A DNA stretch of 19,974 bases, from NCBI GenBank assembly GCA_048941265.1, contig JBHLNT010000069.1, positions 1 to 19,974 of the forward strand, in the 5' to 3' direction. Of the stretch, positions 1 through 19,974 are shown piece by piece. The position numbers were made by a program, and so were the translations under genes. The notes below the pieces were generated by a model, which had not been told where the DNA came from, searched no databases, and saw nothing but the letters and a program-made list of their open reading frames with translations. How positions within the stretch are numbered: position 1 is the first letter of the stretch; each line of letters starts with the position of its first letter. Source of the DNA: Promethearchaeota archaeon. GTDB lineage: Archaea > Asgardarchaeota > Lokiarchaeia > Sigyniarchaeales > SOKP01.

Positions 1-270
1 GAGGAGTTATCACCAATTCCAATCTCATTACCTATCGATGGGGCTATGGGTACTACTGGAGATTGGCGTACATTCAGACCGATTATTAAAGAAGGGTGCA
101 ATAAGTGCGGAATTTGCTGGATGTACTGCCCCGAAGGTACAATTCACAAAAAAGAGGATGGATCATTCGAGATTGATTATATTTACTGTAAGGGCTGCGG
201 TATATGTGCAAAAGAATGTCCAACTAACAATATAGAAATGATAAGAGAGAGTGATATAAAGGATGATTAA
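1..270 (+). CDS. porD: 2-oxoacid (pyruvate/2-ketoisovalerate-type):ferredoxin oxidoreductase delta subunit, 2x[4Fe-4S] ferredoxin-like; 5'-truncated by the window edge
   Basis: Frame is open from base 1 (EELSPIPISLPIDGAMGTTGDWRTFRP...), so the true start is upstream of the window. TGDWRTFRP is the typical delta-subunit motif; two CxxCxxCxxxCP motifs (CNKCGICWMYCP, CKGCGICAKECP). Overlaps the alpha subunit start. Confidence 0.88.
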   Translation, partial: EELSPIPISLPIDGAMGTTGDWRTFRPIIKEGCNKCGICWMYCPEGTIHKKEDGSFEIDYIYCKGCGICAKECPTNNIEMIRESDIKDD

Positions 271-1522
271 ACCCGAATTAAAGGATTTTTTACAGAGTGA
301 GGAAACAAAGATTATCAAAGGAAATGAGGCTGCTGCGTATGCTGCAAAGTCTGCAAGAGTTCAAGTAATAAGTGCCTATCCAATTACTCCACAAACCACA
401 GTTGTTGAGAAATTATCCGAATTTGTTGATGGAGGTTTAATGCCTGGCACACAATATATTAAAGTAGAATCTGAGCACTCGGTCCTTGCATCCCTAGTTG
501 GAGCAAGTATGGCAGGGACAAGAACATTTACAGCTACTTCAGGTCAAGGTCTCTTTTATATGTATGAAATGGTTCATTGGACAGCTGGCGTAAGATTACC
601 TATTGTAATGGCTATTGCTTCAAGAGGTCCAGCACCTCCATGGAATATCTGGGCAGATTTCACAGATGTTATTAGCTGTAGAGATACAGGATGGATGAGT
701 GCTTTTTGTGCTACACATCAAGAAATTTACGATGAGATCTTAATGTCATATAAGGTATGTGAAGATTATGACGTTTTGTTACCAAAATTCGTTGCTTATG
801 GGGGATTTATCTTATCCCATACGTCAAAGCCGGTAATAATAGAAGATCAAGATAAAGTTGATAATTTTTTGCCCCCATTACCAGATGAAAAGGGTTGGCC
901 ACACATATGGATTGATCCTAATAGACCACTTATGCACGGTAATCTTATAATGCCCTCAGGATTTTATAGCGAATTTAGAATGAAAATCCATGATGCTCTG
1001 ATAAAATCAAAAGCAAAAATTAAAGCAGTTACAAAAGAATTTGAAAAAACTTTTGGAAGGAGCTACGGAAATGGACTAATACAAGAATATAAAATAAATG
1101 ATGCTGATGTCGCTATGCTAAATTATGGTGATTTAGCATTGCAAATGGAAGAGGCTGTAGATCAAGTGAGGGAAGAAGGGTATAAAGTTGGGATGGTTAA
1201 ATTGCGTCATTTTAGGCCATTTCCAGTTGAAGATATCATTGAGGCTGCAAAAAAAGTGAAAGTTTTAGGCGTGATGGACCGAGGAACTGCCTTTGGATCA
1301 CAAACAGGGGGTCCCGTAAGTTCTGAAGTAAAAACTGCGCTACATGGAACTAAGGGAACTGCTTTGGTTTTCCCGATGATGAACGGCATTGGAGGGAGGG
1401 AAGTTACTTTGGAGCAACAAAAAGACCAATTAAAAATATTAATTAAAATAAAAGAAACTGGAGAATTACCGGAAGATCTACTGCATGGTACTCTCTGGCA
1501 TGGAAAATTAGAGGTGGATTAA
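263..1522 (+). CDS. porA: 2-oxoacid:ferredoxin oxidoreductase alpha subunit (POR/VOR family)
   Basis: GNEAAA, AYPITPQT, ESEHS, TATSGQG and LRHFRPFP motifs, C-terminal GIGGRE; lies between delta and beta subunits. Substrate specificity cannot be fixed from the sequence. Confidence 0.9.
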   Translation: MIKPELKDFLQSEETKIIKGNEAAAYAAKSARVQVISAYPITPQTTVVEKLSEFVDGGLMPGTQYIKVESEHSVLASLVGASMAGTRTFTATSGQGLFYMYEMVHWTAGVRLPIVMAIASRGPAPPWNIWADFTDVISCRDTGWMSAFCATHQEIYDEILMSYKVCEDYDVLLPKFVAYGGFILSHTSKPVIIEDQDKVDNFLPPLPDEKGWPHIWIDPNRPLMHGNLIMPSGFYSEFRMKIHDALIKSKAKIKAVTKEFEKTFGRSYGNGLIQEYKINDADVAMLNYGDLALQMEEAVDQVREEGYKVGMVKLRHFRPFPVEDIIEAAKKVKVLGVMDRGTAFGSQTGGPVSSEVKTALHGTKGTALVFPMMNGIGGREVTLEQQKDQLKILIKIKETGELPEDLLHGTLWHGKLEVD

Positions 1523-1525
1523 GAA

Positions 1526-2473
1526 GTGGCATCGTTAAAGAAAGTAATGGAAGATGAAATAGCATGTAAAGAGTGGTTTTTACCGGGAAATGCATGTTGC
1601 ACCGGATGCGGTCTTGAAATTGCCCTTCGCTGGACGATGAAAGCTTTAGGACCAGAAATAGCTATGGTTACCCCCGCTAGCTGTTTAAATGTAATTATAG
1701 GACTTTGGCCAAAAACAGCTCCGGACTTTCCTCAATTTAATATGGCATTTGCCGCAGGAGCAGCGGTAGCATCCGGTTTTGATGCTGCATTTAAAGCAAA
1801 GGCCCACAAATTCCCAGGGAAAGGTTGGGATAAGATGACTTCAATTTGTTTTGCTGGAGATGGAGGAACTACAGATATAGGACTACAAGGACTCTCGGGA
1901 GCTGCTGAACGTAATAGTGATATCATTTATGTATGCTATGATAACGAGGCATATATGAATACGGGTATTCAAAGATCCTCGAGTACACCACACGGTGCAA
2001 TTACAACAACAACGCCCTTTGGGAAAGATAGGTACAAAAAGAATTTGCCAGCCATTATGAGAGCTCATGAGATTCCTTATGTAGCAACCTGCAGTATTAG
2101 TGAACCTTTAGATCTTTATGAAAAATTCAAAAAGGCAAAATCTATTAGAGGTACGAAATATATTCATATATTAGCTCCCTGTGCTCCAGGGTGGGGTTTT
2201 CCTTCGGAAGATACCATTGAAATAGCACGAATGGCAGTAAAAACCGGATTTTGGATCCTTTACGAAGTTGAAAATGGTGTGTTAACATTATCTAAAAAGA
2301 GTAGACCCTTGTTAGATCCATCAAAGAGAATACCAATTATTGAATATGTCGCGACCCAAAAAAGATTTGCCGGGATTTCTGAAAAAACTTTAATAGAACT
2401 TCAAGAACAAATTGACCATGAATGGGAAAATATCAGCAAAGAAATATTTTGCCAAGAAGAGTACTCAAAATAA
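1526..2473 (+). CDS. porB: 2-oxoacid:ferredoxin oxidoreductase beta subunit (TPP-binding)
   Basis: ACCTGCG, ASC and APCAPGW cluster-ligand motifs; TPP motif GDGGTTDIG...YDNEAYMNTGIQRS; GTG start 3 nt after porA, with a GAGGTGG Shine-Dalgarno-like sequence upstream. Confidence 0.9.
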   Translation: MASLKKVMEDEIACKEWFLPGNACCTGCGLEIALRWTMKALGPEIAMVTPASCLNVIIGLWPKTAPDFPQFNMAFAAGAAVASGFDAAFKAKAHKFPGKGWDKMTSICFAGDGGTTDIGLQGLSGAAERNSDIIYVCYDNEAYMNTGIQRSSSTPHGAITTTTPFGKDRYKKNLPAIMRAHEIPYVATCSISEPLDLYEKFKKAKSIRGTKYIHILAPCAPGWGFPSEDTIEIARMAVKTGFWILYEVENGVLTLSKKSRPLLDPSKRIPIIEYVATQKRFAGISEKTLIELQEQIDHEWENISKEIFCQEEYSK

Positions 2474-2544
2474 TTTAGTTGAGTAATATTTTTTTTATAT
2501 CTTATTAATTTTATATTATATTTATTCTTAAATAATGAATTTAA

Positions 2545-3198
2545 ATGGGTTTCTTAGTTAAACTCTCCGGGAATTTAGATACGGATATGGAACTGTTCCT
2601 TGAAACCGCCGTAGAGTGGGTCATTGAAGGGAAATTAATAGGCTTTCCTACTAATTCCGTTTATGGTTTAGGTGGAGATCCTTTAAATCTTAGCCTAATA
2701 GAAAGATTATATAATATAAAATTTAGGGAACGCTCAAAAGGATTTTTATTATTAGTTTCAGATTTTGAAGAAGCATCTAAAATCGCAGAATTTAATGATA
2801 ATGCTAAAAAATTAGCGAATCATTTTTGGCCGGGTCAATTAACATTAATTTTAAAAAGAAAAGAACCAAATATCATACCTTTAGAGGTAACTGCTTTACA
2901 AGATACAATAGGGCTAAGAGTTCCCGAAAATAAAGTAGTACTAAAAATATTAGAACTTTTAAAACGAAAAGGTCGATTTGGAGGAATAATAGGGACATCT
3001 GCGAATTATTCGGGGGAGTCCCCCTCTATAAGTGGGGCTGAAGTTGCTAAAAAATTCTTAGGGACTATAGATTATATCATTGATTCTGGAAAATCACAAT
3101 CTAAGGTTCCTACTACAATTGTGGATTGTACATTAGATGAATTAAAATTCCTGCGAATTGGAAAAATTTCAGAAGAGGAAATTAGAAGTATTTTGTGA
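2545..3198 (+). CDS. tsaC: L-threonylcarbamoyladenylate synthase, single-domain TsaC/YrdC type (t6A biosynthesis)
   Basis: FPTNSVYGL (cf. PTETVYGL), IKFR (KxR), FWPGQLT, GLRVP, TSANYSG and PTTIVD motifs; 217 aa with no C-terminal SUA5 domain. Confidence 0.88.
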   Translation: MGFLVKLSGNLDTDMELFLETAVEWVIEGKLIGFPTNSVYGLGGDPLNLSLIERLYNIKFRERSKGFLLLVSDFEEASKIAEFNDNAKKLANHFWPGQLTLILKRKEPNIIPLEVTALQDTIGLRVPENKVVLKILELLKRKGRFGGIIGTSANYSGESPSISGAEVAKKFLGTIDYIIDSGKSQSKVPTTIVDCTLDELKFLRIGKISEEEIRSIL

Positions 3199-3217
3199 GA
3201 ATAATTATTTTCTAAAA

Positions 3218-3754
3218 ATGTGGGTGATAAAAGCGAAGAATTTCAACCTATTGGTCTCGACTTCAAGGTATAACGAAACTAATGCAAGAGCGGAGTTATG
3301 GTTTACATTGTTCATTGCAGGGGATACCTATCCCATTATTTCAAATTTAGAATTCTTAGGTTTATTAACTGCTTTATCTAATATAGATGCCAAATTGATT
3401 GTCAAAAAAATTAAAGAGATTTTAGATGTAGATCCCAATTTCTTTAAATTTATCCTAAAAATTGTACCTATTGATTTTGTTTGTGAGACAAATCTTAAAG
3501 TTATAAGTCAAATCGTTAAGAATCATTATACAGAGTTCATCGATAAGAGCGACACGTTTAAAATTGATTTAAAGCGTAGAAAAAATGATATTATTGAGAG
3601 GGAACGTCTTATTAAATATGTTGCTAATAATATTGATAATCAGGTGGATCTTCAAAATCCGGATAAAATTATACGTGTAGAACTTTTAGGAAATTTTTGT
3701 GGTATAGCTTTCCTTAAACCAGAGGAGGTTATTAGCTTAAAAAGTGAGTTTTAA
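3218..3754 (+). CDS. Stand-alone THUMP domain RNA-binding protein (Tan1-like)
   Basis: FNLLVS at the N-terminus, KIVPID, TFKIDLKRR and VDLQNPDKIIRVELLG are THUMP hallmarks. ATG at 3218 is preferred over the TTG at 3158, which would overlap tsaC. Confidence 0.82.
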   Translation: MWVIKAKNFNLLVSTSRYNETNARAELWFTLFIAGDTYPIISNLEFLGLLTALSNIDAKLIVKKIKEILDVDPNFFKFILKIVPIDFVCETNLKVISQIVKNHYTEFIDKSDTFKIDLKRRKNDIIERERLIKYVANNIDNQVDLQNPDKIIRVELLGNFCGIAFLKPEEVISLKSEF

Positions 3755-3759
3755 ATTGA

Positions 3760-4449
3760 TCAATCGAGTTTAATTTTTTCTAAACTAAGTAAGGTCATTT
3801 TTTCACAAATTAAATCATTTAATGCTAAATACAGATCTTCAAGTTTATAACTCATTAGATCTTCATTCTTATTACTAATTCCATACGATTTTAACACCGT
3901 TATAATCTGATGTTCATTTATCGCGAAATAATCTTTAATGCTTTTAAATTTATCATAAGATCTTTTATTTAGATTTAAGGGTAATTCGTTAGCTTGAAGG
4001 ATCCGTATAATTTCATTATTTATCTCATCTATATTATTCTCCTGTGAGATGATACAATAAAGCACTCCTCCTTTTTTCACATCAACAAATTTAACACCAA
4101 AAGCTTCAATACCAATTTTTATCTGCCGATTAGTGGCTAAATATAACAGCAATTCAATATTTTTTTTATTTGAGATATTAATGCCATTACGAAAAGCTTT
4201 TTCCATAAAATAAGACGCATTAAAAATATGATCCTGGTCTAATACATATTCTTGAGAGAAAAATTGAATAGTTGCCCCTTTGTATGTGCGTTGAACTTTT
4301 TCAATTACATCGAAAATAAATTCTAAAACTTGATCTCGATTTTCTAATTTATTTTGATCTAATAATTTTGAGAAATCGACGGATATTTGATTAATTCCAA
4401 TGAAATACTTCAGATTTAAATCCGATATCTTAAATTCTTTAATGATCAT
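3760..4449 (-). CDS. cgi121: KEOPS complex subunit Cgi121/TPRKB
   Basis: QFF...V...HI..A....KAF..G.NIS....IELLLYLATNRQIKIGIEAFGV matches the Cgi121 signature (ELLLY.A..RQI..A...G); C-terminal LICEKMTL. Confidence 0.82.
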   Translation of the reverse strand: MIIKEFKISDLNLKYFIGINQISVDFSKLLDQNKLENRDQVLEFIFDVIEKVQRTYKGATIQFFSQEYVLDQDHIFNASYFMEKAFRNGINISNKKNIELLLYLATNRQIKIGIEAFGVKFVDVKKGGVLYCIISQENNIDEINNEIIRILQANELPLNLNKRSYDKFKSIKDYFAINEHQIITVLKSYGISNKNEDLMSYKLEDLYLALNDLICEKMTLLSLEKIKLD

Positions 4450-4480
4450 TTTAAAAATTATACCTATAATTTTAAAGAAA

Positions 4481-4999
4481 TTATTCTAGTTTTAATCGCG
4501 TTTGATGTTTTTTTTGAAAATCCAGAATTTTTTGTCTATATTTCTCAGTATATTGATTACTTGGGGTATGCCCACATTTTCTGCATTTATCATCATAAGC
4601 AGAATTAATAGTTCCGCAAGCTGGACATGAATAAATTTTAATCATTTCTAGCATCCATTTTTTATATCCTTTTTTTATAATTTGAGAATGAGAGTTCCAT
4701 AATTCAAATCTATGAGCGCCGCCAGCTTGAAAATCTTTTAATTCATTACATGGAAATTCAGCACATTCCCCACAAAAATCTATTCCTTTTTTTTGAGCAC
4801 ATAAATAAAGCTTGCATGAGTCACAATAGGCAATTCGAGTATTAGAACGGCAGCCTAAACACTTCATATCTTCAACTGGAGTCTCAAACAAACCTGCTAA
4901 TCTTTTAAGTCTTTTTGGATCTTCTGATGTGCCAATAAAAAAGGTACATCCTGGGCAAAAAAGACCACAAACTGCTGCGTGCTGCTTATTCAAATTCAT
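4481..4999 (-). CDS. Cys-rich metal-binding protein, DUF3795-like, with a C-terminal zinc ribbon
   Basis: CGLFCPGC, CLGC, CDSC...CAQKKGIDFCGECAEFPC pattern typical of DUF3795; extra CPACG...CRKCG ribbon. Confidence 0.7.
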   Translation of the reverse strand: MNLNKQHAAVCGLFCPGCTFFIGTSEDPKRLKRLAGLFETPVEDMKCLGCRSNTRIAYCDSCKLYLCAQKKGIDFCGECAEFPCNELKDFQAGGAHRFELWNSHSQIIKKGYKKWMLEMIKIYSCPACGTINSAYDDKCRKCGHTPSNQYTEKYRQKILDFQKKHQTRLKLE

Positions 5000-5107
5000 A
5001 AATAATTTTTTGCTTTATTATTATTAAATCGTTTTCAAATACTAATTCTTTAATTATAATAATTCATAAGAATTGCGATTTCGTTTTAAATATTTTAGTA
5101 TGTAGGT

Positions 5108-5875
5108 TTATACGGGGAGACTCCAGAGTAACCAATCTGGCATGAAATTGAATTGAATTCGCACATAAATTGTAATTATAAAAAAACACAATAAATAGAA
5201 GGTAAAAAGCCAGTCTTTTAAAGTATACTTAATCGTATAGTAATAGGTTCTCTCATTGATACTCCCGAACGCCCGCGATTCTAGAGCCTCGGCTACATTA
5301 AATGCTCTTTTAATTGAGCAGATGATAAGGGGTACTAATAACGGAAAAAGATTTTTTATTTGATTAATTAATCCGCTAGTTTTCATTTCATACCCTCTGC
5401 TTTGTTGGGCGTCCATTATATTTTGAGCTTCAATGGCTATAGTGGGCACAAATCTAAATGCCAAGGAAAAGGAGAAAGCGTAAGGATAAGGAACTTTCAT
5501 AGAAATTAATGATAATGCTAAATCATTAGGATGTACTGTTAAAAAAAAAATTGAGAAAGCGGTAATCATGATACTTATTCTTATAATCATGGCTATCGCA
5601 TAACTTAAAGATATAAAATAGGTATTTAGCACAATAATCATTAATACTAAAAATGAAAGCCCTCGAATACTTCTCATCCACTCTTTAATCATTTTACCTA
5701 ATAAAATCATTGGAATTAAAGTCAAAAAGATAATAAATAAAGGTACTATTTCAGTAAACATAAGGGCAGAAATGCTATATACTATTGAAAATAATAACTT
5801 GGCTCTTGGGTCTAAATTATGGATAAAGGTATTTTTCTTTTGGAATTTAAATGCATTTAGAAATTCAAGAGACAT
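5108..5875 (-). CDS. ecfT: Energy-coupling factor transporter transmembrane component T
   Basis: HNLDPRAKL N-terminus, several hydrophobic segments, LAFRFVPT, and the two conserved Arg motifs AQQSRG and ALESRAF; start overlaps the stop of the upstream ATPase (TAATG). Confidence 0.92.
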   Translation of the reverse strand: MSLEFLNAFKFQKKNTFIHNLDPRAKLLFSIVYSISALMFTEIVPLFIIFLTLIPMILLGKMIKEWMRSIRGLSFLVLMIIVLNTYFISLSYAIAMIIRISIMITAFSIFFLTVHPNDLALSLISMKVPYPYAFSFSLAFRFVPTIAIEAQNIMDAQQSRGYEMKTSGLINQIKNLFPLLVPLIICSIKRAFNVAEALESRAFGSINERTYYYTIKYTLKDWLFTFYLLCFFIITIYVRIQFNFMPDWLLWSLPV

Positions 5876-6744
5876 TAATTTTTTTCACCTGACACTCCTT
5901 TAGATTTATGTTTTATATAGTTGGCTAGAAATTCAATCATGGTATCCGTAGAAAAAATATTATTTGGGCATGGAATTCCTATGTTATTCAGTGCCATATT
6001 AAATTGACTTATTTGAGGTAAAATTAACGCAGATTTGTTTACTAAAAATTGATTAGTAATGATTTTTTGTGTGGGACCATCCGCTATAATTTTGCCATCT
6101 GCCATTAAAATCGTTCGGGGAATGTATTCCATAGCAAATTCTATATTATGTGTTACTATGATAATCGTTTTTTCCTTTTTCAATTCACTTCTAATTAATT
6201 CGATAAAGAAACTGATTTCTTTTGCATCTTGTCCTAAAGTAGGTTCATCAAAAATTAGAATTTCCGGATCTCTGCAAAAAATTGATGCTACAGCTAATTT
6301 TTTAGTCTCACCGCCTGAAAGATTCAAAGGGGAGCGTTCCCTATATTTATCCAAATTAAATTTTTTTAATATTTCATCTGTTTTAAATTGAGTTTCTGAT
6401 TTGGTAAAATTGAGGCTTTTTAATGAATATTTAATTTCTTCTTCTACCGTGTTAGAAAACACTTGATGCTGAGGATTTTGAAAAATTATACCTACTTTTT
6501 GAGAGAGAGTACCCGTTGTTTTGGATTTGATATTTTCCCCATTTATATAAACGCTACCGTTGGTTGGTCGTAGTAAACCGTTAAAAGTTCTAATTAATGT
6601 GGTTTTACCTGCCCCATTTTTACCCATAATTCCAACAAATTCCCCTTTGTAGATTTTTAAATTTATTTTTCGTAACGCAATCGTTTGATTAAGATATTTG
6701 TAATCTACATCGTGCACTACAATTAAAGGATGATCTTGGGACAT
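5875..6744 (-). CDS. ecfA2: ECF transporter ATP-binding subunit (A')
   Basis: Walker A GKNGAGKTT, Q-loop FQNPQHQ, signature LSGGE, Walker B LIFDEPT, H-loop VTH; adjacent to ecfT. Confidence 0.88.
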   Translation of the reverse strand: MSQDHPLIVVHDVDYKYLNQTIALRKINLKIYKGEFVGIMGKNGAGKTTLIRTFNGLLRPTNGSVYINGENIKSKTTGTLSQKVGIIFQNPQHQVFSNTVEEEIKYSLKSLNFTKSETQFKTDEILKKFNLDKYRERSPLNLSGGETKKLAVASIFCRDPEILIFDEPTLGQDAKEISFFIELIRSELKKEKTIIIVTHNIEFAMEYIPRTILMADGKIIADGPTQKIITNQFLVNKSALILPQISQFNMALNNIGIPCPNNIFSTDTMIEFLANYIKHKSKGVSGEKN

Positions 6745-6757
6745 ATTCTCACATTTT

Positions 6758-7597
6758 TTAATTTTTATTTTGAAGATATCTTAATGCCTCATCAATAGAA
6801 GCGGGAATATTATTCTGATATAAATTTTCACTTTTTAGTCTACTGAATACGGAATATATAACCGGCTTATTAATGTTTAATCTCTGGAAGTTTTCACTAT
6901 TCAATACATCATCGCGTTTTCCATGTTCGACTATTCTCGCGTTCTCTAACAAGATGATCTCGTTTGCATAAGGAATAACCAAATCCATTCTATGCTCACT
7001 AATAATGATCGTCATGTTTTTTTCTGTTTGGATTTTCTTCAATAATCTAATTATTTTTTCAGCCATACTTGGATCGAGTAAAGCGGTTGGCTCATCCAAT
7101 ACTAAAACTCTCGGTTCCAAAACCAAAATTGAAGCTATGGCAACACGTTGTTGCTCTCCACCACTCAGGTCAAATGGAGCCTTATCGAGTAAATGTTCAA
7201 TTTCAGTTAGTTTAATAACGTCATTAATTCTCCTCTCCATTTCTTGTCGGGGAACTCCCAGATTTTCCATACCAAAAGCAATTTCATGCTCAACGTTCAT
7301 TGATATTAATTGATTTTCAGGATTTTGGAAAACAATACCAATTTCTGTAGATAAATCCGCGATGGGTGTCTCAGCAGTATCTCTTCCTAGAACTTCAACA
7401 GATCCTCTATAGAATCCTGGATAAAATTGGGGTATCAATCCATTCATGCACCGAATTAGAGTAGTTTTACCCGAACCTGTTTGACCGCATAATAAAATAA
7501 ATTTATTATCATCTATCTTGAAATTAATGTCATTTAATTGATACTCTTTATTTTTTTTGTACCGAAAGTAAAAATTATGGAACTCAATTAAATGCAT
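6758..7597 (-). CDS. ecfA1: ECF transporter ATP-binding subunit (A)
   Basis: Walker A GQTGSGKTT, FQNPENQ, EIAFGMEN, LSGGEQQRVAIA, LVLDEPT, SEH. ATG at 7597 is preferred; the ORF extends to a TTG at 7609. Confidence 0.88.
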   Translation of the reverse strand: MHLIEFHNFYFRYKKNKEYQLNDINFKIDDNKFILLCGQTGSGKTTLIRCMNGLIPQFYPGFYRGSVEVLGRDTAETPIADLSTEIGIVFQNPENQLISMNVEHEIAFGMENLGVPRQEMERRINDVIKLTEIEHLLDKAPFDLSGGEQQRVAIASILVLEPRVLVLDEPTALLDPSMAEKIIRLLKKIQTEKNMTIIISEHRMDLVIPYANEIILLENARIVEHGKRDDVLNSENFQRLNINKPVIYSVFSRLKSENLYQNNIPASIDEALRYLQNKN

Positions 7598-7638
7598 AAT
7601 AAACGCCAATTAATTATATTGTTTTATAAAAATTCTTA

Positions 7639-8646
7639 TTAATTTAAAATTTGTTTTATTTTCTCAATGATTTTGTTTAGAACCTTTTTTAAATCATGTT
7701 CTCCATTTAGAGAAGCGGCACCATCATGACCACCACCACTTTCCTCATACTCCTCAGCAACTTCTTCTAAAATCTTTCCTAAATGCAGGCCAGTTTTTAA
7801 GCACACACTCTTCTTAGCTCTCGTACTAATTCGAAATGTCCTCTTCTTTTCAGAATATACAATACTCACATCTAAGCCTATGTTAATCAATAAAGAGGCA
7901 ACAGCTGCTTCAAAACTACTTACATGTGTCATACCTATCAACCAATCCTTTAAACGGATTAGTCTCAGTCGTTGTAATGCTTTAATTCTTGCAATTTTTT
8001 CAGAGATCTCTTGTTCAAACTCAAGCATTGAAATTATTTCTTGCAAATCTACCTTTTCATTTAATAATCTCGATACCCGCATGATTGTATCATTATTGCC
8101 ATATTTGAAAAATCCAGAATCAGTTAAAATTGCTGAGATTAATAGAAATTTATAGGGAAGTTCCAATTTAAAATTAAAGAATTCACAAATATCGTATATG
8201 ATTTCAGAAGTAGAAGAAACTTCATCGTTAATAATATTTAAGGAAGACAGATTGTTTTTGTAATCCTTTTTAAGATTTAAATGATGATCAATGAAAATGA
8301 AGGGAATATGGGCAATATTAAGATTCAATTTATCAAAAATACTCACTTGTGCCAAGTTATTTGTATCTAATATGAATATTAAATCGATATTTAAGATATC
8401 AAATTCCTCATTAAAGGAAAAGGACAAATCGCTAAATTTTTGTGAGACTTTTCCTAGATATTCTTTGGTGGATTTATTGAATTCTGGAAAAAATAAAGTA
8501 ACTTCATTTTTAAAATAATTAATTAAAAAAATTTTAAGGATATAACAAGAGACAAATCCATCGAGATCTACTGACTCGTGAGTGGTTATTAAAACATTTT
8601 TATTTTTCAAATACGCTTTGAAATCTTCATACTTATTTGATACCAT
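7639..8646 (-). CDS. DHH/DHHA1 family phosphoesterase (NrnA-like nanoRNase/pAp phosphatase)
   Basis: THESVDLDG (motif I), LDT, IDHH, LTDSG and C-terminal GGGHDGAA; follows prefoldin beta as in the archaeal exosome neighbourhood. ATG at 8646 is preferred; the ORF extends to a GTG at 8658. Confidence 0.85.
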   Translation of the reverse strand: MVSNKYEDFKAYLKNKNVLITTHESVDLDGFVSCYILKIFLINYFKNEVTLFFPEFNKSTKEYLGKVSQKFSDLSFSFNEEFDILNIDLIFILDTNNLAQVSIFDKLNLNIAHIPFIFIDHHLNLKKDYKNNLSSLNIINDEVSSTSEIIYDICEFFNFKLELPYKFLLISAILTDSGFFKYGNNDTIMRVSRLLNEKVDLQEIISMLEFEQEISEKIARIKALQRLRLIRLKDWLIGMTHVSSFEAAVASLLINIGLDVSIVYSEKKRTFRISTRAKKSVCLKTGLHLGKILEEVAEEYEESGGGHDGAASLNGEHDLKKVLNKIIEKIKQILN

Positions 8647-8650
8647 ATAA

Positions 8651-9013
8651 TTAAGCACTTTTACTTTGAAGATCTGCCTGAATTGAATTTCTCATAGTTT
8701 CGATTTGACTCTTCGTTCTATCAAGTTTCTGCGATATAGTCTTAGAACGCATCTCTAAGGTAACTTTTAGTGATTTTTTTTCATCGAGTAGCTTATTTTT
8801 TTCACTTTTCACTAATATTCCACCAATAGACTTATAGACTGTATCATCTGGATTAATTTTTTCGAGTTCTTCTATGGCTAATTCCGTATCTCTTAAGCTG
8901 GTTTCAATTTGTAGCTTCTGTTGGGATAAGAATTCCATTGTTGTAGAAAGGTTCTGCAAATTTATCACTTTTTTCCTTACTTCCTCATCAAGGCTATTTA
9001 AATCTATACTCAT
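8651..9013 (-). CDS. pfdB: Prefoldin beta subunit
   Basis: 120 aa; two coiled-coil helices around the hairpin AIEELEK...VYKSIGGILVK. Confidence 0.93.
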   Translation of the reverse strand: MSIDLNSLDEEVRKKVINLQNLSTTMEFLSQQKLQIETSLRDTELAIEELEKINPDDTVYKSIGGILVKSEKNKLLDEKKSLKVTLEMRSKTISQKLDRTKSQIETMRNSIQADLQSKSA

Positions 9014-9066
9014 AATTCTTCACAGTTTATTGTATAAAAATTGTAATATAAGAAGTTATAAATCTT

Positions 9067-9330
9067 TTACTCGCATAATTGTAAAGTATTATCAATAATT
9101 TTTCCAAAGCTAATAATATCGCTTATAGATGCCCTAAAGGCTGTTATATCAGCACTTTCAATAGTAAAAACTAAAGTATTACTCTGTTTTTCCATTAAAA
9201 TTCTTGATCTGTGTGATTTAACCTTTTTTAATTCTGGTAAAAACGAGTTATAGGCGAAGGTACAAGTATTTGAATCCTTAAAAATTAGCTCTACTGTGGA
9301 TTTTATGGAAAAGTAAGTAGAATTACTCAT
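9067..9330 (-). CDS. pcc1: KEOPS complex subunit Pcc1
   Basis: 87 aa; YNSFLPE, RSRI, and LVFTIESADITAFRASI match the Pcc1 pattern (I.A.D...LRA..); conserved position just upstream of pfdB. Confidence 0.82.
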   Translation of the reverse strand: MSNSTYFSIKSTVELIFKDSNTCTFAYNSFLPELKKVKSHRSRILMEKQSNTLVFTIESADITAFRASISDIISFGKIIDNTLQLCE

Positions 9331-9620
9331 TATTCTTTAATTACTTCTAATTCACGTTGCTTTCTCTTTGCAATTCGGAATGATTCTTCACCTCGCGCAG
9401 TTACGATATTATAAGCTCCACCAGTAAATTTAGCGCCACATTTTTTACAATGCCAAATTCCCGTTGAAATACGATATACTGAACCAATTGTCTCGCAACG
9501 TGGGCACTTAATTTTTCCCCCCTTCATTTTTTCCACCATTGAGAGAACTCTTTTGCGCACAGTTGAACCGTATCTTGCTCCGTAGCGACCTGTCCATCCT
9601 ACTTTTTTAGTCTTTCCCAT
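9330..9620 (-). CDS. rpl37ae: 50S ribosomal protein L37Ae (eL43)
   Basis: TKKVGWTGRYGARYGSTVRK, zinc finger CPRC...GIWHCKKC, FTGGAY. Confidence 0.95.
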   Translation of the reverse strand: MGKTKKVGWTGRYGARYGSTVRKRVLSMVEKMKGGKIKCPRCETIGSVYRISTGIWHCKKCGAKFTGGAYNIVTARGEESFRIAKRKQRELEVIKE

Positions 9621-9734
9621 GATACTACCAATTTTATTTAAAATTATTGATAATCTATTAAAATTATGATAAAATAAAAATTTTCGTGAAAAAAGTTAAA
9701 AATAATAAAAAACAAAAATAATAAGGCAATTAAT

Positions 9735-10562
9735 TTATCCTAATTTTACTTTATATTGCCAAAAATTTAATTTATTTCTCAATTCTCTACCAATTTCAAT
9801 AGATTTTTGACCTATCATACGGATTTCATCTAAAGAAAAGGTTGCTGAACCACTCTTCTGGATAGATGTAATATTACCTTCTGTAACAGAAATTGATATC
9901 CGTCCATCGCAAACAAGTTCCTCAGACAAGTTTGGATCAACGAAAATAATATCTTCTATTTTACCATATGTTAAAACTAAAGGTAGTTCATTCACAATAT
10001 CTTCACCAGTTAAATAATTCCCTGTCCATTCTATACCATTTTCTGTGTATTTTCCTTCAGGAATATGGGCTGAAATCAATGTTGCTAAGGCACTTACGCC
10101 ACCACAGTCAATTAAATTGCCGCCATAATTTATGACATACATATCTACAAATAAAATATACACTGCTTCATTCTCCTTGATGCAAAGCTTTTTAGTTTGA
10201 ACGCAATCAGCATGTCGAATTCCCCGATCTACAACACGAGCTAATTCTATTGATTGTTCATCTGGAGGGCCTCTCTCAAATAAAGGAGATGCTAAAGGCA
10301 ATAGCTCAGCCATTATTGTACAAACTCCTTCATTAGGTAGATCAGGGAAAGGTTCACCTACATCATACTTTAATCCAGTAATAATTCTAGTTTCACCAAG
10401 TGATACGTCAGCAGAACCTTCCGCAGAGGCTACCATATCCGTATTAATTTTAAAATCACGATATTCCCATAAACCCCTTCCGTCAACCCTTTCTTCCTTT
10501 TTTAAATTATTTATAATGTATTTTCGTTCGATCGTTGAGATAACTCTTTTAACATCCATCAT
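9735..10562 (-). CDS. rrp42: Exosome complex component Rrp42
   Basis: RVDGR, AEGSA, PFPDLPNEG, FERGPPDEQSIELARVVDRGIR, GGNLID, IQKSG. Confidence 0.95.
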   Translation of the reverse strand: MMDVKRVISTIERKYIINNLKKEERVDGRGLWEYRDFKINTDMVASAEGSADVSLGETRIITGLKYDVGEPFPDLPNEGVCTIMAELLPLASPLFERGPPDEQSIELARVVDRGIRHADCVQTKKLCIKENEAVYILFVDMYVINYGGNLIDCGGVSALATLISAHIPEGKYTENGIEWTGNYLTGEDIVNELPLVLTYGKIEDIIFVDPNLSEELVCDGRISISVTEGNITSIQKSGSATFSLDEIRMIGQKSIEIGRELRNKLNFWQYKVKLG

Positions 10563-10564
10563 AT

Positions 10565-11344
10565 TTACTGTTCACCTCCACTTGCATTTGAACTTCCACT
10601 GACACTTTCTTGAATTGAGATATATTTACTTCTTAATGCATTTAGCTGAATTTGATATATTTTTTCAGCAGCCTCCTTCCCAAGTGTTAAACATTTATTA
10701 AACTCTTCAACATCCATAGCTCCATCAAATTGTAATAATGAAATCTCATTATTAAACCAAGTAATTGCTAAAGGAAGATCTGCCTCTCCTGCTTTATCTT
10801 CTATTCCCGATAGATCTACCACTATTTCTCCATCAATCTTGCCAACGGCTACAGAAGTGACTAAACTTTTCATAGGGACACCAGCATCAGCTAATGCTAT
10901 AGAAGCAACAGTTGTACTAGCACATCTAGTTCCTCCATCCGCATCAATTACTTCTATAAATACTTCAAAAGCGGTACCTGGATATAGTTCAAGGAATAAC
11001 ACAGGCTCAATACAATCAGAGATAATCATTGAGATCTCTTTTTCACGACGACCTGGTGCTGGTCTTTTTCTATCAAATACCGAATAGGTGGCCATTCGAT
11101 AAAATACGCGTAAAATTCCGCGATCGGGCTTTGCAAGATGATGAGGATGTACTTCTCTTGGTCCATATACTGCTGCAAATATTTTGTTATTACCCCACTC
11201 AAGATACGCGGACCCATCTGCATTTTCTATCACACCCACTTCCATCTTTAATGGGCGTAATTCAGTTTTATCTCGTCCATCCAATCGTTTGCCATCTTCT
11301 CTAAATAATTTATCTGGATATTCGTCTTTTATGATTAATACCAT
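10565..11344 (-). CDS. rrp41: Exosome complex phosphorolytic exonuclease Rrp41
   Basis: RLDGR...LRP, ADGSAY, VYGPRE, RREKEIS, ADGGTRCA, ALADAGVPM, and DL...ED...EAD with the catalytic Asp. Confidence 0.96.
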   Translation of the reverse strand: MVLIIKDEYPDKLFREDGKRLDGRDKTELRPLKMEVGVIENADGSAYLEWGNNKIFAAVYGPREVHPHHLAKPDRGILRVFYRMATYSVFDRKRPAPGRREKEISMIISDCIEPVLFLELYPGTAFEVFIEVIDADGGTRCASTTVASIALADAGVPMKSLVTSVAVGKIDGEIVVDLSGIEDKAGEADLPLAITWFNNEISLLQFDGAMDVEEFNKCLTLGKEAAEKIYQIQLNALRSKYISIQESVSGSSNASGGEQ

Positions 11345-11346
11345 CT

Positions 11347-12120
11347 TTATTTCATACCTCTTTTTATTTTTTCATTTTCTATAAATGCTTGTATTCTGTC
11401 AGTTAAACCTGAAGTATGGGCCTCTCTTTCGATCTTATAGATTGCATCAATAAGTAGGCGTTCATGAGCTATGTCATCCCCCTTTAACCATATACGACCA
11501 TTTTGCGTCACAAATATATTGCAATTTGTCAAAGATTTAAGCATCTTAATCATTGAACCACTACGTCCGATAACTCTAGGAATTTTGGGGGGATCAATTG
11601 AAATGACAATGCCATTATTTTTTTTCCCGAGGTATTTTCCAACAGTGGTAAGTTCTGGTTGATTCAAACGATCCGCCGAAAGAACTTTCACAATCAAAAC
11701 ATCGCCTATTTCAAATCTATCTGTGCTTGAGTCATCTCGCTGATATTCTCGTCCTCTTCCTATTCGACCTTTTATTCGTTTAGCTGTATTCTTTGGTTTA
11801 AGTTGAGCCTCATCCTTAGCATTTATATCACATCTATATTTAACAGGATTTTTATCGGTAACAATTGCGATAACTTTATCGCCTGGTTGAGGAGTATAAA
11901 TTCCTTTAAGTGGAATTACATTAATATAATTCTTGTTGATTTGTTTCAATCCAATATGAAGTGAGATTATTTTATCTCTTGTATCATTTAAAATTGTTCC
12001 CCGTCCTGGTAAAAAATTTTTAACATCTTCAGTCAATACTTCTCCAGGAACGACGAGATCTCGGGTTGTTTCCTCATCCTCAAATTCGTCGTCCTCTAGT
12101 ATTTCACCTTCTTCTTCCAT
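11347..12120 (-). CDS. rrp4: Exosome RNA-binding cap subunit Rrp4 (S1 + KH)
   Basis: VVPGE, IPLKGIYTPQPGDKVI (S1), KH motif PRVIGRSGSMI, QNGRIW, IEREAHTSGLTDRI; acidic N-terminal extension. Confidence 0.94.
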   Translation of the reverse strand: MEEEGEILEDDEFEDEETTRDLVVPGEVLTEDVKNFLPGRGTILNDTRDKIISLHIGLKQINKNYINVIPLKGIYTPQPGDKVIAIVTDKNPVKYRCDINAKDEAQLKPKNTAKRIKGRIGRGREYQRDDSSTDRFEIGDVLIVKVLSADRLNQPELTTVGKYLGKKNNGIVISIDPPKIPRVIGRSGSMIKMLKSLTNCNIFVTQNGRIWLKGDDIAHERLLIDAIYKIEREAHTSGLTDRIQAFIENEKIKRGMK

Positions 12121-12210
12121 CTATTTTTACTCACTCTTATTACTAATTTTATATATTTACCTAACTTATCAAAAAAATAATGTTTTTAGAACAAATTAAA
12201 AAGGTTTCAG

Positions 12211-13002
12211 TTAGGATTTTAAGAGTTTAGTTTGTACTCTTCCATGGGTTAGTTTATTTAACTTATCAATTAATTCCATTTGTAAACCTGCAGGTAAACT
12301 TACCACGGCAACCCAAGAACCATCTGATTGCCATTCTTCTTTCCTAATTTGTGATAATTGAGCAACTATATGATAACCTTTCGCAGTAAAGGTAGTAGGG
12401 ATTTTAATCGCGAGTTCCGTTTGTTCCATACGAATTGGGATAACGCTTTGTATTTTTTTGATAACATCGTCAACTTGTTCTTCAGCATTTTTCATTAAAT
12501 CAATTTTAACTTGGGCTTCTTCAATTGCTTTTTCTATTCTTTGATAAGGATGTGGTTTTTTATTTTGAGGATTTATTGCGTTTTTACTAATGATTGTGAT
12601 GATTTGTTTTAATTTTTTATTTCTCTCTTCTTCTCTCTGAGTCTTAGTCCATTGAATTTCCCCTTCTAGTAGGATATGACCACTAATCGTTTTACCGTCA
12701 ACGGTATTGAAAATTGCTTCCATATCACCGTCAGTAGCTTTTTTGCCTCGTCTTAAATCTTCAAAAACAGTAAAACTTTCAAAAATCATTTCTAAATTGA
12801 TCTTAGGGTCATTTATTAATTCCTCAACTGTTATTCGAGATTTTTGTTGACCCTCTTTTAATCTTCTATTGATCTCTTCCCGAATTATTTTTTTTGCTTC
12901 CCATGCCTGTTCAGGATCAATAAGCATCTCAAAAGTTCTTCCCCCCTTTTCAATGCGTCCAATGATGTAACCGCCTAAATCTATTCTTGCCCTGTCAATC
13001 AT
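12211..13002 (-). CDS. sdo1: Ribosome maturation factor SBDS/Sdo1
   Basis: FEMLIDP, VFED...GKKA, GEIQWT..QR, INPQNKKPHP..RIEKA, EEWQSDGSW, LNKLTHG. Confidence 0.93.
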   Translation of the reverse strand: MIDRARIDLGGYIIGRIEKGGRTFEMLIDPEQAWEAKKIIREEINRRLKEGQQKSRITVEELINDPKINLEMIFESFTVFEDLRRGKKATDGDMEAIFNTVDGKTISGHILLEGEIQWTKTQREEERNKKLKQIITIISKNAINPQNKKPHPYQRIEKAIEEAQVKIDLMKNAEEQVDDVIKKIQSVIPIRMEQTELAIKIPTTFTAKGYHIVAQLSQIRKEEWQSDGSWVAVVSLPAGLQMELIDKLNKLTHGRVQTKLLKS

Positions 13003-13155
13003 AAGAGATTTTACCCTATCTAATAAAAAATTTACCTACTCTTTATCCTTTTCCCATGCTATTTGACTTTTTGAATTAATAAGGAATAAGTAGATAAGTT
13101 TGATTTTTAACGATATTTTTTTGATTTTTTTTTATTGATTTTCACTTTTATTATT

Positions 13156-13869
13156 TTAAATTTTTGTTAACAGATCTTCCTTTTCTTCGATACTTAACAA
13201 ATTAAATTTCTTATCTTCTTTCAATATAAAGGCTATATCATAGGTATTTTTGTTCAAATTATCTCCCATTAATTCTTTTAATGTTTTTAAGGGCAATAAT
13301 TTTAATTCCTCATCACTAATCTCATCTTTATAATGCTCCTCAAGATAAGCCCTTGCTTCATTTGCTCCAGAGCCTATAGCAAAAGCTTTATAACCCCACA
13401 TAGCCCCAGAAGGGTCCGTTAAATATAAGGAAGGTCCGTTTGAATCAATTCCAGCAACTAAAAAAGATACTCCAAATGGTCTTACCCCTGCGTTCTGCGT
13501 AAATGCTTGCTTATATTCGCAAATATGTAAGGTGGCATCTTTTACAGAAATTTTCTCATCATAGCTCAGTAAATTTATTTGGGCTTGTATCCTGGCCCTA
13601 TCAATGAGCACACGCGCATCAGCGGTTAGACCAGCAATAGCTACTCCGATATGGTCATCAATTTTAAATATTTTTTCTGAACCAATACTTAAAGCAAGTT
13701 CAGAGCTTTTTTTCTCAACAGCAAATACCACAGAATTTTTATTTTTACAAACAATAGCTGTTGTGCCTCTTCTCACGGCCTCTATCGCATATTCTACCTG
13801 AAATAACCTCCCCTCAGGAGAAAACTGAGTAATGGCCATATCATATCCTCTTCCGGCTTGCTGGAACAT
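13156..13869 (-). CDS. psmA: Proteasome alpha subunit
   Basis: GYDMAITQFSPEGRLFQVEYAIEAV signature, EKIFKIDDHIG, GLTADARVL, GVRPFGVSFL, TDPSG, AIGSG. Confidence 0.97.
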   Translation of the reverse strand: MFQQAGRGYDMAITQFSPEGRLFQVEYAIEAVRRGTTAIVCKNKNSVVFAVEKKSSELALSIGSEKIFKIDDHIGVAIAGLTADARVLIDRARIQAQINLLSYDEKISVKDATLHICEYKQAFTQNAGVRPFGVSFLVAGIDSNGPSLYLTDPSGAMWGYKAFAIGSGANEARAYLEEHYKDEISDEELKLLPLKTLKELMGDNLNKNTYDIAFILKEDKKFNLLSIEEKEDLLTKI

Positions 13870-14156
13870 TTTTAAAATCCCTTTAAATTTTTAATTTTGT
13901 TCTTATTACATTATTTTTTTATTAACTGGTTGAAGAGAATTAATAAATTATTCAATTTATATTTTTTTTAAATAATTTAAAACCACCAAATATATTAGAC
14001 TTTAAATTGGATTTTTACTAAATCAATCGAATCCTCATAAAAAACAATAAGGACTTTAAAAAGAGAAAATATTGATAATATTATTTAGAGCCTTAAGGTT
14101 AATATTTTTATTAACTTTCCTATGATAATTAAATAAAATAACAAAAAGGATTCATT

Positions 14157-14534
14157 CTACGACCAAGCCAGTTTATTGACTAAAATTGACCATTCTAATA
14201 AAATCAAACTTGTTTCGGCATCTGTATGAATTAGAAGATAATCTCCTTCTTTTGTGATTGAACCGGCAACATTACCTTTCCCTCCAGCTATATTTTTCGC
14301 AGCTAATTGGATATCATCATTTTTTAAGATCGCAAATCTAGAGTTTTGATAGGTGAGAGAGGGTTCTTTTTCTTTCCAGGCTTTAAGAATAGATTTACCC
14401 TCTGCTTGAGATAATTCCGCCGCATTTCCAGATTTAAAAATGATTTCTCCTTTATCATTTATAAGATATACATCGGTAACTCCTTCATATTCGTTTAAAT
14501 CGTTTACTACACGATTAAATTTATCTTGATCCAT
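14157..14534 (-). CDS. Profilin-like protein (Asgard profilin; profilin/roadblock/longin-like fold)
   Basis: 125 aa: N-terminal helix, VYLINDKGEII hairpin, then SLTYQNSRFAILKNDDIQLAAKNIAGGKGNV, which resembles (from memory) the Loki profilin strands S(L/I).IQG.KY.IVENT.ER.I.TN..GKG; C-terminal helix. Confidence 0.68.
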   Translation of the reverse strand: MDQDKFNRVVNDLNEYEGVTDVYLINDKGEIIFKSGNAAELSQAEGKSILKAWKEKEPSLTYQNSRFAILKNDDIQLAAKNIAGGKGNVAGSITKEGDYLLIHTDAETSLILLEWSILVNKLAWS

Positions 14535-14705
14535 GATTTTTCCATCATTTAATACTAATTTTTATATTGTTACAAAATAAAACTTTTGTAATTTAAAATT
14601 TGTTAGAACAAAGATATTTTAAATATGATGAGAGGAAAAATTTTTTACATTTATGATATTTTATAGCTTAATTCTTCGATTTAACTCAACATTTGAGATT
14701 TATTT

Positions 14706-15488
14706 ATGAAAAATTTGGTTCTTTACGATAAAATTTACAATATCTCCAATAAGTCGCAGGAAAAAGAAGTATATGTAAGATATTTAAAATACCTAAACGA
14801 AAAGACAAAAGGATTTTCACAAACCTCGATTCAGATTAAAAAATTAAGGAAATTTGATAAAAGATTCGAAATTTTAATAGATGGTCCCGAGGAAATATTC
14901 GTCTTTAATTTAATAAAAAAAGAAATCGGCTCTGTTAATGAATTCAACGATATAGAAGTAGGTAAACAATATAAGGGAACCCTAATTGATGTGGGAAAGT
15001 TTGGCTTTGGAATTTTCGTTGACTGTGCAATATTAAATCCCCAGATAGATGTTTTATTAACTTTAAATGTATTGAGGGATCAGCTATGTGCTGGAAAAAA
15101 GAAATCTGTACGAGAGATAATTAAGGCGTATGATTTTATTGATCATTTTCCAGTAGAAGTTAAAATAACAGAAATCGATGCTGAAAACCATCAAATTCAA
15201 GGAAGATTAAGCGACGCATCCGTAGGTCTCTATCAAAAAATTGTTAGCGAAAACCTGGAAGGAATTTTTGTGAGCGGGGCCACCAAAAACCAATTTAAAA
15301 AAGCACTTATTAAGCGGGGACATTTACGAGATATTATCTCAGTAGAACGTCATGGATTTCTAGAAAATATTGTTATTTTAAAAGAAGGCACCGACGCCCC
15401 GGGTATCATAGCTCATATAGGAAAATACTTGAAAAATTGCAAACTGAGTGCCATACGACATGAAAGAATCTGCAAATTATTAGAATGA
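14706..15488 (+). CDS. DUF2110 family archaeal conserved protein (S1/OB-like central region)
   Basis: IDGPEE....NLIKKEIG, YKGTLIDVGKFGFGIFVD, FIDHFPVEV, GHLRDII.VERHGFLE, GTDAPGIIAHIGKYL are recalled as DUF2110 motifs. Confidence 0.78.
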   Translation: MKNLVLYDKIYNISNKSQEKEVYVRYLKYLNEKTKGFSQTSIQIKKLRKFDKRFEILIDGPEEIFVFNLIKKEIGSVNEFNDIEVGKQYKGTLIDVGKFGFGIFVDCAILNPQIDVLLTLNVLRDQLCAGKKKSVREIIKAYDFIDHFPVEVKITEIDAENHQIQGRLSDASVGLYQKIVSENLEGIFVSGATKNQFKKALIKRGHLRDIISVERHGFLENIVILKEGTDAPGIIAHIGKYLKNCKLSAIRHERICKLLE

Positions 15489-15508
15489 ATTGTTAAAAAT
15501 GAAAATAA

Positions 15509-15611
15509 TGAGCCCGGGGAGGATCTCGTTGTGCTATGATGTCGAACACAATATCGAACTCCCGACCTATGCGGTGTAAGCGCATCGTCATAACCACTAG
15601 ACCACGGGCTC
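15509..15611 (-). tRNA. tRNA-Val(TAC) with a 30-nt intron in the T-loop (59/60; intron 15523-15552)
   Basis: Minus strand: GAGCCCG TG GTCTAGTGGTTATGAC G ATGCG CT-TAC-AC CGCAT AGGTC GGGAG TTCGAT[ATTGTGTTCGACATCATAGCACAACGAGAT]C CTCCC CGGGCTC A. Removing the intron gives a standard 73-nt tRNA; junctions form a BHB (central helix TTCG/CGAG, bulges ATA and ATC). CCA not encoded. Confidence 0.93.
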
Positions 15612-15643
15612 TTACTTAAAGGGAAATATTCTTTCTAATAAAA

Positions 15644-15747
15644 CGCAAGCGGTGGGATTCGAACCCACGGATCCGTTCGGACACCGGATTAGCAATCCGG
15701 CGCTTTAGGCACGTTCATAACGCTCTACCAGGCTAAGCGACGCTTGC
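15644..15747 (-). tRNA. tRNA-Ser(GCT) with a 20-nt intron in the D-arm (about 22/23; intron ~15705-15724)
   Basis: Minus strand: GCAAGCG TC GCTTAGCCTGGTAG[AGCGTTATGAACGTGCCTAA]AGC G CCGGA TT-GCT-AA TCCGG, long variable arm TGTCCGAACGGATC, GTGGG TTCGAAT CCCAC CGCTTGC G. Relaxed BHB-like junction. Long variable arm and G73 fit Ser. Confidence 0.9.
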
Positions 15748-15871
15748 AGATTTTTAAAAAAGGCTACTTACCTTATATTTTGAATATAACAAATGAAAAT
15801 TTTAATACTTTTTCATAAGTTTTTATGGATAAAATATAAAAGAAAAAGAAATGACCAACTTTCAAAATAAT

Positions 15872-16357
15872 TCATTCTGAAATTATCTCAAAAACCATCT
15901 TTTCGATGATCGGTTTCTTAGTATAGCGTTTATCATAATACCAGCCGACTAAATGTGCTTTCTGATCCCTTTCAGGCACGGGAGGAATTACTATGATCAT
16001 CACACCATTAGAGAGATATTTTAAAATGCGCTTATCGATCCCATGGAGCTTTTCATTTCCAGAGGGATGACTGTGCCATTGCCACACTATATCTGGAAAA
16101 GGTGGCTCTTGCTTAAATTTGCGCATATTATAGATTTTAGATTTCTTATATCGCATCCAACTTCTTGGTTTGACATGTGCCTTCGTCTTTCTAAGGTCAG
16201 GATTCATAATAAAGTTATTTACTATTCCAAAATTCTCTTTACGCTCGGCAAATAGCCAACCATGAATAATATAGGGAATCTCTTCTTTCGCTTTTTCTGT
16301 AATCTCTTTAAATATCCTTTCTGGGATGAGATAACGAAAATCCTTTGCTGAACTCAT
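15872..16357 (-). CDS. JAB/MPN (Mov34) domain protein with an atypical JAMM motif
   Basis: IVWQWHSHPSGNEKLHGID fits HxH-x7-(S)-x2-D with S replaced by H; N-terminal helix followed by PYIIHGWLF (cf. PxExxGxL); MIIVI strand after the motif. Confidence 0.72.
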   Translation of the reverse strand: MSSAKDFRYLIPERIFKEITEKAKEEIPYIIHGWLFAERKENFGIVNNFIMNPDLRKTKAHVKPRSWMRYKKSKIYNMRKFKQEPPFPDIVWQWHSHPSGNEKLHGIDKRILKYLSNGVMIIVIPPVPERDQKAHLVGWYYDKRYTKKPIIEKMVFEIISE

Positions 16358-16589
16358 AATTTTCGTTAATGAAGCAAAAAATTTATAATTTTCGCTTACC
16401 TATTTCAAACTCTAATAGTTCGAGAGGGAAATCCCTAAATCATGTATTTGAGGGATAATTTCTCTTTTTTAAAGGATAACACAGTTTAAATAGGACTAAT
16501 TATGGAGAATTCGTAAAAATAATATATCAAAATAGATTTTTTAATATCATTACCATAATAATATAGAATTAAAAAACACATTCATAAAT

Positions 16590-16691
16590 GCAGCTGTAGC
16601 CTAGTTGGTAAGACGCTGGCCTTGAGTGTTTTTTATAACCACGACAGCCAGTGCGCGTTAGCGCTCGGGGGTTCGAGTCCCTCCAGCTGCG
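16590..16691 (+). tRNA. tRNA-Ser(TGA) with a 19-nt canonical intron (37/38; intron 16627-16645)
   Basis: GCAGCTG TA GCCTAGTTGGTAAGAC G CTGGC CT-TGA-G[TGTTTTTTATAACCACGAC]A GCCAG, variable arm TGCGCGTTAGCGCTC, GGGGG TTCGAGT CCCTC CAGCTGC G. BHB-like junction with one mismatch in the central helix. Confidence 0.9.
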
Positions 16692-16726
16692 TTTTTTAAA
16701 AGAAAATTCTCACGCAACGAAAATAT

Positions 16727-16830
16727 GGGCTATTGGCGCAGTCAGGTAGCGCAACCGGCTCTTAACCGGCAGGTCGGGGGTTCGATACTCCCATTCGAAA
16801 AGAAGGGACGCGAAATTCCCTCATAGCCCG
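16727..16830 (+). tRNA. tRNA-Lys(CTT) with a 30-nt intron in the T-loop (59/60; intron 16787-16816)
   Basis: GGGCTAT TG GCGCAGTCAGGTAGCGC A ACCGG CT-CTT-AA CCGGC AGGTC GGGGG TTCGAT[ACTCCCATTCGAAAAGAAGGGACGCGAAAT]T CCCTC ATAGCCC G. BHB: central helix TTCG/CGAA, bulges ATA and ATT. Confidence 0.93.
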
Positions 16831-16831
16831 C

Positions 16832-16855
16832 TTTTTTCATTTTAAATTTTTTTAG
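16832..16855 (+). terminator. Oligo-T tracts after tRNA-Lys; putative archaeal terminator of the Ser(TGA)-Lys(CTT) transcript
   Basis: TTTTTTCATTTTAAATTTTTTT directly after the discriminator base. The region is generally AT-rich, so this is not very specific. Confidence 0.4.
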
Positions 16856-17065
16856 ATTTAGAACTTTTAGCTTTCTCTTTAATTTTCTGTAATTTAATAT
16901 AAATAGATTCAAATTTAATTATAAATCAAGCTATTATTAAAATTAAAGAACAAAATGATCATTTTTTTTAAAAATTAAGCTTAATATTGATATGTTATTT
17001 TAAGAAATAAATTCAATAATTTAATATCAATTTTTAAAAATAAAATAAGAAAAGGTGAACGTTAT

Positions 17066-17965
17066 ATGGCAGACGATATTGAAATTAAAAATGGAAAACT
17101 ATTCGGAGGTTGGCGGGCACCACAAAATCTTCTTAGAGCCAGTACTACATCTATTCATGATGATGGTGTAGCCAAAAGTGTTGGTATGCGTGGTGGTACG
17201 ATACAAGGAACTATTCATTTAAGCATGTTCGCACCTTTAGGACAGAAATTATTTGGTGACCGTTGGTTTGAGCAGGGGACTCTTAGCATGTATTACACGT
17301 TTGCAACAGTCGATAGAGAAGAAGTAAGAGCGATTATTGAATTAGACCCCGGAATAACTGAGGAGATGCTACCCATTGCAACAAACGATGTGCAATTTAA
17401 AGCATGGGCTGAATTAAAAGATGGGAAACAAATAATGACTGGAACTATATCAATAGGTTCCCCCAAAGAACCCTCATATTTACAAGCTGCAGAACTAAAA
17501 AATAGTAAGCCCGATGATTTACGTATATTAAAAGGAATTAAAGTCGGGGATGAGCTTCCCTCTAAAGAGATTTTAATTTCCCAAAAATCTGCTAATATTG
17601 GATTAAAGAGGATCACGGACCAATTGGAGTATTATAAAGAAAAATCTCCCTGGGGAAATACGATAATTTATCCTACAGCTATGTTTGAAGTCATGGCTTT
17701 TGGTTTCGAGCAAACAAGTTTTCAAGAATTCAAAGCCGTTCCGTTCTATGGTGCTACCGAACTAAGAAATATAAATGGACCAGCATTCATCGGTGTTCCT
17801 TATATTGCTAAAGGGAAATTCGTTTGTGTTGGAGCATCTAGTAAGACAGAGTATTTTTGGCTTGATTCTACATTAGAAGAAAAAGAAACAGGAAAGTTAG
17901 TCGCGTCAATGCGGCACTTGAATCGTTTTATGAAAGCAGGATCCCCACTTTATAAAAATCAATAA
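17066..17965 (+). CDS. Conserved hypothetical protein, probable double hot-dog fold (MaoC-like acyl-CoA dehydratase/hydratase superfamily)
   Basis: N-terminal SIHDDGVAKSVGMRGGTIQG resembles the MaoC hydratase motif (IH.D...A...G..G.I.HG); second half has SPWG..I.YP, YGATELRNINGP...G and hot-dog-like strands; AAAGGTGA Shine-Dalgarno upstream. Confidence 0.55.
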   Translation: MADDIEIKNGKLFGGWRAPQNLLRASTTSIHDDGVAKSVGMRGGTIQGTIHLSMFAPLGQKLFGDRWFEQGTLSMYYTFATVDREEVRAIIELDPGITEEMLPIATNDVQFKAWAELKDGKQIMTGTISIGSPKEPSYLQAAELKNSKPDDLRILKGIKVGDELPSKEILISQKSANIGLKRITDQLEYYKEKSPWGNTIIYPTAMFEVMAFGFEQTSFQEFKAVPFYGATELRNINGPAFIGVPYIAKGKFVCVGASSKTEYFWLDSTLEEKETGKLVASMRHLNRFMKAGSPLYKNQ

Positions 17966-18054
17966 TTATTTATCAGCTTCTAAATACATTACATTTTTAC
18001 CTTCTCATCTAAGAGAAAACTAGGACATTAATGGACTTTGAAAAAATCATAACC

Positions 18055-18618
18055 TTAGTACCTCAACCGTTCTTTGCCTATTGTAGAATGACCACCATGA
18101 CCAGGAAATATTTTGAACTCATCCGTAATTTTCGGATAATTTAATATTTTTCTAATGCTAACCATTAAATCATTATAATTATCTAGTTGCCTAGGGATTC
18201 TGCCACGCAAGAGAGTATCTCCAGTAAAGATCAGCTTGTTTTTATAATCTATCAGCATTATGTCATTTATAGTGTGACCTGGTGTTTCAATTACATGAAG
18301 ATGCTCTTCTCCTATCTCAATTACATCATCTTCTCTGATAAATTTCATGTTTTCAACATTTATTTTTTTCCCAAAATTCTTGATCAATAAGGGAATATTA
18401 TAATAATCCATAATATCAAAGGCGCATTGGATATGATCATGGTGTGCATGTGTACCTATTAAATAAACCGGTTTATATCCTTCTCTATTAATAAAGGTTT
18501 TAACATCGTTTGAATCAATCCCAGGATCAATAATGCCTACTTCTTTTGTATTTTCATCCCCGAAAAGATAACAATTCGTTCTGAATATCCCACTTACTAT
18601 CAACCGTTTTAAAATAAT
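18055..18618 (-). CDS. MBL-fold metallo-hydrolase (glyoxalase II-like)
   Basis: TNCY, IIDPG, THAHHDH, TPGHT, FTGDTL, FPGHG, STIGKER: the full metal-binding motif set. The ORF track starts at TTG 18603, but an in-frame ATT at 18618 lies 6 nt after GGTGA. Confidence 0.9.
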   Translation of the reverse strand: MILKRLIVSGIFRTNCYLFGDENTKEVGIIDPGIDSNDVKTFINREGYKPVYLIGTHAHHDHIQCAFDIMDYYNIPLLIKNFGKKINVENMKFIREDDVIEIGEEHLHVIETPGHTINDIMLIDYKNKLIFTGDTLLRGRIPRQLDNYNDLMVSIRKILNYPKITDEFKIFPGHGGHSTIGKERLRY

Positions 18619-18759
18619 AGTTATTCACCGATTCATTCAATATGTACTAGTTAAAGTGATTATACCAAAACAAATAGTCTTTTACAATTTCATTTTCCAA
18701 TCCAATTTCCTAGGGAAATTGAACTTTCACTCAAAAAAGACTCTGAATTTAGCTTTCTT

Positions 18760-19665
18760 TTAGGAGATTTGCAAATTCTTGAACACGATCTCAAAATCAG
18801 AAAAATCAAAAGGCTTTAGAATGTATCCATCAGCGCCCGTCTCTTCCAATTTCTTTTCCACCTCAGTCTCAGGAATGGCGGTTAAAAAAAATATCGGAAT
18901 GTCATTAAACTCATCATTTTCTTTAATTCTTTTGCATAGCTCATACCCACTCACGTCTGGTAAAATAATATCTAGTAAAATCAGTTTTGGTCTGGAACTA
19001 AGTATTTCTTCATACCCTTTCATTCCACTAATGGCGCCCTTACAAATAACCCCTCTGCTTTCAAAAAAGCTCTTTATTAGTCGAATTGTAGGAAGATCAT
19101 CCTCAATTAAAAGCACATCATATTCCGAGGCTTCTACTTTAATATCGTCTAAAATATTCACAATCTTGTTCTCAAGGAGAATACTCTGATCAAATATATT
19201 TTTGATCGTTGAGAGTACTTCATCATTCAGCTCCTTTTTGTAATTTTCCAGCAGTAATTGAGAAAATCCTTTTATCGTGGTAAGCGGCTCCTTTAACGCG
19301 TGCGAAATCTTGGTTACCGTTTGAGGATCCATTTTAAGTAAACTATTGCCCACTGAATCAGAAGATTTATCTATAAAATGATTTACAGACTCTCTAATTA
19401 GCTTCGAAATGGTGGAATAGTCATGCTTATCCTTAAACTCCTGCCACTTTTTCTTGGTATCCTCGGAAATATAAAGTGAAATCCGTTCCTTATCCCTATC
19501 ATAAACCTTTTCTCCATCCTTCCACTTCTTAAAACCCTCAGTTACCACGCCACGCCACACCGCATACTTCCCTGTTTCTGCCTCATAATCCTCCATCTCA
19601 GGTGTTTTTTCTATTTTTTCATCCTCTGGGTTATAGTCGTCTGAATCGTTTGAATCGTTGGCCAT
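18760..19665 (-). CDS. Hybrid signalling protein: acidic N-terminus + ribbon-helix-helix-like domain + HisKA (DHp) + receiver domain, without HATPase
   Basis: aa ~59-99 KERISLYISEDTKKKWQEF...STISKLIRESVNHFI (RHH pattern); aa ~118-175 ISHALKEPLTTIKGFSQLL (H-box, H122); aa ~183-301 REC with IEDD, LLD232, LT262A and K284PF. Confidence 0.82.
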   Translation of the reverse strand: MANDSNDSDDYNPEDEKIEKTPEMEDYEAETGKYAVWRGVVTEGFKKWKDGEKVYDRDKERISLYISEDTKKKWQEFKDKHDYSTISKLIRESVNHFIDKSSDSVGNSLLKMDPQTVTKISHALKEPLTTIKGFSQLLLENYKKELNDEVLSTIKNIFDQSILLENKIVNILDDIKVEASEYDVLLIEDDLPTIRLIKSFFESRGVICKGAISGMKGYEEILSSRPKLILLDIILPDVSGYELCKRIKENDEFNDIPIFFLTAIPETEVEKKLEETGADGYILKPFDFSDFEIVFKNLQIS

Positions 19666-19709
19666 TTCTTCACCAAATTTCTAATTTAAGTTTCTCAATC
19701 TCAAAAAAA

Positions 19710-19756
19710 TTTATCAAAAAAATTTTTGATAAAAAATTTTTATCAAAAAATTTGAT
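19710..19756. repeat. Array of alternating inverted TTATCAAAAA / TTTTTGATAA motifs upstream of the RHH-HisKA-REC gene
   Basis: TTTATCAAAAA (19710-19720) AA TTTTTGATAAAAA (19723-19735) A TTTTTATCAAAAA (19737-19749) A TTTGAT (19751-19756): overlapping palindromes with 11-bp, 13-bp and 6-bp arms. Confidence 0.6.
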
Positions 19757-19974
19757 CTCAAATTTATAGAATATTGAGTTCTTTTTAAATAATTTGTAAA
19801 AAATTACTGTTATAAACTTTATTGCGAAGTTTAATAAGTTTTTAATAATAATAAAATTCTGAATGGACCGTTATGATTTGGGGTAAAAAAATTCTAGTTT
19901 TTCTTGACTAACATGTCAAAAAGGAAATCAAAATCTGAAAAATTAAATGGTTTTAAGATGTAGCCATTAGCTCC

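Follow-up and report, generated by a model that had tools for sequence, protein, structure and literature searches.

The window analyzed here, a stretch of 19,974 nt from a Promethearchaeia (Loki-type Asgard) MAG of 361 contigs (91% complete, 4.8% contamination; hereafter G000), contains four neighboring tRNA genes at 15509-16830, i.e., those for Val(UAC) and Ser(GCU) on the minus strand and those for Ser(UGA) and Lys(CUU) on the plus strand. Each gene is interrupted by one intron and three of the four introns lie at unusual sites, confirming the observation made in a preliminary description of this DNA. The genes and their introns are as follows:

15509..15611, minus strand: tRNA-Val(UAC) gene; discriminator A at 15509, CCA not encoded
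15523..15552, minus strand: Val(UAC) intron, 30 nt, at 59/60; strict hBHBh' motif
15644..15747, minus strand: tRNA-Ser(GCU) gene; class II, long variable arm, discriminator G
15705..15724 (20-nt register, 22/23) or 15706..15723 (18-nt register), minus strand: Ser(GCU) D-arm intron; HBh' motif
16590..16691, plus strand: tRNA-Ser(UGA) gene; class II, discriminator G
16627..16645, plus strand: Ser(UGA) intron, 19 nt, at the canonical 37/38; relaxed bulge-helix-bulge (BHB)
16727..16830, plus strand: tRNA-Lys(CUU) gene; discriminator G at 16830
16787..16816, plus strand: Lys(CUU) intron, 30 nt, at 59/60; near-strict BHB

An A/T-rich element near -25 to -35 and a T run after the discriminator were seen at these genes, both indistinguishable from the 30% GC background. 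The Asgard origin surmised in the preliminary description agrees with the titles of the 80 closest EndA loci (54 Promethearchaeota/-ia, 13 other Asgard labels, and 13 "uncultured archaeon") and with a weak profilin match at 14157..14534 of the window. The relatives used for comparison (G001, G002, G003, and others named below) belong to the same genus or family.

ARAGORN found none of the four genes in the unspliced window, whereas the in-silico spliced forms were recognized with the anticodons given above and scores of 118.8 (Val), 122.1 (Ser(GCU)), 121.3 (Ser(UGA)), and 119.9 (Lys). Once the insert is taken out, each of the four sequences folds into a standard cloverleaf, as the preliminary description had held, with a 7-nt anticodon loop and the conserved bases of the D and T loops. 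ARAGORN -i, which it had proposed as a check, called two loci, both wrongly (Ser(GCU) as Gly(gcc) and Ser(UGA) as Ala(tgc)); introns outside the anticodon region are beyond what this option handles. Rfam placed two of the four genes above threshold: Ser(UGA), at 45.5 bits with a 22-nt unaligned insert in the anticodon loop, and Lys, whose match is limited to 16732..16794 (model positions 6-65) because intron bases were taken as a false 3' strand of the T stem. Unspliced Val(UAC) scored 28.5 bits, under the 29-bit cut-off. Other Rfam matches below threshold in 15400-16900, which include Plastid-psbI-rps4 and bantam, were set aside; that to psbI-rps4 is the antisense of the T and variable arms of Ser(GCU). 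The expectation that standard annotation would miss or mis-call these genes was thus borne out for both tools, which together miss or mis-type three of the four; since Rfam also returned only 22 tRNA matches for the whole genome, statements on codon usage or completeness built on such output would be wrong, and the locus is of practical value for annotating MAGs of this kind.

The inserts of Val(UAC) and Lys(CUU) lie in the T-loop at 59/60, as predicted, with junctions that are exact by comparison with intron-less orthologues. In Val, the motif consists of the T stem (outer helix of 5), a central helix of UUCG/CGAG (4/4 pairs) with a 3-nt bulge on either side, and an inner helix of 7 bp, and seven of the 11 Val(UAC) genes recovered are intron-less with the gap at the predicted intron site. 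In Lys, the T stem (outer helix of 5) adjoins a UUCG/CGAA helix (4/4) flanked by 3-nt bulges, with an interrupted, imperfect inner helix. The Lys intron is exactly missing in the close relative G001, to whose intron-less gene the exons are identical (75/75), and G002, G005, G007, and G008 have homologous introns of 30 nt with 77-83% identity. Unconstrained MFE folding returned the BHB motifs of both genes. Moreover, in a set of 25 T-loop introns that are unrelated in sequence, bases of the inner helix were paired in 80-88% of cases at each of the first five positions and in 68% at the sixth, compared to 40-49% with shuffled partners, and the observed value was reached in none of 500 shuffles.

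The Ser(UGA) insert, correctly assigned to 37/38 beforehand, has its exact junction given by the orthologues of G003, G006, G009, and G013, which are intron-less and have the same junction. Its outer helix is of 7 and its inner helix of 3; the central helix, CUUG/CACG, has three of four pairs, while most intron-bearing relatives read CAAG and pair at 4/4.

For Ser(GCU), the proposed location in the D-arm stood; the exact site, given as ~22/23, is favored by intron-less orthologues, with an uncertainty of one base at either end of the insert. In the 20-nt register, the central helix is UGGU/GCCU (3/4 pairs), and in the 18-nt register it is GGUA/UGCC (4/4). A stacked outer helix is absent, so the motif (inner helix of 4-5) is of the HBh' type. 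The shorter intron, leaving an 11-nt D loop, is a serious contender with a somewhat lesser chance of being right: its central helix is fully paired in G000 and in nine of 11 insert-bearing orthologues, as against five of 11 for the longer register, and the ARAGORN score of 122.1 is that of its product. However, all five orthologues without an insert read GGTAG.AGCG, the product of the 20-nt register, and the 5' bulge of the MFE structure takes the position of that register. In addition, the two extra bases vary in two of the 11 orthologues (a T at the 5' side in one, a C at the 3' side in another), as would be expected of an intron and not of a D-arm. By sequence comparison, therefore, the intron-less orthologues favor placing the intron at 22/23 over the register with the perfect BHB.

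The 4-bp central helix with two 3-nt bulges on opposite strands is complete (4/4 pairs) in Val, Lys, and the 18-nt register of Ser(GCU); Ser(UGA) and the 20-nt register of Ser(GCU), with 3/4, fall into the relaxed class. At least one flanking helix (h on the exon side or h' within the intron) is present in all four motifs, and the cuts were placed behind the second base of each bulge. Relaxed BHB-like folds are frequent by chance, according to the available part of a recent preprint (10.64898/2026.10.13.758758), and the source MAG is fragmented and carries the contamination noted above, so that chance folds, or artefacts of assembly or binning, come into question as the origin of the inserts. 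Both kinds of control reject chance. When introns were shuffled 5000 times, the observed quality of the central plus inner helix was reached 0 times for Val, 8 times for the 18-nt register of Ser(GCU), 14 times for Ser(UGA), and 54 times for Lys, and when an intron-sized window was moved along the rest of the gene, it was reached in 0 of 44-56 placements. Independently of any motif, insert-less orthologues were found for all four genes and set the junction exactly for Val, Lys, and Ser(UGA) and to within 1 nt per side for Ser(GCU); examples with the architecture of the predicted spliced form are those of Lys in G001, Val in G002, Ser(UGA) in G003, and Ser(GCU) in G005. An artefact is likewise at odds with the homologous introns at the same sites in other genomes and with DNA contigs of runs from two studies, one of which may be the source sample: all four inserts were present there with zero differences, and no DNA joint skipping an intron occurred among those contigs. 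The sequencing runs listed as containing 15480-16860 include none of RNA. We consider the chance that the inserts are artefacts or accidental folds to be negligible.

A whole-genome BHB scan showed that the introns of this locus are part of a larger set, in keeping with the intron-rich complement proposed in the preliminary description. At least 25 of the 31 high-confidence tRNA genes of G000 carry one or two introns, giving 31 introns of which about 25 are non-canonical; the 59/60 site is used in 10 of the 31 genes and 24 of the 31 introns measure 27-33 nt. This census is a lower bound, as introns were found by the BHB motif in passes that stopped at two introns per gene, solutions were filtered by the position and length of the intron and by the length of the mature tRNA, and about a third of the expected anticodons, including Met, Phe, Trp, Pro, Tyr, Glu, and Gly-GCC, were not confidently recovered. 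Because the motif served to find the introns, BHB quality in the census is partly circular, and the four focal genes alone were checked without it. Seeding the census from GC islands was dropped, since it passed over genuine tRNA genes with a GC content of 48-51%.

Since Ala-UGC, Thr-CGU, and Arg-UCU of G000 each have an intron-less second copy beside the intron-bearing one, and the assembly is only 91% complete, the four genes could conceivably be decaying pseudogenes, or retain their inserts in the mature RNA, with the working tRNAs encoded elsewhere. The 91%-complete assembly, however, yielded no further gene for Val-UAC, Ser-GCU, Ser-UGA, or Lys-CUU, and Ser(GCU) is the sole AGY decoder found there; these loci must therefore supply the four tRNAs, and the intron-less copies that the preliminary description had named as evidence against its reading did not appear for these isoacceptors. 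Inserts in the T-loop and D-arm would also disrupt the tRNA elbow, and the synteny of the locus is kept across the family. Finally, G000 and its closest relatives agree at 96-100% of exon positions, whereas their introns have diverged: between intron-bearing pairs, exons matched at 73/73 and introns at 23/30 positions for Val (against the congener G001), at 74/75 and 25/30 for Lys, at 81/84 and 11/23 for Ser(UGA), and at 84/86 and 16/18 for Ser(GCU). Such exon conservation with intron divergence indicates selection on the spliced product, and inactive loci or retained inserts are very unlikely.

Both subunits of a two-component splicing endonuclease are encoded in G000. Among seven candidates scored, two matched PF01974, namely C258 (107 bits, 201-aa ORF), here called alpha, and C323 (69 bits, 198 aa), here called beta. 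Alpha aligns over its full length (residues 22-201) to the catalytic subunit of A. pernix (1.8e-37), its motifs DFVVY, EHSPF, and SVRKK supplying the Tyr/His/Lys triad (the His position is Ala in 3ajv), and it also matches the catalytic domains of Sen34 (7.8e-12) and Sen2 (1.2e-7). In its loop segment, INKPRL and A. pernix VEKPRG form a gap-free alignment, with Lys/Arg at K44/R46, counted from the start of the alignment. Beta aligns to M. jannaschii EndA (7.5e-26) and, at the residue numbers that we take to be those of the M. jannaschii Tyr and His, has Phe and Ser, while the Lys is kept. The architecture, which the preliminary description had singled out for checking, is thus that of a catalytic and a non-catalytic paralogue with a crenarchaeal-type loop lysine in alpha; the roles of alpha as the catalytic and beta as the non-catalytic subunit are predicted from these alignments, and a relaxed EndA of broad range would be consistent with them. 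K44 is required for cleavage of canonical and D-loop introns, as stated in the accessible portion of the A. pernix study (PMC3241643).

We consider it very probable that the locus holds four functional, separately transcribed tRNA genes whose introns are spliced at BHB motifs by an (alpha-beta)2 EndA, followed by ligation. Transcription of each gene would give a precursor containing a single short intron, which together with the adjoining exon would fold into a BHB; in T-loop introns, the invariant UUCG of the T-loop would pair with CGAA or CGAG at the 3' end of the intron, stacked on the T stem. The two-subunit endonuclease would then make one cut per 3-nt bulge, after which an RNA ligase would join the exons into a normal cloverleaf. 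The evidence supports the interpretation of the preliminary description as correct, although not new.

How such introns arise may be considered from their distribution. In the Thermoproteales, spread of a mobile element between tRNA genes has been proposed, and the recurrent 59/60 site and narrow length range in G000 would suit copies of such an element of ~30 nt. Sequence similarity argues against this: among 465 intron pairs, three reached at least 70% identity, two of which are paralogous or duplicate genes (Leu-CAG/Leu-UAG and the two Ala-UGC), while the third (0.72) lies inside the shuffled range (maximum 0.73; of 1395 shuffled pairs, three had 0.70 or more). The accessible text of the preprint likewise finds no such copying in the Asgard families on which it focuses (10.64898/2026.10.13.758758), and we hold a mobile origin to be very unlikely. 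Across genomes, Lys-CUU has at least three dissimilar intron sequence types at 59/60 and Ser-GCU has three T-loop types, and 17 of 25 T-loop introns are exactly 30 nt. As the 59/60 site of a given gene is thus taken up by unrelated introns, mostly of 30 nt, in different genomes, the non-canonical introns of this Loki-type lineage might arrive by a site-directed, size-measured process and not by random insertion, a conjecture to which we give a small chance. EndA and ligase acting in reverse could insert hairpin RNAs of ~30 nt that pair through their 3' end with the invariant T-loop UUCG, and the products would then be copied into DNA; the same path run backwards through spliced RNA may account for the precise losses seen for Lys in G001 and for Ser-UGA in G003. 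Because the tree of a 161-aa ORF resolves few inner branches (4 of 17 well), gain and loss could be polarized for the G000/G001/G003 clade only. Presence and absence within one genus nevertheless point to precise intron loss and not to gain alone.

Nothing at this locus is new in kind, since the Asgard pattern is described by Kaneta 2018, Valentin-Alvarado 2024, and the 2026 preprint; the four genes are a clean, compact example of the published phenomenon that Asgard tRNA genes are unreadable without non-canonical splicing. In its available sections, the preprint reports multiple non-canonical BHB introns in Asgard archaea, repeated gain and loss between close relatives, and standard annotators that overlook them, above all in the D arm (10.64898/2026.10.13.758758), and it shares with G000 the common use of T- and D-arm sites, two EndA paralogues, and no copying between isotypes. 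As far as the published sections extend, this Asgard work has centered on Atabeyarchaeia and on Jordiarchaeia/Freyarchaeia, with 2.2 inserts per gene, whereas the present genome is of the Promethearchaeia with at least 1.0 per recovered gene (31/31), close to the 0.91 listed for "other Asgard families". The non-canonical introns here cluster at ~30 nt, in contrast to the medians of 22-23 nt given in that text. The same portion names the substrate range of an Asgard endonuclease as the missing experiment (10.64898/2026.10.13.758758), and the four precursors (strict hBHBh', near-strict, HBh', and relaxed canonical) together with the alpha and beta EndA form a ready substrate set for defining the range of the enzyme.

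Non-canonical introns of Thermoproteales and Crenarchaeota (Sugahara 2008 and Fujishima 2010, as cited in 10.64898/2026.10.13.758758; A. pernix pre-tRNA-Thr, PMC3241643) resemble those of G000, judging from the portions of these sources that are available, in being BHB or relaxed HBh' introns that lie in the D, anticodon-stem, variable, and T regions and whose removal calls for an endonuclease of broad specificity. They differ in forming intron families, of which none was seen here among the 465 pairs. An (alpha-beta)2 EndA with the Crenarchaea-specific loop L1 has already been reported in Asgard archaea, as the accessible part of that study states (Kaneta 2018, PMC5829648), and the link to the origin of the eukaryotic TSEN is argued in the same text (PMC5829648). 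Like the present alpha, A. pernix EndA (PDB 3p1z) has the loop Lys/Arg and the Tyr/His/Lys triad, and G000 has in addition a second, non-catalytic paralogue. This beta is full-length (198 aa) and closest to the M. jannaschii homotetramer subunit and not to a crenarchaeal beta. TSEN, with Sen2 and Sen34 as catalytic and Sen15 and Sen54 as structural subunits, and the EndA of G000 are alike in pairing catalytic with structural subunits. TSEN works by measuring from the mature domain, and its action is almost confined to 37/38; here, in contrast, three of the four introns lie elsewhere, each defined by its local BHB.

Positions 15509-16830 hold two divergent pairs of tRNA genes flanking a conserved 161-aa ORF:

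15611..15509, minus strand: tRNA-Val(UAC), intron at 15552..15523 (30 nt, position 59/60)
15747..15644, minus strand: tRNA-Ser(GCU), D-arm intron at 15723..15706 (18 nt) or 15724..15705 (20 nt)
15872..16357, minus strand: 161-aa ORF separating the two tRNA pairs
16590..16691, plus strand: tRNA-Ser(UGA), intron at 16627..16645 (19 nt, position 37/38)
16727..16830, plus strand: tRNA-Lys(CUU), intron at 16787..16816 (30 nt, position 59/60)

Genes were modeled by hand reading, after which all bulge-helix-bulge (BHB) candidates were enumerated, spliced in silico and scored with ARAGORN. Once spliced, all four gave clean cloverleaves (Val, 118.8; Ser(GCU), 122.1; Ser(UGA), 121.3; Lys, 119.9). The four intron-bearing genes proposed in the preliminary description are real, and we infer that their precursors are spliced. 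All four introns were covered with zero differences in DNA contigs of runs from two studies, one run of which may be the window's source sample, and no intron-skipping joint was found among these contigs. A 3' CCA is absent from the four genes and is apparently encoded by some orthologues in related genomes (Val of G010, loci L045/L007; Lys of G020, L043; Ser(GCU) of G013, L021/L054). The intervening ORF was recovered at the equivalent position in 17 other genomes, with 74-97% identity in 16 and a partial match (61% over 123 residues) in G016. An HxH...D motif in it is JAB/MPN-like (E = 0.005 for Pfam Prok-JAB, under the cut-off), and a sequence search for a PDB relative found none.

The expectation that standard annotation may miss or mis-call these genes was borne out for ARAGORN and Rfam. 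Plain ARAGORN found zero tRNA genes over the full length of the unspliced window, and its intron option returned two, both mis-identified, as Gly(gcc) and Ala(tgc). The Rfam tRNA model exceeded its threshold for two of the four genes, the plus-strand pair, and its Lys match was truncated (16732..16794) because the 3' side of the T stem was filled with intron bases; Val scored 28.5 bits (cut-off, 29) and Ser(GCU) yielded fragments only. An Rfam match to the plastid psbI-rps4 3'UTR (15644-15692, plus strand; 32 bits vs. a cut-off of 68) was rejected because it reads the T and variable arms of Ser(GCU) in antisense.

In Val and Lys, the invariant UUCG of the T loop pairs with CGAG or CGAA at the intron's 3' end, forming a helix that is stacked on the 5-bp T stem and flanked by 3-nt bulges, and the unconstrained minimum free energy (MFE) fold of the whole precursor gives the same BHB arrangement. 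When introns were shuffled 5000 times, the combined quality of the central and inner helices was equaled 0 times for Val, 14 for Ser(UGA), 54 for Lys and, for Ser(GCU), 8 (18-nt register) or 10 (20-nt register). Equal-length windows slid elsewhere within the same gene matched the observed helix quality in 0 of 44-56 placements.

Orthologues provided a motif-free test of the junctions. The tRNA locus is syntenic in relatives, with two queries matching 32 and 37 of 41 genomes, including G000, the genome holding the window. Applying the same pipeline to 60 fetched loci and retaining genes scoring at least 112, we recovered 11 Val(UAC), 18 Ser(GCU), 16 Ser(UGA) and 18 Lys(CUU) genes, counts to which an atypical tRNA array of G004, free of introns, contributes one Ser(GCU) and one Lys(CUU). 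The 59/60 intron was present in 4 and absent from 7 Val genes, and present in 9 and absent from 8 Lys genes, one further Lys gene having an intron elsewhere; the Ser(UGA) 37/38 intron was present in 12 and absent from 4, and the Ser(GCU) D-arm intron present in 12 (one of a different type) and absent from 6. After intron removal, the Lys exons were identical (75/75) to the intron-less gene of G001, and the predicted Val and Ser(UGA) junctions likewise agreed with intron-less orthologues. For all four genes, exon conservation was far above intron conservation in the same genome pair: 73/73 vs. 23/30 (Val, G001), 81/84 vs. 11/23 (Ser(UGA), G001), 74/75 vs. 25/30 (Lys, G007) and 84/86 vs. 16/18 (Ser(GCU), G003). 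The G004 array (L027 28-1526 and L057 557-2055) comprises seven intron-less genes (Asn, Ile, Lys, Arg, Arg, Leu, Ser); G004 is a congener, and its relatives have interrupted genes. Its Lys and Ser, the two members aligned, are clearly unlike the orthologues of other genomes, and the array may stem from a virus, a mobile element or contamination.

The Ser(GCU) intron can be read in two registers. Five insert-free orthologues (G005, G013, G014, G017, G018) read GGTAG.AGCG and thus imply a 20-nt intron at 22/23, the site named in the preliminary description, and the MFE fold locates the 5' bulge as in this register. The BHB search, however, preferred an 18-nt intron, one base inward per side, since the central helix GGUA/UGCC is perfect in G000 only in that register; among 11 insert-bearing orthologues, this helix was fully paired (4/4) in nine with the 18-nt register and in five with the 20-nt register. 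The two disputed bases vary in two orthologues. On balance, we favor the 20-nt intron at 22/23, with reasonable though not strong confidence.

The window is contig C343 of an assembly of 5.01 Mb (30.5% GC, 361 contigs, 91% complete), in which Rfam gave at least 22 tRNA matches (150 of 405 first-look candidates scored) and plain ARAGORN 10 tRNA genes, several of them weak. Scanning the genome for BHB candidates, with zero, one or two excised and scored by ARAGORN, yielded 37 loci, 31 of them at a score of at least 114. Six of these 31 genes were intron-less, 19 had one intron and 6 had two, so that 25 were interrupted, in keeping with the intron-rich tRNA set originally proposed. Of the resulting 31 introns, ten lie in the T loop, seven in the D arm, five in the variable region or 5' T stem, two in the anticodon stem, one near position 10, four at 37/38 and two at an uncertain site in Leu(CAA). 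The count is a lower bound, many anticodons being absent from the census, which is also motif-dependent; the absent ones probably require a third excision or have relaxed motifs. Two Rfam matches (C183:8413-8549, 137 nt; C212:3129-3233, 105 nt) could not be folded confidently into a cloverleaf after one or two excisions and probably carry further introns or relaxed motifs.

No second copy, intron-less or otherwise, of Val(UAC), Ser(GCU), Ser(UGA) or Lys(CUU) was found in the 91% complete assembly, where Ser(GCU) is the sole decoder of AGY codons found. Intron-less second copies do occur for Ala(UGC) (C258:3128-3199; intron-bearing partners on C107/C222), Thr(CGU) (C195:4619-4690; C70) and Arg(UCU) (C261:690-764; C189). 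The intron-less Ala and Thr copies have just 49-51% GC; at least the Ala copy belongs to this organism, because C258 also has an EndA (tRNA splicing endonuclease) alpha gene.

A tree of the syntenic ORF from 20 genomes, G000 included, grouped G000 with G001 and G003 in a single clade (support 100/99). The Lys intron is absent in G001, and homologues 77-83% identical to the window's occur in G002, G005, G007 and G008, which indicates that G001 lost it precisely; the Ser(UGA) intron, found in 12 of 16 recovered orthologues, is missing from G003. Other genomes have unrelated intron sequences at Lys(CUU) 59/60, and Ser(GCU) T-loop introns in some cases. In a set of 25 T-loop introns, pairing of the inner helix was 80-88% at positions 1-5 and 68% at the sixth, compared with 40-49% for shuffled partners (observed value matched in 0 of 500 shuffles); structure is therefore retained and sequence is not. 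Seventeen of these 25 introns are exactly 30 nt despite their unrelated sequences, and in G000 24 of 31 introns measure 27-33 nt (8 exactly 30), those at 37/38 being 17-19 nt. We found no evidence of intron copying between isotypes in G000: only 3 of 465 intron pairs reached 70% identity, two from paralogous or duplicate genes and one inside the shuffled range. The introns of Leu(CAG) (C113:8689-8721) and Leu(UAG) (C212:3469-3501), 97% identical at the same D-arm site, fit a history in which a gene that already had its intron was duplicated and one copy then changed its anticodon.

G000 encodes two EndA-fold genes, whose sequences predict an (alpha-beta)2 enzyme; the preliminary description had called for its subunit architecture to be determined. 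Residues 22-201 of the 201-aa C258 protein align to the Aeropyrum pernix catalytic subunit (3p1z_B, 1.8e-37) and retain the active-site Tyr, His and Lys, the His at the position reading Ala in entry 3ajv. The 198-aa C323 protein is closest to Methanocaldococcus jannaschii EndA (7.5e-26) and has Phe and Ser at its catalytic Tyr and His positions. The C258 loop segment has Lys and Arg opposite A. pernix K44 and R46 (counted from the alignment start); K44 is a residue of the Crenarchaea-specific loop, and its change to Ala abolishes D-loop intron cleavage (PMC3241643). The titles of the 80 closest EndA-alpha loci in public genomes (72-89% identity) read Promethearchaeota or Promethearchaeia in 54 cases, another Asgard label in 13 and 'uncultured archaeon' in 13, which agrees with the Asgard lineage first suggested. 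A 125-aa ORF (14157..14534, minus strand) matches profilin weakly (E = 0.008, below cut-off), a eukaryote-like protein of a sort that an Asgard genome would be expected to encode.

The original observation is thus real and rightly interpreted, and already known in kind. Kaneta et al. (2018; PMC5829648) describe (alpha-beta)2 EndA with an L1 loop in Asgard archaea, including a Lokiarchaeota MAG, and disrupted tRNA genes not completable by standard prediction; Valentin-Alvarado et al. (2024; PMC11291895) report that 92-95% of the tRNA genes in three Asgard genomes have introns, often multiple and non-canonical; and a preprint surveying 90 Asgard genomes (Goswami et al., 2026; 10.64898/2026.10.13.758758) finds the BHB signal strongest for T-arm inserts, repeated gains with no evident copying route, and two EndA paralogues in 44 of 60 genomes. 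All elements of the interpretation have therefore been published before. To these accounts, the locus adds modestly a compact Promethearchaeia example in which each motif class is represented by one junction, clear and precise intron losses within one genus, and a narrow size mode of ~30 nt for non-canonical introns.

Follow-up and report, generated by a model that had tools for sequence, protein, structure and literature searches.

Background

JAMM/MPN+ metalloisopeptidases are recognised by the signature E ... H-x-H-x7-S-x2-D. In the MPN-minus scaffolds the zinc ligands are lost and the catalytic Glu is absent, and some of these proteins belong to RNA machines. A JAB/MPN domain receives a deubiquitinase-like annotation almost automatically, and for Asgard genomes these annotations enter the debate on a eukaryote-like ubiquitin-proteasome system. 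A different role has been proposed for part of the fold family: in passages of Iyer et al. 2011 (PMC3239186) the case is made that certain JAB clades have nucleic acids as their targets and that a single strand can be accommodated in the JAB groove. In the field of 7-deazaguanine modification, some products, such as dCDG in an archaeal virus, are still without an enzyme according to passages of 10.1101/2023.04.13.536721.

The DNA analysed here, referred to as the window, is the whole stretch of 19,974 nucleotides from a Promethearchaeota archaeon. It encodes a basic JAB/MPN protein that keeps the zinc-ligand positions of the JAMM enzymes and carries a hydrophobic residue at the position of their catalytic Glu.

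The reading frame and its fold

The gene at 15872-16357 on the minus strand was confirmed as a genuine open reading frame, whose product of 161 amino acids folds as an MPN/JAB domain and belongs to a Glu-less "H-x-x-P" clade, as assigned from the frame itself, an AF2 model, Foldseek and 144 homologues. The AF2 model had a mean pLDDT of 89.6 and its best Foldseek matches in the PDB were Rpn11, CSN5, Rpn8, eIF3h and BRCC36 (E ~1e-8, TM 0.55-0.71), with a probability of 1.00 for Rpn11 and CSN5. The matches, with E values ranging from 1e-8 to 1e-6, also included the Caldiarchaeum Rpn11 homologue (CsRpn11, PDB 6fno) and the MPN-minus scaffolds Rpn8, CSN6 and eIF3f/h. Since the window protein scored only 17.2 bits against Pfam Prok-JAB, below the gathering cut-off of 25, it is the AlphaFold model and the Foldseek matches that carry the fold assignment. 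At E <= 1, Prok-JAB was matched by 12 of 16 clade members, with a best E value of 1.1e-8. A PDB sequence search with the family profile returned chance-level matches only (E ~0.5), and NCBIfam gave nothing meaningful for the window protein (E 0.17). A prediction of the zinc-bound homodimer scored 0.00 (mark 0.42), which speaks neither for nor against a dimer. Full-length genome matches were open frames of 146-206 amino acids. The protein is a new variant of the known JAB/MPN fold family.

As originally described, the gene is the sole reading frame between two tRNA pairs, apart from a 70-amino-acid antisense frame inside the JAB gene itself. Its co-oriented placement ahead of tRNA-Ser(GCT) was also correct, and the distance from the stop codon, taken by reading the sequence, is 123 nt.

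Active-site residues

Residue conservation was evaluated in two alignments, one of 33 close homologues and one of 16 clade members with identities down to 18 %. The segment H95-D108 (16034-16075, minus strand; H-S-H-P-S-G-N-E-K-L-H-G-I-D) contains the zinc-ligand triad H95/H97/D108, and H95, H97, P98 and D108 were invariant in 33/33 and 16/16 sequences, confirming that the ligands are kept; a metal is predicted to bind at these three residues. When hhalign was run against a canonical JAMM of this genome, H105 fell on the column of the JAMM Ser, in line with the proposed replacement of Ser by His. This position is His in 31 of the 33 homologues and T, N, K or D among distant clade members.

The position of the catalytic Glu is occupied by I30 (16268-16270, minus strand), three residues before G33 in P28-Y-I30-I-H32-G33, as had been noted. 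It was located from the alignments, with the register set by eye on the motif E-I-F-G-Y-L-I-G of the same-genome canonical JAMM and on the beta-strand position in the model. The residue was I, V or M in 33/33 homologues and acidic in 0/16 sequences of the wider clade. Other acidic residues were considered as an obligatory replacement of the Glu and discarded: E25/E26, E38 and E41, whose conservation does not extend to the sister clade, and E102/103, which is frequent, yet not invariant.

The original prediction was that two extra histidines, H32 and H105, may lie near the metal. This was not borne out in that form, as H32 is His in only 26/33 homologues and position 105 varies in the wider family. 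The invariant additional histidine is H61, which had not been singled out. It opens the clade-defining H-x-x-P motif, H61-V-K-P64 (16166-16177, minus strand), which, going by the modelled secondary structure, falls in the loop that connects strand 3 to helix 2, where Rpn11 and CSN5 have Ins-1. Both H61 and P64 were invariant in 33/33 and 16/16 sequences, down to 18 % identity, which makes H61 as conserved as the zinc ligands, and the window motif aligns with H-F-K-P of the sister clade. Judging from the alignments, the clade has lost the JAMM catalytic Glu in favour of a hydrophobic residue and gained the invariant H61, which would lie close to the metal site.

These residues bear on the possibility that the protein is still a metallo-(iso)peptidase, in which H61, or else the acid often present at 102/103, would activate the zinc-bound water and the substrate would be an order-specific protein or peptide conjugate. 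The zinc triad is invariant, and loss of JAMM activity usually accompanies ligand loss; the nearest solved folds, Rpn11 and CSN5, are active JAMM enzymes, most clade members have the Prok-JAB matches reported above, and an acid at 102/103, though not invariant, is common. We nevertheless consider a peptidase unlikely, as both non-ligand JAMM catalytic residues are altered: every member has I, V or M instead of the Glu, and the Ser is replaced by His, T, N or K. Moreover, genes of a conjugation system are missing from all the contexts examined: no Ub-like, E1-like or E2-like gene was found near the JAB gene among the neighbours in the window or at 80 syntenic, 12 sister-family and 31 sister-clade loci. 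The genome also already carries at least 8 other JAB/MPN genes; two of these were inspected, and the catalytic Glu is present in the one that adjoins an E1-like gene.

Clade members carry the JGI label "proteasome lid subunit RPN8/RPN11". As two catalytic JAMM residues are absent and a Ub-system context is lacking, the protein should not count toward an Asgard Ub-proteasome system. Literature searches on Lokiarchaeota/Asgard JAB, MPN and JAMM proteins and on 7-deazaguanine/DpdA returned no title or abstract on this clade, supplementary gene tables being outside their scope, and the words MPN, JAB, JAMM and deubiquitin are absent from a 2026 preprint on Asgard chromatin.

Basic charge, constraint and distribution

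The window protein has a pI of 9.78 and a net charge of +12, close to the family median pI of 9.75 (112 sequences). The charge is dense in the segment R56-K82 (16112-16192, minus strand), defined by composition, alignment and model, which spans the H-x-x-P loop and helix 2. This segment, RKTKAHVKPRSWMRYKKSKIYNMRKFK, contains 12 K/R per 27 residues, exactly as first noted, and the AF2 model shows a helix at 67-83. In the 33-homologue alignment R69, K74, R79, K80 and K82 were invariant and K71 and K72 nearly so, while the basic helix 2 is not kept in the sister clade.

The gene was detected in 137/153 genomes of one Asgard order, where it is near-universal and mostly present as one full-length match per genome, and in 0/246 other Asgard genomes searched. 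A pattern search in viral contigs gave 41 matches with no relative among them. Three single-contig genomes of the order carry the gene, which should therefore be open to experiment. Over 30 syntenic loci the median identity to the window proteins was 83.0 % for the JAB protein, 85.7 % for the proteasome alpha subunit, 80.9 % for SBDS and 62.5 % for DUF2110. Conservation is thus about equal to that of the proteasome alpha subunit, placing the JAB protein among the most constrained lineage-specific proteins of its order.

Subunits that make many contacts typically show conservation at this level. Together with the near-universal presence in the order, mostly as a single full-length match, it would suit a non-catalytic MPN scaffold, in which H61 serves as a fourth ligand of a structural His3Asp zinc and the protein forms a rigid, basic part of some large and conserved complex associated with the ribosome, chromatin, the proteasome or the exosome. 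MPN domains are often scaffolds, as in Rpn8, CSN6 and eIF3f/h, all of them Foldseek matches of the window protein, and a further zinc ligand from the Ins-1 region has a precedent in CSN5, where Ins-1 Glu104 binds zinc in the auto-inhibited state. In the family of the window protein the genes for proteasome alpha, SBDS and the exosome are also only a few kb away; however, the synteny with the proteasome and exosome genes is absent in 12/12 loci examined from sister families, and no conserved protein-coding partner was found outside the window's family. As the known MPN-minus scaffolds are without zinc ligands, whereas the ligands are invariant here, and no partner was identified, a purely structural role seems rather improbable.

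The tRNA neighbourhood

The JAB gene is flanked by tRNA-Lys(CTT) and tRNA-Ser(TGA) on one side and by tRNA-Ser(GCT) and tRNA-Val(TAC) on the other. All four tRNAs are real but difficult to detect: ARAGORN with its default parameters found 0 tRNAs in the window, while Rfam reported two over threshold and one just under, and the identities were assigned by intron-allowing ARAGORN combined with intron-less orthologues. The tRNA-Ser(GCT) gene (15643-15748, minus strand) has an intron between the D-arm and the anticodon stem and was miscalled by ARAGORN with introns allowed; it was identified from intron-less Ser(gct) orthologues and from the anticodon, read by eye. The tRNA-Val(TAC) gene (15510-15611, minus strand), with an insertion in the T-arm, scored 28.5 bits in Rfam against a cut-off of 29 and has Val(tac) orthologues. 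On the other side, tRNA-Ser(TGA) (16590-16691, plus strand; 45.5 bits) is divergent from the JAB gene, has an anticodon-loop intron and corresponds to intron-less Ser(tga) orthologues. Finally, tRNA-Lys(CTT) (16727-16829, plus strand; Lys(ctt) orthologues) scored 37.7 bits over model positions 6-65, the Rfam match reaching 16732-16794 only, and its 3' acceptor strand seems, by eye, to lie ~30 nt beyond.

The JAB-tRNA neighbourhood is kept within the window's own family. A divergent tRNA-Ser(TGA) was found less than 1 kb upstream in 68/75 loci and a co-oriented tRNA-Ser(GCT) downstream in 39/74 loci within 1 kb and 58/74 within 2.5 kb; the two nearest tRNAs are both serine acceptors. A co-oriented tRNA-Ser(GCT) 110-170 nt downstream was also retained in one sister family (3/12 sister-family loci). 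Beyond this the neighbourhood is absent. Searches with Rfam, ARAGORN and a T-arm scan, which recovers 2/4 of the window's own tRNAs, gave no tRNA flanks in 9/12 loci of the three sister families, three of these nine being on single-contig genomes, and no tRNA was detected within 2.5 kb at 31 loci of the sister clade.

Two intergenic elements lie between the JAB gene and tRNA-Ser(GCT). A T-rich tract just 3' of the stop codon (15832-15853, minus strand), present in 17/17 aligned loci, is a candidate archaeal terminator, and an AT-rich element ~25-70 nt upstream of the tRNA (15771-15814, minus strand), the best conserved block of the 17-locus intergenic alignment, is a candidate tRNA promoter. 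Taken at face value, the tract and the promoter-like element argue against co-transcription of the JAB gene with tRNA-Ser(GCT).

The idea that the JAB protein binds or processes the adjoining pre-tRNAs and is co-transcribed with tRNA-Ser(GCT), for which the family-level frequencies, the retention at 3/12 sister-family loci and the serine identity of both neighbours speak, is very unlikely. The 80 syntenic loci are close kin (77-97 % protein identity), so that the linkage may be inherited and not selected, and the flanks are missing from 9/12 sister-family loci and from the sister clade. The putative terminator and separate promoter-like element and the variability of H32 weaken the link further.

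Nearest relatives and 7-deazaguanine genes

The nearest relatives of the window family were found in Aenigmatarchaeota- and Nitrososphaeria-labelled contigs and in unnamed metagenome contigs. Although this sister clade is only ~26 % identical, hhalign related it to the window family with 99.6 % probability (E 4.6e-24, 138 columns), as compared with 25 % over 43 columns for a canonical JAMM. The two share full-length homology, the invariant H-x-x-P and H-x-H-P ... D motifs and the missing Glu, and thus form a single H-x-x-P JAB clade. Longer or fused forms of the sister-clade protein were not found at E <= 1e-6, which is weak evidence. One 294-amino-acid protein, P0177, showed weak sub-threshold wHTH matches ahead of its JAB part and is at most a lead.

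In the sister clade a DpdA-like or DUF6884 gene occurs within 4 kb of the JAB gene in 28/31 loci, and in 21 of the 31 it is the gene immediately upstream, in the same orientation. Among the neighbours, DpdA was recognised with 343 and 278 bits (cut-off 200), alongside DUF6884, QueT and MazG. This operon link suggests that the sister-clade JAB may be an unrecognised component of 7-deazaguanine nucleic-acid modification.

The genes next to the window JAB are unrelated to a Dpd-type cluster. In the window genome, which is 91 % complete, TgtA, an ArcS-like gene and a RaSEA start were present; TgtA and the ArcS-like gene were its only two TGT-family matches, and neither DpdA nor DUF6884 was found in it. 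The notion of the JAB protein standing in for RaSEA in archaeosine synthesis was dropped, because the ArcS-like gene is here followed by the RaSEA start.

Proposed function

We propose, with a probability of roughly 45 %, that the window protein is a nucleic-acid-directed zinc JAB of putative substrate and chemistry. Zinc would be held by H95, H97 and D108, H61 would replace the lost Glu as general base or fourth ligand, and the basic helix 2 together with a basic C-terminal patch would grip the nucleic acid. The protein would then act on or bind RNA or DNA and not Ub-like conjugates. The fold, the residue pattern, the charge, the conservation, the distribution and the gene contexts are direct results, whereas metal binding, the nucleic-acid substrate, the role of H61 and any catalysis are inferred. 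Given the DpdA/DUF6884 operons of the nearest relatives, the likeliest substrate class would be a modified base of the 7-deazaguanine type in a polynucleotide; as TgtA, ArcS and RaSEA are present and DpdA is absent, that polynucleotide would be tRNA in the window genome. The original prediction of a non-proteolytic JAB acting on nucleic acid thus gains support from the Glu-less clade, the missing Ub/E1 linkage and the DpdA/DUF6884-operonic relatives, while its pre-tRNA part is weak.

Several points speak against a nucleic-acid role. The sister clade is only ~26 % identical, the function may have shifted once the Lokiarchaeal branch was outside the Dpd context, and the window genome has neither DpdA nor DUF6884. 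Binding to acidic proteins or membranes would suit the basic charge as well, and the basic helix 2 is not kept in the sister clade. A JAB adjoining DpdA could equally be a protease regulating that system, since defence islands often contain JABs, as PADLOC JAB matches show. The lack of fused longer forms weighs little.

A more specific form of the nucleic-acid proposal, which we regard as decidedly doubtful, is that the H-x-x-P JABs are a new family of zinc amidohydrolases tailoring the 7-substituent of installed 7-deazaguanine bases. The reaction would be hydrolysis of an amide or amidine C-N bond, the closest chemistry to that of a JAB isopeptidase, for instance from dADG to dCDG or from archaeosine to the amide. 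In contigs of the Aenigmatarchaeota and Nitrososphaeria type the protein might supply the missing last step of DNA-marking operons of the DpdA/DpdC type, and in the Lokiarchaeal branch it would have been taken over for tRNA, which carries archaeosine made by TgtA, ArcS and RaSEA. If true, it would be a near-universal, order-specific enzyme of tRNA modification or demodification.

Comparison with known systems

Compared with the JAMM/MPN+ isopeptidases (Rpn11, CSN5, AMSH, BRCC36 and CsRpn11), the window protein has the same fold and the same positions of the H-x-H ... D triad, but it is without the catalytic Glu (I/V/M) and has His in place of the Ser. It adds the invariant His-x-x-Pro in the Ins-1 loop and a pI of 9.8, lacks Ub-like, E1-like and E2-like neighbours and falls below the Pfam cut-offs. 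The MPN-minus scaffolds (Rpn8, CSN6, eIF3f/h and the Jab1/MPN domain of Prp8) also have the same fold, whereas the window protein keeps H95, H97 and D108 and has no identified PCI or MPN partner.

The RadC-type JABs and the nucleotidyltransferase-linked archaeal JAB clade are likewise argued from gene context, in passages of PMC3239186, to have a nucleic-acid or nucleotide role. In contrast to the RadC type, the clade shows no HhH, primase or helicase fusions, 0/16 members matched Pfam RadC at E <= 1, and the sister-clade context is DpdA/DUF6884, none of which occurs in Lokiarchaea. As for the 7-deazaguanine DNA modification by DpdA/DpdB/DpdC, the absence of DpdA and DUF6884 from its genome means that the window protein does not belong to a Dpd system. 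Passages of PMC10164549 on the Dpd system describe no JAB, while the words 7-deazaguanine, DpdA and JAB occur together in three papers. In the sister clade the JAB gene follows immediately after DpdA or DpdA-DUF6884 genes, with QueT and MazG nearby.

Fold and distribution of the JAB-fold protein

Database searches with the 161-residue JAB-fold ORF (15872-16357, minus strand) returned 144 homologues at E <= 0.001, which have their N-terminus, length and sequence in common with it. The 120 homologues listed of these 144 were 55-100% identical to the window protein, and the matches listed were labelled, where named, either as hypothetical proteins of Promethearchaeota/Lokiarchaeota MAGs or, by JGI, as 'proteasome lid subunit RPN8/RPN11'. 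Pfam detected Prok-JAB below threshold only (E 0.0049, 17.2 bits versus 25) and NCBIfam gave no useful match. An AlphaFold2 model calculated from A1, an alignment of 33 close homologues, was confident (mean pLDDT 89.6, pTM 0.84), and its comparison with the PDB by Foldseek retrieved Rpn11, CSN5, Rpn8, CSN6, eIF3h, BRCC36 and a Caldiarchaeum Rpn11 homologue, with E-values from 1.6e-8 to about 1e-6 and TM scores of 0.5-0.7. A profile search of the PDB sequences with the window family gave no match. As modelled, the protein has an MPN/JAB fold, and its sequence is distant from all solved members.

The open frames at full-length genome matches measured 146-206 aa, indicating that the family is a stand-alone protein. 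Since Pfam models detected at least eight additional JAB/MPN genes in the window genome, the window protein is an additional, divergent paralogue, distinct from the ubiquitin-type JAMM of the cell. It is a new JAB/MPN variant.

Searched with the family profile, 1.84 billion representative proteins yielded 14 matches in all at E <= 0.001. In 400 genomes drawn from the phylum, the protein occurred in 120/134, 1/1, 13/14 and 3/4 genomes of f1, f2, f3 and f4 respectively, the four families of a single order (137/153 in total, the window genome left out), and in 0/246 genomes of all other families. Some genomes of the order giving no match are incomplete, but five are 92-99% complete. Most genomes hold one full-length match. 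The submitter titles of several carrier genomes (among loci L002-L081) read Thor-, Hod-, Hermod- or Odinarchaeota, in disagreement with the genome search, which placed all carriers in one order and none in other families.

Active-site residues and basic charge

Across the 33 sequences of A1, which share 57-95% identity with the window protein, residues H95, H97, P98 and D108 are invariant. The position corresponding to the catalytic Glu of canonical JAMMs, three residues ahead of G33, is I, V or M in 33/33 sequences, confirming the loss of Glu noted in the original prediction. Hhalign paired W-H-S-H-P-S-G-N-E-K-L-H-G-I-D with W-H-S-H-P-G-F-G-P-F-L-S-S-T-D in a canonical JAMM of the window genome; that JAMM has its Glu (E-I-F-G-Y-L-I-G) and is encoded beside an E1-like gene. 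From this pairing H105, a His in 31/33 sequences, does stand at the JAMM Ser position. The residue calls were all right except H32, which is His in 26/33 sequences (the remainder being N, K, R, S, S, S and A) and is thus a feature of the lineage rather than a constant element of the site. With the Glu replaced throughout, a JAMM that is still proteolytic appears unlikely.

In A2, comprising 16 sequences down to 18% identity and including the most distant relatives, the complete set of invariant columns is H61, P64, H95, H97, P98, D108 and L112; H61 had not been singled out originally, yet it belongs to this set. In the AlphaFold2 model H61 lies on the loop connecting strand 3 to helix 2, where it would be part of the predicted metal site. 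A non-catalytic scaffold holding a closed His3Asp zinc is a further, likewise unlikely reading of the protein.

The window protein has a pI of 9.78 and a net charge of +12, and the family median pI is 9.75 (112 members). The predicted basic segment indeed holds 12 K/R per 27 residues, and the basic positions invariant in A1 include R8, R39, R69, K74, R79, K80, K82, K143 and K148. Median identities were evaluated over the 30 loci holding all six neighbours at near-full length, using the window protein of each family as reference, and amounted to 83.0% for the JAB protein, 85.7% for proteasome alpha, 80.9% for SBDS, 67.0% for the HisKA-receiver protein, 62.5% for DUF2110 and 61.2% for the profilin-like protein. 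The constraint on the JAB protein is strong for a lineage-specific protein with no assigned function.

Gene neighbourhood and tRNA genes

The window gene order is Rrp42, Rrp41, Rrp4, SBDS, proteasome alpha, the profilin-like ORF, DUF2110, tRNA-Val(TAC), tRNA-Ser(GCT) and the JAB gene, followed by tRNA-Ser(TGA), tRNA-Lys(CTT), a 299-aa protein, a metallo-beta-lactamase-fold protein and a HisKA-receiver protein. The first tRNA pair occupies 15510-15748 (minus strand) and the second 16590-16829 (plus strand). All four tRNAs carry insertions, located in the T-arm of tRNA-Val(TAC), between the D-arm and the anticodon stem of tRNA-Ser(GCT) (15643-15748, minus strand), before the 3' acceptor strand of tRNA-Lys(CTT) (about 30 nt) and in the anticodon loop of tRNA-Ser(TGA) (16590-16691, plus strand), the last being the only normal intron of the four. 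ARAGORN at default settings recovered 0/4 of them and Rfam at the gathering score 2/4. The two tRNAs closest to the JAB gene, Ser(TGA) on its upstream side and Ser(GCT) on its downstream side, both accept serine; this was noticed post hoc and may be due to chance or to a tRNA-cluster relic.

Synteny was analyzed at 80 loci from species-representative genomes, whose JAB protein is 77-97% identical, and was strong, with DUF2110 present in 69/80 loci, the HisKA-receiver gene in 64/80 and the profilin-like gene in 62/80. The latter, a 125-aa ORF (14157-14534, minus strand; Pfam Profilin below threshold, E 0.0079) kept beside DUF2110 and proteasome alpha in these 62 loci, probably encodes an Asgard profilin. 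The 299-aa ORF (17066-17965, plus strand; no Pfam family) and the metallo-beta-lactamase-fold ORF (18055-18603, minus strand), which separate the HisKA-receiver gene from the tRNA pair, look recently inserted, as they were found in 0/80 and 1/80 loci respectively.

A divergent tRNA-Ser(TGA) was found <1 kb upstream in 68/75 loci with sufficient flank, and a co-oriented tRNA-Ser(GCT) downstream within 1 kb in 39/74 and within 2.5 kb in 58/74; both were within 1 kb in 36/69. Because the 80 loci are close kin, these counts do not demonstrate that the linkage is selected. None of the window's protein neighbours recurs in 12 loci from three sister families of the order (JAB protein 48-59% identical). 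A tRNA lies near the gene in three of these loci, always a co-oriented tRNA-Ser(GCT) 110-170 nt downstream, detected by Rfam and ARAGORN at L114 and L120 and by BLAST and by eye at L115; a T-arm scan, which recovers 2/4 of the window tRNAs, agreed. The conserved tRNA neighbourhood holds among close kin but not in the other 9/12 sister-family loci, three of them single-contig genomes, which have no tRNA near the gene. The JAB-tRNA-Ser(GCT) adjacency appears to be an ancestral but dispensable trait of the order.

Alignment of the region from the JAB stop codon to tRNA-Ser(GCT) in 17 loci revealed a T-rich tract immediately 3' of the stop, a putative terminator, and an AT-rich block roughly 44 nt long (15771-15814, minus strand), 25-70 nt before the tRNA, which is far better conserved than the remaining intergenic region and is probably the tRNA promoter. 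These two elements make co-transcription of the JAB gene and the tRNA unlikely. The block is longer than a TATA/BRE pair. The original prediction of a nucleic-acid JAB was partly supported in its general form, but a JAB specific to the neighbouring pre-tRNAs is a weak proposal and very improbable.

A sister clade in DpdA/DUF6884 operons

The most distant profile matches, proteins P0126, P0127, P0130, P0132 and P0134, share H-F-K-P and the H-T-H-P ... D motif and have no Glu (I-I-C-G there). Their sister-clade alignment, A3, matched A1 in hhalign with a probability of 99.6% (E 4.6e-24, 138 columns). Those members that carry a name derive from MAGs of Aenigmatarchaeota and Nitrososphaeria, and the ESM Atlas holds a 194-aa JAB cluster from Thermoplasmatota. 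Scanning metagenome contigs with A3 gave 45 loci; 31 were retained (L138-L167, L172) and 14 dropped (L168-L171, L173-L182), ten for ORFs bearing the canonical Glu motif or starting past it and four for partial or weak matches.

A DpdA-like and/or DUF6884 gene lies within 4 kb of the JAB gene in 28/31 retained loci, the other three being contigs of 1.4-1.7 kb. In 21/31 such a gene immediately precedes the JAB gene, in the same orientation and no more than 600 bp away, with gaps mostly of 9-54 bp. At none of the 31 loci did ARAGORN with introns find a tRNA within 2.5 kb. A handful of neighbours was scored against Pfam and NCBIfam and the others were classed via BLAST to these; NCBIfam DpdA scored 342.9 and 278.1 bits (cut-off 200), Pfam detected TGT, DUF6884, QueT, MazG and an HxlR-type wHTH, and a HerA-type ATPase and a nucleotidyltransferase were also present. 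The archaeal islands combine these genes with two or three DpdA paralogues and DpdA-DUF6884 fusions, and carry a Glu-less JAB directly 3' of the DpdA/DUF6884 gene, as at L147 (4267-6417). In several loci a wHTH gene stands immediately 5' of the JAB gene. In P0177, a longer clade member of 294 aa, weak wHTH matches precede the JAB (HTH_5 E 8e-4, under the cut-off), which may reflect either a wHTH-JAB fusion or a merged gene call.

Judged from gene order, the sister JAB is a predicted component of 7-deazaguanine clusters. As defence-system JAB models match clade members, it could also be a regulatory protease of a Dpd-like island, and an identity to the window branch of only about 26% weighs against carrying the nucleic-acid reading over. 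The context is informative and apparently unreported, although supplementary tables may list the family as an Asgard orthologous group or a Dpd-linked gene.

In the window genome (91% complete) the TGT family is represented by two genes only: TgtA (460 bits, cut-off 350) and an ArcS-like gene, which scores 311 bits (under the cut-off of 440) and is followed by a RaSEA start. DUF6884 is absent, and the Lokiarchaeal JAB branch therefore works without DpdA. Archaeosine-bearing tRNA would be the sole predictable polynucleotide with a 7-deazaguanine in this genome. DpdC probably belongs to the YaaA/DUF328 family. DpdA is described as inserting preQ0 into DNA and DpdC as converting preQ0 to the amide ADG (PMC10164549), and DUF6884 is, per the Pfam authors, akin to the DNA-binding protein YaaA (PMC11701544). 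The occurrence of dCDG in an archaeal virus encoding only DpdA and ArcS was called 'puzzling' by its authors (10.1101/2023.04.13.536721). A family of 7-deazaguanine side-chain amidohydrolases, which in the sister clade would finish DNA marks and in Lokiarchaea would act on tRNA, is quite unlikely.

Proposed function and comparison with known JAB proteins

We tentatively favour, with a probability of about 0.45, a zinc-binding JAB in which H61 would substitute for the lost Glu, while the conserved basic helix 2 and a C-terminal patch would grip nucleic acid, the protein thus acting on or binding RNA or DNA instead of Ub-like conjugates. This nucleic-acid reading has precedent in Iyer et al. 2011 (PMC3239186), who deduced from context that some JAB clades work on nucleic acids and who describe the JAB groove as suited to a single strand. 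The loop that carries H61 in the window protein takes the place of Ins-1 in Rpn11 and CSN5.
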